A program made the translations under genes and the position numbers. Positions 1 to 64,000 of a DNA stretch of 64,000 nt are shown piece after piece. Below the pieces are notes generated by a model. The model did no database searches. It was given only the letters and a program-made list of their open reading frames with translations, and was not told where the DNA came from. Source of the DNA: Pseudomonadota bacterium (GTDB taxonomy: Bacteria; Pseudomonadota; Gammaproteobacteria; Pseudomonadales; Moraxellaceae); NCBI GenBank assembly GCA_040385225.1, contig JAZKHU010000006.1, positions 60,554-124,553 on the forward strand, in the 5' to 3' direction. The number at the start of each line of letters is the position of its first letter. Position 1 is the first letter of the stretch.

Positions 1-1381
1 TGCCTGCCAGCGAGGTCTGGCAGTTCAACTTGAGCAACAGCCCGGCGAGTACCTGCTGAACCCATGGATTGTCTTCAACAATCAGGATGCGTGTGATGGC
101 TGGCGCAGAAGCAGGGGGTGACGTTGCGGATAGCGTGGCTGGTGAGTGTAGTGCCTGTCGTTTGCTGTCTGTTTCAGCACGTCTTTCCGGTTGTCCTTCT
201 GTGGGCTCCCGCTCCAGCAGGTGTAGCAAGACGGGCAAGGCCAGCAAATGCCAGAGCATCAGGATTTGATATGGCTCGGCTACGAAAGGGAGTATGCCGT
301 GCAAGCCGGCATCGCCGAACAGTTGGCTTGCCAATCCGATGATCATGGTGCCGACATACAGCTTTGCGCCCTTGAGACCTTCGCGCGCAGGTTTCCACAG
401 TGCAGCAATGATGGCGGCATAGCTGGACCAGCGCAGTACATCGGCGGCCAGCGACCATTGGTTCGGCAGCCAGGTGACAGCAGTCAGCATCCATAACAGA
501 TTAGCAAGGATCATGGCTGGCAAAAGCCGCTGCAGACAGTCAGCCGGGGCCTTCCGTTGTGCAAGAAATTGTCGGCACAGCAACATGTGCGCAATACAGA
601 GCATTCCAGCGCTCAGCTCAATCATGCCATTTAGCGAGCCGGGTACATCCAGCCACCAATAGCCGAGTACGCCGCGATCCAGCATGGCCTGAGCAATGAC
701 CATGAGAATGATGAAGACGTATGCCCAGCGTGCAGAAAGGCTTAGATGGGCACTGCGCAAGCCTGCCATGCCGATGATCATGCCGCCGAGCAAGCCCAGT
801 CCGGCTCCGAAAAGTCCGGCACTGTTCTGGAGTGCCTTGAAAAGGCCATTCTCGCTGCTGAGGCGTATGGCGGTTGCCAAAGGATAGGCAGACTGCACAT
901 GCAGGTAGACAGCAGAACTGCCTTCCGGGATATTCAGGCTGAAGCTGTAGCCTAGTCCCGTGGTATCGCCACGAGGTGATAGCTCGGCAGCACCAGCGTG
1001 TCGGATCAGCCAGGAGCCATTGCTCTGACGGGTAATGACTTCGATGTGATTCAGGTTTGCTCGGGCGAACTCAATGACTCGGCGTTGCTCCAGGCCATCA
1101 TTGCGGATCTTCAGCCGCAGCCAGATGCCGTGACGGAGATGACCCTGTGCCAGCACCGGCTGGTTGAGAGCTTGCCAGGGCCAGTCATCGACTTTTGTCA
1201 GCAGCTCCGCTGTGCTCAGGGTCGCCAGCCGCGGTGGCAGTGTGTCCAGCCAGGGGGCAATTTCGAGCCGGTTAGCGGCATTGTCGACCGCAAATGTCGG
1301 TGCGCTACGGGCGTGTGCCGTCAGGCCTGGCAGGGTCAGGCAGCAGAGTAGTGCAAAACGAGCGAGACAAGACATTTTCAT
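1..1381 (-). CDS. Partial sensor protein (gene starts at 1381 and runs off the left edge): signal peptide, 7TMR-DISM-like periplasmic domain, about 7 TM helices, then the start of a receiver-like domain
   Basis: Own reverse-complement translation from ATG (plus 1379-1381): MKMSCLARFALLCCLTLPGLTAHARSAP... The frame stays open about 460 codons to position 1, so it is absent from the ORF track (no stop in window). A long hydrophobic block (GLFGAGLGLLGGMIIGMAG ... YQILMLWHLLALPVLLHLL) is followed by ITRILIVEDNPWVQQVLAGLL, typical of the beginning of a CheY-like receiver. Confidence 0.6.
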   Translation of the reverse strand, partial: MKMSCLARFALLCCLTLPGLTAHARSAPTFAVDNAANRLEIAPWLDTLPPRLATLSTAELLTKVDDWPWQALNQPVLAQGHLRHGIWLRLKIRNDGLEQRRVIEFARANLNHIEVITRQSNGSWLIRHAGAAELSPRGDTTGLGYSFSLNIPEGSSAVYLHVQSAYPLATAIRLSSENGLFKALQNSAGLFGAGLGLLGGMIIGMAGLRSAHLSLSARWAYVFIILMVIAQAMLDRGVLGYWWLDVPGSLNGMIELSAGMLCIAHMLLCRQFLAQRKAPADCLQRLLPAMILANLLWMLTAVTWLPNQWSLAADVLRWSSYAAIIAALWKPAREGLKGAKLYVGTMIIGLASQLFGDAGLHGILPFVAEPYQILMLWHLLALPVLLHLLEREPTEGQPERRAETDSKRQALHSPATLSATSPPASAPAITRILIVEDNPWVQQVLAGLLLKLNCQTSLAG

Positions 1382-1438
1382 GCCGTCGAGCCTACACCAG
1401 GGTGGGCTCGACAGGCATGAAAATGGCAGATGGCATGA

Positions 1439-3703
1439 TCAACGACGACTGATGGCTTCAGCGACTGTCAGAGCCGTCATGTTGACGATGCGACGCACAG
1501 TCGCGCTTGGCGTTAGGATATGTACCGGCTTGTCGGCACCGAGCAGAATCGGGCCGATGGTGACGCCGTCGCCGCAGGCCGTCTTGAGCAGGTTGAAAGC
1601 GATGTTGGCGGCATCCACATTCGGCATGATCAGCAGATTCGCCGAGCCCTTCAGGCGCGAGTTCGGGAACAGGTTCAGGCGAATGCTCTCATCCAACGCG
1701 GCGTCACCGTGCATTTCGCCATCCACTTCCAGTTCCGGCGCCATGTCTTGCAGCAGCTGGAAAGTATCGCGCATCTTGCGCGCGCTTGGCGTGTTCTCGT
1801 TGCCGAAGTTGGAGTGCGAGAGCAGGGCAACCTTCGGGGTCAGACCGAAGTTGCGCACGGCCTCGGCGGCCTTCAGCGTGATATCGGCCAGTTCCTGCGC
1901 GGTCGGGTCCGGATTGACATAGGTATCGGCGATGAACAGCGTGCGATCCTGCAGCATGATCACGTTCATGGCGGCATAGCCACGGCAGTTGTCCTGCAGG
2001 CCGATGATGCGGTTGATGTAGCGCAGATGCAGATCGTAGTTGGCGAAAGTGCCGCAGATCATGCCGTCGACTTCACCGAACTTGGTCAGCAATGCGCCGA
2101 TCAATGTGGTGCGACGACGCACTTCGCGCTTGGCCAGCTCGATGCCGACACCCTTGCGCTCCATGATGCTGTGGTAGTGCTGCCAGTAGGTCGAGTAGCG
2201 GTGATCATCGTCCTGATTGACGACTTCCACATCAACACCGGGGCGAATGCGCAGACCCAGTTTCTGGATTTGCGAGTCGATCACCGCCGGACGGCCGATC
2301 AGTACCGGACGCGCCAGACCTTCATCGACAACAATCTGCACGGCGCGCAGCACGCGTTCGTCTTCGCCTTCGCAATAAGCGATCTTTTGCGGCTGCGCCT
2401 TGGCCTTGGCAAACACCGGCTTCATCAGGAAGGCGGAGTTGTAGACGAACTCGGAGAGTCTCTGGCGATAGGCATCAAAATCAGCGATGGGACGTGCAGC
2501 AATGCCGGAGTCCATTGCGGCCTTTGCCACGGCCGGCGCGATCGCCATGATCAGGCGTGGGTCGAGCGGGCCCGGAATCAGGTATTCGCGACCAAAACGG
2601 CGGGCTTCACCGCTATAGGCCGCCGAGTCCGACGACTCCACATGCGCCATCTGCGCGATGGCATGTACGCAAGCCACTTTCATGGCTTCGTTCACCGTGC
2701 TCGCGCCCGAGTCGAGCGCGCCACGGAAAATGTAGGGGAAGCACAGGGCGTTGTTGACCTGGTTCGGATAGTCCGAGCGGCCGGTGGCGATGATGGCATC
2801 CGCGCGCACGGCCTTGACCAGCTCCGGCAGGATTTCCGGCGTCGGGTTGGCCAGCGCGAAGATGATCGGGTCAGCATTCATCTGCTTGACCATGTCCTGG
2901 CTGACGATGCCGGCCGTGGACAGACCAATGAAGACATCGGCGCCGACAAACAGGTCTGCGAGGGTGCGTGCGCCGGTTTTCTGCGCATAACGCTGCTTGC
3001 TCTCGTCGAGGCCGCCGCGCTCGCTGTGGATCACGCCCTTGGAGTCGCTGACATAAATGTTCGAGCGAGTGGCACCCAGCGACACCAGCAGATCCAGGCA
3101 GGAAATCGCGGCAGCGCCGGCGCCGGAGCAGATGATCTTGATGTCTGCGATCTTCTTGTTGACCAGCAGCAATGCATTGAGCAGGCCGGCGCCGACGATG
3201 ATCGAAGTGCCGTGCTGGTCGTCATGGAAGACCGGAATCTTGCAGCGCTCGCGCAGCTTCTTCTCGATGTAGAAGCATTCCGGGGCCTTGATGTCTTCGA
3301 GGTTGATGCCGCCGAAAGTCGGTTCCAGCGAGGCGATGATATCGACCAGCTTGTCCGGATCGCGCTCATTGATCTCGATGTCGAACACATCGATGCCGGC
3401 GAACTTCTTGAACAGCACACCTTTGCCTTCCATCACCGGCTTCGAAGCCAGCGGGCCGATGTCGCCCAGACCGAGCACGGCCGTGCCGTTGGTGATGACC
3501 GCGACGAGGTTGCCGCGAGCGGTGTAGCGAGAAACCGTGGAGGGGTCACGGGCAATTTCTTCGCAAGGCGCAGCAACACCGGGCGAATAGGCCAACGCCA
3601 AATCGCGCTGGTTCACCAATTGCTTGCTGGGCGTTACATTGATTTTGCCGGGCTGCGGGAACTCGTGATAGTCCAAAGCCGCTTTGCGCAGTGCCTCATC
3701 CAT
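1439..3703 (-). CDS. maeB: NADP-dependent malic enzyme (malic enzyme plus phosphotransacetylase-like C-terminal half)
   Basis: ORF 1439..3799. [21 protein letters not shown]...AYSPGVA... and a length of about 750 aa match MaeB architecture. Start trimmed to ATG at 3703 (M33 of the ORF), where the conserved N-terminus begins. Confidence 0.9.
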
Positions 3704-3820
3704 TTCTTTTCTCGCTCGAACTGTTGCCAATACTGTTGTCGAAAATGACAAGCGCGGGAGTATAGCACCGGCCTCCCGCGAACGGCCTGCACAAAGCAAC
3801 GGCCGTGTGACTGCCGGGTT

Positions 3821-5107
3821 TTAGCGGTTCTGCTCGCGCGCCACGGCCCGGTAGCCGATATCGTTGCGATGATATTCGCCGGTCCAGCTCACCTTCGCGA
3901 CTTCGGCATAGGCGGCTGCCTGAGCCTCGGAGACCGTCGCGCCGAGGCCGGTGGCGCAGAGCACGCGACCGCCGCTGGTGATGACTTGGCCATCGAGCAA
4001 GGAGGTGCCGGCATGAAACACCTTCGCGCCGTCGGCTTCCTGACCAAGCCCGCCAATCACATCGCCCTTGCGGATATCGCCGGGATAGCCACCCGCCGCC
4101 ATCACCACACCGAGCGCCGCGCGCGGATCCCAGTCGGCCTCGATCTGATCCAGCTCACCGGCGATGCCAGCTTCCACCAGCGCCACCAGCGAACTGCGCA
4201 GGCGCATGATGACCGGCTGAGTTTCCGGGTCGCCAAAGCGGCAATTGAACTCGATGACCTTGGCCTTGCCGCTGTCATCGATCATCAGGCCGGCATACAA
4301 AAAGCCGGTGTAGGAATGACCTTCGCTGATCATGCCGTTCACGGTCGGCATGATGACTTCGCGCATCACGCGAGCGTGCACTTCCGGCGTCACCACCGGA
4401 GCGGGGGAGTAGGCACCCATGCCGCCGGTGTTGGGGCCGGTATCGGCGTCGCCGATGCGCTTGTGGTCCTGGCTGGTCGCCATCGCCAGCGCGTTCTTGC
4501 CATCCACCATCACGATGAACGAGGCTTCTTCGCCTTCAAGAAACTCTTCCACGACAACGCGCGCGCCGGCCGAACCAAACTTGTTGCCGGCCAACATATC
4601 GACGATGGCCTCTTCGGCTTCGGCCAGTGTCATCGCCACGATCACGCCTTTGCCGGCGGCCAGGCCATCGGCCTTGATCACGATCGGCGCGCCTTTCTCG
4701 CGCACATAGGCAAGGGCGGCATCCGTCTCGGTAAAGACCTGATAGAACGCAGTCGGAATGTTATGACGCGCCAGGAAGTCCTTGGCAAACGCCTTCGAGC
4801 CTTCGAGCTGGGCGGCGTGCTGGGTCGGCCCCCAAATTTTCAGGCCAGCGGCGCGGAAGGCGTTGACCACGCCATTGACCAGCGGTGCTTCCGGGCCGAC
4901 CACGGTGAGCGCGATGCCTTCAGACTGCGCGAAAGCGACCAGCGCGGCATTGTCGAGGATGTCCAGCGCCACATTGCGGCACTTGGCTTCGGTGGCTGAG
5001 CCGGCATTGCCGGGGGCGACGAAGACAGTTTCGACGCGAGGGTCTTGAGCCAGTTTCCAGGCCAGGGCGTGTTCGCGGCCACCGGAGCCGAGGAGCAGAA
5101 TCTTCAT
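3821..5107 (-). CDS. purD: Phosphoribosylamine--glycine ligase
   Basis: 428 aa. MKILLLGSGGREHALAWKLAQ... is the canonical PurD N-terminus, with an ATP-grasp body. Confidence 0.95.
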   Translation of the reverse strand: MKILLLGSGGREHALAWKLAQDPRVETVFVAPGNAGSATEAKCRNVALDILDNAALVAFAQSEGIALTVVGPEAPLVNGVVNAFRAAGLKIWGPTQHAAQLEGSKAFAKDFLARHNIPTAFYQVFTETDAALAYVREKGAPIVIKADGLAAGKGVIVAMTLAEAEEAIVDMLAGNKFGSAGARVVVEEFLEGEEASFIVMVDGKNALAMATSQDHKRIGDADTGPNTGGMGAYSPAPVVTPEVHARVMREVIMPTVNGMISEGHSYTGFLYAGLMIDDSGKAKVIEFNCRFGDPETQPVIMRLRSSLVALVEAGIAGELDQIEADWDPRAALGVVMAAGGYPGDIRKGDVIGGLGQEADGAKVFHAGTSLLDGQVITSGGRVLCATGLGATVSEAQAAAYAEVAKVSWTGEYHRNDIGYRAVAREQNR

Positions 5108-5142
5108 GTTCGAGGTCTCTTTGTCGTAATTTTAGGGCGGCT

Positions 5143-5249
5143 CTGCCGTGGCGAAACACAAGTTGGGGATCGCCGCGAGTACATCCCTGTAGGCTCTTGC
5201 GCGCCATTCATGGCGCGCAAAGTCCCCCACCTGTGTTTCGCCACGGCAG
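5143..5249. repeat. REP-like nested hairpin element, copy 1
   Basis: Outer arms ctgccgtggcgaaacaca (5143-) and tgtgtttcgccacggcag (-5249) are complementary. The core gtaggctcttgcgcgccattcatggcgcgcaa contains its own palindrome. Confidence 0.7.
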
Positions 5250-5361
5250 AACAGCTCTTCATTCCGCACCACCGTGCCATGTGGCCGGTGGCTCCCGCAT
5301 TCAATCCGTCACGGGGCTGACTCTAGAGCTACAGCACTGACTCATGCTTCAGTGCTGAGCG

Positions 5362-5466
5362 GTCAGGTGGAATTACACGGGCAGGGACGTCATGCGCCAT
5401 GGATGGCGCGCAAGAGCCTACATGGACGTACTTGCGGCGTTCCCAGCCCGTGTAATTCCACCTGAC
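5362..5466. repeat. REP-like nested hairpin element, copy 2 (inverted relative to copy 1)
   Basis: Outer arms gtcaggtggaattacacgggc (5362-5382) and gcccgtgtaattccacctgac (5446-5466) are a perfect 21-bp inverted repeat. The reverse complement of the core (gtaggctcttgcgcgccatccatggcgcatga) is nearly identical to the copy 1 core. Confidence 0.7.
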
Positions 5467-5485
5467 AGCGGAAGTACTATAAAGC

Positions 5486-7084
5486 TCAGTGGCGGAAGTG
5501 CCGCATGCCCGTGAACACCATGGCAATACCGGCCTCATCAGCAGCAGCAATCACCTCGGCATCCCGCATCGAGCCACCCGGCTGGATGATCGCGACAATG
5601 CCGGCCTTCGCCGCATTATCAATGCCATCGCGGAACGGGAAGAACGCATCCGATGCCATCACCGCGCCTTGCACGGCGAGGCCGGCATGCTCAGCCTTGA
5701 TACCGGCGATGCGCGCGGAGTTGACGCGGCTCATCTGGCCAGCACCGACGCCCACGGTCTGCCGATTCTTGGCATACACAATGGCATTCGACTTCACATA
5801 CTTGGCGACCTTCCAGGCGAAAATCAGGTCGTGAATCTCGGCTTCGGTCGGCGCGCGTTTGGTCACGATCTTGAGATCTGTGTCCTTGATCATGCCCAGA
5901 TCCTGGTCTTGCACGAGCAGGCCGCCGGTGACGCGTTTGAAGTCCCACTGCGAGCTGCGGGCGTTGATATCCGGCAGAGCACCACAGGTCAGCACGCGCA
6001 CATTCTGCTTGGCAGCTGTCACGGCCAGTGCTTCCGCCGTCACGCTCGGGGCGATGATGACTTCAACGAACTGACGGTCGACGATGGCCTGGGCGGTGGC
6101 AGCATCGAGCTCGCGGTTGAAGGCGATGATGCCGCCGAACGCCGATTCGGGGTCGGTGGCGTAGGCCAGGTCATAGGCTTTGCGGATGCCGCCTTCGGCA
6201 TCGAGCACCACGGACACGCCGCAGGGATTGGCATGCTTGACGATGACGCAGGCTGGCTTGGCAAAGCTCTTCACGCATTCCAGCGCGGCGTCGGTATCGG
6301 CGATGTTGTTGTACGACAGCTCTTTGCCCTGCAACTGCGTCGATGTTGCCACCGAGGCTTCGCGCGGATTGGCTTCGGTGTAGAACGCGGCGCGCTGGTG
6401 CGGGTTCTCGCCGTAGCGCAGTTCCTGGGCTTTGAAGAATTGGGTGTTGAAGGTGCGCGGGAAGGTATCGCGAGCGGCCAGATCACCCTTTTTGGCACCA
6501 ACGAGTCCGCCAAGATAGTTGGCGATCATGCCGTCGTAGCCGGCGGTGTGCTCGAAGGCTTTCACGGCCAGATCGAAACGGGTCTCATACGAGAGCCCGC
6601 CGCTTGCCTTCACTTCGGCCAGCACGCGGCCGTAGTCATCGGCGCTGACCACGATGCCAACATGGGCGTGGTTCTTGGCCGCCGAGCGCACCATGGTGGG
6701 GCCGCCGATGTCGATGTTCTCGATGGCGTCCGGCAGCGTGCAGTCGGCATTGGCAACAGTGGCGGCGAAAGGGTAGAGGTTGACCACCACCAGATCGATG
6801 CCGCCGATGTCGTGCTCGGCCATGACCGCGTCATCCTGGCCGCGCCGGCCGAGAATGCCGCCATGAATCTTCGGATGCAGCGTCTTCACGCGGCCATCCA
6901 TCATTTCCGGGAAGCCGGTGTAGTCGGAGACTTCGGTCACCGCCACGCCTTCAGTCTGCAGCAGCTTGAAGGTGCCGCCGGTAGACAGCAAATGCACGCC
7001 GCTGGCGGCCAGCTCGCGGGCGAAGGCAACAATGCCGGTCTTGTCGGAAACGCTGATGAGGGCGCGCTGCACGCGTTGGGTCAT
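5486..7084 (-). CDS. purH: Bifunctional AICAR transformylase / IMP cyclohydrolase
   Basis: ORF 5486..7105. [26 protein letters not shown]... matches the PurH N-terminus. ATG at 7084 is preferred over the upstream TTG at 7105, and either is possible. Confidence 0.93.
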
Positions 7085-7119
7085 GGCGGGGCTCGGGCTG
7101 TTCAAAAGGGAAGGAGTGC

Positions 7120-7401
7120 TTAGTTCATCAAACCGTGTTGCTTGAGCTTCTTGCGCAGCGTGCCACGGTTCAGGCCGAGGATTTCGGAGGCGCGGGTCTG
7201 GTTGCCACGGGTGTATTCCAGCACGACTTCCAGCAGCGGGGTTTCCACTTCAGCGAGAACCATCTCGTAGACTTCGCTGGCGCGTTCGCCATCCAGATGC
7301 GCGAAATAGTTGCGCATGGCCAGCTCGACATGGTCGCGCAGGCTCTGGTTCGGGCGGGTGCTGGTGCTGGTCAGCGGTTTCTTCATGACGGACATGTCCA
7401 T
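7120..7401 (-). CDS. fis: DNA-binding protein Fis
   Basis: C-terminal ...[32 protein letters not shown] is the Fis helix-turn-helix. It follows dusB as in the classic dusB-fis operon. Start set to ATG 7401 (26 nt after the dusB stop, GAGAG upstream), because the longest ORF start at 7449 would overlap dusB. Confidence 0.85.
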
Positions 7402-7427
7402 GGGGCGGTGCTCTCGTGTCAGGGGCA

Positions 7428-8438
7428 TTAAGCGGCGGCATCCGGCCACCGGCTGTCAGCTCGGCGCAAAAAATACTCACTCACCAGCCGAATCTGCTGG
7501 TCAGCATTAATCAGGGTGTTGAACTGCCGGCTGAGCGCTTGGCCCTCCGGCAGAAAGTCGGCATACCAGCCCAGGTGCTTGCGCGAGAAACGCACGCCGA
7601 GATCCGGGCCGTAGAACGCGTGCAAGCTGCCGAGATGGCGCAAGACGATATCGCGCTGTTCCGCCAGGTTGGGGGGCGGTAGCAGGTCGCGTGTTCGAAG
7701 GTAATGTTGGATCTCGCGAAAGAGCCACGGACGTCCGTGAGCTCCCCGGCCGACCATAATACCATCGCAACCGGTGTGCTCAAAGACTCGCCGGGCTTTT
7801 TCCGGTGAAGTTATGTCGCCGTTGGCCAGTACCGGAATGCTCACAGCCTGTTTTATGGCGGCGATGGTGTCGTATTCGGCATCGCCCATGTATTTGTCAG
7901 CGCGGGTACGGCCATGCACTGACAGCATGGCGATGCCTGCCTCCTCAGCGATTTTCGCGATGGTCACGCCATTGCGATTGTCGTGATTCCAGCCGGTACG
8001 GATCTTCAGCGTCACCGGAACATCCACGGCTGCGACGACGGCGGCGAGAATGCTCGCGACCAAGGGTTCGTCCTGCATCAGCGCCGAGCCGGCGAGCCGG
8101 TTGCAGACTTTTTTCGCCGGACAGCCCATGTTGATGTCGATGATCTGGGCTCCGCGCTCGACATTCTGGCGCGCGGCATCGGCCAGCATCTCGGGGTCAT
8201 AGCCGACGATCTGCACGGTGATCGGGCCAGGTTCGCCGCAGTGATCCATGCGAAATTTCGATTTGCTGGTGTTCCACAGGCGTGACTCCGACGACACCAT
8301 TTCCGATACCACATGGCCGGCACCCAGTTCGCGGCAGAGCTGGCGGAAGGGGCGGTCGGTGACTCCGGCCATTGGTGCCAGCGCCAGCGGCACATCAATG
8401 ATGTGCGTGCCGATGTGCAGTGGTTTGAGCCAGCTCAT
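7428..8438 (-). CDS. dusB: tRNA-dihydrouridine synthase B
   Basis: 336 aa. ...[22 protein letters not shown]... matches the Dus family FMN-binding N-terminus. Position upstream of fis supports the call. Confidence 0.9.
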
Positions 8439-9016
8439 GGCAGCGGACTCAGCTCGACGGCGGCATACGCCGGCCAGGTGCCGTTGTCGCGCGCCAGCAG
8501 CTGGATCGGCAGGCTGATGCGCAGCGGCTGATCGCTGGCGGCCAGCGTGGACAGTTTCGGTGTCGCAGCAGGTAAGTAGTCGCGTGGCCGCAGGTCCAGC
8601 GCTGTCAGGCCTACGCCATTGGCATCGCGCAGGCTGAGCCTCAGAGCTGGCCAGGGCTGCAGGATGTCGGCACGATTGATCAGGCGGGCATCGAGCCGAT
8701 AACGATGCGGATCGCTGTCACTGACGCGCCAGCCCAGGTCGGTGATCTGCCAGGCATCATCCACACGTGGCCGCACCAGCTCGTAGTGCGTGCGTGCCAG
8801 CAGCGGATTGAGCAGATTGCGCACGGCGCCTTGCTGCAGCCAGTAAGCCTGCGACAACCAGAGGCTCTCGATGACAACCACCAAGGCGCCAAGCCCTGCC
8901 AGCAACAGCCATAGTCGCTGACGCTTCGGCGGCTGCGCGCGCTCGAGCTGCACCGGCAGAGCCAGAGCGTCGAGTGCGAGCGGTTGCCGGTCAGTGGCTG
9001 GGCGATGGTCTGTCAT
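8435..9016 (-). CDS. DUF3426-like membrane-anchored protein (no N-terminal zinc ribbon visible)
   Basis: Occupies the prmA-dusB slot that holds a zinc-ribbon/DUF3426 protein in many gammaproteobacteria. It has one TM helix (LWLLLAGLGALVVVI) followed by a beta-rich domain. Start set to ATG 9016, since the longer ORF overlaps prmA. ATGA overlap with the dusB start. Confidence 0.55.
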   Translation of the reverse strand: MTDHRPATDRQPLALDALALPVQLERAQPPKRQRLWLLLAGLGALVVVIESLWLSQAYWLQQGAVRNLLNPLLARTHYELVRPRVDDAWQITDLGWRVSDSDPHRYRLDARLINRADILQPWPALRLSLRDANGVGLTALDLRPRDYLPAATPKLSTLAASDQPLRISLPIQLLARDNGTWPAYAAVELSPLP

Positions 9017-9026
9017 GGTGTCTGTG

Positions 9027-9926
9027 TCAGGCCTGGCGCTTGTGGCCGGACAGTCGGCACCAGTCTTCATCCTTGATGCCCAGTCCGTCCATGTCGCACC
9101 ACTGGCCGTAGATTTCGCGCAGCTCATCGACTTGCGAGGTGATGATGCCGGACAGGGCAATGTCGCCGCCGGGCTTGAGGAAGCTGGTCAGCGTCGGTGC
9201 CAGCATGCCCAGCGGGCCGGCGAGGATGTTGGCGACGACGACATCAGCGCCTTCGCCGTTGTTGAAATCAGCCGGCATGTCTTCCGGCATAAACACACGC
9301 ACGCGATCGGCCACGCCATTGCGCTCGGCGTTGTCGCGGGTGGCGGTCAGCGCCTGCGGGTCGAGGTCAACACACCAGGCTTCGCGAGCGCCCAGCAGCA
9401 GCGCCGCGACCGCGAGAATGCCGGAGCCGCAGCCGTAATCCACTACAACTTTGCCTTCTAGGTCGAGGCCGTCCAGCCACTCCATGCACAGCGCGGTGGT
9501 TTGGTGCGTACCGGTGCCGAAGGCCAGGCCCGGATCGAGCAGCAGATTGATGGCGTCGGGCTGGGGCGGTGGCGTCCAGCTCGGCACCACCCAGAGGCGG
9601 TCGCCGAAGCGCATGGGATGGTAGTTGTCCATCCACGCGCGCTCCCAATCCTTGTCTTCCAACACTTCAATGCGATGTGGCGGCAGGGTGTGACCGAGCT
9701 GGCCTTCGAGAAAGTCGACGACGGCGTCCATCTCCGAGTCCACCACGAACAGGCCGACCACGGTGGTGGCGTCCCAGAGCGGCTGTGCGCCGGGCGGCGG
9801 CTCCAGCAGAGGCTGATCGCCGGTGTCTTCCATGAGCACGGCGGCAGCGCCGGCGGTCTCCAGCAGGTCTTCAAAGCGGGGCGCGTCGGCCTTGCGGGTC
9901 TCGATCTTGATTTGCAGCCAGGACAT
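9027..9926 (-). CDS. prmA: Ribosomal protein L11 methyltransferase
   Basis: 299 aa. MSWLQIKIETRK... plus the SAM motif VVDYGCGSGILA. Located downstream of accBC as usual. Confidence 0.9.
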   Translation of the reverse strand: MSWLQIKIETRKADAPRFEDLLETAGAAAVLMEDTGDQPLLEPPPGAQPLWDATTVVGLFVVDSEMDAVVDFLEGQLGHTLPPHRIEVLEDKDWERAWMDNYHPMRFGDRLWVVPSWTPPPQPDAINLLLDPGLAFGTGTHQTTALCMEWLDGLDLEGKVVVDYGCGSGILAVAALLLGAREAWCVDLDPQALTATRDNAERNGVADRVRVFMPEDMPADFNNGEGADVVVANILAGPLGMLAPTLTSFLKPGGDIALSGIITSQVDELREIYGQWCDMDGLGIKDEDWCRLSGHKRQA

Positions 9927-9970
9927 GACGGCCTCCGAAAAAACTGGACGCGCAGTGTAGTCGTCTTGCT

Positions 9971-10006
9971 GGTGATTTTGTAGCCAGTCGGGGCGACAAA
10001 ATCACC
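9971..10006. other. Perfect 11-bp stem / 14-nt loop hairpin between accC and prmA (no U-tract)
   Basis: ggtgattttgt (9971-9981) pairs with acaaaatcacc (9996-10006). Confidence 0.5.
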
Positions 10007-10029
10007 CCGCTGGCGTCAAAACCGGTTGC

Positions 10030-11370
10030 TTAGCTCAGGCCGAGCTTCTTTTCGAGATGATGGATGTCCACGCCGCCTTCCAGGAAGGCCGGATCTTGCA
10101 GGATGACATCGCGATGCAGCGTGATATTGCTCTTGATGCCGTCAATGACAATCTCGTCGAGCGCGTTGTGCAGACGCTTGAGCGCGATGTCTCGGGTCGG
10201 GCCATGCGCAATCAGCTTGCCGATCAGCGAGTCGTAGTTCGGCGGCACGCTGTAGCCGGAATACAGATGCGAGTCCATGCGGATGCCGGGGCCGCCCGGC
10301 GCGTGGTAGTAGTTGACCTTGCCGGGGCAGGGCATGAAGGTCTTCGGATCTTCCGCGTTGATGCGGCTTTCCACGGCATGGCCCTGCAGCTTGATCTGAT
10401 CTTGCGTGACCGACAGACCTAGGCCGGCGGCAACGCGCAGCTGTTCCTTGATGATGTCGATGCCGGTGACCATTTCGGTGACCGGATGTTCAACCTGCAC
10501 GCGCGTATTCATCTCGATGAAGTAGAAGCGCTCATTCTCGTAAAGAAACTCGAATGTGCCGGCGCCGCGATACTTGATCTGCTCGCAGGCACGGATGCAG
10601 GCGGCATAAACTTCTTCGCGCAGCTTCTGCGGGATGTGCGGAGCCGGCGCCTCTTCGACCACCTTCTGATGACGGCGCTGCAGCGAGCAGTCACGATCGT
10701 AAAGGTGGATGGCCTTGCCCTCGCCATCACCAATGATCTGAATCTCGACATGGCGCGGATGCTGCAAAAATTTCTCCATGTACACCGTGTCGTCGCCAAA
10801 TGCGGCCCCGGCCTCGGCCTTGGTGACCAGCAGCGACTCCAGCACATCAGCTTCGTTGTGCACCACGCGCATGCCGCGACCACCGCCACCAGCGGCGGCC
10901 TTGATGATCACGGGCAAGCCGATCTGATTAGCCATCTCGATGGCATTCTCAGCTGTCACGGCGCCGTCCGAGCCCGGCACGGTCGGCACACCGGCAGCTT
11001 TCATGGCGACGATGGCAGATACCTTGTTGCCCATCAGGCGAATGGATTCCGCGCGCGGCCCGATGAAGGCGAAGCCGGATTTCTCCACGGCTTCGGCAAA
11101 ATCGGCGTTCTCGGCAAGAAAGCCGTAGCCCGGATGAATCGCCTGAGCGCCCGTCACTTCGGCAGCCGAAATGATGGCCGGAATGTTCAGGTACGACAGC
11201 TTGCTCGCCGCCGGCCCGATGCACACGGTCTGGTCGGCGAGCCGCACATGCAGCAAATCCCGATCGGCCTTGGAATAAACAGCGACAGTCTTAATGCCCA
11301 GCTCTTTGCAGGCACGCAGGATGCGCAATGCAATCTCGCCACGGTTGGCGATGACCACCTTGTCCAACAT
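10030..11370 (-). CDS. accC: Acetyl-CoA carboxylase, biotin carboxylase subunit
   Basis: 446 aa. [33 protein letters not shown]... is the canonical AccC N-terminus. Confidence 0.97.
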
Positions 11371-11385
11371 AGGGGTGATCTCCGC

Positions 11386-11859
11386 TTAGACGATGGTGAA
11401 GAGCGGTTGGTCGAACTCGACCGGCTGGCCGTCCTCAACCAGGATGCTCTCGATCACGCCGGCCTTGTCGGCCTGAATCTGGTTCATCATCTTCATGGCT
11501 TCGATGATGCAGACGGTGTCGCCGACTTTCACCGTGCTGCCGGGTTCGGCAAAGCGTGCCGAGCCCGGTGCCGGTGAACGATAGAACGTGCCGACCATCG
11601 GCGAGCGTTGCACAAAACCCTGTGTGCTGGGTTCGCTGGCAGCAACGGCGGTGCCCTTGGCGGCCTGTTCGGCGGGCGCAGGCGCAGCGGCGACGGCTAC
11701 CGGAGCCGATGCTGTCGGCAGGCTGTAATGCATGGCCTGTTGCGGGCGATTGCGGGCGATGCGTACCGACTCTTCGCCTTCGGTAATTTCCAGCTCATCA
11801 ATGCCGGACTCCTCGACGAGTTCAATCAGTTTCTTGATCTTGCGAATATCCATTGCCAA
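11386..11859 (-). CDS. accB: Acetyl-CoA carboxylase, biotin carboxyl carrier protein
   Basis: 157 aa. [23 protein letters not shown]..., an Ala/Pro linker, and the biotinylation motif [12 protein letters not shown]. Confidence 0.95.
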
Positions 11860-11873
11860 CTCCTGAAAAATAA

Positions 11874-12329
11874 TTAGTGAGCGGTGCGCAAGTCGCGCAG
11901 CGCGTAGGTCAATGCCAGTTCATAGCCGAGTGCGCCGAGACCGGTAATGACGCCAACGGCCTTGTCCGACAGATAGGAATGCTGGCGAAATGCTTCGCGC
12001 GCATGCACATTGGACAAATGCACTTCAATGAACGGGATGCTGACACCCAGCAGCGCATCGCGCAGGGCTACAGAGGTGTGCGTGAATGCGGCGGGATTGA
12101 TGACGATGAAGCGCGTACCATCGAGACTGGCCTGGTGAACGCGATCCACCAGGGCGCCTTCGTGATTGCTTTGAAAGCACTCTAGGCTGATTCCGGCACT
12201 TTCGGCTTGTACTTGCAGGCGCTTGTTGATGGCCTCCAGCGTATCGCTGCCGTAAAGGCCGGGCTCGCGCTTGCCGAGAAGATTCAGGTTCGGGCCGTTG
12301 AGTACCAGAATTGCGGGCATGTCAGTCAT
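11874..12329 (-). CDS. aroQ: Type II 3-dehydroquinate dehydratase
   Basis: 151 aa. [21 protein letters not shown]... is the AroQ signature. Located upstream of accB as in many proteobacteria. Confidence 0.95.
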
Positions 12330-12711
12330 CCGGGATATTGCAGAGGGCTTGGTCGAATTCGATTATTGCCGGTAACTTCGGCGAACCACGGCCAAACTGC
12401 AAAAGTTGCAGCCTCTTTCATGGTCGTCACCTTACCGAATGACTGCTCTGCTCGCAATGCGTGCGGGGTGACGATTCTATGAAGTTAAGACGAAAAGCCA
12501 AGTTTCGGATGCAAGGCCACGACTTTCGTCGGAACTCTTCTGCCGACCATCGACTGTGTTACGCATTAATCCCATGACCGGGTGGACACGCGCCTATCAG
12601 GCAGCCTACTCTCGACGGCATAAATAGAGAGGTGGACGCGTTAGCCGGCCGTAACTCCCCCAGCCGCGGCGCAGTTCACTCGAAATTCGGACACCACTCG
12701 AGGGCCGTTGC

Positions 12712-13896
12712 ATGCGGAGTACTGTCGTTGTTCGTCTGTTGTTGGGCATTCCGCTGTTGTTGTTGTCGCCATTGCTGTTCGCGACTGCTTCCTGGGATAT
12801 GACGCCGGGCGTGACTGATATCAGTCAGCAAGTCTTTAATCTTCATCGCATTATTCTTTATGTCTGTATCGTCATCGGTCTTGGCGTTTTTGGCATGATG
12901 TTCTGGTCGATCCTGCATCATCGCAAGTCCAAGGGTGCTGTCGCGGCGCACTTCCACGAAAGCACTGTGGTTGAAATCATCTGGACGATCATTCCTTTCA
13001 TTATTCTGATCGGAATGGCCATCCCGGCCACGAAAGTGCTGGTTGCCATGAACGATACCGGCGACTCCACCATGACCATTCGCGTCACCGGCTCGCAGTG
13101 GAAGTGGAACTACGAATATCTGACCTATGACGATGACAAGGATGTCGGCGTGTCGTTCTACTCAGTGTTGTCGACGCCGCGCGAGCAATACGAGCGTCAG
13201 GGCAAAGGCTTTGGCTCTGGCAATCTGCCGGACTTCAAGAAGCATCCTAATTATCTGCTGGAGGTTGATCGTCCGCTGGTCATACCCAGTGGCCAGAAGG
13301 TGCGCTTCCTAATTACATCGGATGATGTCATTCATGCTTGGTGGGTGCCTGATTTTGCCCTCAAGCGCGATGCTGTTCCTGGCTTTGTGAATGAGGTCTG
13401 GGCTGATGTGCCGGTGGGCAAGGAGGGCATATTCCGCGGTCGCTGTGCCGAACTTTGCGGCAAAGATCATGCGTTCATGCCCATCGTTGTTGAGGCCAAA
13501 TCGAAAGCCGATTTCAAAGTCTGGCTGGCTGAGGCAAAAACGCGTGCTGCTGCAGATGCCAAGGCTGCAGCAGCCTCCGTTGACTACAAATTCCCCTCGC
13601 TGGATGCGGCCATAAAGGAGGGCGAAGCAGTATATGTGGCTCGCTGTGCGGCTTGCCATCAGGTCAGTGGTGCGGGGCTGCCCCCGATGTTCCCGGCACT
13701 GAAGGGCAGCAAGATGGCAACCGAAAAGGCCCAGCTGCAAGACCATATCAACATCATCCTGGCGGGCAAGAACGCCATGCCAGCCTGGAAAGCGATTCTG
13801 ACGCCGCGAGAAATGGCAGCCGTCACTACCTATGAACGCAACGCCTGGGGCAATGCCACTGGGGATCTCGTCCAGCCATCGGAGTTTGCTAAATGA
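12712..13896 (+). CDS. coxB: Cytochrome c oxidase subunit II with C-terminal cytochrome c domain
   Basis: 394 aa. CuA site CAELCGKDHAFM and DVIHAWWVP, with a C-terminal CAACH heme c motif. Confidence 0.9.
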   Translation: MRSTVVVRLLLGIPLLLLSPLLFATASWDMTPGVTDISQQVFNLHRIILYVCIVIGLGVFGMMFWSILHHRKSKGAVAAHFHESTVVEIIWTIIPFIILIGMAIPATKVLVAMNDTGDSTMTIRVTGSQWKWNYEYLTYDDDKDVGVSFYSVLSTPREQYERQGKGFGSGNLPDFKKHPNYLLEVDRPLVIPSGQKVRFLITSDDVIHAWWVPDFALKRDAVPGFVNEVWADVPVGKEGIFRGRCAELCGKDHAFMPIVVEAKSKADFKVWLAEAKTRAAADAKAAAASVDYKFPSLDAAIKEGEAVYVARCAACHQVSGAGLPPMFPALKGSKMATEKAQLQDHINIILAGKNAMPAWKAILTPREMAAVTTYERNAWGNATGDLVQPSEFAK

Positions 13897-15509
13897 GCGC
13901 AGAAGCTATGTCACCCACCACGGCTGCTCATGGCCATGATGATCATGGCCATCATGCGCCGTTGAAACCGTTCCTGTTGCGCATGTTCACCACCACCAAT
14001 CACAAGGACATCGGTACGATGTACCTGGTGTTCGCCCTGCTCATGCTGCTCTGCGGCGGTCTGGCAGCCATGGTGATTCGTGCCGAGCTGATGTATCCAG
14101 GCATGCAGCTGGTGCAACCGGATTTCTTCAACCAGATGACTACCGTGCACGGTCTGCTCATGGTCTTCGGTGCCATCATGCCGGCCTTCACCGGTTTTGC
14201 GAACTGGATGGTGCCGATGATGATCGGCGCGCCGGACATGGCGCTGCCGCGCCTTAACAACTTCTCGTTCTGGCTGCTGCCGTTTGCCTTCGCCATTCTG
14301 ATTGGCTCGGTGGTGATGTCCGTTCTCGGCATGGGCTCTGCGCCTAACTTCGGCTGGACCTTTTACGCTCCGCTGTCGACCACCTATGGCCCGGCCAGCA
14401 CGGACTTCTTTATCTTCTCGGTCCACCTGATGGGCATCTCATCCATCCTTGGTGCCATCAATGTCGTCGTCACCATTTTCAACCTGCGTGCCCCCGGCAT
14501 GACCCTGATGAAAATGCCGTTGTTTGTCTGGACCTGGCTGATCACCGCTTTCCTGCTGATCGCGGTGATGCCGGTACTGGCAGGCGTTGTGACCATGATG
14601 CTCACCGACCGTCACTTCGGTACCAGCTTCTTCGATGCTGCCGGTGGCGGTGACCCGGTCATGTTCCAGCACATCTTCTGGTTCTTCGGGCATCCCGAGG
14701 TCTACATCATGATCCTGCCGTCGTTCGGGATCGTCTCGGCCATTATTCCGGTCTTTGCGCGCAAGCCATTGTTCGGCTATCCGTCCATGGTTTATGCCAC
14801 GGCATCCATCGCGTTGCTGTCTTTTGTAGTTTGGGCGCACCACATGTTTACCACTGGCCTCCCGCTGGCGGGGTCGCTGTTCTACATGTACATGACCATG
14901 CTGATCTCGGTGCCTACCGGGGTGAAGGTGTTCAACTGGGTTGCCACGATGTGGCGCGGTTCGATGACCTTCGAGGTGCCGATGCTGTTTGCCATCGCCT
15001 TCGTGGTGCTGTTCACCATTGGCGGCTTCTCGGGCTTGATGCTGGCCATCACGCCGGCTGACTACCAGTATCAGGACACTTATTTTGTCGTCGCGCACTT
15101 CCACTATGTGCTGGTCACAGGCTCCCTGTTCGCGATCTTCGCCGGAGCCTACTACTGGCTGCCAAAGTGGTCCGGTCACATGTTCAACACCACGTTGGCC
15201 AAACTGCATTTCTGGAGTTCGCTGCTGTCGGTAAACCTGTTGTTCTTCCCGATGCATTTCGTGGGGCTTGCCGGCATGCCGCGTCGCTATGCCGACTACT
15301 CCATGCAGTTCGCCGACCTGAACTTCTGGATATCCATCGGCGGTTTCTGGTTTGGTGCCAGCCAGCTGTTCTTCTTGGCGGTGCTGTTCACCATCAAGCG
15401 TCAGCCTAAGGCCACGGAAAACCCCTGGGAAGCTGCTGAAGGCCTAGAGTGGACGCTGCCCAGCCCTGCGCCGTATCACAGCTTTACCGAGCCTCCGGTG
15501 ATCAAGTAA
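13893..15509 (+). CDS. ctaD: Cytochrome c oxidase subunit I
   Basis: 538 aa. ...TTNHKDIGTMYL..., HPEVYILILP-type motif (GHPEVYIMILPSFG) and WAHHMFT. ATGA overlap with coxB. Confidence 0.96.
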   Translation: MSAEAMSPTTAAHGHDDHGHHAPLKPFLLRMFTTTNHKDIGTMYLVFALLMLLCGGLAAMVIRAELMYPGMQLVQPDFFNQMTTVHGLLMVFGAIMPAFTGFANWMVPMMIGAPDMALPRLNNFSFWLLPFAFAILIGSVVMSVLGMGSAPNFGWTFYAPLSTTYGPASTDFFIFSVHLMGISSILGAINVVVTIFNLRAPGMTLMKMPLFVWTWLITAFLLIAVMPVLAGVVTMMLTDRHFGTSFFDAAGGGDPVMFQHIFWFFGHPEVYIMILPSFGIVSAIIPVFARKPLFGYPSMVYATASIALLSFVVWAHHMFTTGLPLAGSLFYMYMTMLISVPTGVKVFNWVATMWRGSMTFEVPMLFAIAFVVLFTIGGFSGLMLAITPADYQYQDTYFVVAHFHYVLVTGSLFAIFAGAYYWLPKWSGHMFNTTLAKLHFWSSLLSVNLLFFPMHFVGLAGMPRRYADYSMQFADLNFWISIGGFWFGASQLFFLAVLFTIKRQPKATENPWEAAEGLEWTLPSPAPYHSFTEPPVIK

Positions 15510-15523
15510 CGACGGAGTCCAGC

Positions 15524-16072
15524 ATGAGCCAGACGCAGCCCCCATCTCCACAGAAAAAGCAGCTTGGCTGGCTGGCGATGGGTGTTGTTGGCATGTTTGC
15601 CTTTGCCGTGTTTGCCATGCCGCCGATTTACGAGGCTTTTTGTGAATTGACCGGCCTTAATGGCAAGCCCTCGTTGGCGAATGCGATCAACAAGCCTGAT
15701 GAAGTGCTGGACAGGACCGTCACCTTGGAATTTGTGACCTCCGTTGACGCAGGCCTGCCGTGGACATTTCGCGGCAACTTGAAGTCGATTGAGGTGCATC
15801 CGGGGCAGATTCAGCGCATCAGTTTCCATGTTGAAAACACCGCGAATCATGCCGTTACCGGCAGAGCCATTCCGTCGATTGCACCTGCTGTTGGTACGGC
15901 ATTTGTGAAGAAAACGCAGTGCTTCTGCTTTGAGCAACAAACCCTGAGTGCCGGTCAATCGGTTGATATGCCGGTCATTTTGTACATCGATCCAGCGTTA
16001 CCCAAGAATATCAAGACCATTACGCTGGCTTACCGCTTTTATCGTCAGCCTGATGTTGAGCAGAAGATCTAA
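15524..16072 (+). CDS. ctaG: Cytochrome c oxidase assembly protein CtaG/Cox11
   Basis: One TM helix followed by ...CFCFEQQTL..., the Cox11 copper motif. Start trimmed to ATG 15524, just after the subunit I stop. Confidence 0.85.
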   Translation: MSQTQPPSPQKKQLGWLAMGVVGMFAFAVFAMPPIYEAFCELTGLNGKPSLANAINKPDEVLDRTVTLEFVTSVDAGLPWTFRGNLKSIEVHPGQIQRISFHVENTANHAVTGRAIPSIAPAVGTAFVKKTQCFCFEQQTLSAGQSVDMPVILYIDPALPKNIKTITLAYRFYRQPDVEQKI

Positions 16073-16104
16073 GCAGTCATTTTTTTGCATGTAAGGAGTG
16101 TTGC

Positions 16105-17022
16105 ATGTCATCGCCACAAGAGTCACAGCGGCAAGCCGGCAAGCCCGTGAGCTATTTTGTACCCGAGAGCAGTCCGTGGCCCATCATGGGGTCTTTCATT
16201 CTGTTTTTGCTGGTGATCGGCGCTGGTAACACGATCCAGAGCAATAGCTTGTCCGGGATTGCGGAAAACTCCGGGAGCTTGAACTTCCTCTTGCCGGTAG
16301 GCCTGCTCGGTTTATTTTTGCTCATGTATTTGTGGTTTCGGGACACGATTCGCGAAAGCCTAGGCAACAAAAATTCAGCGCAAATGGATATCTCTTATCG
16401 TCAAGGAATGACTTGGTTCATCTTTTCCGAGGTCATGTTCTTTGCTGCTTTCTTCGGGGCTTTGTTCTATGCCCGCGTGCTCAGCGTCCCCTGGCTGGCG
16501 GGCGAGGGCAAGGGCGTGATGACGCACGAACTGCTATGGCCTCAGTTTCAGGCGCTCTGGCCCCTGGTGAAGATGCCCAGCGGCGAAGTAACCCAGGCTA
16601 TGGGGCCTTGGGGTCTGCCGTTCCTCAATACGGTGATTCTGCTGACGTCATCGGTGACGCTGACCATTGCGCATCACGCGCTTTTGATCGGTGATCGTCG
16701 GCGACAATTAGGCTTTTTGGCACTGACGGCCTTGCTGGGTGTGATCTTCCTTGTTTGCCAGGCGGTGGAGTACCACCATGCCTATGCCGAAATGGGTCTG
16801 ACACTGCAGTCCGGCATGTATGGCTCGACCTTCTTCATGCTCACCGGGTTTCATGGCCTGCATGTCACGATCGGTACCATCATGTTGGTCGTGATGACGC
16901 TGAGAACGCAGAAAGGACATCTCACACCAGGCAACCACTTCGCCTTTGAAGCAACTGCCTGGTACTGGCACTTTGTTGATGTGGTCTGGCTATTCCTGTT
17001 TGTGGTGGTGTACTGGTTATAA
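16105..17022 (+). CDS. coxC: Cytochrome c oxidase subunit III
   Basis: 305 aa polytopic protein. ...GFHGLHVTIGT... and WYWHFVDVVWLFLF are signatures. AAGGAG lies 6 nt upstream of the ATG. Confidence 0.92.
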   Translation: MSSPQESQRQAGKPVSYFVPESSPWPIMGSFILFLLVIGAGNTIQSNSLSGIAENSGSLNFLLPVGLLGLFLLMYLWFRDTIRESLGNKNSAQMDISYRQGMTWFIFSEVMFFAAFFGALFYARVLSVPWLAGEGKGVMTHELLWPQFQALWPLVKMPSGEVTQAMGPWGLPFLNTVILLTSSVTLTIAHHALLIGDRRRQLGFLALTALLGVIFLVCQAVEYHHAYAEMGLTLQSGMYGSTFFMLTGFHGLHVTIGTIMLVVMTLRTQKGHLTPGNHFAFEATAWYWHFVDVVWLFLFVVVYWL

Positions 17023-17223
17023 GCCGTGGGGATCGATAACGCCCAAGGCACCTAATACAAAGAGCGCGGCCACAATAGCGATGGACCATACCACGCGCAT
17101 TTTCAGGGCCTGCAGCATGCGCTGCGGGTCGCCATCGCCGCCGCGTGATAAGGCTTTGAGAGCAGAGGCGAGCTGCCAGACGACCAGACCTAGTGCGAGC
17201 AGAATGACAATTTTAATGGCCAA
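17017..17223 (-). CDS. Twin-transmembrane-helix small protein (DUF2909-like)
   Basis: 68 aa with two TM helices separated by a charged loop (SRGGDGDPQRM). A small protein of this type sits between coxC and SURF1 in Pseudomonas-type cox clusters (from memory). Confidence 0.55.
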   Translation of the reverse strand: MAIKIVILLALGLVVWQLASALKALSRGGDGDPQRMLQALKMRVVWSIAIVAALFVLGALGVIDPHGL

Positions 17224-17267
17224 GATGTGGCTCCAGTAATGACAACAGGGATAGCCAGTATAAGTCT

Positions 17268-18581
17268 GTGGCAGGCGCTGTCATGGCTGATGTGACGAAC
17301 GGTTTGTCGGTTGTCGCCAGGCTTTGTTGGGGGGCTGTTGTACTGCTGGGAGCACTGTTGCTGCTAGCGCTATCTGCTTGGCAGTGGCAGCGTGCAGATG
17401 CAAAAGTGCTTTGGTTGAAGCAGCAGGCCAGTGTCTCAATACGGCAGGATGCCTGGCCTGATGCGCGGCAAGCTTTGCAGTGGCATGCCGGGCAAACAGT
17501 CAAGCTGGCGGGCCGCTTTGATCCTGAGTGTCGTGTGGCGCTGGATAATCAGCCGGCGTTAGGTCAGACCGGCTATCAGTTACATCAACTTTTCCGGCTG
17601 GATGCGGGTGGGCAGGCCATTCTGGTGAATCTGGGCTGGTTGGCCAGCGATCGCCAGCAGGGTCCTGCTGTTCCGCAGGCGTTAAACGAGCATGAGATGG
17701 TCATGGGTGATTTGCAAAAGCCGGCACGCTTTTTCACGGCGGGCGGTGCTGAGAAATTGAATGACGTATGGCGGGTCGGGCGCATTGATCTGCAGGAATG
17801 GGAGCAGCGTTGTCATGTGCGGCTGCTGCCTTGGATCGTGCGCCTTAGTCCGCAGGCGGACTTTGGTTATCATCGCGATTGGCAGCCCAGTGCCCGCCAG
17901 CAGATGGGGCCGGAAAAGCATCGTGCCTATGCTTTCCAGTGGCTTGCACTGGCAGTGACCTGGTGTTTGTGCTGGTGGCGTCTGCAGCATTACGTGAGTC
18001 GTTCGCGGCAGCGCCAGCAGGGCTCATCGCGCTGGGTTGTGCTGGCGCTGTTGTTCAGTTTCACGTTGCCGTTCGTGATGGGTCAGCTGGCCTATGATCG
18101 TCATTGGGTTGGCGGCGGAGAAACCAACAAAGGCGATCTCCTGTCCCCACCTGTTGAGTTGCGCGCGCAGTTCGGAGCCGAGCAGCAGGCGAGCCTGACA
18201 GGCCGCTGGTGGCTGAGCTATGTTTTGCCTGCTACCTGCGATGCTGCCTGTGTCGAAACATTGCAGACGTTGCCGCGCCTGCAGGCGACACTGGGGCGTG
18301 AGCGTGAGCGCGTCGGTCTGTTGCTGATCCGGACGGAGGGCCATGCGGAAATACGCCTGCCGCCCCTGTCGTCAGATGTCAAAGTCCTCTCATTGACGCC
18401 TCGTCAGCTGGCCGCGACCGGTTTGTTTCAGGCCGAGGCATCGCCCTGGCTGATCATGGATCCATTGGGCTGGGTGATGTTGCGCTATCAGCCGCCGACG
18501 ACGCATGGCGAATCGCTGCTGCGTGCACAACTGCTGCTCGATGATCTGAAAAAACTGTTGAAGGCATCTCGCATTGGCTAG
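17268..18581 (+). CDS. SURF1-family cytochrome oxidase assembly protein fused to a second membrane-anchored domain
   Basis: The N-terminal about 240 aa have SURF1 topology and motifs (LSAWQWQRADAK ... GPEKHRAYAFQWLALA). Then an Arg-rich stretch, a new TM helix (WVVLALLFSFTLPFVMG) and an about 170-aa domain follow in the same frame. GTG 17268 or ATG 17283 could be the start. Confidence 0.75.
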   Translation: MAGAVMADVTNGLSVVARLCWGAVVLLGALLLLALSAWQWQRADAKVLWLKQQASVSIRQDAWPDARQALQWHAGQTVKLAGRFDPECRVALDNQPALGQTGYQLHQLFRLDAGGQAILVNLGWLASDRQQGPAVPQALNEHEMVMGDLQKPARFFTAGGAEKLNDVWRVGRIDLQEWEQRCHVRLLPWIVRLSPQADFGYHRDWQPSARQQMGPEKHRAYAFQWLALAVTWCLCWWRLQHYVSRSRQRQQGSSRWVVLALLFSFTLPFVMGQLAYDRHWVGGGETNKGDLLSPPVELRAQFGAEQQASLTGRWWLSYVLPATCDAACVETLQTLPRLQATLGRERERVGLLLIRTEGHAEIRLPPLSSDVKVLSLTPRQLAATGLFQAEASPWLIMDPLGWVMLRYQPPTTHGESLLRAQLLLDDLKKLLKASRIG

Positions 18582-19593
18582 TTTCGATCGACGCACGTTG
18601 GTGCGTATTTCCCGGATGGCCGTGCTGCTGACATTGACGGTTATTTTGCTTGGGGCCTGGACGCGCTTGCGCGATGCCGGTCTGGGTTGCCCGGACTGGC
18701 CCATGTGCTATGGTCATTTCACCGTGCCGACATCGCCAGAGTCGCTGGCGCGGGCGGATGCATTATTTCCCGGACAGGAAGTGGTGCCGGCAAAGGCTTG
18801 GCCGGAGACTATTCACCGCTATTTTGCCAGTGGTATTGGCTTGGTGATCCTGATTCTGACGAGCCTGATGCTCTCGCGCCGAAAAGAGATCGATATGCCC
18901 TGGCGACATGGTCTCTTTCTGCTTGCGCTGGTCTGTCTGCAGGGGGCTTTCGGGGCCTGGACGGTGACCGAAAAGCTCTATCCGCCCGTGGTGACAGGAC
19001 ATTTGTTGCTGGGCTTCAGCACCTTGACCGGGTTGTTCCTGCTGCATCTGCGCTTGCGCCGTGCCTTTCCACGTACCGGTGACTGGCGTATGGCAAGGTT
19101 CTTTCGCCTGGCGCTCTTTGCGCTAGGGGTTGTCGTGCTGCAAATCATGCTGGGTGGCTGGACAGCGTCGAATTATGCGGCGACGGTTTGTACGGATCTG
19201 CCCGTGTGTCAGCCGGGCTGGATGCAGCTGTTGCAGTGGCGCGAAGCATTCAGCCTGACGCATATTGATGATGTCAGTTACGAGTTCGCGCCGCATCTGG
19301 GCGCTGCGGCAAAAGTCACTATTCATGTCGCGCATCGTCTGGGGGCCATGATTGTGGTGGCGACCCTGCTGCTGCTGGCATTTCAGCTGGCGCGACATGC
19401 TCAGGCGATCCGGTATCGGATCTTTGCCGGCGTTATTGTTCTGGCATTATCAGTTCAGATTCTGCTTGGTGTGGTGAATGTCTACTTTCAGTTGCCGCTG
19501 TGGAATGCCGTTGCGCACAATGTCTGGGCGGCTGTTCTCTTGCAAATTCTGGTAGCGTTGGCCTACGCCTTGAAAAAAGAAAAACACACATAA
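18574..19593 (+). CDS. ctaA: Heme A synthase (COX15/CtaA)
   Basis: 339 aa polytopic protein with ...TRLRDAGLGCPDWPMCYGHF... as the COX15 signature. Start is uncertain (TTG 18574, GTG 18601 or ATG 18616). Confidence 0.85.
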   Translation: MASFDRRTLVRISRMAVLLTLTVILLGAWTRLRDAGLGCPDWPMCYGHFTVPTSPESLARADALFPGQEVVPAKAWPETIHRYFASGIGLVILILTSLMLSRRKEIDMPWRHGLFLLALVCLQGAFGAWTVTEKLYPPVVTGHLLLGFSTLTGLFLLHLRLRRAFPRTGDWRMARFFRLALFALGVVVLQIMLGGWTASNYAATVCTDLPVCQPGWMQLLQWREAFSLTHIDDVSYEFAPHLGAAAKVTIHVAHRLGAMIVVATLLLLAFQLARHAQAIRYRIFAGVIVLALSVQILLGVVNVYFQLPLWNAVAHNVWAAVLLQILVALAYALKKEKHT

Positions 19594-19620
19594 AATCATG
19601 AATGATCGAGGATGTTGAAA

Positions 19621-20520
19621 ATGGCCACCGTGCCCGTGCTACAGACCACTCCGTTGTGGCGTGAATACTGGGCGTTGACCAAGCCGCGAGTGGTCGCCAT
19701 GTTGATGGTGACAGCGATCGTGGGCATGGTTCTGGCTCCTCATGAACTGCTGGCGCCCTGGCAATACCTCGCGGCTATTGTCGGGTTATGGGCGGGCATG
19801 GCATCGGCTGCGGTCATCAATCAGTGGGTTGATCAGCAAATTGATGCCGTGATGACGCGTACGCAGCAGCGCCCTCTGGTTCAAGGTCATATGCAAGGGC
19901 CGGCGGCATTGCTCTGGGCCGGTTTCTTGGCAATGTTGTCGATGGTCGTGCTGACCGTATGGGTAAATTCGCTGACAGCCTGGCTGACAGCTTTGGGCAT
20001 GGTCGGTTATGCCGGCATCTACACGCGCTATCTGAAGCGCGCCACGCCGCAAAATATTGTCATCGGCGGTTTGTCAGGGGCGTTGCCGCCGTTGCTGGGC
20101 TGGACGGCAGTGACGGGTGAAATGTCAGCGCATGCCTGGCTGTTGGTATTGATCATCTTTGTCTGGACGCCGCCGCACTTCTGGGCGCTGGCGATTCATC
20201 GTCGCGATGAATATGCCAAGGCCGGTATTCCCATGCTACCTGTCACTCATGGCGTAGAACTGACCAAGGCGCTGGTCTGGTATTACACGGTATTGCTGGG
20301 TTTGGTGACACTGCTGCCGTATCTGGTCGGCATGAGCGGGATTATTTACCTGGTGGGAGCTTGCATATTTGCCTTCCTGTTTGCGCGCGAGGCCTGGATT
20401 TTGAAAAATCGTGACAAGCCGGGGCAGGCGATGAAAACCTTTGGCTTCTCGCTGGTTTATTTGCTTGGACTGTTTGCGGTGCTGCTAGTGGATCACGTCT
20501 GGATTGTCTGGATGTCTTGA
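19621..20520 (+). CDS. cyoE: Protoheme IX farnesyltransferase (heme O synthase)
   Basis: ...YWALTKPRVV..., UbiA-type polyprenyltransferase motifs, ...WTPPHFWALA... ATG 19621 has GAGG 9 nt upstream, and ATG 19612 is the alternative. Confidence 0.9.
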   Translation: MATVPVLQTTPLWREYWALTKPRVVAMLMVTAIVGMVLAPHELLAPWQYLAAIVGLWAGMASAAVINQWVDQQIDAVMTRTQQRPLVQGHMQGPAALLWAGFLAMLSMVVLTVWVNSLTAWLTALGMVGYAGIYTRYLKRATPQNIVIGGLSGALPPLLGWTAVTGEMSAHAWLLVLIIFVWTPPHFWALAIHRRDEYAKAGIPMLPVTHGVELTKALVWYYTVLLGLVTLLPYLVGMSGIIYLVGACIFAFLFAREAWILKNRDKPGQAMKTFGFSLVYLLGLFAVLLVDHVWIVWMS

Positions 20521-20676
20521 CAAAATATGCCGGTCTTGCTTGCGCTCATTATACTTTCCGTGTTTAATCAATGAGCCCGTGGGCATCATCACCTCGTAAC
20601 GCTATGTTTTATCATGTGCGCCAAAGTTTGATGGCCGCCACACGGCTATCCGATACAGAGTTTTTTGAGGTTGATT

Positions 20677-20889
20677 ATGTCGCAACGTGAGCAAGGCACC
20701 GTGAAGTGGTTCAACGATGCCAAGGGTTTTGGTTTCATTCAGCGTCAAGCTGGTGAAGATGTTTTCGTCCACTTCCGCGCCATCCGTGGTGACGGCCACC
20801 GCTCCCTGCGGGACGGCCAGAAGGTCGAATTCAGCGTCGTCAAGGGTCAGAAGGGCTTCCAAGCCGAAGACGTTCTGCCGCTGGACTGA
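20677..20889 (+). CDS. cspA: Cold-shock protein, CspA family
   Basis: [22 protein letters not shown]...DVFVHF carries the RNP1/RNP2 motifs. GAGG lies upstream of ATG 20677, and about 150 nt of upstream non-coding sequence is consistent with a long csp 5' UTR. Confidence 0.9.
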
Positions 20890-20895
20890 TGCACC

Positions 20896-20927
20896 TTTTG
20901 TGGTGAGCCTTCGGGCTCACCACAAAA
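20896..20927 (+). other. Perfect 14-bp stem hairpin with a ttcg loop directly after cspA
   Basis: ttttgtggtgagcc / ttcg / ggctcaccacaaaa. There is no U-tract immediately after it. Confidence 0.6.
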
Positions 20928-20934
20928 CCCTGTC

Positions 20935-20958
20935 AGCGGGCTTTACCCGCTTTTTTTG
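20935..20958 (+). terminator. Rho-independent terminator of cspA
   Basis: gcggg-cttta-cccgc followed by ttttttt. Confidence 0.7.
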
Positions 20959-21065
20959 TTTCTGCTGCATCGGGAGCCGGGCTCAACCTGTCATTCTCGG
21001 CTATTGGTATTGGTAGCGTGTTGGCCCGATGCCCAACCGAGTTCAGTGTGTCGAGTCTTTATTTC

Positions 21066-21674
21066 ATGCGTAGCAAACAAGGTCTTGCGCTGCTTTTTTC
21101 CTTGATGGGTCTGGGCTATGCCCTTAACGGCCTGTTCATGTTGGTAGCTCCGAGCCTCTGGCTCAAATTCTTCCCTCTCGCTTTTACATTGCCTGTCGAC
21201 GCCAACAGTGAGTTTGCTGTACGTCTGATGGCGATTGCCGATATCAGTCTGGCTCCGTTGTTCTTCTGGTGTGCCCGGAATCTGAAGCGCTGCCGTACGG
21301 TCCGCCTCACGCTGACACTGCAGGCCACAGGCTTCGCTGCTGTCGTGCTGGCGTCGCTGGCGGCACAGGATGCCATTGCTGCACAGCTGCCATCGGTTGT
21401 GCTGGTCCTGCTTCCGGCTCTGGCATTGCTGGCGCTGAGCATTCCCAGCCGTACCATTCGTGTCAAAGGTCCGCGTGAGCAGGGCTCGGTGAAGTGGTTC
21501 AATGCCAACAAGGGCTTTGGCTTCATTACGCGTGACAATGGCGATGATGTCTTTGTGCATTATCGTGCCATTCGTGGCGAAGGCCATCGTACTCTGCGCG
21601 AGGGCGAGCGCGTCGAGTTCTTCCTGAAGCGTGGTGACAAGGGCCTGCAGGCCGACGACGTGCAGATGCTCTGA
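21066..21674 (+). CDS. Membrane-anchored cold-shock-domain protein (4 predicted TM helices plus C-terminal CSD)
   Basis: The N-terminal about 140 aa contain four hydrophobic helices. The C-terminus [48 protein letters not shown] is a complete CSD closely similar to the upstream cspA. ATG 21066 is preferred over GTG 21018. Confidence 0.7.
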
Positions 21675-21675
21675 C

Positions 21676-23070
21676 ATGACAACCGGCGAAACAGAAGTTC
21701 TTCCAGAAGAAAACACGTTGCCAGTCGTGGAGCTTGATGCTGTTCAGGCCGAGCCTGAATCCGAGCTGGCGATTGCATCTGTAGTTGAGCAGGCTCCTCA
21801 GGTACGCTTCAACGACCTGCCGGTGCCTGACCCGATTCTGCGTGCGGTTGCCGACCTCGGCTTTGAGTATTGCACGCCTATCCAGGGTCGTGTCCTGCGC
21901 TTCACGCTCGCCGGTCACGATGCCATCGGCCGTGCACAAACCGGTACGGGAAAAACAGCGGCGTTCCTGATTACCGTGATCGCCGATCTGCTGAAGAATC
22001 CGCCATCCGATGAGCGTTGTCTGGGTGAGCCGCGCGCACTGGTGCTGGCGCCGACACGCGAGCTGGCCCTGCAAATCGCCAAGGATGCAGCCGACCTAGG
22101 CAAGTATTCCGGGCTTTCTGTGGTGACGTTGGTGGGCGGCATGGATTACGAAAAGCAGCGCAAGCAACTGGCTGCTGCTCCCGTGGATATCATCGTTGCC
22201 ACGCCGGGTCGTCTGATCGATTTTGCCAACAAGCAGGAAATCTATCTCGATCAGGTTGAGCTGCTGGTGATTGATGAAGCCGATCGCATGCTCGACATGG
22301 GCTTCATTCCCGATGTGAAGCGCATCGTTCGCCTGACGCCGCAAAAGACCCATCGCCAGACCTTGCTGTTTTCGGCGACGTTTACGCGCGACGTGCTGAG
22401 TCTGGCATCGCAGTGGACCTATCATCCGGTGACGGTCGAAATCGAGCAGGAGCATGCTACCAATGCCCTAGTCGAGCAGAAGGTCTATATCGTTACCACC
22501 GAGCAGAAGATTCCGCTGCTCTTCAATCTGATCACCCAGCAGAAGCTGGAGCGTGTGATGGTGTTTGCCAATCGTCGCGATCAGACGCGGCGACTGACGG
22601 ACGTCTTGAAGGCGCATAACTTGTCATGCGCGTTGCTGTCCGGTGATGTGCCTCAGGAAAAGCGCGTGAAAACGCTGGAGAGTTTCCGTGAAGGCAAAAT
22701 CAGTGTGCTGGTCGCGACGGATGTTGCCGGCCGTGGCATCCATGTTGATGGTGTCAGTCATGTGGTCAACTTCACGCTGCCTGAGCAGCCGGATGATTAT
22801 GTTCACCGCATCGGTCGTACTGGCCGTGCCGGTACACTGGGCACCAGCATCAGCTTTGCCTGCGAGGATGACGGTCATCTGATTCCCGAGCTGGAAAAGG
22901 CTATTGGTCGCAAGCTGGACTGTGTTCGTCCTCCTGAGGAGCTGCTCGCCGAGATCCCCGAGGTCAAGATCATTCATGGTGCCAGTGGTGCCGAGCCTGC
23001 CCCACGCAAACCACGGCCGGGCGGTGGTGGCGGTACGGGCGGCGCTCGTCGCCCGCCCGCGCGGCGCTAG
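21676..23070 (+). CDS. rhlB: DEAD-box ATP-dependent RNA helicase, RhlB-like, with Gly/Arg-rich tail
   Basis: Q-motif region FEYCTPIQ, then [15 protein letters not shown] (VIDEADRM), [13 protein letters not shown]. The tail is ...[24 protein letters not shown] 21676 lies 1 nt after the preceding stop. Confidence 0.85.
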
Positions 23071-23087
23071 GAAATTAATCGTTGTGA

Positions 23088-23112
23088 CAGGCCACCTTCG
23101 GGTGGCTTTTTG
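23088..23112 (+). terminator. Rho-independent terminator after the helicase gene
   Basis: gccacc-ttcg-ggtggc followed by ttttt. Confidence 0.7.
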
Positions 23113-23261
23113 CATTTTGGCGGATGGGCATCTAATCCCAAAGTCGCGTAGCGCTCCTTGTGGTAAAGCATAGTCTTCCGTGTAGGGTCATGGCGGTCAT
23201 GTCATGGCCAGTCACAAGCGTCTCGCAGTAGAGCACTCGTAGAAAGTCAAAGGAGCACGAG

Positions 23262-23576
23262 ATGTCAAAAGCACATAACTGGGAGGCGATTGCCGCCAGC
23301 CCACAATTTCAGAAGCTGGTAGCCAGAAAGCGGCGTGTGCTTTCCGGCCTGATGCTGTTTTCCGTGGGGTACTACTTTTTGTTGCCACTGGGTGCTGCCT
23401 ATCACCAGGAGTTGTTCAAAGAGCAAGTCTGGGGGCCGGTGAATGTCGGACTGATTTTTGCGTTGTCCGAATTTCTGGTTGCCTGGGGTGTAGCCATTAT
23501 CTACTCACGAATTGCCAACAAGGAATTTGATGTCATGGCGGCGCAAATTGTTGCTGATGCGGAGGCTGTCCAATGA
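23262..23576 (+). CDS. DUF485 (YjcH-like) inner-membrane protein
   Basis: 104 aa with two TM helices. Located immediately upstream of actP with an ATGA overlap, as for E. coli yjcH-actP. AAGGAG RBS. Confidence 0.8.
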   Translation: MSKAHNWEAIAASPQFQKLVARKRRVLSGLMLFSVGYYFLLPLGAAYHQELFKEQVWGPVNVGLIFALSEFLVAWGVAIIYSRIANKEFDVMAAQIVADAEAVQ

Positions 23577-25477
23577 ATACCAAATTAATGCTGGGTGGGT
23601 TGCTGGGGCTTGGTATTCCTGCCATGGCGTGGGCAGCAGAGGGTGCGGTTGCACCGGAGTATCGCTTCATGACCTTCATGGTCTTTGGCGTCATCATCAT
23701 GCTGACGATGTTTGTGACGTACATGGCGTCGAAGCAAGTGCATTCGGCATCGGACTTCTATACGGCTGGCGGTGGGATCTCCGGCCTTCAGAATGGCTGG
23801 GCGATTGCCGGCGACTATCTCTCGGCAGCATCGTTTCTCGGCATTGCCGGTCTGATCTCGCTGTATGGCTACGATGGCTTCATGTATTCCGTGGGCTGGC
23901 TGGTGGCTTATATCACCGTGCTGCTGGTGATTGCCGAGCCCTGCCGGAACATCGGCAAGTACACACTGGCGGATATTTTGGCCTATCGCAACGATCCCAA
24001 AAAGACGCGTGTTGTCGGCGCGATCTCGGTGATTACAGTATCGACCTTCTACCTGACCGCGCAGATGGTCGGTGGCGGTGTACTGGTGAAAACTCTGATC
24101 GGCATCGATTACGAAGTCTCGGTGATGGCCGTGGGCGTGCTCATGCTCGCCTATGTGCTGTTTGGCGGCATGGTTGCCACGACCTATGTGCAGATCATCA
24201 AAGCGATTCTGCTGGTGATTGCCTCCATCATTCTGGTCATGCTGGTCTGGGCCCCGTACGGCTTCAGTCTGCCGGACTTCCTTACTGCCGTGGTTGGCGA
24301 TCCCAAGGTTCAGGGTCAGGTCGCCAAGCTTCTGGGCGACAGTGCCGACGGCATGTCTGCTGCCGAGCTGGGTCAGCGCTTCCTGGAGCCAGGCCTGTAC
24401 CTGAAGGATCCGCTCGATCAGATTTCGCTGGGCATGGCACTGGTCTTCGGTACAGCCGGTCTGCCACACATCCTCATGCGCTTCTTCACGGTGCCGAATG
24501 CCAAGGAAGCTCGCAAGTCGGTGATCTGGGCGATGGCCATCATTGGCGGCTTTTATGTGCTGACGCTGTTCCTCGGCATGGGCGCGGCCATTCATGTCGG
24601 TGCGGCAGATATTGCACTGATCGACAAGGGCGGCAACATGGCTGCACCGTTGCTGGCGCAGTTTCTGGGCGGTGGTGCCGATTCGGTGATGGGCAACTTC
24701 ATGCTGGCCTTCGTGGCAGCGGTCGCTTTTGCCACCATCGTGGCCGTGGTTGCCGGGCTGGTGCTGGCGGCAGCATCTGCGATGGCGCATGATATCTATG
24801 TCGGCGTGATTCGCGGTGAGCATGCAACATCAGCAGAGCAGGTAAAGGCTGCGCGTATCTCTACGGTCATCGTGGGGGCCATGGCGATTGCCATCGGCAT
24901 CGCGGCCAAGGGTCAGAATGTGGCTCATTTGGTGGCGCTGGCGTTTGCGGTGGCTGCTTCGGCAAACCTGCCTTGTGTGCTGCTGACGCTGTACTGGAAG
25001 CGTTGCAATACCGGCGGCATCATGGCCGGCATGATTGTCGGCACGGCGGCTGCTATCTCGCTGGTGATGGTGTCGCCGAACATGACCTATCCGCTCAAGG
25101 TCAAGGCAGATGCTGCCAAGCTGATTGCCGAGGCTCCCGAGAAGCGCGCCGGCCTTGAGGCGAAACTCGCCGATGCCGCGCTCGCCGACAAGCCGCGTGC
25201 GACAGCCACCAAGGCGCTGGCCAAGCTGGAGAAGGATCTGCTCAAGGCTGATGAAGATCTGGTCAAGTATGCGGACAAGACGACGTCGATGGTCGGTCTC
25301 GAAGAGCCGCTGATCAAGCTCAAGAACCCCGGCATCATTTCGATTCCGCTCGGCTTTCTGGCGGTGATCTTCGGTTCCTTGCTGTGGGGCCGTGACCGTC
25401 GCTCGGAAGAGAAGTGGACGGAGCTCTATGTGCGTCAGAACACCGGTCTGGGTGCATCAAAAGCACATGCTCATTAA
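23573..25477 (+). CDS. actP: Cation/acetate symporter ActP (SSS family) with an extra charged insertion near the C-terminus
   Basis: 634 aa. Carries a signal-like N-terminus and ...DFYTAGGGISGLQNGWAIAGDYLSAASFLG..., typical of ActP. Confidence 0.9.
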   Translation: MNTKLMLGGLLGLGIPAMAWAAEGAVAPEYRFMTFMVFGVIIMLTMFVTYMASKQVHSASDFYTAGGGISGLQNGWAIAGDYLSAASFLGIAGLISLYGYDGFMYSVGWLVAYITVLLVIAEPCRNIGKYTLADILAYRNDPKKTRVVGAISVITVSTFYLTAQMVGGGVLVKTLIGIDYEVSVMAVGVLMLAYVLFGGMVATTYVQIIKAILLVIASIILVMLVWAPYGFSLPDFLTAVVGDPKVQGQVAKLLGDSADGMSAAELGQRFLEPGLYLKDPLDQISLGMALVFGTAGLPHILMRFFTVPNAKEARKSVIWAMAIIGGFYVLTLFLGMGAAIHVGAADIALIDKGGNMAAPLLAQFLGGGADSVMGNFMLAFVAAVAFATIVAVVAGLVLAAASAMAHDIYVGVIRGEHATSAEQVKAARISTVIVGAMAIAIGIAAKGQNVAHLVALAFAVAASANLPCVLLTLYWKRCNTGGIMAGMIVGTAAAISLVMVSPNMTYPLKVKADAAKLIAEAPEKRAGLEAKLADAALADKPRATATKALAKLEKDLLKADEDLVKYADKTTSMVGLEEPLIKLKNPGIISIPLGFLAVIFGSLLWGRDRRSEEKWTELYVRQNTGLGASKAHAH

Positions 25478-25492
25478 ACGCATGCAGCGGTG

Positions 25493-25524
25493 AAAAAAAA
25501 CAGGCGGCCGAGGTCGCCTGTTTT
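25493..25524. terminator. Bidirectional-looking rho-independent terminator after actP
   Basis: aaaaaaaa-caggcg-gccgaggt-cgcctg-tttt. Confidence 0.7.
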
Positions 25525-25551
25525 CATTTCGGGCAGCGAAAGATGCGCAAT

Positions 25552-25587
25552 AAAAAAGCCGAATCACGGTTAGGTGATTCGGCTTTT
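25552..25587 (-). terminator. Rho-independent terminator downstream of tRNA-Pro
   Basis: A 10-bp stem gccgaatcac/gtgattcggc. On the minus strand it is followed by tttttt. Confidence 0.7.
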
Positions 25588-25594
25588 CGATATC

Positions 25595-25671
<77 letters not shown>

Positions 25672-25705
25672 ATGTCGCAAACAGCAGTGTGTTTGCGAGG
25701 CGCGC

Positions 25706-25733
25706 ATTCTAGCATGCGATTCTGCTTTGGGAA
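25706..25733 (-). promoter_or_regulatory. Candidate sigma70 promoter for tRNA-Pro
   Basis: Minus strand reads TTCCCA-N16-TAGAAT followed by the GC-rich discriminator gcgcgcc, about 35 nt upstream of the mature tRNA 5' end. Confidence 0.45.
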
Positions 25734-25743
25734 GAGGCGCTGT

Positions 25744-26706
25744 TCAGGAATTTCGTGCCACGGCGAGTCGTGCCAGGCCTTCCAGTGCAGCGCGGTGCAG
25801 CGTATCGGGCAACGTCGCCACGGCAGCGATGGCGGCATCAGCTTCGGCTTGGGCGCGATCGAGGCTGTAGTCCAGTGCGCCGCACTGTTGCACGAGGGCA
25901 ATGATGTCATCGAGGCGCTCGAGACCGCCGGTGCGGATGGCGTTGCGAACCATCTCGGCAGCTTCGGGCGGAGCAATTTCCATGGCACGAATTAGTGGCA
26001 GCGTCGGCTTACCTTCGGCCAGGTCATCACCGACGTTCTTGCCCATGACATCGGCCGAGCTGGTGTAGTCGAGCACGTCATCGATGATCTGGAAGGCGGC
26101 ACCGAGATGGCGGGCATAGGTCACTGACATGCTGCGCCACTGATCGCCGGTGAGCGAGGCCGAGCACTCGGCAGCGGCTTCGAACATCTTCGCGGTCTTG
26201 CCGTGGATGACTTCGAGGTAGCGCGCTTCGGTGGTGTCGGGATCGTGCTGATTGATCAGCTGCAGTACTTCGCCTTCGGCGATGACGCAGGTGCCGTCCG
26301 ACATGATGTCGAAGATGGCCTGGCGTTGCAGGCGCGCGATCATCTGGAACGCGCGTGAGACAAGGTAGTCGCCGACCAGCACGGCGGTGGCATTGCCCCA
26401 ATGGGCATTGACCGTGGGGCGGCCGCGACGCAGAGAGGACTCGTCCACGACATCGTCATGCAGCAGGGTGGCGGTGTGCAGCATTTCAATAATGGCGGCG
26501 ACATCGACATGGGCATCACCCTGATAGCCGCAGGCGCGAGCCATGAGCAGGCTGACCAGTGGCCGCAGGCGCTTGCCACCGCTTTGCACGATGTATTCGC
26601 CGACTTCGCTGACCAACGGCACGCGTGATTGCAGATTGGCCGTGATGCAGGCATCGACGGCGGCAAAATCGTCCTTGACCAGATGCAGGATGTCTTTGAA
26701 TTCCAT
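25744..26706 (-). CDS. ispB: Octaprenyl-diphosphate synthase
   Basis: MEFKDILHLVKDDFAAVD...GGKRLRPLV...LLHDDVVDES...FQIIDDVLDY carries both DDxxD motifs. Start trimmed to ATG 26706. Confidence 0.92.
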   Translation of the reverse strand: MEFKDILHLVKDDFAAVDACITANLQSRVPLVSEVGEYIVQSGGKRLRPLVSLLMARACGYQGDAHVDVAAIIEMLHTATLLHDDVVDESSLRRGRPTVNAHWGNATAVLVGDYLVSRAFQMIARLQRQAIFDIMSDGTCVIAEGEVLQLINQHDPDTTEARYLEVIHGKTAKMFEAAAECSASLTGDQWRSMSVTYARHLGAAFQIIDDVLDYTSSADVMGKNVGDDLAEGKPTLPLIRAMEIAPPEAAEMVRNAIRTGGLERLDDIIALVQQCGALDYSLDRAQAEADAAIAAVATLPDTLHRAALEGLARLAVARNS

Positions 26707-26782
26707 GAGGAGGGGAGCTGTTGTGCAAAAAGAATGCGCGAATGCTATCAGCCTGTGCCTCTCACGACTACCGTTCAAATGT

Positions 26783-27256
26783 TCAATAGGCAACAGTCAC
26801 GGTAATGGTATCGCTGTAGCTTCCTGACGGCACGCTGCTTTGGCCGGCCGTAATGCGTCCATAAATGGGGTAGGTATGGTCTACCCCGATACCGAGAATG
26901 CTGAGCAGATAGCTGTCGCTGACGGCGTTGGCTCCTGTGCCCCAGACGTTGCTGCGCAGGATGTCTTGAAACAGGTTGTAGTTGAGCGCATTGCTGCTTT
27001 GGCGCAATTGTCTGGCGGCGGTGTTGCCGCTGTTGCCCGCCGAGAGCGATACGGTATAGCTCACCAGAATGGAGATCAGCGAAGAGCAGGTCACGGTTAG
27101 CGTGTTCTGGCTGTCTGTGGGCAGGCCTGAGACGGCATTGTAATTGCCGAATGCTAACGTACCGACGTTGGCCGAGCAGGTCAGTGCCGGGCTGGCGCTG
27201 CTGGTGCCGAGTAGGATTACGGCCGCGATGAGGCGCTTCAGATTTGCAGTCGGCAT
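26783..27256 (-). CDS. Spore-coat-U (SCPU) domain pilin, distal gene of the chaperone-usher operon
   Basis: 157 aa. Signal peptide, Cys pair (LTCSANVGTLAFGNY ... TVTCSS) and C-terminal GSYSDTITVTVAY are typical of Csu-type/SCPU subunits. Confidence 0.8.
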   Translation of the reverse strand: MPTANLKRLIAAVILLGTSSASPALTCSANVGTLAFGNYNAVSGLPTDSQNTLTVTCSSLISILVSYTVSLSAGNSGNTAARQLRQSSNALNYNLFQDILRSNVWGTGANAVSDSYLLSILGIGVDHTYPIYGRITAGQSSVPSGSYSDTITVTVAY

Positions 27257-29469
27257 GTCAGCTCCGTATCGGCAGAGGTTGCGGGCAGTGCTGCGATCAG
27301 GCAGTGGCGCTGATCGGGCAGTACAGCTTCGAGACTGTCGCCGCGCCAGTGACTGGGAATATAGATAAGACCATCCAGCCCGCTGGGCAGTGCGGCGCTT
27401 TCACTTTGATGACGCAGGATGCTGCCGGCGGGAAGCCAGTCGCCGGTGTCGAGTCTGGCTTGCCAAGCCAGGTGGGCTGAAGTGTCGGCACTGGCGAGAC
27501 GGACGTGGCCGACGCCTCTGGGTGGGCGTAGCGTGACTTCAACGCTGCCGAGCTGTGCGTTCATTGGCAAGTCCTCCCAGCCCAGGCTGAACTCGGTGCC
27601 TTGATACGGCGAGGTATCACTGACCAGAAGCTGGCCTTGCTCATCGGTTCGGCCCACGCTCTGGTGATTGCGATACACGGTGATGTCGGGCGCTCCGGCA
27701 TCGACAACGACAAAGCCGTTTTGCAGGCGTTTGCTCCAGAACAGATTGTGCGGCACCCAGGCCAGCGAGGTCGCCACACTGCCTTGCACGCTGCTCAGGC
27801 CGTTACGCTCGCCGATGCCGATATTGGCCTGACCGCGCTCGCCGGCATAGAGCCAGTTGGCTTGTGTCAGCTGTTCATGAGTACGCACTTCGCCTGCGAA
27901 GCGGGCGCTCCAGACGCTCTGTGAGGGTTGCCAGCTCAGGCTGAGCTGAACACCGCAGCCCTCGCTTTCGCGATGGCTGATCTGGGCGGACAGCGACCAG
28001 TTCGAAATCAGTGCCTGAGTCAGGCCGATGCTGCTGTTGAGGCCGAGGCCGGGGCTCTGTATCAGGCTGACGTAAGTCTGCCGACTCTCGCTCAGCGTTT
28101 GCTGCCAGGAGGCCGTGGCGACGCTCAGATTGTCGCGGTCGCGGCGATGCTCATCGCTCCAGCCCAGCGTGAAGCTGCTCGTCGGGCCGACGCGCCAGCC
28201 GGTTTGCACGCGCAGGTTGCTGGCGATGGCTCCGGCCTCGCGACCTAGCTCGATGAATGCCGGGCTGGATGCACTGGCCTGCGCCTGCACACTGCCTTGC
28301 CGGGATAACCATTCGTAACCGGCACTGACGCGCTCGCCCCAGCCTTTGCTCCGACTGTGAGAGCCACCCAGACCAAGCTGCCAGAGACCCCAGTGCGGGT
28401 TGCTGTAAATCCACTCGCCCTGAGTGCTCTGGCTGTCGGCGAGGACATCGGCACGCACGCCGATGGTGCCCATTCTCTGCGTGCCCACGCGCCAGCGCCC
28501 GCTGGCAAAGCCCTGGCGATACTGGTCGTTGTCGGTGCCAAAGCCTTCGCGCAGACGGCCGATATCCAGGTGGTAATCGCTCAGGCCGGCGCGCAGCAAT
28601 TGCGGACTGGTGTAGAACGCCTGGCTGATGCGGGTTTCGCGGCCGAGGTTGTCGCGCAACACAACCTGCAGATCGCCAGCGCCGTTGATGCCGGATTGCG
28701 AGTCCAGAGCATAGGGGCCAGCTGTCAGACGATTGCTTTGCCGTAGCTGTCCGTCCACATAGAGCTCTGCGGTGGATGGTAGTGTGGCATCGCCCTGGAA
28801 GCTGGGCAGCGGATAGGTCGGCAGCTCCGGGCGCTGACTGAAGTCGGTGCCCCAGGACAAGCCGCCAAAGCGCACATTCGGGCTCATGCTCAAACCGGAA
28901 TTGAGAATGTCGCCGGCTTCCAGTGCCACCATCTGCTCCGGAAAGTCCCAGCGCACCTGGCTGTCGAGGCGGCGATAGCCTTCACGCAAGAAGACCTGCC
29001 GTGTGCGCCACAGTCCTCCGGCGGCACTCAGGCCCAGTTCCGCCTGGCCGGCGATGCTGGTGCCCATGTGCTCGCTGCTGAAGCCAAAGATGTCGATGTT
29101 CAGATAGCCGCCGAGCTCGGCCGGCATTTGTGTCGCATCCGGGCCACTGATGCCGAGATAATGTCGTCTTGGCAATTGCGCCGCCAACTGAAGGCGCATC
29201 GAACAGGCATCGAGTCGATACGGGATGGCAATGAGCGGATACCATGTTCCGTTTGGGGTGACTTCGCTTGCTGCGGGCAGTGTGCTCAGGCCTGTCCATG
29301 CTACATAGTCGGATGCGTTGAGCCAGACTTGGCCTGCGGCATCGACGTGGATGCGCCCGGTGATTTGCTCGCCGTCGGCCTCGCGCTCAATGGCCACCAG
29401 CTGTGTTCCGACAGGAAATACTGCTAGGCAGCTGCTGTCGAACCAAGTTGGCGATGCGCTGTCCATCAC
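27238..29469 (-). CDS. Fimbrial outer-membrane usher (Csu/sigma type), with no recognisable signal peptide
   Basis: 743 aa, beta-rich and Gly/Ser/Trp-rich with usher-like composition. Sits between a PapD-like chaperone and an SCPU pilin. GTGA overlap with the chaperone stop. Confidence 0.75.
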   Translation of the reverse strand: MMDSASPTWFDSSCLAVFPVGTQLVAIEREADGEQITGRIHVDAAGQVWLNASDYVAWTGLSTLPAASEVTPNGTWYPLIAIPYRLDACSMRLQLAAQLPRRHYLGISGPDATQMPAELGGYLNIDIFGFSSEHMGTSIAGQAELGLSAAGGLWRTRQVFLREGYRRLDSQVRWDFPEQMVALEAGDILNSGLSMSPNVRFGGLSWGTDFSQRPELPTYPLPSFQGDATLPSTAELYVDGQLRQSNRLTAGPYALDSQSGINGAGDLQVVLRDNLGRETRISQAFYTSPQLLRAGLSDYHLDIGRLREGFGTDNDQYRQGFASGRWRVGTQRMGTIGVRADVLADSQSTQGEWIYSNPHWGLWQLGLGGSHSRSKGWGERVSAGYEWLSRQGSVQAQASASSPAFIELGREAGAIASNLRVQTGWRVGPTSSFTLGWSDEHRRDRDNLSVATASWQQTLSESRQTYVSLIQSPGLGLNSSIGLTQALISNWSLSAQISHRESEGCGVQLSLSWQPSQSVWSARFAGEVRTHEQLTQANWLYAGERGQANIGIGERNGLSSVQGSVATSLAWVPHNLFWSKRLQNGFVVVDAGAPDITVYRNHQSVGRTDEQGQLLVSDTSPYQGTEFSLGWEDLPMNAQLGSVEVTLRPPRGVGHVRLASADTSAHLAWQARLDTGDWLPAGSILRHQSESAALPSGLDGLIYIPSHWRGDSLEAVLPDQRHCLIAALPATSADTELTCRLQI

Positions 29470-30191
29470 GATGCCGGTTTGGTCAGTATGTATTGTTCTG
29501 TGCCACGGTCGGAGACGGTGCTGATGTTCAGAGGCAGCATCACATTGCGGTCCGGCAGATTCACGGCCTGTGTCTGACCGGGCAGTATATAGAGCAGTCG
29601 TGGGCCATCCATGAGCACTCGCTGCATGGCATCTGTGACTTTCAAGCGGCTGATGCGCTCATGGCGATTGCCGGTGTTTTGCAGGCTCAGGATGCTGCCA
29701 TCGTCGGCGGATTGCCATTGCCAGCTCACGGCATTGATTTCCGTGCTGCTAGGCTGTGCAAACAAGGGCACGCTCAAGCGCAGCGTGACCCTCAGCCCGG
29801 AGTTGGTGTCGGTGCCATCTGGAACCTCTTGCAGAAATACGCGGAAAGCCAGCTCATTATCCGGTGTAGCGGTCTGCTGTTGCCAGCCGATGCGTACCAG
29901 TTGTTTGCCGCCGGGCGCGAGCTTGAACAGGGGCGGGCTCAGCATCATGCCTCCGCTGTTGCCAGGAGCATATGGTTTGTCGCTGTCGAGCCATGCTTGT
30001 ACCTGACCCTGAACCAGCACCGGGGTCTTGCCGGTATTGGAGACAGTCAGTGCTGTCATTTGCTGGCCCGGCTTCATATTCAGACGTAGCGGGCTGACTG
30101 CAATGCTGGCTGCCTGTGCCGGCAGGACGAGTCCGGTCAGCAGAGCAGTGACAAGTAACATGCGCGCAGCGTACAGACTGTCGATACTCAT
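29466..30191 (-). CDS. Periplasmic pilus chaperone (PapD-like, CsuC-type)
   Basis: 241 aa. Signal peptide ...LVLPAQA, then IAVSPLRLNMKPGQQMTALTVSNTG..., the typical chaperone first strand pattern. Confidence 0.8.
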   Translation of the reverse strand: MSIDSLYAARMLLVTALLTGLVLPAQAASIAVSPLRLNMKPGQQMTALTVSNTGKTPVLVQGQVQAWLDSDKPYAPGNSGGMMLSPPLFKLAPGGKQLVRIGWQQQTATPDNELAFRVFLQEVPDGTDTNSGLRVTLRLSVPLFAQPSSTEINAVSWQWQSADDGSILSLQNTGNRHERISRLKVTDAMQRVLMDGPRLLYILPGQTQAVNLPDRNVMLPLNISTVSDRGTEQYILTKPAS

Positions 30192-30199
30192 GATCGGTC

Positions 30200-30691
30200 T
30201 CAGAATGTGACTGTCATGGTCAGTGTGTCTGAGTAGCTGCCGGCTGTTACGGTCTGATTGGCGGCGATCGAGCCATAAATGGTCGTTGGTACGGCAACAC
30301 CTAGGCCGGTTCCGGTAATCCCGGTGCCGACACTGTCTCCCCAGGTCGCACCTGCCAGTGTATTGGACAGTGTGTAGTTGAGATTATCGGTCAGGGTAGC
30401 GTGCTTCATTTTACGTGTGCTGGCACTGCTGCCGTAAAGGCCGTCATTGATGTGCAGGGTGTAGGAGGAGCCGAGGCTGCAGGTGACATTGACGGATGTT
30501 GTGCCTAGCGATGGCACACTAAAGCTGTAGTCGCCAAAAGCGAGGTCGCTGATACTGGACAATGTGCAGGCATTTACCACCGTTGCTGTGACGTTGAAGT
30601 TCTGTGTTGCGATGGCTGCATTTGCCGCTTGCGAAAGCAGCAGCGAGGCCGCAATCAGCGAGCAGGTGATTTTTTGCATTAAGGCTTTCAT
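30200..30691 (-). CDS. SCPU-domain major pilin (CsuA/B-like)
   Basis: 163 aa. Signal peptide ...SQAANA, Cys pair (NACTLSS...NVTCSL), C-terminal GSYSDTLTMTVTF. Confidence 0.8.
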   Translation of the reverse strand: MKALMQKITCSLIAASLLLSQAANAAIATQNFNVTATVVNACTLSSISDLAFGDYSFSVPSLGTTSVNVTCSLGSSYTLHINDGLYGSSASTRKMKHATLTDNLNYTLSNTLAGATWGDSVGTGITGTGLGVAVPTTIYGSIAANQTVTAGSYSDTLTMTVTF

Positions 30692-30862
30692 GTCGGCATC
30701 TCGGAGATGATGGGTGCGTAATCATCATTGATCTTGATTTGGCTGATAGCAGTCATGTCTCGTGGCCTGGGTGTTTGTTTTTTGTTCTATAAGGCCTGGT
30801 TTGCGGGGGTTGAGTAAGTGTGAGTGGCATTGCGGTATCTGGCCTGGAGGTCATTATTAGAC

Positions 30863-30891
30863 TTGCAAGCCGGGATACTTTTCCCTATCAT
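30863..30891 (+). promoter_or_regulatory. Candidate sigma70 promoter of rplU-rpmA
   Basis: TTGCAA (30863-30868) - 17 nt - TATCAT (30886-30891), about 100 nt upstream of the rplU ATG. Confidence 0.6.
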
Positions 30892-30995
30892 CACGCGCCT
30901 TGCGAATTTTCTCGGTCCCGGGTTCTTCCAACTGCATCAATCGCTCATCCGAGCCAGATGCGACCCGCCCCGATTGATGCTTGATGGAGCAGTGT

Positions 30996-31307
30996 ATGTA
31001 CGCAGTTATTAAGAGCGGTGGTAAGCAACACCGTGTGGTGGAAGGCGAGCGTCTGAAGGTTGAACTTCTCGCTGTCGAGCCGGGCCAGGTCATCACCTTT
31101 GATGACGTTCTGATGGTCGTCAATGGCGACAACATCCAGGTCGGTACGCCGGTCGTTGCCGGTGCTAAGGTCACAGCCGAAGTGCTGGATCACGGTCGTC
31201 ACGACAAGATTCGTATCGTCAAGTTCCGCCGTCGCAAGCACTACCGTCGTCAGGCGGGTCACCGTCAGTACTACACTGAACTGAAAATCACGAGCATCAG
31301 CGTCTAA
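30996..31307 (+). CDS. rplU: 50S ribosomal protein L21
   Basis: [23 protein letters not shown]... is the canonical L21 N-terminus. Start trimmed to ATG 30996. Confidence 0.97.
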
Positions 31308-31337
31308 CGGCGTTTTGAGCAGAGAGAGAATAGAGAC

Positions 31338-31604
31338 ATGGCACATAAAAAAGCTGGCGGTTCTACCCGCAACGGTCGCGACTCAGAAGCCAAACGACTT
31401 GGCACGAAAGTCTACGGCGGCCAAACCATTCAAGCTGGCGCGATCATCATCCGTCAGCGTGGCACGCAGTTCTGGGCTGGCGAAAACGTCGGCATGGGCC
31501 GCGACCACACACTGTTTGCCAAGGCGCACGGTGTGGTTCGATTCGTCGTCAAAGGCGCATTCAACCGCAAGTACGTCGAAGTGGTTGCCAACACCACTGT
31601 CTGA
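31338..31604 (+). CDS. rpmA: 50S ribosomal protein L27
   Basis: [22 protein letters not shown]... is the canonical L27 N-terminus. Confidence 0.97.
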
Positions 31605-31665
31605 GCTCAGGCTCGCGGTGCGTTGACAACCCTCGGTTGAGCTCTAGGCTCGATTGAGACACAGA

Positions 31666-31695
31666 AAGGCCCCGCCCCAATGCGGGGCTTTTTTG
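31666..31695 (+). terminator. Rho-independent terminator/attenuator after rpmA
   Basis: gccccgc-cccaat-gcggggc followed by tttttt. Confidence 0.7.
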
Positions 31696-31701
31696 TTTTA
31701 G

Positions 31702-32958
<1,257 letters not shown>

Positions 32959-33082
32959 GCGGTGTTGATGGCGCAAGCCGGTCTGGTGCGCGAGCAGGCT
33001 TGAGCCGGCGCGCTCCAGGCCGCACAATCGCTGCCTCACACTCGATTTGTTTCTCAGAAACACGCTTCCGGGATTTCGCATC

Positions 33083-34207
33083 ATGTCTTTGCACCGCACG
33101 CGCCTCCGCCATGCTCGCCGCTGGGTCGTCAAAATCGGCTCGGCCTTGCTTACCGACAATGGTCAGGGTCTGGATCAGGCCGCCATGGCGGCGTGGGTGG
33201 CGCAGATGGTGGCGCTGAAGGCGCGCGGCATCGAGCTGATTCTGGTGTCGTCGGGCGCGGTCGCCGAGGGCATGGTGCGCATGGGCCTGAGTCATCGTCC
33301 TGAATCCGTGCCGGCCTTGCAAGCTTGTGCTGCCATCGGCCAGATGGGCTTGGTGCAGGCATACGAATCACACTTCCGCGAGCATGGCGTGCGTACCGCC
33401 CAGGTGCTGCTCACGCACGATGACCTCGCTGATCGCAAACGCTATCTCAACGCCCGCAGCACGCTGCGCACGCTCATGGACTGGGGCGTGCTCGCCGTCA
33501 TCAACGAAAACGACACCGTCGCCACCGACGAAATTCGCTTTGGCGACAACGACACGCTAGGCGCGCTGGTGGCCAATCTGGTCGAGGCCGAGGCGCTGAT
33601 CATCCTCACCGATCAGGAAGGCATGTTCGACCGCGACCCGCGCAATGACCCCGATGCCGTGCTGCTGCCGGAAGTGCAAGCCATGGACGAGCGTCTGCTG
33701 GCGATGGCTGGTGGCGGCGGCAAGTTCGGTCGCGGTGGCATGGTGACGAAAGTCCGCGCGGCGCGACTGGCGGCGCGCTCGGGCTGTGCCACGGTCATCG
33801 CCAGTGGTCGTGGTGCTGATGTACTGACGCGCATTGCCGATGGCGATGTGCTGGGCACGCTGCTGCTGCCCGAGCAGGACCGGCTGGCAGCGCGCAAGCA
33901 GTGGCTGGCCGGGCATCTGCAGCATGCCGGTCGTCTGCTGCTCGATGCCGGTGCCGTGAAGGCGCTGCAAAGTGGTGGCCGCAGCCTGTTGCCGGTCGGT
34001 GTGCGTGAAGTGCAGGGCACTTTTTCGCGCGGTGAGGTCGTGGCTTGCGTCGATGAGCAGGGCCGGCAAGTCGCTGTGGGCATGGTCAACTACAGCAGCG
34101 AAGAGGCTGGCCGCATTGCGGGTCAGGCCTCCGAGCGCATCGAAAGTCTGCTCGGCTATATCGATGCGCCCGAGCTGATTCATCGCGACAACATGGTTGT
34201 AGTCTAG
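33083..34207 (+). CDS. proB: Glutamate 5-kinase
   Basis: ...[13 protein letters not shown]..., an amino-acid kinase fold and a C-terminal PUA-like segment. Start trimmed to ATG 33083. Confidence 0.93.
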
Positions 34208-34210
34208 TCC

Positions 34211-35122
34211 GTGGTCGGTCAGCGCGGACGCGTCCTGCTGGCGCTGACATCGCTCTATCTGGTCTGGGGCTCGACCTATCTCGCCATGCGCTGGGCCATC
34301 GAAGGCATGGCTCCGCTGTTCATGGCAGGCGTGCGCTATGTCGTTGCCGGTGGCATCATTTACGGATTTCTCGCGCTGCGCGGGCATGCTCGCCCGACCC
34401 CAAGGCAATGGCGCAATGCCGGCTTTGTCGGCACGCTGCTGCTGGTCGGCGGTAACGGTGGTGTCGGGTTGGCGATGGAGGCGGGCGTGAACTCCGCACT
34501 GTCGGCCACGGTGGTGGCGCTGACGCCGCTTTGTGCCGCCCTGTTCTCACGTATTTGGGGTCAGCGCACCACGGCGCGTGAATGGCTGGGCCTGCTGCTC
34601 GGCGTGCTCGGTATTGTCCTGCTCAAGCAGGGCGATGGCCTGGCCGGATCTGTCTTTGGGTTTGCCGTACTGATTTTTGCTGCGCTGATCTGGTCGTTCG
34701 GTTCCATGTGGGGCAAGCATCACGAACAGCCCGATGTCTGGATGGCCAGCGCCGTGCAGATGCTGATTGGCGGCGTGGCCTTGCTCGCGGTGAGCCTGCT
34801 GCGCGGCGAAGCCTGGGGCTTGCCGGCCTCGGCGCAGAGTTTCTGGGCGCTGATCTACCTGATCTTCATCGGTGCCATCGTCGGCTTTTCGTCGTATGTC
34901 TATCTGCTCGCCACCGTGCGGCCGGCGCTGGCGACCAGCTATGCCTATGTCAATCCGGTGGTGGCTGTCGCGCTCGGCGTCTGGCTCGGTGGTGAAACGG
35001 TGGATGCCGCCGAGCTCTGGGGGCTGGCGGTGATTCTGTTCGGCGTGCTGCTGGTGTGCTGGCCGGTGGCCACGCCTCATCAGCCCGATACGCGACGTTC
35101 GGTCGGGCGGGATGCATCATGA
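34211..35122 (+). CDS. EamA/DMT-family transporter (YedA-like)
   Basis: 303 aa with about 10 TM helices. ...LYLVWGSTYLAMRWAIE... is an EamA repeat pattern. GTG start 3 nt after the proB stop. Confidence 0.8.
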   Translation: MVGQRGRVLLALTSLYLVWGSTYLAMRWAIEGMAPLFMAGVRYVVAGGIIYGFLALRGHARPTPRQWRNAGFVGTLLLVGGNGGVGLAMEAGVNSALSATVVALTPLCAALFSRIWGQRTTAREWLGLLLGVLGIVLLKQGDGLAGSVFGFAVLIFAALIWSFGSMWGKHHEQPDVWMASAVQMLIGGVALLAVSLLRGEAWGLPASAQSFWALIYLIFIGAIVGFSSYVYLLATVRPALATSYAYVNPVVAVALGVWLGGETVDAAELWGLAVILFGVLLVCWPVATPHQPDTRRSVGRDAS

Positions 35123-35820
35123 CGACGCGCCAGCTCGTCGTGCTTCTGCTCGCCATACTGCTGGCCGCGATGTGCGGTGGCGGCATCGCTGGCTGGTGGC
35201 TGTTTCAGCATGTCGATGCCCGCGTTCAGCTTAGTCAGCAACCCGCCGTGGTTTCCCTGCCCGAGCCTTTGCGTGTGACTGCCGATGTGCTCAATGTCCT
35301 TGATGTCCGCATTGATGGCGATATTGCCGCGCGCGTGCCCATCGATCAGCTCATCACCGTGCAGCTGAATGACACTCTGCATGTCACCGCCTCGGTCGAT
35401 AGCGAAGTGCCTATCCGCATGACCGTGCCTGTGCGTGAGCAAGTACCCGTCGATCAGATTGTCCATGTCGATACCACCGTGCAGGTTCGCGTGCTTGGCC
35501 GCGACCTGACGTTGCCCGTGCGCGGCGATGTGCCGATCAAGGCCATCATTCCGGTCAGTCTCGACATTCCCGTGGATCAGCGCGTGCGCGTGAAGTTCAG
35601 CACCCCGGCCGATGTCCGCATTGCCCAGCCCCTGCGCGTGCCGCTGAAGGCCGAGATCGCTGCTGTCGTGCCCGTACACAGCCAGCTGCGGGTGCCGGTG
35701 CAGTCGGCACTGCAGGCGACAGTCCAGGTCCATGGTCCGGTGCGCGCCATCATCGAGCAGGCTGATCTGCGCTTGCCGCTGCGCAATCTGGCGCTAGATG
35801 TGAAGCGCGCACAGCCATGA
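35119..35820 (+). CDS. Uncharacterised membrane-anchored protein, paralog A (N-terminal TM helix plus about 200 aa with recurring VPV/VPI/LPV motifs)
   Basis: Start ATG 35119 overlaps the EamA stop (ATGA). TM helix LVVLLLAILLAAMCGGGIAGWWLF. The body shows [VIL]P[VIL] every 8-13 residues and the C-terminus is IIEQADLRLPLRNLAL. No family recognised. Confidence 0.6.
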   Translation: MTTRQLVVLLLAILLAAMCGGGIAGWWLFQHVDARVQLSQQPAVVSLPEPLRVTADVLNVLDVRIDGDIAARVPIDQLITVQLNDTLHVTASVDSEVPIRMTVPVREQVPVDQIVHVDTTVQVRVLGRDLTLPVRGDVPIKAIIPVSLDIPVDQRVRVKFSTPADVRIAQPLRVPLKAEIAAVVPVHSQLRVPVQSALQATVQVHGPVRAIIEQADLRLPLRNLALDVKRAQP

Positions 35821-36521
35821 CGCTGACGCCACGGCAGGTCATCGGCCTGTCGCTCATGGTCGTACTGACCTGCCTGCTCGGCGGCGGTCTCGGTGTATTG
35901 ATCTACCTGCGCTTGGTCGTCGACCTCGATGTCAGCCAGCAGCGCATCTCGCTCAGGCTGCCCGATGGCCTGCGCGCGCAGGCGGATATCAAGGATCCGG
36001 TGCCGGTCAGGATTGATGGCATGGTCAGTGCCAGCGTTCCTATCAACCAGACATTTCAGCTGCCGCTGCGCGGAAGCTATGTCGCGCAAGTGGCTTTCAA
36101 TGCCGACATCCCGCTGAAAACCAGCGTCACCTATAAAGGCAGCATTCCGATCCGGGCCTTTGCTGACTTGCGCGGCAGCACCGCGCTGGTGGTGGACTCG
36201 CGCTTTTTGCCGAAATTCGACCTGATGGCGCGTGTGCCGCTGAACTTCGATTTGCCGGTGACGCTGACGGTACCCATTGATACCCGCATTGCCCTGGCCT
36301 ATCGCGGGCCATTGAGTTTTACGCTGAACCAGAATTTGGCACTGCCGATACGCACCGTGGTGCATGTCCGATTTCCGTTGCATCGCGATGCACAAGCGCC
36401 GGTGCTGGCGCGCATCGGCTTGCAGGTGCATGCACCGACGGCGGCTATCCCGCTGGTGATTGAACAGGCCACGCTGCGCCTGCCGTTGTCGCAGATGTCG
36501 CTGCAGCGCAGTGCACCCTGA
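35817..36521 (+). CDS. Uncharacterised membrane-anchored protein, paralog B
   Basis: ATGA overlap with paralog A and the same architecture. Alignable blocks are DVSQQRISLRLPDGLRAQADI..VPVRIDGMVSASVPINQ against QLSQQPAVVSLPEPLRVTADV..LDVRIDGDIAARVPIDQ, and the C-terminus VIEQATLRLPLSQMSL against IIEQADLRLPLRNLAL. Confidence 0.6.
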   Translation: MTLTPRQVIGLSLMVVLTCLLGGGLGVLIYLRLVVDLDVSQQRISLRLPDGLRAQADIKDPVPVRIDGMVSASVPINQTFQLPLRGSYVAQVAFNADIPLKTSVTYKGSIPIRAFADLRGSTALVVDSRFLPKFDLMARVPLNFDLPVTLTVPIDTRIALAYRGPLSFTLNQNLALPIRTVVHVRFPLHRDAQAPVLARIGLQVHAPTAAIPLVIEQATLRLPLSQMSLQRSAP

Positions 36522-36544
36522 TGCCGTCCGATCATGGCGGAATT

Positions 36545-36558
36545 TGATCCAGATCAAT
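36545..36558 (+). promoter_or_regulatory. Perfect FNR/ANR box TTGAT-CCAG-ATCAA
   Basis: Exact match to the TTGAT-N4-ATCAA consensus. With TGTCAT (36581-36586) as the -10 element, the site is centred at -41.5 (class II geometry). It lies 59 nt upstream of the small ORF ATG. Confidence 0.65.
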
Positions 36559-36616
36559 AAAGCTGATGCGTGATCATGATGTCATGGCCTTATCAATCGT
36601 GATGAGGAGAGATGTC

Positions 36617-36814
36617 ATGTGGATCGAACTGTTGGCTAGCTGGAGCGGCTTCTTGTCGTTTGTCGTGATCCTGCTGTCAGCCGTGGCTATTCCGTTTGGC
36701 GTGATGTGGGCATTGATGCGCAAGGTCAAAGGGCCGATCGAGCTTTCGCACGAGCCTAAAGCATCGGCGCCCGTGCATCATTCCGAATGGCACAACCAGC
36801 GCTACGAGCACTGA
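36617..36814 (+). CDS. Small membrane protein (65 aa) with a His-rich tail
   Basis: GAGGAGA (36604-36610) sits 6 nt before ATG 36617. Sequence is MWIELLASWSGFLSFVVILLSAVAIPFGVMWAL (TM) followed by ...APVHHSEWHNQRYEH. The 3' end overlaps the fnr 3' end by 13 nt. Confidence 0.55.
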   Translation: MWIELLASWSGFLSFVVILLSAVAIPFGVMWALMRKVKGPIELSHEPKASAPVHHSEWHNQRYEH

Positions 36815-37554
36815 CGCTGCAGGTGCTCATTGATTCCGGCCTGATCCAGTAGTGTGATCTGGCGTCCAGCCACTTCAATCATGCCGTCGGCTTGCAGGCG
36901 ATGTAGCGAGCGGCTGACCGTCTCCAGGGCCAGACCAAGATAGTTGGCCAGATCTTCCCGTGTCATGGTCAGGCGCAAGGCATCCGCCGACAGTCGCCGG
37001 CGTGTCTGTCGCGCAGACCAGCTCAGCAGAAAGCTCACCAGCCGTTCTTCGGCACTGGTCTGGCTGAGCATATGCATGCGCTGGTAATCAGCGCGAATTT
37101 CGGTGCTCATGATCTGGAACAGATGGCTTTGCAGCTCAGGCAGTTGCTGCGAGAGCTTGCTCATGGCGTGCACCGGCAGTTCGCAAAGCCCTGCTTTTTC
37201 GGTGGCGATGGCTGTGCTGGCACAGTGCGACTGCGCCAGGTTGTCGAGCCCGATGACTTCGCCCGGCAAATAGAAGCCGGTGACCTGTGTTGTGCCATCG
37301 GCTTGCGTCATGACGGTTTTCAGTGCGCCCGAGCGTACGGCGTAGATGGCGTTTGAGCTGTCGCCCTGGCGATAGATGCTTTCGCCTTTGTTCAAGACTT
37401 TCTGTGCATTGATCAGGTTGCCGAGTTGCTCCAGCGCTGCCGGCTCGAAGCTGGGTGGGAAGCAGATCTTGTGCAGACCGCAGTCGATGCAGCGCGATGT
37501 CGGCAGGGGGCTGGTCATGATGTCTTTCCGCAGAGTGCGATCAATCTCGAGCAT
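36802..37554 (-). CDS. fnr: FNR/ANR-type oxygen-sensing Crp-family regulator
   Basis: N-terminal Cys cluster C-x2-C-x5-C (RCIDCGLHKIC) plus an internal Cys (SHCAS), a cNMP-binding fold (YAVRSGALKT...ITGFYLPGEVIG) and a C-terminal HTH (TREDLANYLGLALETVSRSL). Start is uncertain (ATG 37554 or 37518). The longest ORF start at 37605 would include the rpsT terminator. Confidence 0.85.
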   Translation of the reverse strand: MLEIDRTLRKDIMTSPLPTSRCIDCGLHKICFPPSFEPAALEQLGNLINAQKVLNKGESIYRQGDSSNAIYAVRSGALKTVMTQADGTTQVTGFYLPGEVIGLDNLAQSHCASTAIATEKAGLCELPVHAMSKLSQQLPELQSHLFQIMSTEIRADYQRMHMLSQTSAEERLVSFLLSWSARQTRRRLSADALRLTMTREDLANYLGLALETVSRSLHRLQADGMIEVAGRQITLLDQAGINEHLQRQCS

Positions 37555-37566
37555 AACAGCGCCCAT

Positions 37567-37597
37567 AAAAAAACCGGCCCCAAGGGACCGGTTTTTT
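37567..37597 (-). terminator. Rho-independent terminator of rpsT
   Basis: Plus strand reads aaaaaaa-ccggcccc-aa-gggaccgg-tttttt. On the minus strand the hairpin is followed by a 7-T run. Confidence 0.65.
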
Positions 37598-37638
37598 CTA
37601 TCCACAAGCCGTGCCGTCAGGCACAGCGAGCGCAGAGC

Positions 37639-37902
37639 TTAGGCGAGGGCCTTGACCTGTGCGTTCAAGCGGCTCTTGTGACGAGCTGCCTTGTTCTTGT
37701 GGATGATGCCCTTGTCGGCAATACGATCAATGATCGGCACGGCAACCGTGTAGGCGGCTTGCGCTACAGCCTTGTCGCCGGAGGCGATGGCGTTTACGAC
37801 TTTCTTGATGTAGGTACGCACCATGGAGCGCAGGCTCGCATTGTGCAGGCGCTGCTTGTCGTTTTGACGAGCGCGCTTCTTGGCTTGTGCAGAGTTGGCC
37901 AC
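37639..37902 (-). CDS. rpsT: 30S ribosomal protein S20
   Basis: [35 protein letters not shown]... is the canonical S20 N-terminus. Confidence 0.97.
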
Positions 37903-38067
37903 AGGGCGACTCCTAAATAAATCGGTGAATAAAGTGTCTCAAATATGCGGGTTTGCATATCTAAAATCAGGCGCGTAATGATGCCGATGCAATCGCCCTA
38001 AGTCAACTACTTAGGTGGCGATACTGGGGCGGCTGGGCTAACATCACGCCGCGCATCAGGAGTCATC

Positions 38068-39627
38068 ATGTCCAGCCCACCTTTGCAGTCTACCAATAAC
38101 CGCTTATGGCGTTCGACTTTCATTGTCAGTGCCATGACCTTGTTGTCGCGTATTGCCGGGCTGGTGCGCGATATGGTGTTCATGAACCTGTTCGGCGCCG
38201 GCAAGCTCATGGACGCCTTTCTGGTGGCGTTCAAGATCCCCAATTTTCTGCGTCGCCTGTTTGCCGAGGGCGCGTTCTCGCAGGCCTTTGTGCCGGTCCT
38301 GACCGATGTCCGTGCGCAGCGCGGCGAAGCTGCCGTGCGCCAGCTGATTGATCATGTCGCCGGCTCGCTGACGCTGATCATTGGCAGCATCAGCGCGATC
38401 GCGATTGTCTTTGCGCCGGCCATCATCTTCATTTTTGCGCCGGGGTTCCGTGAGGATGCGCTGCGCTTTGATCTCGCCGCCGATATGCTGCGCATCACCT
38501 TTCCTTATCTATTGCTGATTTCGCTGACGGCGTTTGCCGGCGGCATTCTCAATACCTATGGCCGTTTCGGCGCATCCAGCTTCACGCCGGTGCTGATGAA
38601 CCTGAGCATGATCGGCTGTGCGATCTGGCTGGCTCCGTTGCTGACCACGCCGATCATGGCGCTGGCCTGGGGTGTACTCATCTCCGGCATCGTCCAGCTC
38701 GGCTTTCAGTGGCTGCCCTTGCGCCAGATCAATCTGGTGCCGCGCTTCAAGCCCGATTTCAAAGATCCCGATGTGAAGCGCATTCTGACGCTGATGGTGC
38801 CGGCCATGTTCGGGGTGTCGGTGAGCCAGATCAATTTGCTGCTGGATACCATTCTGGCGTCGTTTCTGGTCGCGGGCTCGGTGTCCTGGCTGTATACCGC
38901 CGAGCGTCTGACCGAGCTGCCGCTGGGGCTGATCGGCATCGCGGTGGCGACGGTGATTTTGCCGACGCTGTCGGCCAAACATGCGGAAAAGTCGGATGCC
39001 GAATTTCGCGGCACCATCGATTGGGCGCTGAAAGTGATTTTTGTGGTCGGTGTGCCGGCGTCACTGGCGATGGGCATCCTGGCGGAGCCCTTGATGGCGT
39101 CGCTGTTCCATCACGGCCAGTTTGACCGCGTTGATGTGGTGAAGTCGGCGATGGCCTTGCAGGCACTGTCCGGCGGCATTCTTGCCTTCATGCTGATCAA
39201 GGTTTTCGCGCCGGCGTTTTATGCCCGGCAGGATGTGAAGACGCCGGTTCGCATCGGCATCATCGCCATGGTGGCAAATATGGTCTTTAACCTGATGCTG
39301 GTCTGGCATCTGGAGCATGTCGGCCTGTCGCTGGCCAGCACCTTGTCGGCTTTCCTCAATGCCGGCCTGCTTTATAAAGGGCTACATCAGAAAGGCATCT
39401 ATCGTTTTGAGCGGCACTGGGTGGCGCTGGCGCTGCGTTTTGCGCTGGCCAATGCGGCGATGGTGGCGGTACTGCTGGCCATCACGCCGGACAGCAGCTG
39501 GTGGTTGGATGGCCAGGGATGGTCGCGTGTGGGCTGGGTACTGCTGATTTGTGCTGCCGGTGCGGCGAGTTATGGCGTGGCGTTGCTGGCAGTAGGCTTC
39601 CGGCCACGTGAGCTGCGCCATCACTGA
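38068..39627 (+). CDS. murJ: Lipid II flippase MurJ (MviN)
   Basis: 519 aa polytopic protein. ...SAMTLLSRIAGLVRDMVFMNLFGAG...DAFLVAFKIPNFLRRLFAEGAFSQAFVP... are MurJ signatures. AGGAG RBS. Confidence 0.93.
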   Translation: MSSPPLQSTNNRLWRSTFIVSAMTLLSRIAGLVRDMVFMNLFGAGKLMDAFLVAFKIPNFLRRLFAEGAFSQAFVPVLTDVRAQRGEAAVRQLIDHVAGSLTLIIGSISAIAIVFAPAIIFIFAPGFREDALRFDLAADMLRITFPYLLLISLTAFAGGILNTYGRFGASSFTPVLMNLSMIGCAIWLAPLLTTPIMALAWGVLISGIVQLGFQWLPLRQINLVPRFKPDFKDPDVKRILTLMVPAMFGVSVSQINLLLDTILASFLVAGSVSWLYTAERLTELPLGLIGIAVATVILPTLSAKHAEKSDAEFRGTIDWALKVIFVVGVPASLAMGILAEPLMASLFHHGQFDRVDVVKSAMALQALSGGILAFMLIKVFAPAFYARQDVKTPVRIGIIAMVANMVFNLMLVWHLEHVGLSLASTLSAFLNAGLLYKGLHQKGIYRFERHWVALALRFALANAAMVAVLLAITPDSSWWLDGQGWSRVGWVLLICAAGAASYGVALLAVGFRPRELRHH

Positions 39628-39673
39628 TGCGCATCCTTTATACTGCGGTGTTTTCATACGGTGATCTGGCCCC

Positions 39674-40621
39674 ATGCAGCTGATTCGCGGATTGCACAAT
39701 TTGCGCCCCGAGCACCGGGGTAATGCCGTCACTATCGGTAATTTTGATGGCGTGCATCTCGGCCATCAGGCCATGGTGGCGGCGCTCAAGCAGCGTGCCG
39801 ATGCCCTCGGTGTGCCGGCGCTGGTGATGTGCTTCGAACCGCAGCCGCAGGAGTTCTTTGCCGAGGCGGCGGGTCGCGATGCACCAGCGCGTCTGATGAC
39901 CTGGCGCGACAAAGTGGAGGCGCTGGCCGAGGCGGGCGCTGATCGCGTGCTGTTGGTGCGTTTTGATGCGCGCTTTCGGGCCTATACGGCCAGCGGCTTT
40001 ATTGATGAGTTGCTGGTGTCGGCGCTGGGTGCTCGCCATGTGCTGGTTGGCGATGACTTCCGTTTTGGCTGCGATCGCAGCGGCGATCATGCCTTGCTCA
40101 CCGCCTGTGGCCAGCAACAGGGTTTTAGCGTCGGGCAGATGCCGACGGTGACGGTGGCCGATGAGCGCGTCAGCAGCACGCGCCTGCGCACCGCTGTGGC
40201 GCATGCCGACTTTGTGCTGGCCGAAGCGCTGACCGGCCGGCCATTTGCCGTTGCCGGTCATGTGGTGCACGGCGACAAGCTCGGCCGCACGCTGGGCTTG
40301 CCCACGGCGAATTTGCTCATGCATCGGCAGGTCTTGCCTCTGCGCGGCGTCTTCGCCGTCGAGGTATTCGGGGCCGATGCCGGTGCGCCGGAACGCGCCT
40401 GGCCTGCTGTGGCTAATGTGGGATCGCGACCGACCGTGCAGGGCGTGCAGGCGCGCTGCGAAAGCTTTTTGCTGAATTTTAGCGGTGATCTTTACGGTCG
40501 CCGCCTGCGTGTGGTGTTTCGCCACAAGCTGCGTGATGAACAGCGTTTTCCGTCTCTGGATGCGCTGAAAACGGCTATCGAGGCAGATGTTGCCGCTGGC
40601 CATGACTACTTTGCGGTGTAA
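39674..40621 (+). CDS. ribF: Bifunctional riboflavin kinase / FMN adenylyltransferase
   Basis: ...[17 protein letters not shown]... at the N-terminus and a riboflavin kinase C-terminal half ([11 protein letters not shown]). Confidence 0.93.
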
Positions 40622-40631
40622 CGAGCGCTTT

Positions 40632-43454
40632 ATGGATTACAAGAACACGCTGAACCTGCCGGAAACCGACTTTGCCATGAAGGCCAGCCTGGCCACGCGC
40701 GAACCGGCGCGCGTCGAGGCCTGGCGCGAAAAGCAGCTGTATGCGCAGATTCGTGCCGCACGGGCCGGTGCACCCAAGTTCATCCTGCATGACGGCCCGC
40801 CGTATGCCAACGGCGACATCCATATCGGTCACGCCGTGAACAAGATACTGAAAGACATCATCGTGAAGGCGAAGACGATGAGCGGCTTTGATGCGCCCTA
40901 TGTGCCGGGCTGGGACTGTCATGGCCTGCCCATTGAGCTCAATGTGGAGAAGCAGGTCGGCAAGCCGGGTGTGAAGGTCAGCGCGAAAGAGTTCCGCGAG
41001 AAGTGCCGCGAATATGCCGCGTCGCAGGTTGCGCGTCAGTCCGTCGATTTTCAGCGCCTGGGCGTGTTCGGCGATTGGGAGAACCCCTACCTGACGATGA
41101 ACTACACGCAGGAAGCCGACATCATCCGCGTGCTCGGCCAGATCGCCGGCAACGGCCATCTGCACAAGGGCTTGAAGCCGGTGCACTGGTGCATGGACTG
41201 TGCGTCGGCACTGGCCGAGGCGGAAGTGGAGTATCAGGACAAGACATCGGCGGCGATTGATGTCGGTTTTGCCGTGGTTGATGCCGGCGACTTTTCGAAG
41301 CGCGTTGGCGTTGCAGTGCCGTCCGCCGAGCTGGTGATCTGGACCACCACGCCGTGGACGCTGCCGGCCAACCAAGCAGTGTCGCTGCATCCTGAGCTGG
41401 CTTATGTGGTCGTGCGCGTGACGGTTGCCGGCGGCGTGCGTCATCTCGTGCTTGCCGAGTCGCTGTGGGAAGCCGCTGTGGCTCGCTATGAAGGCAGCGA
41501 TGCCGAAGTGCTGGCGACATTCGCCGGTCAGGCGCTGGAAGGTCTGCAACTGCAGCATCCGTTCTATGCGCGCCTGGTGCCGGTGATTGTCGGCGAGCAT
41601 GTCACGGCCGATGCCGGCACCGGCGCTGTGCATACCGCGCCCGGTCACGGTCAGGACGACTTTGTGATTGGTCGCGTCTACGGCCTGCCGGTGGACAACC
41701 CAGTTGATGGCAACGGCGTGTTCCTGCCGAGCACGCCGCGCTTTGCCGGTTTGCATGTGAACAAGGCCAACGACGCGATCCTCGACGCCCTGCGCGAACC
41801 CCGCGCCGATGGCTCGTTTGCGCTGCTCTGCTACAAGAAAATCCAGCACAGCTATCCGCACTGCTGGCGCCACAAGACGCCGATCATCTTCCGCGCTACG
41901 CCGCAGTGGTTTATCAGCATGACCCAGAATGGTCTGCGTGATACCGCACTGGAAGCGATCAAGCAGGTGCAGTGGCTGCCGGACTGGGGTCAGGCGCGTA
42001 TCGAAGGCATGGTCGCTGGCCGCCCGGACTGGTGCATCTCGCGTCAGCGCACTTGGGGCGTGCCGATCACGCTGTTCGTGCACAAAGAAACCGGCGAGCT
42101 GCATCCGCGCACAGCCGAGCTGATCGAGCAGGTCGCGCTGCGTGTCGAGGCCGAGGGCATCGAGGCGTGGTTCTCGCTGGCGGCCAGCGAGCTGCTGGGC
42201 GATGAAGCCGATCAGTACGACAAGGCCACTGACACGCTCGATGTCTGGTTCGATTCCGGCGTCACTCATGCCTGCGTGCTCAAGCGTTTCGACGGCTTGC
42301 AGTACCCTGCTGATCTTTACCTGGAAGGCTCGGATCAGCATCGCGGCTGGTTCCAGTCATCGCTGCTGACGGCTGTCGGTGCCAACGGCTCGGCCCCGTT
42401 CAAGACCGTGCTCACGCATGGCTTCACGGTGGATGGCCAGGGCCGCAAGATGTCGAAGTCGGTGGGCAATGTGGTCGCGCCGCAGAAGGTCATGCAGACC
42501 CTCGGTGCCGACATCATCCGTCTCTGGGTCTCGGCCACCGATTACCGTGGCGAGATGTCGGTCAGCGACGAAATTCTCACGCGCATGTCCGACAGCTACC
42601 GTCGCATCCGCAACACGCTGCGCTTTCTGCTGTCGAACCTGAACGGCTTCGACCCGGTGCGCGATGCCGTGCCGGCCGCCGACATGCTCGCGCTGGATCG
42701 CTGGGTGGTGGATGCCGCTGCGCGCCTGCAGGACGACATCCGCGTGGCCTACGACGATCTGCAGTTCCACCAGATCTATCACAAGCTGCATAACTTCTGC
42801 GTGGTCGAGCTCGGGGGCTTCTACCTCGACATCATCAAGGATCGTCAGTACACCACGCAGGCGCAGTCGCTGGCGCGTCGTTCGGTGCAGACCGCGCTCT
42901 GGCACATCGCCGAGGCGTTCGTGCGCTGGGCAGCGCCCATCCTCAGCTTTACCGCCGAGGAAATCTGGGAAGTGCTGCCGGGCGAGCGTGTCGGCTCGGT
43001 GTTTCTGGCTGAGTGGTACATCGGCCTGGCACGTCTGCCGGAGGATCAGCCGTTGCTCACGCGCGACTACTGGACGCAGGTGCTGGCGGTGAAATCGGCG
43101 GTGAACAAGCAGATCGAAGAGGCACGCAATCGCAAGGAAGTCGGCTCGGGGCTGTCGGCTGAGGTCGAGCTGTTTGTGACGCCGGCGCTGAAGGACTTGC
43201 TGACGCCGCTGGGCGACGAACTGCGCTTCGTGCTCATCACCTCGGCCGTGCGTCTGCGTGCGCTGGCGGAAGACGGTGGTGTGGCGACGGATGTGGAGGG
43301 CTTGCGTGTGGCTGTGCTGGCGTCGGCGCATGCCAAGTGCGCCCGTTGCTGGCATTACCGCGCCGATGTGGGTAGTCATGCCGAGCATCCGGAAATCTGC
43401 GCGCGCTGCGTCGCCAATGTTGTTGGTTTAGGTGAGGTGCGCTGCCATGCGTAA
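40632..43454 (+). CDS. ileS: Isoleucine--tRNA ligase
   Basis: [18 protein letters not shown]..., HIGH ([11 protein letters not shown]), KMSKS, and a C-terminal Zn-finger Cys (CARCWHY...CARC). Start trimmed to ATG 40632. Confidence 0.97.
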
Positions 43455-43944
43455 GCTTTTTGCTGCCCCGTGGGGCTGGCTGTGGATTGCCGTGGCCGTA
43501 TTCATCGCGGATTACTTCACCAAGGTCTGGGCTACCGAATCGTTGGTCTACGGTTGGCCGCGCTTCGTGCAGCCGTGGCTGAACTGGACACTGGCGCACA
43601 ACACCGGTGCAGCGTTCAGCTTTCTGCACGATGCCGGTGGTTGGCAGCGCTGGTTCTTTGTCGCCATTGGCGTGCTGGTCAGCATTTTCCTGCTGGTCTG
43701 GCTGAAGCGCCTGCCCTCCGGCTCACGCTGGCTGCCGCTGGCCATCGTGTTGCTGCTCGGCGGTGCCTGGGGCAATCTCTACGATCGTGCCCTGCAAGGC
43801 TATGTCGTTGACTTTATTCATGTGCACTGGGCCGGCTGGAACTTTCCGGCGTTCAATATTGCCGATTGCGGCATTACCGTCGGGGCCATCATGCTGGTCA
43901 TCGACAGTCTGTTTCTGGAAGCGCGACGCGAGAGCAAGTCATGA
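43447..43944 (+). CDS. lspA: Lipoprotein signal peptidase (signal peptidase II)
   Basis: ...[10 protein letters not shown]...[16 protein letters not shown]... are LspA motifs. Overlaps the ileS end by 8 nt. Confidence 0.92.
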
Positions 43945-44393
43945 ACGCAGTAGGGCCGGGCAAGCGCGTGAGCTTGCATTTTTCCGTGGCGCTGAGCTCG
44001 GGCGAGCAGCTCGACAGCACACACGAGCGTAGCGAGCCGCCGACGATGGTCGTTGGTGATGGCAGCCTGCTGCCGGCATTTGAGGCGGCCATCGAGGGCA
44101 TGAAGGCTGGCGAGCAGGGCCGCTTCGTCATTGCCAACGGGTTTGGCGAGTGGAACGAAGACAGCGTGCAGCATTTTCCGCGCCACCAGTTCGGCGAGCA
44201 GCTGCTGGAGCCGGGCATGGTCATGCATTTTGCCGATGCCAGCGGCGCCGAGCTGCCGGGCATCATCAAGGATCTGCCGGAAGGCATCGTGGTGGTGGAT
44301 TTCAACCATCCGCTGGCCGGGCGCGAGCTGGTGTTCAGCGTTGATATTCTGCGTGTGATGGACGCTGATGCCAGCGCCGTCACGCTGAACTGA
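43941..44393 (+). CDS. fkpB: FKBP-type peptidyl-prolyl cis-trans isomerase (FkpB/SlpA-like)
   Basis: 150 aa. ...VSLHFSVALSSGEQLDST...VVVDFNHPLAGRELVFSVDIL... ATGA overlap with lspA in the conserved lspA-fkpB-ispH order. Confidence 0.88.
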   Translation: MNAVGPGKRVSLHFSVALSSGEQLDSTHERSEPPTMVVGDGSLLPAFEAAIEGMKAGEQGRFVIANGFGEWNEDSVQHFPRHQFGEQLLEPGMVMHFADASGAELPGIIKDLPEGIVVVDFNHPLAGRELVFSVDILRVMDADASAVTLN

Positions 44394-44414
44394 ATCAGAG
44401 AGAGGGAGCCGGTC

Positions 44415-45365
44415 ATGGACATCAAACTTGCCAATCCGCGTGGCTTCTGTGCCGGCGTTGATCGAGCCATCGAAATCGTCAATCGGGCGCTGGAGGTTTT
44501 CGGTCGCCCGATTTATGTCCGCCATGAGGTCGTGCACAACAAGTTCGTGGTCGATGACCTGCGCAATCGCGGCGCAGTCTTTGTCGATGAGCTGGATCAG
44601 GTGCCCGACGATGCCATTGTCATCTTCTCTGCGCATGGCGTATCGAAGACTGTGCAGAGCGAGGCTGCTGCGCGTGGCCTGAAAGTCTTCGACGCGACGT
44701 GCCCGCTGGTGACCAAGGTCCACATGGAGGTCGCGCGTTACGCCCGCAGCGGCACCGAAGCCATTCTGATCGGCCACGAAGGTCACCCGGAAGTGGAAGG
44801 CACCATGGGCCAGTATGAGCGTCATTACGGCGGCGATATCTACCTCGTCGAAGATGAGGCTGATGTCGCCAGGCTGGTCGTGCGCAATCCGGAAAACCTG
44901 GCCTTTGTCACCCAGACCACGCTTTCTGTGGACGATACCGCGCGTGTCATCGACGCTCTGCGCGCCAAGTTCCCGGCGATTCAGGGCCCGCGCAAGGACG
45001 ACATCTGCTACGCCACGCAGAACCGTCAGGATGCCGTGAAGACGCTGGCCGAGCAGTGCCAGGTCGTGCTTGTAGTGGGCTCGCCGAACTCGTCGAACTC
45101 CAACCGTCTGCGCGAACTGGCCGAGCGTATCGGCGCTCAGGCCTACCTGATCGACAACGCTGACCAGATCGAAAAAGCCTGGCTGCAGGATGCCCAGGCG
45201 GTCGGCGTTACAGCCGGTGCTTCGGCACCGGAAGTGCTGATCGCACAGGTCATCCAGCGCCTCAGCGATTGGGGCGGCAATGCCCCGGAAGAGCTGGCGG
45301 GCCGCCCCGAGCACATCGTGTTTTCCATGCCGAAAGAGCTGCGCATTCCCGTCAAGGCGGTGTAA
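44415..45365 (+). CDS. ispH: 4-hydroxy-3-methylbut-2-enyl diphosphate reductase
   Basis: [22 protein letters not shown]...SAHGVS...[10 protein letters not shown]... are the LytB/IspH Cys motifs. Confidence 0.96.
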
Positions 45366-45474
45366 AAGCGCGATGGCCTGCCGCTGGTCGTACCGGTCGT
45401 CGCATGAGCTGGCGAAACAGCAGGGGCTGTCCTAGTTTTTAGTCACAGACAGGAGGTCTGTGCGGAGACTGGTC

Positions 45475-46032
45475 ATGGATGACTCAGGCCAAGGATGGCT
45501 GCGATGCATTCCCTCAATACGCATTTTTTCAAAGCGCGCTGTTGCCCGACGCGGCATGGCCTTGCCCGAGGCACTGATAGCGCTGGCGTTGCTCGGCGTG
45601 GCCTTGAACGGCCTGCTTGCGGCACATTGGCAGGCGCGTCAGCTCCAGCACACAGCAGCATCGCGCCAGCATGCTTTGCTGGCGTTGCAAGACTTTGCCG
45701 TGCGCTGGCGTCTCAATCCTGCCGGCGATTCCACCTATCGCGGTGCCTTGGCGCAGCCCTTGCCTGAGAGCACTCATGTTGATGCCTGCCAATGGCAGGC
45801 CTGCACGCCAGCGGCGCGAGCGCAGGCAGACATATCGGCGCTGGCCATGCAGTTGCAGCAAGGACTGACCCGCCCGCAGTGGCGTTTCGAGCCGTGTACG
45901 GATGCGTTTTCCTACTGTCTGCTGGTGGCATGGGCCGGAACCGAGGCGAGTGCCGGGCCGGAAGGCAGTTGTCTCGATGCCAGTGGACAGCGCCAGCCTG
46001 GCGCGCAATGCACGCGACTGGTGCTGCCATGA
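45475..46032 (+). CDS. pilV: Type IV pilus minor pilin, PilV-like
   Basis: Prepilin-like RRG/MALPEALIALALLGVAL (Glu at +5), a Cys-rich C-terminal domain, ending ...QCTRLVLP as in PilV. GGAGA RBS before ATG 45475. The leader is unusually long. Confidence 0.6.
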   Translation: MDDSGQGWLRCIPSIRIFSKRAVARRGMALPEALIALALLGVALNGLLAAHWQARQLQHTAASRQHALLALQDFAVRWRLNPAGDSTYRGALAQPLPESTHVDACQWQACTPAARAQADISALAMQLQQGLTRPQWRFEPCTDAFSYCLLVAWAGTEASAGPEGSCLDASGQRQPGAQCTRLVLP

Positions 46033-46802
46033 AAAACCGAGCGGCCTCTATGCAACGCGGCATGGCATTGGCGGAGTGGCTGCTGGCCAGTGTGCTGGGC
46101 TTGCTGACTCTGATGGCGGCACTGGCGTGGCTGAACAGCAGCTGGCAACTGGCGATTGCGCAACGACAGCCATTGCAGATGGCGAATGCCGGCGCCTGGA
46201 TTTTGCAGCGCATCAGCCTGAGTGCCGGGCTGGCAGGCTTTGGCGCCCTGCATCCCTTGCTGCTGGACGACCCAAGGTTGAGCATTTGGCGCAGCGAAAA
46301 CAACCTCGGCGTCGGCAAGCCGGCCAGCGATCAGCTGACCTTGCAGCGGCTGCTTGATCAGGACGTACTCGATTGCGAAGGCACGCGCGTGACGGCTGGC
46401 AATGTGCTGGTCGAGCGTTACTTCATGCGCGCCGACAGCAGCGCATCCGGTTGGGTTTTGGCTTGCGATGCCGGCCAGTGCGATGCCGACAGCTGCAGCC
46501 GTCTGGGCGATGCCGGTGCGGCGCTGCTGGCAGACATCGACAGCCTGCAAGTGCTTTATGGCGTGCCTGCAGAACCGGGCCAGACCAGCCAATATGTTGA
46601 TGCCTCCATGCTGAAGAGTATGTCTCCGACGCCGCGAGTCCTCAGTCTGAAGGTCGGCGTGCTGTTGCATGGCAGCGAGTCATTGCCGCGCAAGCGTCGC
46701 TGGCAGCCGCCGCCAGAGTGGCTGGGCCTGAGTCTCACTGCCGTCACTGATGCACGAGCTCATGCAGCTATCAGCCAGACGATGGAGTTGCCCAATGGCT
46801 GA
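46029..46802 (+). CDS. pilW: Type IV pilus minor pilin, PilW-like
   Basis: QRG/MALAEWLLASVLGLL prepilin motif and ...IDSLQVLYGV... typical of PilW. ATGA overlap with the preceding gene. Confidence 0.6.
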   Translation: MKNRAASMQRGMALAEWLLASVLGLLTLMAALAWLNSSWQLAIAQRQPLQMANAGAWILQRISLSAGLAGFGALHPLLLDDPRLSIWRSENNLGVGKPASDQLTLQRLLDQDVLDCEGTRVTAGNVLVERYFMRADSSASGWVLACDAGQCDADSCSRLGDAGAALLADIDSLQVLYGVPAEPGQTSQYVDASMLKSMSPTPRVLSLKVGVLLHGSESLPRKRRWQPPPEWLGLSLTAVTDARAHAAISQTMELPNG

Positions 46803-47340
46803 GCCCATTCTCCAAGAACAGGTGCAACAGCGCGGGCAAGTGCTCTGGGGCTTGCTGGTCATGCTCGGGATGCTTACCGAGCTGGCTTTGGGCAGTTTGC
46901 AGCTGGCTGCTCATGAAGGCATTTCTGTCAGCTTTTTCGAGCAGCGATTCCAGCAGGATCAGCGTCTGCAAGTCATCGCTCAGCAGCTTGGCCATTTGCC
47001 GATGCCGGCGCGGTCAGATGCGACGAGCGAGCTTTGGCATCCTGCCAGTGAGGCTGTACGTCAGGGTTGCGGGCAGGGCGGTCGCGATAGTTATGTCGCT
47101 GTCAGCCAGACCTGCGCTGCATCAACTCAACCGCTGCTGGTGTCGCTGCGGCAGCCGGGCGAATGGCAATGGCGGTTGATGCGTCTGGCGAATGATCCTG
47201 CGTTAGCCGACGAAGGCAGCGATATCGCCGCATTCCCCACTGTGCAAGCACAGAGTTGGCAACTGGAGATTGCTGTCGCCGGGCGTGCCGGCGCGCCAGC
47301 GCGAGGTCTGTGGCAGCGCTATCAGCAGGTGGTGCCATGA
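46795..47340 (+). CDS. pilX: PilX-like minor pilin (PilX N-terminal type)
   Basis: QQRGQVLWGLLVMLGMLTELAL resembles the PilX_N segment (no Glu5). Overlaps neighbours on both sides. Confidence 0.5.
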   Translation: MAEPILQEQVQQRGQVLWGLLVMLGMLTELALGSLQLAAHEGISVSFFEQRFQQDQRLQVIAQQLGHLPMPARSDATSELWHPASEAVRQGCGQGGRDSYVAVSQTCAASTQPLLVSLRQPGEWQWRLMRLANDPALADEGSDIAAFPTVQAQSWQLEIAVAGRAGAPARGLWQRYQQVVP

Positions 47341-47906
47341 GGACTTATATCCGCGGATTTCTGCTGATAGAGCAGCTGGTCGTTCTTGCCCTGAGTGTCT
47401 TGATGCTGAGTTATGCGCTGCAGGGCTGGGCCAGTTGGCAGCAAGCAAGCACGGCGCGTCAGCTTGGCCTGCAGTGGTCGCTCAGCCTGGCGCGTTTGCG
47501 CCAGCGTGCCTTGAGCGATGCCCAATCGTGGACCTTGTGCGCATCGCTCAATGCCAACAGTTGCCAAGGTGTCTGGACGGGGTCGTGGCTGGCCTTTGCC
47601 GATGCCAATGGCGACGGCCTGCATCAGTCGACCGAGTCGCGCATGAGCTTCGGCCCTGCCATTCCGCCGCACTGGCGTCTGATCTGGAAAGGTTTTCGAC
47701 CGGGCTCCGGCATCACCTGGTCTGATCTGGGTGATGCCGCGATATCCAATGGCACATTGACCCTGTGCGCTCCGAAAGCGCAGGATTCCGCTCTGCGTCA
47801 ATGGGTGGTGAGCAAGTCCGGGCGCGTGCGTCTGGTGCAGCCGTCAGGTTCGGCATCAATCCTGACGGCGGCGCGTGCCGTGTGTGCCGGCAGTGAGTCC
47901 GACTAA
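47337..47906 (+). CDS. fimT: GspH/FimT-family minor pilin
   Basis: MRTYIRG/FLLIEQLVVLALSVLML is a canonical prepilin motif. The GspH-like body ends ...SGRVRLVQP. ATGA overlap with the pilX-like gene. Confidence 0.65.
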   Translation: MRTYIRGFLLIEQLVVLALSVLMLSYALQGWASWQQASTARQLGLQWSLSLARLRQRALSDAQSWTLCASLNANSCQGVWTGSWLAFADANGDGLHQSTESRMSFGPAIPPHWRLIWKGFRPGSGITWSDLGDAAISNGTLTLCAPKAQDSALRQWVVSKSGRVRLVQPSGSASILTAARAVCAGSESD

Positions 47907-47919
47907 TGAAAAGGTACTG

Positions 47920-49008
47920 ATGACGATGCGGGTTCTGGTAGTGGGCGGCGGTATCAATGGCTTGCTGACAACGCGAGCCTTGGCGCAAGCCGGCGCAGAG
48001 GTGGTGCTGGTCGAACGTGGCCTGATTGGCCAGGAGGCGTCCTGGGCTGGCGGCGGCATCGTCTCGCCCTTGTATCCATGGCGTTATCCACCCGCAGTGA
48101 CGGCGTTGGCGCGCTGGGCGCAGGCGGCGTATCCCGCGCTTGCCGAGGCATTGATTGCCGAAACCGGTATCGATCCCGAGCTGACGACCAGCGGCTTGCT
48201 GTTTCTGGATGCACCCGATGCCCGCGATGCACAAGCCTGGGCACAGCAGCAGGGCGTTATCTGCTCATCCTGGCAGCAGCCGGCATTGCATCAGCAATGG
48301 CCCGGTCTGGCCAGGGATGTCGCGCAGGGCTTGTTTCTGCCCGAGGTAGCACAGGTGCGTAACCCGCGCTTGTTGAAAGCCTTGCGCGCTGCTCTGGCGC
48401 AGATGCCCAAAGTCACGCTGTGTGAACAGGCGGAAGTGGTGCAGGTGCGCAGCCAGCCATCGCCACACATCCAGCTGGTTTCAGGTGAGGTTCTGGCTGC
48501 CGATGCTGTGGTACTGACCGGTGGTGCTTGGACGCAAACGTTGTTGCGTGACCTCGGCCTGACATTGCCGGTGCGTCCGATCAAGGGTCAGATGCAACTC
48601 TATCAGCTGGTGCCTGGCGCGCTGACCACCATGATCCTGCGCAACGGCCATTATGTGATTCCGCGTCGCGATGGACTGGTGCTGTGCGGCTCGACGCTGG
48701 AAGACACCGGTTTCGACAAGTCCGTCACGGAAATGGCGCATGAGAAATTACGCACGGCGGCGATTTCGCTCTGGCCGGCCTTGGCGGATGCCGACTGCGT
48801 CGCGCAATGGGCGGGGCTGCGACCGAGCTCACCCAATGGCATCCCGTTCATTGGCGAGGTGCCGAATCAGCCAGGTCTGTGGGTCAATGCCGGACAGTTT
48901 CGCAATGGCTTGGTGCTGGCACCGGCATCGGCCCGGCTGCTTTGCGATCAGCTTCTCAAACGTTCGCCGGTCATGGATGTTGCGCCGTATCAGTTGTTTC
49001 CAGGCTAG
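47920..49008 (+). CDS. thiO: FAD-dependent oxidoreductase, glycine oxidase ThiO-like
   Basis: MRVLVVGGGINGLLTTRALAQAGAEVVLVER is a dinucleotide fold, with DAO-family length and a ...WAGLRPSSPNGIPFIG... motif. It occupies the same slot as the oxidoreductase next to the Pseudomonas fimT cluster (from memory). Confidence 0.7.
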   Translation: MTMRVLVVGGGINGLLTTRALAQAGAEVVLVERGLIGQEASWAGGGIVSPLYPWRYPPAVTALARWAQAAYPALAEALIAETGIDPELTTSGLLFLDAPDARDAQAWAQQQGVICSSWQQPALHQQWPGLARDVAQGLFLPEVAQVRNPRLLKALRAALAQMPKVTLCEQAEVVQVRSQPSPHIQLVSGEVLAADAVVLTGGAWTQTLLRDLGLTLPVRPIKGQMQLYQLVPGALTTMILRNGHYVIPRRDGLVLCGSTLEDTGFDKSVTEMAHEKLRTAAISLWPALADADCVAQWAGLRPSSPNGIPFIGEVPNQPGLWVNAGQFRNGLVLAPASARLLCDQLLKRSPVMDVAPYQLFPG

Positions 49009-49024
49009 CCGCTGTACGAGTGCC

Positions 49025-49279
49025 TTATTCGGTCGGCGGGTTTTCCTGAAAATAGCTGTCGCGATGCGCCTCGCAGCAAAACACCTTGCCGCGTGACTGC
49101 GTGCTTTCGCCCACGGGTATATGCACGCTGCAGTAGGCACAGGCCAGCATCGGTTGTGGTGCTGATGGGTTGTTGCCGTCCGCCGGCGGCAAGGCTTTTT
49201 TATCGAGTAACTGGCGGATGAGGCGGTAGCCGAACCAGGCCAGCGCCGCGAATATCAAAAAACGAATCAAGATCGCCAT
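49025..49279 (-). CDS. Small membrane-anchored protein with a C-terminal CxxC...CCxxH metal-binding-like motif
   Basis: AAGGA RBS before ATG 49279. TM helix MAILIRFLIFAALAWFGYRLI, then ...CAYCSVHIPVGESTQSRGKVFCCEAHRDSY (TRASH/zinc-ribbon-like spacing). Confidence 0.55.
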   Translation of the reverse strand: MAILIRFLIFAALAWFGYRLIRQLLDKKALPPADGNNPSAPQPMLACAYCSVHIPVGESTQSRGKVFCCEAHRDSYFQENPPTE

Positions 49280-49350
49280 CAGTGTTTCCTTCAGCTTGAG
49301 CCAGACCTCGACTATCCTAGGCAACTTCGACACGACTGCAAACTAAAAAC

Positions 49351-50976
49351 ATGCCCTTACGCATTGCTCTTGCCCAGCTCAACCTCCTGGTCGGCGACAT
49401 TCCAGGTAATACGGCACAGCTCATCCGCTCCGCCGAACTGGCTCGTGACCACTATCGCGCCGATGTCATTGTCTTCCCGGAACTGAGCCTGACCGGCTAT
49501 CCGCCCGAGGATCTGCTGCTGCGCCCGAGTCTGGCGTTGCGTGTTGAGCAGGCCTTGGCGCAACTGAGTGCCGTGCGCGGTATCACACTGGTGTTCGGTT
49601 TGCCGGAAACGCATGCGGATGGCCTGCGCAATGCCGCCTGGGCGTTGCGTGATGGCGTCGTGCTGGCGTGCTATGCCAAGCAGCAACTGCCTAATAATCA
49701 GGTGTTCGATGAGCGCCGCTATTTTGTCCCCGGTCACGATCCCGTGGTGTTCGAGCAGAACGGCCTGCGTCTGGCGTTGACCATCTGCGAAGACATCTGG
49801 CATGCGGCGCCGGCTCAGGCCGCCAAGGCAGCCGGTGCCGAGCTGATCCTGAACCTGAATGCCTCGCCGTTTCACGCCGGGAAGGCCAGCGAGCGCCGGG
49901 CCGTGGTGGCCGAACGCTGCCGCGAAACCGCGCTGCCGGTGGTCTATTGCAACCTCGTCGGCGGGCAGGATGAGCTGATCTTTGATGGCGGCTCGTTCGT
50001 GCTCCACGCCGATGGCTCGCCGGCCCTGCAAGCGCCATGGTTCGAAGCCGGCCTGTACTGCGTCGATTTTGATGTCGCCACGCATCGGTTCCTGCCAGCG
50101 CAGCAAGAGCCGATGCCGTCGCTGGAAGCGTCGGTCTATCAGGCGCTGGTGCTGGCGGTGCGCGACTACACCAACAAGTGCGGCTTCAAGGGCATCGTGC
50201 TCGGACTGTCGGGTGGCATCGACTCGGCACTGACGCTGGCGGTGGCGGTGGATGCGCTCGGTGCCGAACGCGTGCGCGCGGTCATGATGCCCTATCGCTA
50301 CACGGCCCAGATTAGTCTGGACGATGCCGAGGAAGAGGCGAAGACGCTGGGCGTGCATTACTCCGTGCTCAGCATCGCGCCTATGGTCGAGGCGTTCAGC
50401 GCGACGCTGGTAGACACTTTTGCCGGCATGGCCGCCGACAAGACTGAAGAGAATCTGCAGGCGCGTTCGCGCGGCGTGTTGCTCATGGCCATCTCCAACA
50501 AGCTAGGCTATCTGGTGCTGACCACCGGCAACAAATCCGAAATGTCGGTGGGCTATGCCACGCTCTATGGCGACATGGCGGGTGGCTTTGATGTGCTCAA
50601 GGATGTGCCGAAGACGCTGGTGTTCAGGCTCTGCGAATGGCGCAACGCGCAGTCGCCGGATCATCCGCCGATTCCGCAGCGTGTGATTGACCGGCCGCCG
50701 TCAGCGGAGCTGGCCCCGGACCAGAAAGACGAAGATTCGCTGCCGCCGTATCCGGTGCTGGACGAGATCCTGCGCCGCTATGTCGAGTGCGATGAGAGTG
50801 CCGAAGCCATCATCGCCGCCGGCTTCGAGCGCGAGACGGTGCTGCGCGTGCTCAGGCTGGTGGATATCAACGAATATAAGCGCCGCCAGGCCGCTACCGG
50901 CCCGCGTATTACCCAGCGTGGCTTCGGCAAGGATCGCCGTTATCCGATCGTCAATGGCTGGAAGATCGGCGTCTAA
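49351..50976 (+). CDS. nadE: Glutamine-dependent NAD+ synthetase
   Basis: 541 aa. N-terminal nitrilase-like domain (RIALAQLNLLVGD...FPELSLTGYPPEDL) and C-terminal synthetase with GLSGGIDS. Confidence 0.93.
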   Translation: MPLRIALAQLNLLVGDIPGNTAQLIRSAELARDHYRADVIVFPELSLTGYPPEDLLLRPSLALRVEQALAQLSAVRGITLVFGLPETHADGLRNAAWALRDGVVLACYAKQQLPNNQVFDERRYFVPGHDPVVFEQNGLRLALTICEDIWHAAPAQAAKAAGAELILNLNASPFHAGKASERRAVVAERCRETALPVVYCNLVGGQDELIFDGGSFVLHADGSPALQAPWFEAGLYCVDFDVATHRFLPAQQEPMPSLEASVYQALVLAVRDYTNKCGFKGIVLGLSGGIDSALTLAVAVDALGAERVRAVMMPYRYTAQISLDDAEEEAKTLGVHYSVLSIAPMVEAFSATLVDTFAGMAADKTEENLQARSRGVLLMAISNKLGYLVLTTGNKSEMSVGYATLYGDMAGGFDVLKDVPKTLVFRLCEWRNAQSPDHPPIPQRVIDRPPSAELAPDQKDEDSLPPYPVLDEILRRYVECDESAEAIIAAGFERETVLRVLRLVDINEYKRRQAATGPRITQRGFGKDRRYPIVNGWKIGV

Positions 50977-51067
50977 AAATGGCTCGTAGAAAGTACAGGC
51001 GCGGCCTCGCGAAACGTCGCACCGTGGTCTAGCTTTACAGAACAGCGTGTCTCAGGGAGGAGACCGG

Positions 51068-53728
51068 ATGTCTGTTCGCGCTTGCCAATATATGGTCTTG
51101 TGGCTGTTCTGCCTGTGCGCGCAGGCGGAGCCTCTGCTGCCGCTTTCGCGCTATGCGCAGCCGCCGATGTTGTCGCCCCGACTCTGGCTGGCGCTGGATA
51201 CGCAAGCTGATCCCTTCACTGCTGATACGCAGACATTAGGTGCCTTGATTGATGCCTTGGCGCGTGAGGTCACCAGCCCGTGGTCTTCGCAGCGCCTGTT
51301 GCCGGCAGGCGGTGTCGCACTCGGAGTGCTGGCTGTTACGCAGTCGGGGGCTGCCGCCGAAGTTCTGCATCCCGCCCAGCCGTTGGACGCAGTCGCAACC
51401 TGGCCAGGGCAAGACTTCTCGCGGCAGCTCAGCCTGATCCGCAACACCCAAGCACAGGCCGGCGATGACCAGCTCTGGCCCTTGAGTCAGCAGCAGGCAT
51501 TGACCTTGCGCTGGCCCATGCCCGATGCGCCTGTGAGTGTTTACGAGCTCTCTCTGGATCTGCCAGTCGCACTGTTGCCGGCGGCTTGGCCCGTTCTCAT
51601 GCTGAAATTTGGCGATGGCTTTACGTCTGAATTGTCCCCGCCGCAAATACTTGCCGACGCATCCGGTACGATGGTCCGCTTGCTTCTGCACAGTGCGGTC
51701 ATGGCCTGGCAACAAGCCGGCCATCCCGGACAACTTCCGCCTTGGCCCTGGCAAATCCTTCTGGAAGCTAAGTCCCCAGATCAACAGGGAGCATGGGCAT
51801 CATGGCAGACATCATTGCCGGCAAAGATCGGGATCAATTGGCACGATGACAGTGCGCAGCGTACCGGTCGCGAGCAATGGCTGCGTCAGTTGCACAGCCT
51901 GCTGGCTGGCGAAGGCGTGCAGCTGCCGGCCAGTGCTGCTGCACTGCAGCAACTGATGCAGAAAATTTCGGATTCTGATACCGCATGTGCCAAACAGGCT
52001 GCATTGCTCGTCACTCCTGCGCGGTCCGGCATGATCAGCAATCTGGCGCAATGGCGTGACCGGCAACTTGCCGCAGCGCCCATCGTGGCGCATCAACAAA
52101 CTCGAATGATGGGCACTGATGTGCTCGGACTGGACCGTGACTGGAGCCAGCCTGTCGCCGGGCGCAGAGCCTGGCCGGGTGGCGCCGGATCCCATCTCTG
52201 CCGCACGATATCGGCCTGCGAACTGGCACCTGCGCCCATCATGAGCAGTTCGCCGATACCATTGTCATCATGGCTGACAGATAGCGCCAGTGGCCAGCCA
52301 CTGCAGCCGCTCAGCGAGCATTGGGCTGTGTTCGCACAGCTCCATCCGTACTGGCAGGATCAGGTCTCGCCACCACAGACGATGTTCTTGCACGGCCTCA
52401 GCCAGTATCGTGATGCCGGGCCCAGCTCAGCCACCGTGACGGGCCGTCAGGGCTATCTGCTCCGGATGAGCAGTGATGGCAGCGTACAGCTGCAGGATGG
52501 TAATGACGGCCGCTGGCTCTGGGCCTGGCGGCCTGCGCAAAGCGCATCGCTGTGGGCTGATCTGGCTCAGGATACTGCGCTCGATATCAACGCTGCCGAC
52601 CATCAATATGCAGTTAGCGAAAATGACTGGACACACTGGCCTGACAGCATTTCTGCCAATCCTGCAACGGGCCTCGATGCCAATGGCCAGCGCTGGCTGT
52701 ACGGTCTCGTAGACAGGCAGCTGGTGGCACTTGATCTGACTCAGCCGGAGCATCCCCGCAGTGGCTTCCTGCCTATTGGCAGTAGTCCTCACCCTGCACA
52801 AGCCAGGGCCTGGGGCAGCCTTTCTCTGTTGCCATTGACTCTGAGCTCCGGCCAGCGCCAGCCGCTCTTGCTGCTCAGCGCCACCGACCCGGCAGCGATT
52901 ACAAAGCTGCTTATTCTCGATGGCCGTTCCGGTGGCGTTTTATGGCAGGCGGGCAGTGCGCCGGGCTCGCCATCTGCCGATCCCGCGTTGACACGAGGCT
53001 GGCAGGCTGCCTGGCGCACCTTGGTTGCCGCAGATGGTGCGCTGCTGGCCTATGGCATTGATGAACTCGGCGGCGTCTGGCGCTTGCGCATTGCTGCCAA
53101 GCCCGCACAAGCCAGCGATATTCAAGTCAGCCTGAGTCGCGTAGCGGATTTTTCCGCGGCAGAAACGCTGTACCAGGATCCGCCATCCCTGGCCTGGTTG
53201 CGCGATGATCAGAGCAGGCGCTATCCGGCCATCGTATTGGCAGGCAGGGCCACGGTGGCGTCAGATGCTGTCAGGGCAGCATCAGTCATGGTATTCCTCG
53301 ACAGCAAGGCGACACTCATCACGGCCAGCGACTTGCCTTTGTGGAGCATGGGTACACAGCCCCCTGTGCATGCCACAGGCTGGCGGCGAACGCTGGCGAC
53401 GACGGAGCAGATTGCCCAGCCGCCGCGCTGGCTGAATCAGCAAGTGGTTATGGCGAGCGAAACCCCGATGCCGACAACACCATCGTGCCCGGCATGGGCT
53501 TGGCAAGCGAGGCTTTACCGCTGGCCCTGGCGTGCCGGCAGCATACAAGCGGCTGCTGAAGCCAGCCTGCCGGTGAGTGCAAACGCAGTGGGCGATCCGC
53601 TGGTGAGCGCGGAGGGGGAGCTGCGCTGGTCAGGTGTTAGCGCCACCGACAGCCAGACCACAAAAGTGGTGGTGCCGGTGGGCTATCGCCAGCGAGTGCG
53701 TCAGCGTCAGTTGCGCGCGGATGATTGA
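51068..53728 (+). CDS. Large secreted protein, possibly a divergent PilY1-like / PQQ-like beta-propeller adhesin
   Basis: GGAGG RBS and signal peptide MSVRACQYMVLWLFCLCAQA/EP. The C-terminal half has propeller-like segments (DANGQRWLYGLVDRQLVALDL, LLILDGRSGGVLWQAG, YGIDELGGVWRLRI). The family call rests on pattern only. Confidence 0.4.
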   Translation: MSVRACQYMVLWLFCLCAQAEPLLPLSRYAQPPMLSPRLWLALDTQADPFTADTQTLGALIDALAREVTSPWSSQRLLPAGGVALGVLAVTQSGAAAEVLHPAQPLDAVATWPGQDFSRQLSLIRNTQAQAGDDQLWPLSQQQALTLRWPMPDAPVSVYELSLDLPVALLPAAWPVLMLKFGDGFTSELSPPQILADASGTMVRLLLHSAVMAWQQAGHPGQLPPWPWQILLEAKSPDQQGAWASWQTSLPAKIGINWHDDSAQRTGREQWLRQLHSLLAGEGVQLPASAAALQQLMQKISDSDTACAKQAALLVTPARSGMISNLAQWRDRQLAAAPIVAHQQTRMMGTDVLGLDRDWSQPVAGRRAWPGGAGSHLCRTISACELAPAPIMSSSPIPLSSWLTDSASGQPLQPLSEHWAVFAQLHPYWQDQVSPPQTMFLHGLSQYRDAGPSSATVTGRQGYLLRMSSDGSVQLQDGNDGRWLWAWRPAQSASLWADLAQDTALDINAADHQYAVSENDWTHWPDSISANPATGLDANGQRWLYGLVDRQLVALDLTQPEHPRSGFLPIGSSPHPAQARAWGSLSLLPLTLSSGQRQPLLLLSATDPAAITKLLILDGRSGGVLWQAGSAPGSPSADPALTRGWQAAWRTLVAADGALLAYGIDELGGVWRLRIAAKPAQASDIQVSLSRVADFSAAETLYQDPPSLAWLRDDQSRRYPAIVLAGRATVASDAVRAASVMVFLDSKATLITASDLPLWSMGTQPPVHATGWRRTLATTEQIAQPPRWLNQQVVMASETPMPTTPSCPAWAWQARLYRWPWRAGSIQAAAEASLPVSANAVGDPLVSAEGELRWSGVSATDSQTTKVVVPVGYRQRVRQRQLRADD

Positions 53729-54456
53729 GCGGGGGTGTTGGCGGCCAGCAGCTCGCGTGTCTGCTTGGCGAGATCCGTCATGCCCAGCGTCTGGTAGTTG
53801 TCGGCGAGCATTTTCAGCGCCTCCGGTACGGCGCTGCTTTCCGGGTAGTTCTCCACGACCCAGCGCGCACGATTGATCACGGCCACCAGCGCGCCACGAG
53901 TCTGATAGTAGCGTGCCACATGCAGCTCCGATTCGGCGAGCTGGTTGCGCAGATAGATCATGCGCTGGCGGGCATCAGCCACATAGGGGCTGTCCGGGTA
54001 GCGGTTGAGCAGCTGACGGAAGTCGTCAAAGGCGATTTTGGCCTGGCCCAGATCACGGTGCGCCATGTCGATCGGCAGGCGCTTGAGCAGGCCGTCCTGG
54101 TCGGCGTTGTAGTTGGCGATGCCGCGCAGATACAGCACATAGTCCAGGCGCGCCGATTCCGGATGCAGACGCAGGTAGCGGTCGGCAGCCACAATGGCTG
54201 CGCTGTAGTCGGCCTGCATGAGCTTGCCGTAGATGACCTCCAGCTGAGCCTGCTCCGTGTAGTTGCCGACCGGATACTGCGACTCCAGCGCTTCGTAGGC
54301 CGTGACCGCACCGGTGTAATTGCCGGCCTTCAGCGAGGTATTGGCCTCCTGATAATACTGGGCCTCCGACTTCACCGTGACTTTCGGAGTGACGGCGCAG
54401 GCAGTCAATGCCAGCGGCAGGGCGAGCAACAGCGGGCGAGCGATCAGCATTTTCAT
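53707..54456 (-). CDS. bamD: Outer membrane protein assembly factor BamD (ComL)
   Basis: Lipoprotein signal ...LALPLALTAC, TPR-like body (YYQEANTSLKAGNYTGAVTAYEALESQYP...). Divergent from rluD as usual. Start trimmed to ATG 54456. Confidence 0.9.
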   Translation of the reverse strand: MKMLIARPLLLALPLALTACAVTPKVTVKSEAQYYQEANTSLKAGNYTGAVTAYEALESQYPVGNYTEQAQLEVIYGKLMQADYSAAIVAADRYLRLHPESARLDYVLYLRGIANYNADQDGLLKRLPIDMAHRDLGQAKIAFDDFRQLLNRYPDSPYVADARQRMIYLRNQLAESELHVARYYQTRGALVAVINRARWVVENYPESSAVPEALKMLADNYQTLGMTDLAKQTRELLAANTPAQSSARN

Positions 54457-54540
54457 GGATTCTTCCAACAATGAGCACCGAGCGTGGTGCGCGAGTACAA
54501 TGCCGCCTATTAAACACCAGCTCGACGAGCCCGCCAAACC

Positions 54541-55500
54541 ATGTCTGAAGCGATTTCCCTGCAAGCCACCGTCACTCCCGAATTAGCGGGGAGCAGACTT
54601 GATCAGGCTGCGGCCCAATTATTTCCCGCCTATTCGCGTGAACGCCTGAAGCAATGGATCCAGGAAGGCACCCTGACGCTGGATGGCGAGCAAGCCAAGC
54701 CGAAAGAAAAGGTCATGGGCGGCGAGTCGTTGGTGGTCGCTGTCATCATCGAAGACGAGACTGTGGCGCTGGCCGAAGACATCCCGCTCGACATCGTTCA
54801 TGAAGACGACCAGCTGCTGGTGCTGAACAAACCCGCCGGGCTGGTCGTGCATCCGGGGGCGGGCAATTCGCAGGGTACGCTGATGAACGCCTTGCTGCAT
54901 CACGAGCCGTCTTTGTCGCAGCTGCCGCGCGCCGGCATCGTGCATCGGCTGGATCGCGATACCACCGGCCTGATGGTGGTGGCGAAAACTTTGACCGCGC
55001 ACACCAGCCTGGTCGCGCAGCTGTCCGACAAGCGCGTTTATCGCGAATACGAGGCCGTGAGCTACGGCAACATGACCGCCGGTGGCACCGTGGAAGCGCC
55101 GATTGATCGCCATCCACATGATCGTGTGAAGATGGCCGTGGTCGCCGGCGGCCGTCCGGCGGTCACGCATTACCGCATCCTGCAGCGCTTCCCCAATCAC
55201 ACCCATGTGCGCGTGCAGCTCGAAACCGGCCGCACTCACCAGATTCGCGTGCATTTGGCGCACATCGGTTTTCCGCTGGTCGGCGACCCTGTCTATGCCC
55301 GTCTGCGTTTTCCCAAAGGCGCATCGTTCGAGCTTAACGAAAAGCTCAAGACCTTCACGCGACAGGCTCTGCATGCCCGCCGCCTGGGTCTGGTGCATCC
55401 GGGCACCGGCGAAAGCTGCCTGTGGGAATGCGAGCTGCCGGCGGATTTTGTGTCCCTGCTCGACGCCATCAAGGCCGACGCACAACCCGCTGCGACTTGA
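54541..55500 (+). CDS. rluD: 23S rRNA pseudouridine synthase D
   Basis: S4 domain N-terminus (GSRLDQAAAQLFP...) and catalytic HRLDRDTTGLMVVAK. Confidence 0.93.
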   Translation: MSEAISLQATVTPELAGSRLDQAAAQLFPAYSRERLKQWIQEGTLTLDGEQAKPKEKVMGGESLVVAVIIEDETVALAEDIPLDIVHEDDQLLVLNKPAGLVVHPGAGNSQGTLMNALLHHEPSLSQLPRAGIVHRLDRDTTGLMVVAKTLTAHTSLVAQLSDKRVYREYEAVSYGNMTAGGTVEAPIDRHPHDRVKMAVVAGGRPAVTHYRILQRFPNHTHVRVQLETGRTHQIRVHLAHIGFPLVGDPVYARLRFPKGASFELNEKLKTFTRQALHARRLGLVHPGTGESCLWECELPADFVSLLDAIKADAQPAAT

Positions 55501-55516
55501 TCTCGGAGGCAAAGCC

Positions 55517-56332
55517 ATGTCTGCAGAAGGTCTGCTCAGCCACTGCCTGCGCCCCGACTGGCCGGCACCGGCACATGTGCATGCGCTGGTCACCACGCGG
55601 GCCGGCGGCATCAGTGCTGAACCGTTCAATTCGCTCAACCTCGGCGATCATGTGGGCGATGATCCCGCGCATGTGGCCGGCAACCGCAGCGCGCTGGCCG
55701 ATGCCTTGAGTCTGGTCGCCCCCGCGCAGTCACCGCAATGGCTGAAACAGGTTCATGGCGTCCGCGTCATCACCCCGCCAACAGACCCCGCTGAGCGCGC
55801 CGAGTGGATTCCCGAAGCTGATGCCGCCACGACCACGCACTCCGGCGTGCCCATCACCGTCATGACGGCCGATTGCCTGCCGGTTTTCTTCACGGATCGA
55901 CAAGGTTCGCGCGTCGCGGTCGCACATGCCGGCTGGCGCGGTTTGTGCGATGGCATTCTGGAAGCCACGGTGGCAGAGTTTGCCGCGCCTGTCGCTGCCC
56001 CTGCTGAGGTCATGGCCTGGCTCGGCCCTGCCATCGGTCCGGCCTCTTTTGAAGTGGGCGATGAAGTCAGAGCCGCTTTCATGAGCATTGATGCGCAGGC
56101 TGAGCTGGCCTTTGTACCGGTGCCCAACAAGCCCGGCCACTGGCTCGGCGACCTTTACCTGTTGGCCCGGCAACGACTGGCCCGCGTCGGCGTGACCCAG
56201 GTCAGCGGCGGCACACACTGCACGATGACGGAATCCGCGTCGTTTTATTCGTATCGTCGCGATGGCCGCACCGGACGCATGGCCAGCGTGATCTGGATGT
56301 CCCCAATGACATCCCCAGCGAGGCCCGCATGA
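55517..56332 (+). CDS. pgeF: YfiH/PgeF-family protein (peptidoglycan editing factor / laccase-domain protein)
   Basis: ...TTRAGGISAEPFNSLNLGDHVGDDP...ADCLPVFF...HAGWRG... are DUF152 signatures. GGAGG RBS before ATG 55517. Confidence 0.88.
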   Translation: MSAEGLLSHCLRPDWPAPAHVHALVTTRAGGISAEPFNSLNLGDHVGDDPAHVAGNRSALADALSLVAPAQSPQWLKQVHGVRVITPPTDPAERAEWIPEADAATTTHSGVPITVMTADCLPVFFTDRQGSRVAVAHAGWRGLCDGILEATVAEFAAPVAAPAEVMAWLGPAIGPASFEVGDEVRAAFMSIDAQAELAFVPVPNKPGHWLGDLYLLARQRLARVGVTQVSGGTHCTMTESASFYSYRRDGRTGRMASVIWMSPMTSPARPA

Positions 56333-56892
56333 CGCAAATCGTAGTGCTCTATCACAGTGGCTACGGCCACACCGAGCAAGTGGCGCAGCACATCGTCAAA
56401 GGTGCGGCCAGTGTGGAGGGCATCGAGCCGCGGCTGATGTCGGTCGCGGATCTGGACTGGGCCATCCTGGCGCAGGCCGACACCCTGATTTTCGGCGCGC
56501 CGACCTATATGGGCAGCGTTTCTGCCGCCTTCAAGCAATTCATGGATGACTCCTCGAAGATATGGTTCCAGCTCGGCTGGCAAGACAAGCTCGCCGCCGG
56601 CTTCACCAACTCCGGCGCGCTCAGCGGCGACAAGCAGGTGGCCCTGCAACAGCTGCAGACCTTTGCCGCCCAACACGGCATGCACTGGCTGAGCTTCCCC
56701 TTGCAGCCTACCGGCACCGGCCCACAAGACCTGAACCGCCTTGGTGCCAACAGCGGCCTGATGACGCAGTCCGACAACGAATCGGCTGATATCACACCAC
56801 CGTCCGGCGACCGTCTCACCGCTGAGCACTTTGGCCGTCACATCGCCACCTGTACCCTGCGATGGGTTCGCGGTGCGCTCGTGTCTGAGTAA
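56329..56892 (+). CDS. Flavodoxin-fold NAD(P)H:quinone oxidoreductase (WrbA-like)
   Basis: MTQIVVLYHSGYGHTEQVA...LIFGAPTYMGSVSAAFKQFMD... ATGA overlap with pgeF. Confidence 0.75.
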   Translation: MTQIVVLYHSGYGHTEQVAQHIVKGAASVEGIEPRLMSVADLDWAILAQADTLIFGAPTYMGSVSAAFKQFMDDSSKIWFQLGWQDKLAAGFTNSGALSGDKQVALQQLQTFAAQHGMHWLSFPLQPTGTGPQDLNRLGANSGLMTQSDNESADITPPSGDRLTAEHFGRHIATCTLRWVRGALVSE

Positions 56893-56917
56893 TACGCTCC
56901 CACTTGATGGCTGCTGA

Positions 56918-56945
56918 CTTGATTTCTCGCTGAACTGCCCAATCT
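56918..56945 (+). promoter_or_regulatory. Candidate sigma32 heat-shock promoter of clpB
   Basis: CTTGAT (56918-56923) - 14 nt - CCCAATCT (56938-56945), compared with consensus CTTGAA-N13-15-CCCCATnT. Lies about 60 nt upstream of the clpB ATG. Confidence 0.45.
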
Positions 56946-57005
56946 CTTGAATATGAATCAAAGGCTCGGCTCCGGGTCTGAGCCCAACATGTTCAGGAGG
57001 TTGTC

Positions 57006-59591
<2,586 letters not shown>

Positions 59592-59621
59592 GCGACTTTC
59601 GTGGCGGGTAGCTTAAAAGGC

Positions 59622-59650
59622 TTGACAGCCGGCGCGTCTGCATAAAAAAT
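59622..59650 (+). promoter_or_regulatory. Candidate sigma70 promoter in the clpB-ilvI spacer
   Basis: Perfect -35 TTGACA (59622-59627), then an A/T-rich -10 candidate AAAAAT at 17-nt spacing (59645-59650). Confidence 0.3.
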
Positions 59651-59926
59651 CGCCGGCTTCATGGTGGTGCCGTTACGCTGAACACCCTCGGCACAACGGC
59701 GCCAGGCCGGTTTCCGGCCTGTCACGGCAGCGCTTACAGGCGCTGCCTCCCGCCTGCTCAACGGTTCCTGCGCGCACCCGCCGCCAGATGCCGCCGTCCC
59801 GACCACGGGACAGATGAGCCACAGCATCAGCCCCCATGAGACTTTTTGATCGTGCTAGAATTCCGCGCCTTGAGCGTGGGGTTTGGTCGCGGCCATTCTC
59901 ACTTAACGGCTTGAAAAGGGTGAATC

Positions 59927-61651
59927 TTGGAACAGTTATCTGGCGGTGAAATGCTCATTCGCGCGCTCGCGGATGAAGGCGTTGAATTCTTATTTGGTTA
60001 TCCCGGCGGCGCCGTGCTGCATATTTACGACGCCATCTTTCAGCAAGACAAGGTCAAGCACATCCTCGTTCGTCACGAGCAGGCCGCCGGCCATGCTGCC
60101 GACGGCTACGCGCGTGCCACCGGCAAGGTCGGCTGCGTACTCGTGACCTCTGGCCCCGGTGCCACCAACACGGTGACCCCGATCGCTACGGCCTACATGG
60201 ACAATATCCCTATGGTCGTCATCTCCGGTCAGGTGCCGTCGCACCTCGTCGGTGAAGATGCCTTCCAGGAAACCGACATGATCGGCGTCAGCCGCCCGAT
60301 CGTGAAACACAGCTTCCAGATTCGCCACGCCTCGGAAATCCCAGGCGTGGTGAAAAAGGCGTTCTACATCGCCTCGTCCGGTCGTCCGGGTCCTGTCGTC
60401 ATCGACATCCCCAAGGATTGCACCAACCCGAACGAGAAGTTCGACTACGACTACCCGACCAAGGTCAAGCTGCGCTCCTACACGCCGCCGGGCCGTGGTC
60501 ATGCCGGTCAGATCAAGAAGGCCGTGGATGAGCTGCTCGCCGCCAAACGTCCGGTGATCTACGCCGGTGGCGGTGTGGTTCAGGGCAACGCCTCGCATCT
60601 GCTCACCGAGATGGTGCGCACGCTGGGCTATCCTTGCACCAACACCCTGATGGGCCTCGGCGCCTATCCCGGCAGCGACCCGCAGTTCATCGGCATGCTC
60701 GGTATGCACGGCACCTACGAAGCCAACATGGCCATGCATCACAGCGATGTCATCTTGGCTGTGGGCGCGCGTTTCGATGACCGTGTTACCAACAACACTG
60801 CCAAGTTCTGCCCGAACGCCAAAATCATTCACATTGACATCGACCCCGCCGCGATCTCCAAGACCGTACGCGTCGATATCCCCATTGTTGGTGCTGTTGA
60901 ACCGGTACTGACCGACATGCTGGCGCAGATCAAGGCCGAAACCGAGATCAAGCCGGATGCCGAAGCGCTGAAAGTCTGGTGGGAACAGATCAATCAGTGG
61001 CGCGCTCGTCACGGCCTGCGTTACGAACCGGCTCAGCCCGGCGAAATGAAGCCGCAGCAAGTCGTGGAGATGCTCTACAAGGTCACCGAAGGCAAGGCCT
61101 ATGTGACCTCCGATGTCGGCCAGCACCAGATGTTCGCGGCCCTGTACTACAAGTACGACCGTCCGCGTCAGTGGATCAACTCAGGTGGCCTCGGCACCAT
61201 GGGCTTCGGCCTGCCGGCAGCCATGGGCGTCAAGTTCGCCTTCCCGGATGCGATCGTGGCCTGCGTCACCGGCGAAGCGTCGATCCAGATGAACATTCAG
61301 GAGCTGTCGACCTGTCTGCAATACGGCTTGCCGGTGAAGATCATCAACATCAACAACCGCTCGCTGGGCATGGTCAAGCAATGGCAAGACATGCAGTACG
61401 AAGGTCGCCACTCGAACTCCTACATGGATTCGCTGCCCGATTTCGTCAAGCTGGTTGAAGCCTATGGCCATGTCGGCATGAAAATCACCGACCCGGCCCA
61501 GCTCGAAAGCAAAATGCGCGAAGCCTTCGCCATGACTGATCGCCTGGTCTTTCTCGACATCTATGTCGATCCTTCCGAGCATGTTTACCCGATGCACATC
61601 GCCAAGGGTTCCATGCGTGACATGTTGCTGAGCAAGACGGAGCGTACCTGA
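59927..61651 (+). CDS. ilvI: Acetolactate synthase III, large subunit
   Basis: 574 aa. (TTG)[28 protein letters not shown]... aligns from residue 1 with E. coli IlvI (MEMLSGAEM...), so the TTG start at 59927 is plausible. ThDP motif [13 protein letters not shown]. Confidence 0.95.
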
Positions 61652-61653
61652 TC

Positions 61654-62145
61654 ATGCGTCGTATCATTTCCCTGCTGCTGGAAAACGAACCCGGCGCGCT
61701 CTCGCGCGTCGTCGGCCTGTTTTCGCAACGCAACTACAACATCGAATCGCTCACGGTAGCGCCAACGGATGACCCGACCCTGTCGCGCATCACGCTGACC
61801 ACCTCCGGCGATGAACACAAGATCGAGCAGATCACCAAGCAGCTCAACAAGCTGATCGAAGTGGTCAAGGTCGTCGATCTCAGCGAAGGCCAGCACATCG
61901 AGCGCGAGCTCATGCTGATCAAGGTCAAGGCTGTCGGTGCCGCACGCGCTGAAATCAAGCGCACCGCCGACATCTTCCGTGGCCACATCGTGGATGTCAC
62001 ACCGAGCGTCTACACGATCCAGCTTACCGGCCCCAGCGACAAGCTCGACGCCTTCATCGAAGCGCTGTCAGAGACTTCGATTCTGGAAGTCGTGCGTACC
62101 GGCGTGTCCGGCATCGCGCGTGGCGAGAAAGTGCTCAGCATCTGA
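61654..62145 (+). CDS. ilvH: Acetolactate synthase small (regulatory) subunit
   Basis: MRRIISLLLENEPGALSRVVGLFSQRNYNIESLTVAPTDD... is the ACT domain signature. Confidence 0.96.
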   Translation: MRRIISLLLENEPGALSRVVGLFSQRNYNIESLTVAPTDDPTLSRITLTTSGDEHKIEQITKQLNKLIEVVKVVDLSEGQHIERELMLIKVKAVGAARAEIKRTADIFRGHIVDVTPSVYTIQLTGPSDKLDAFIEALSETSILEVVRTGVSGIARGEKVLSI

Positions 62146-62167
62146 AGCATCTGTTTGGATGACGCTT

Positions 62168-62195
62168 GAAAAAGCCCGCGACTGCGGGCTTTTTC
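62168..62195. terminator. Bidirectional rho-independent terminator between ilvH and ilvY
   Basis: aaaaa-agcccgc-gact-gcgggct-tttt. Confidence 0.75.
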
Positions 62196-62204
62196 ATATC
62201 AGCT

Positions 62205-63089
62205 TTACCCTAGCTGCCGATTCCAGAACGCATTCACCAGCGGTTCCTTCAGCCGTTTCTCCAGCGCAAACAAGCCAATGTCATACGGTGCCAGCGGTGG
62301 CTCGATGTCATATGTCCTGATACGACTCGCCAGCGGACTGCTGTCGAGCACGATCTGTGGCACCACGCCGATGCCGAAGCCCAGACTGACCATGCTGACG
62401 ATGGCCTCGTTGCCGCTGACCTGGGCGTAAATCTTTGGCCGTATGCCATGGCGGCGCAGCCAGCGCTCGATGCGGGTGCGCGCCAGGCCTTCCTCCGACA
62501 GGATCATCGGCACATCGCGCCAGTTTTCGGCTGTCGGCCGGCTGATCTGTTCCTCGCTCAGCGTCATCATGTTCAATGGCCCGATGAAGCGCAGATCCGA
62601 GCGCGCAATCGGCTGAAAGACAACTCCTGCCGGCAGGCCGTCCGGTCGTGCACCAATGGCGATGTCCTCGCGGGCCTCCTGTACACGCTCGACCGCTTTT
62701 GCCGGGTCGCCGGTATGCAGCTTGATCTCGATATGCGGATGATCGCTGCGGAAGCTGCTCAGGATGTCATAGAGAAAGCTGTAACTCGCCGTCACCGAGC
62801 AGTACAGGCTGAGCTCGCCGCGCAGCGTGTCACTATCCTGCCGCAAGGTCTGGCGCAAACCCTCCCAGCCGCGCAAAGTGTCGCTGGCATACTCCCGAAA
62901 CAGGCGGCCTTCGCGGGTCAGCGTCACCGACCGGTTGTCGCGCAGAAAGAGCGGGGCGCCCACGCTGTCTTCCAGTTGCTTGATGATGCGGCTCAGTGCC
63001 GATGGACTGATGTGCTGCTCGCGGCTGGTGCGCCCGAAGTGCAGGTTGTCGGTCAGGGCGAGGAAGAGCTGCAGGCTGCGAGCATCCAT
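62205..63089 (-). CDS. ilvY: LysR-family regulator, IlvY-like
   Basis: MDARSLQLFLALTDNLHFGRTSREQHISPSALSRIIKQLEDSVGAPLFLRDNRSVTLT... closely parallels the E. coli IlvY N-terminus. Divergent from ilvC. Confidence 0.8.
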   Translation of the reverse strand: MDARSLQLFLALTDNLHFGRTSREQHISPSALSRIIKQLEDSVGAPLFLRDNRSVTLTREGRLFREYASDTLRGWEGLRQTLRQDSDTLRGELSLYCSVTASYSFLYDILSSFRSDHPHIEIKLHTGDPAKAVERVQEAREDIAIGARPDGLPAGVVFQPIARSDLRFIGPLNMMTLSEEQISRPTAENWRDVPMILSEEGLARTRIERWLRRHGIRPKIYAQVSGNEAIVSMVSLGFGIGVVPQIVLDSSPLASRIRTYDIEPPLAPYDIGLFALEKRLKEPLVNAFWNRQLG

Positions 63090-63111
63090 TGTTATGTTTC
63101 CTTTTTCGGCA

Positions 63112-63144
63112 TATTGCGTTGCAAATATATCATTTTACGCAATA
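63112..63144. promoter_or_regulatory. Candidate IlvY operator: 8-bp inverted repeat TATTGCGT-N17-ACGCAATA
   Basis: Perfect inverted repeat in the ilvY-ilvC divergent spacer. The motif tgcgttgc recurs at 63183-63190. Confidence 0.35.
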
Positions 63145-63177
63145 CAAAGGATGTCGTAAGGTGCGCGTCCCGGATAG

Positions 63178-64000
<823 letters not shown>

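Follow-up and report, generated by a model that had tools for sequence, protein, structure and literature searches.

Downstream of an EamA transporter gene, the window (the whole 64-kb stretch of DNA that was analyzed) carries two overlapping paralogous genes, A and B, that are kept as an ordered pair in Moraxellaceae, including Acinetobacter baumannii, and in Nevskiales. Each product is predicted to consist of a membrane anchor with its N terminus inside the cell and a single giant β-hairpin of ~90 residues per arm. We tentatively favor a model in which the two proteins form a 1:1 inner-membrane-anchored rod across the periplasm, probably for trans-envelope handling of hydrophobic molecules.

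The features of the three-gene segment are listed in Table 1. An earlier note on this DNA had described two ATGA start/stop overlaps, a pair of products of ~233 aa, and an upstream gene for an EamA/DMT transporter, and these descriptions hold: the sequence read at the two junctions gives exact overlaps, both products have the size expected, and the upstream gene scores above the cut-offs of Pfam PF00892 (E 4e-34, 118 bits against 28.2, in two stretches) and of the NCBIfam YedA equivalog NF008432 (327 bits against 270). Its two EamA repeats and its YedA equivalog score thus place it in the EamA/DMT group. The single FNR box in the window lies 3′ of gene B; FNR control of the pair was considered and rejected, as the box goes with a small ORF and not with the pair in loci L002 and L009, and there is no FNR box between fnr and gene A in L002 and L005.

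Table 1. Features of the EamA-A-B segment (positions in the window)
Feature	Position	Strand	Basis and remarks
EamA/DMT transporter gene (YedA-like)	34211..35122	+	303 aa; upstream of gene A, 4-nt overlap
ATGA, EamA stop/gene A start	35119..35122	+	direct sequence reading, gcatcATGAcg
Gene A, A-type pair member	35119..35820	+	ORF, 233 aa; in A cluster
Predicted membrane anchor of A, residues 3-31	35125..35211	+	AF2 helix, pLDDT 87-97
Predicted A hairpin, ascending arm, residues 33-125	35215..35493	+	AF2 strands 33-45, 62-81, 86-125
Predicted A hairpin, descending arm, residues 128-220	35500..35778	+	AF2 strands 128-167, 172-191, 208-220
ATGA, gene A stop/gene B start	35817..35820	+	direct sequence reading, cagccATGAcg
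Gene B, B-type pair member	35817..36521	+	ORF, 234 aa; in B cluster
Predicted membrane anchor of B, residues 5-32	35829..35912	+	AF2 helix
Predicted B giant hairpin, arms 34-122 and 134-223, tip loop 123-133	35916..36485	+	AF2, i+j=256

Gene A precedes gene B in every one of ~38 loci, which come from Nevskiales and from Moraxellaceae (A. baumannii among them), and a 4-nt A/B overlap, either ATGA or GTGA, is kept in most of 38 related loci and is still present at ~35% identity. Clustered by identity, 73 sequences fall into two groups, 38 A-type and 35 B-type members with none left over, and this clean split points to an old duplication, in agreement with the earlier view of the genes as an old duplication retained as a pair. 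The concern that homologs or conserved pairing might be lacking is removed by the A-B order of the ~38 loci and by a profile search (E ≤ 1e-3) that finds the A/B family in 507 representative clusters. When the 149 top representatives and two A. baumannii proteins are assigned by score, 78 are A-type and 52 are B-type. The pair is present across the Acinetobacter calcoaceticus/baumannii complex, and the A. baumannii B ortholog belongs to a 651-member cluster found on at least 1000 contigs. Counting against the pair model, more distant relatives, among them P0057, P0058, and P0150, are single, unpaired copies; a metagenome scan for P0150 found one locus, with one unpaired copy. In A. baumannii the two genes lie between the genes gap and obg; in strain ATCC 17978, A1S_2499, a 'hypothetical protein' near gap (A1S_2501) that is induced 2.6-fold by ethanol (PMC2848557), may be a member of the pair.

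The two proteins align end to end with 30% identity (E 2e-26), and the alignment contains the SQQ..LP..LR..AD..VRIDG..VPI[DN]Q and [IV]IEQA[DT]LRLPL blocks on which their paralogy had been proposed. In comparisons with four related loci, dN/dS is 0.06-0.10 for gene A and 0.08-0.16 for gene B, and both genes are under purifying selection. The missing family and the annotation only as 'hypothetical' might suggest that the ORFs are not real genes or are decaying, non-functional remnants, but this vanishingly improbable reading is already refuted by selection (dN/dS 0.06-0.16) and by conservation across two orders, the 507 clusters, and the ≥1000 A. baumannii contigs.

The earlier impression that neither protein belongs to a recognizable family is borne out by searches of Pfam, NCBIfam, PADLOC, PHROGs, and PDB sequences, which give no above-threshold match and no family assignment for A or B. 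At E ≤ 1, Pfam returns nothing for B and only HrpB_C for A, a weak match (E 0.063, below the cut-off) that we rejected. Other candidates were likewise set aside: FliL, with 16.9 bits against an NCBIfam cut-off of 131 and a match confined to the membrane-helix region (residues 3-60); PADLOC REase_II (E 0.054); a PHROG of unknown function (E 0.51); the A2A receptor, found with the family profile at E >2; and LEA_2/WHy (LEA14, PDB 1xo8), which phmmer reports for A alone at E 1.2, which is gone when the family profile is used, and for which there is no PF03168 match. There is no HMM match for either protein to the LptC, OstA, AsmA, TamB, or MlaD-MCE families (Pfam, E ≤ 1), nor a Pfam match to PilN/PilO (PF05137, PF04350), and Pfam identifies no fused domains in ten longer family members. 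All 29 close homologs of gene A are labeled 'hypothetical', none of the 25 of gene B has a name from any source, and a cluster look-up for ten family representatives gives nothing beyond 'hypothetical protein'. Literature searches on DUF1302, on periplasm-spanning hairpins, and on DUF445 together with Acinetobacter turned up no account of the family, and it stands without curated annotation and without a structural relative.

Throughout the family there is one N-terminal hydrophobic segment, which begins 49-178 residues into the protein in those members that have N-terminal extensions, and the AF2 helices at the N termini of A and B agree with the single transmembrane helix that the earlier note had assigned to each. 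The flanks of the segment carry net charges of +1.8 on the N side and +0.4 on the C side, and the positive-inside rule is obeyed across the family. Within the anchor of A, G21 is invariant in the family and its neighbor G20 is conserved at ≥90%. We infer that A and B are bitopic, with the N terminus in the cytoplasm and the C-terminal domain in the periplasm.

The AF2 models place almost all of the remainder of each protein in one hairpin. All strands of the descending arm of A pair with its ascending arm in register i+j=253, and in B the strands 62-122 and 134-194, together with short ones, share the register i+j=256. Confidence is moderate (mean pLDDT 64 and 71, with B at 70.8; pTM 0.28-0.29), and the architecture is identical in these two independent models. 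In a mean-field DCA of 227 sequences, the antidiagonal i+j=253±2 accounts for 8 of the 25, 14 of the 50, and 21 of the 100 highest-ranked long-range pairs, compared with 0.69, 1.4, and 2.8 expected by chance (antidiagonal z 5.9), intra-chain and inter-chain contacts not being separable in these counts; the top-25 pairs on this antidiagonal extend in A from 44-209 to 118-135. A second antidiagonal at i+j ~116-118, seen in an earlier DCA, vanished once more sequences were added and was dropped. AF2 and covariation each show a single antidiagonal over the whole domain, not the many short hairpins of a jellyroll or taco fold.

The sequence pattern has the same two-faced regularity. Along the ascending arm of A, 33 of the 47 odd positions are hydrophobic and none is Pro, versus nine hydrophobic and seven Pro residues at the 46 even positions, where the pattern is otherwise Pro or polar. 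In the B hairpin one face is hydrophobic at 32/45 and 37/45 positions, and the opposite face has 16 Pro residues. The two parities differ in mean Kyte-Doolittle hydropathy, one with +2.3 and +2.6 and the other with -1.9 and -2.0, and the arms agree in parity. The hydrophobic face is rich in V/I/L with few aromatics, and conserved prolines (up to 98%) occur on both arms, always on the same face. Among 207 family proteins the spacings of [VIL]P[VIL] are 6 (644 cases), 8 (241), 12 (161), 10 (136), 16 (133), and 24 (126), and odd values are almost missing (5, 7, and 9 with two, four, and two cases); the recurrence every 8-13 residues reported earlier therefore gives way to an even spacing, most often of 6. 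Because AF2, the independent covariation, and the strict even motif spacing agree, we predict one long hairpin for each protein. The earlier suggestion of an all-β or solenoid-like extracytoplasmic domain stands as to all-β (AF2) and extracytoplasmic (charge flanks), but a solenoid is contradicted by the single long hairpin of AF2 and covariation.

Foldseek searches of the PDB with both models return long-hairpin barrel stems and phage tail tubes as best matches, although none is significant (best E 2e-3, TM 0.10-0.19), and these matches reflect shape only. For aerolysin- or lysenin-type membership, there is no significant structural match beyond the hairpin (Foldseek) and no Pfam match. Many A/B hairpins could be imagined side by side in a closed β-barrel tube that carries lipids or alkanes across the periplasm, with the unbroken hydrophobic face lining the lumen and the stems and tail tubes as its nearest shapes. 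We think this quite unlikely, as the matches are weak (E ≥2e-3, TM <0.2) and limited to shape, and as the conserved prolines on one face look more like edge protection of a free ribbon than like part of a fully hydrogen-bonded barrel.

The genomic surroundings of the pair differ among lineages. An EamA-A-B arrangement occurs in the Perlucidibaca clade only (L001 and L006-L010), and the 4-nt EamA/A overlap is kept in L007-L010 and nowhere else among related loci. The earlier note had speculated that A and B serve the DMT exporter, and the proteins could indeed be accessory or regulatory subunits of the YedA-like EamA protein: the two genes are coupled by ATGA in the window, and in L007-L010 this coupling has persisted at dS up to ~1.5 for gene A and ~0.8 for EamA. 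However, conserved co-occurrence with an orthologous EamA does not extend beyond the Perlucidibaca clade. In the sister loci L002 and L005 a bestrophin gene comes after the orthologous EamA gene (75-78% identity), and the pair is ~2 kb away, flanked by fnr and rpsT; no EamA gene is beside the pair in ~25 Nevskiales loci; and in A. baumannii the nearby EamA is non-orthologous and is separated from the pair by the gene gap and, as read by eye, a terminator-like hairpin and T-run. We regard a subunit role as very unlikely.

Nevskiales present a different neighborhood, in which the pair is directly 3′ of a DUF1302 gene in every locus with upstream sequence and its cluster also contains a LolA-like gene, DUF445, and a divergent AraC regulator; the set in the Nevskiaceae locus L004 comprises DUF1302, A, B, a LolA-like gene, and DUF445. 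In L039, too, DUF1302 is directly 5′ of the pair, with acyl-CoA dehydrogenase genes alongside, and one DUF1302-pair cluster is near an AlkB-rubredoxin gene. By this measure DUF1302 shares a putative operon with the pair in L039 and the Nevskiales loci and not in the window, within which there are no homologs of DUF1302, DUF445, LolA-like, Abi_alpha, or DUF4282 proteins. The A. baumannii pair is stand-alone, behind a terminator-like hairpin and T-run (read by eye); DUF1302 was not found in three chromosome-sized A. baumannii records, and the neighborhood of the A. baumannii DUF445 gene has no other members of the Nevskiales-type cluster. The absence of DUF1302 beside the pair in the window and in A. 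baumannii counts against the rod model.

In the model that we tentatively favor, A and B would be anciently duplicated bitopic inner-membrane proteins whose equal output may be secured by translational coupling. Each would start in the cytoplasm, pass the inner membrane with one helix, and continue as a periplasmic domain of ~200 residues forming a single two-stranded antiparallel β ribbon of ~90 residues per arm, whose contour of ~300 Å would be similar to the periplasmic width. This ribbon would have an unbroken V/I/L face and, opposite it, a charged face on which Pro recurs at steps of 6 or of some other even number of residues. Because of the gene pairing and the exposed hydrophobic face, we infer that A contacts B; the hydrophobic faces would pack together as a 1:1 rod, with or without an open groove, that stands on the inner membrane and extends toward the outer membrane. 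In Nevskiales and one further lineage, the pair may serve a system for hydrophobic molecules as the component that is anchored in the inner membrane and crosses the periplasm; in Moraxellaceae, including the window, it may have become a stand-alone envelope component. Of all this, the data show the pairing, the coupling, the selection, the amphipathic pattern, and the hairpin register, while the topology, the A:B contact, the reach across the periplasm, and the cargo are proposals. A more specific proposal, which we hold to be unlikely, is that of an undescribed trans-periplasmic rail or groove of ~25-30 nm with a hydrophobic lining, ferrying lipids or other hydrophobic molecules to an outer-membrane partner (DUF1302 in Nevskiales).

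The ribbons might instead fail to span the periplasm and form an amphipathic β belt or interfacial coat, with the hydrophobic side against a membrane leaflet or a hydrophobic substrate. Such a coat would fit the unbroken hydrophobic stripe ~300 Å long, the two related loci that adjoin AlkB or acyl-CoA dehydrogenase genes, and the association of Acinetobacter and Nevskiales with hydrocarbon and lipid metabolism. Yet a face rich in V/I/L and poor in aromatics resembles the interior of a protein rather than an interface, and strict 1:1 pairing of paralogs is more simply explained by mutual burial of their faces; we consider the belt unlikely.

Several known systems resemble the predicted pair in part. 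Bridges of the LptC/LptA, AsmA-like/TamB, and MCE (LetB, PqiB) types also have an inner-membrane anchor, a long β-rich periplasmic part, and a continuous hydrophobic surface, and like them A and B may move hydrophobic molecules between membranes. Their folds, however, are built of many short strands that cross the long axis, whereas A and B are predicted by AF2 and covariation to have two ~90-residue strands running along it. Very long β-hairpins are shared with the stems of aerolysin, lysenin, and anthrax protective antigen and with phage tail tubes, but those hairpins are shorter, are parts of larger soluble proteins, and come with neither a membrane anchor nor paralog pairing. PilN/PilO and GspL/GspM are likewise adjacent coupled paralogs of ~200-230 aa with one N-terminal membrane helix each, and in both cases a heterodimer is to be expected, up- or downstream of an outer-membrane component; unlike A and B, they have an α/β ferredoxin-like fold with a coiled coil. 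In the G5-E repeats of SasG/Aap and the single-layer sheets of OspA, strands do run along the long axis of thin, rigid cell-surface rods, but these proteins are Gram-positive wall-anchored or spirochaetal and have no extended hydrophobic face, and no sequence or fold match of A or B to SasG/Aap G5-E or OspA was obtained.

A comparison by gene neighborhood can be made with the DUF1302 (PF06980)/DUF1329 system of Pseudomonas and Shewanella, a barrel and a LolA-like protein tied to hydrophobic esters (PMC13499233; bioRxiv 10.1101/2020.07.04.188060). DUF1302 forms an outer-membrane barrel of 18 strands and has the LolA-like protein as its partner, and fitness phenotypes of mutants appear on Tween 20 and butyl stearate (PMC13499233; bioRxiv 10.1101/2020.07.04.188060; bioRxiv 10.1101/072470); an RND (COG1033) pump and a BNR protein are further partners (bioRxiv 10.1101/072470). 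The pair's position 3′ of DUF1302 in Nevskiales and L039, and the LolA-like and AraC genes of the Nevskiales clusters, are reminiscent of this system, although the published system is without A/B-type proteins, and the window and A. baumannii are without an adjoining DUF1302.

The passage of hydrophobic molecules across the aqueous periplasm is still a key unsolved problem of the Gram-negative envelope, and few solutions are known: the Lpt bridge, MCE tunnels, AsmA-like grooves, and LolA-type carriers. Here, a rod whose length about matches the width of the periplasm and that has a fully hydrophobic face is predicted from three independent lines of evidence. If the rod model is true, the pair would add a new architectural solution to the Lpt, MCE, and AsmA-like bridges, and the priority pathogen A. 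baumannii would encode it; A and B are candidate partners for the still uncharacterized DUF1302 outer-membrane barrels. Since the pair occurs across the A. calcoaceticus/baumannii complex, genetics, fractionation, and cryo-ET are feasible. Whether or not the pair takes part in transport, such a ribbon, with ~90 residues in each arm and a proline ladder, would be unusual among protein architectures.

The genes for A and B, a pair of paralogous membrane-anchored proteins, lie in the order rplU, rpmA, obg, proB, EamA (a DMT-type exporter gene), A, B, a 65-aa membrane ORF, fnr, rpsT, murJ, ribF and ileS. Both ATGA start/stop overlaps, read from the sequence, are exactly where the earlier note placed them, and the paralogy it proposed holds over a full-length alignment (30% identity, E 2e-26) that contains both the N-terminal block it quoted and the C-terminal [IV]IEQA[DT]LRLPL motif. 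Only 3 nt separate the proB stop from the annotated EamA start (34207-34211), and a scan of the window recorded no terminator-like site either between proB and EamA or in the intergenic stretch downstream of B, so obg-proB-EamA-A-B may form one transcription unit.

Table. Features around the A/B pair, with synonymous divergence from L001 (the closest MAG) and strands predicted by AlphaFold2
Feature	Position (nt)	Strand	Product	Synonymous divergence	Predicted strands (residues)
proB				0.33	
EamA	34211-35122			0.39	
A	35119-35820		233 aa	0.16	33-45, 62-81, 86-125, 128-167, 172-191, 208-220
B	35817-36521		234 aa	0.05	62-122, 134-194
FNR box	36544-36557				
Small membrane ORF	36617-36814	convergent with fnr	65 aa, single helix	0.02	
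fnr	36802-37605	minus			
rpsT	beyond fnr	minus			
murJ				0.46	

An A-type gene followed directly by a B-type gene is present in all ~38 loci analysed, and in most of these a 4-nt overlap (ATGA or GTGA) joins the stop of A to the start of B, among them one locus with an A just 35% identical to that of the window. Identity clustering of 73 sequences gave an exact division into 38 A and 35 B, with mean identities of 50% among A, 41% among B and 24% across the two types; the duplication therefore predates all lineages analysed, and the idea of an old duplication retained as a pair stands. Three loci in Panacagrimonas and Oceanococcus carry an A, A', B triplet instead (L032 7989-10395, L034 7962-10347 and L037 7319-9719), which suggests that the A-type gene was duplicated once more. 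Comparison of the window with four related loci gave dN/dS values of 0.06-0.10 (A) and 0.08-0.16 (B), against 0.03-0.06 for proB and murJ; both are therefore genuine protein-coding genes, evolving faster than these housekeeping neighbours, and it is vanishingly unlikely that the ORFs are spurious.

The pair, rather than EamA-A-B, is the conserved unit. The earlier note had speculated that A and B are accessory partners of the exporter, but the EamA-A-B arrangement is restricted to one clade, that of Perlucidibaca (L001, L006-L010), and the pair does not always co-occur with EamA across the ~38 loci. Two sister loci, L002 and L005, have the same EamA ortholog (75-78% identity), but the next gene there encodes a bestrophin, and A and B are found ~2 kb away, flanked by fnr and rpsT; the EamA near the A. 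baumannii pair has no significant similarity to that of the window. An exporter-accessory role is thus unsupported, and we regard it as very unlikely.

No match above noise was found for A or B in Pfam, NCBIfam, PADLOC or PHROGs, in agreement with the earlier statement that neither has a recognisable family, and PDB sequences were matched by neither single-sequence queries nor a family profile. Word-indexed searches of 5.8 billion proteins returned only 29 relatives of A and 25 of B, the few named by any source all being called hypothetical protein, and an exhaustive search of 1.84 billion representatives with a profile returned 507 clusters at E≤1e-3, 245 at 1e-10 and 91 at 1e-30. Scored against separate A and B profiles, the best 149 representatives plus two A. 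baumannii proteins comprise 78 A-type, 52 B-type and 21 ambiguous members. The libraries and literature searches used yielded no curated family, solved relative or describing paper; judged by sequence, the family lacks curated annotation, yet is no orphan.

By genome scan, the window belongs to an uncultured lineage of Moraxellaceae close to Perlucidibaca aquatica, which has an A protein 79% identical to the window's; further matches were in Aquirhabdus and in numerous Nevskiales (Solimonas, Nevskia, Panacagrimonas, Stenotrophobium, Sinimarinibacterium and Oceanococcus). Unexpectedly, a tblastn search of a plasmid collection that includes some mislabelled chromosomes also revealed the pair in Acinetobacter baumannii (A-like, 36% identity, E 9e-57; B-like, 26%, E 2e-25), positioned between gap and obg-proB and preceded by a terminator-like hairpin and T-run, as read by eye. 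Its B ortholog belongs to a 651-member cluster, and the exact sequence is on at least 1000 contigs, labelled 'hypothetical protein' or, wrongly in a few records, 'MFS transporter'; the 'MFS transporter' annotation of the pair in CP040041.1 looks like such a mis-annotation. NZ_CP064203.1, NZ_CP077849.1 and NZ_CP104448.1 are 'plasmids' in PLSDB, yet are 3.7-4.1 Mb, and in NZ_CP064203.1 chromosomal uvrB, gap, obg and proB surround the pair (492714-494140; L044 8917-10343).

Synonymous divergence between the window (33047-39627) and L001 is very uneven, which suggests a recent recombination tract spanning B and the small ORF. Within the 64 kb, a single perfect FNR box, TTGATccagATCAA, is present, 22 nt past the B stop and ~60 nt upstream of this ORF, whose 3' end overlaps that of fnr by 13 nt; a one-mismatch box occupies the same place before the ortholog in L002 (4916) and L009 (9425). 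The ORF has no match in Pfam or NCBIfam, and seems to encode a small membrane protein that is activated by FNR and linked to fnr.

AlphaFold2 models of A (42 sequences, mean pLDDT 63.7, pTM 0.29) and B (51 sequences, 70.8, 0.28) are of moderate confidence and alike: in each, very long strands come after an N-terminal helix. Because every strand pair falls in one register (i+j=253 in A, ~256 in B), each is predicted to be a single hairpin of ~90 residues per arm. As an independent check, mean-field DCA of 227 family sequences (effective number 156) placed 8, 14 and 21 of the 25, 50 and 100 strongest long-range pairs at i+j=253±2 versus 0.69, 1.4 and 2.8 expected (antidiagonal z-score 5.9), spanning 44-209 to 118-135 and including the charge-complementary R100-D153 and D76-K177. 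Hydrophobic-Pro-hydrophobic motifs recur almost exclusively at even-numbered spacings (mode 6), and family-wide mean hydropathy alternates strictly between +2.3 (odd positions) and -1.9 (even) in the ascending arm 1, and +2.6 (even) and -2.0 (odd) in the descending arm 2; since i+j is odd, all hydrophobics of both arms share one face, and all prolines and charged residues the other. In the window's A, 33/47 and 35/47 positions of the hydrophobic face are hydrophobic, with 17 prolines opposite, and B has the same pattern. An interfacial amphipathic belt is an unlikely reading of these proteins. The Foldseek matches, to stems of pore toxins and to phage tail tubes, are all weak and a matter of shape alone (E≥2e-3, TM<0.2); they would accord with a closed oligomeric tube of hairpins; the proline ladder conserved on both arms looks to us like protection of free strand edges, arguing for an isolated ribbon pair over a closed many-stranded barrel, and we consider the tube quite unlikely.

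A single strongly hydrophobic N-terminal segment is present in 97% of members, with family-wide net flank charges of +1.8 on its N side and +0.4 on its C side, and in thirteen members with N-terminal extensions it begins 49-178 residues in; together these indicate that the beta domain should be periplasmic. Five representatives of 325-412 aa (P0083, P0094, P0119, P0187 and P0190), in which the helix begins 96-178 residues in, have no Pfam match; P0083 and P0094 score as B-type, and by eye their extensions abound in Pro, Ala and charged residues. The extension in these representatives may be a cytoplasmic interaction or regulatory tail. Conservation extends along the entire ribbon, with a mild peak at A residues 131-160, and so is more consistent with an interaction surface than with an active site.

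In Nevskiales, wherever a locus includes sequence upstream of the pair, a DUF1302 gene (~730 aa) ends 2-20 nt before it, in the order AraC (divergent), DUF4282, DUF1302, A, B, Abi_alpha (PF14337), DUF445 and LolA_like (PF17131) (L004/L017, L012-L016 and L019-L033; for example, L004 2066-10399). Panacagrimonas has a permuted order (DUF4282, Abi_alpha, DUF445, DUF1302, A, B). This conserved cluster is apparently undescribed. DUF1302 has been described as an outer-membrane barrel of 18 strands, similar to AlgE and Occ channels, with a predicted ability to bind the LolA-like DUF1329 protein (PMC13499233); on Tween 20 and butyl stearate its mutants show fitness phenotypes (bioRxiv 10.1101/2020.07.04.188060), and cofitness connects the system's genes with an RND pump and a BNR protein (bioRxiv 10.1101/072470). 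The Nevskiales cluster is a variant of that system that lacks the usual DUF1329, RND and BNR partners. In L039, an independent lineage (35% identity), the order is two acyl-CoA dehydrogenases, ADC, DUF1302, A and B, and an AlkB-rubredoxin gene lies near one Nevskiales-type locus. Aquirhabdus retains AraC, A, B and DUF445. None of the DUF1302, DUF445, LolA-like, Abi_alpha or DUF4282 partners is within the 64-kb window; the three chromosome-sized A. baumannii records searched lack DUF1302 and have a DUF445 gene (49% identity) elsewhere.

On its own, a two-stranded ribbon exposing ~90 V/I/L side chains could not be stable in water, and the strict 1:1 pairing of paralogs and conserved translational coupling suggest that A and B bury their hydrophobic faces against each other. 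The contour length (~90 residues × 3.3 Å, roughly 300 Å) is of the same order as the periplasmic width of ~20-25 nm, so the modelled tip could reach the outer membrane. We tentatively propose that A and B form an inner-membrane-anchored rod or rail crossing the periplasm, a structural and trans-envelope picture that falls somewhat short of probable. More doubtfully still, the Nevskiales gene context, with its DUF1302, LolA-like and lipid-catabolic members, favours a part for the rod in handling hydrophobic molecules as its cargo; in Moraxellaceae, the pair would be kept as a stand-alone envelope component.
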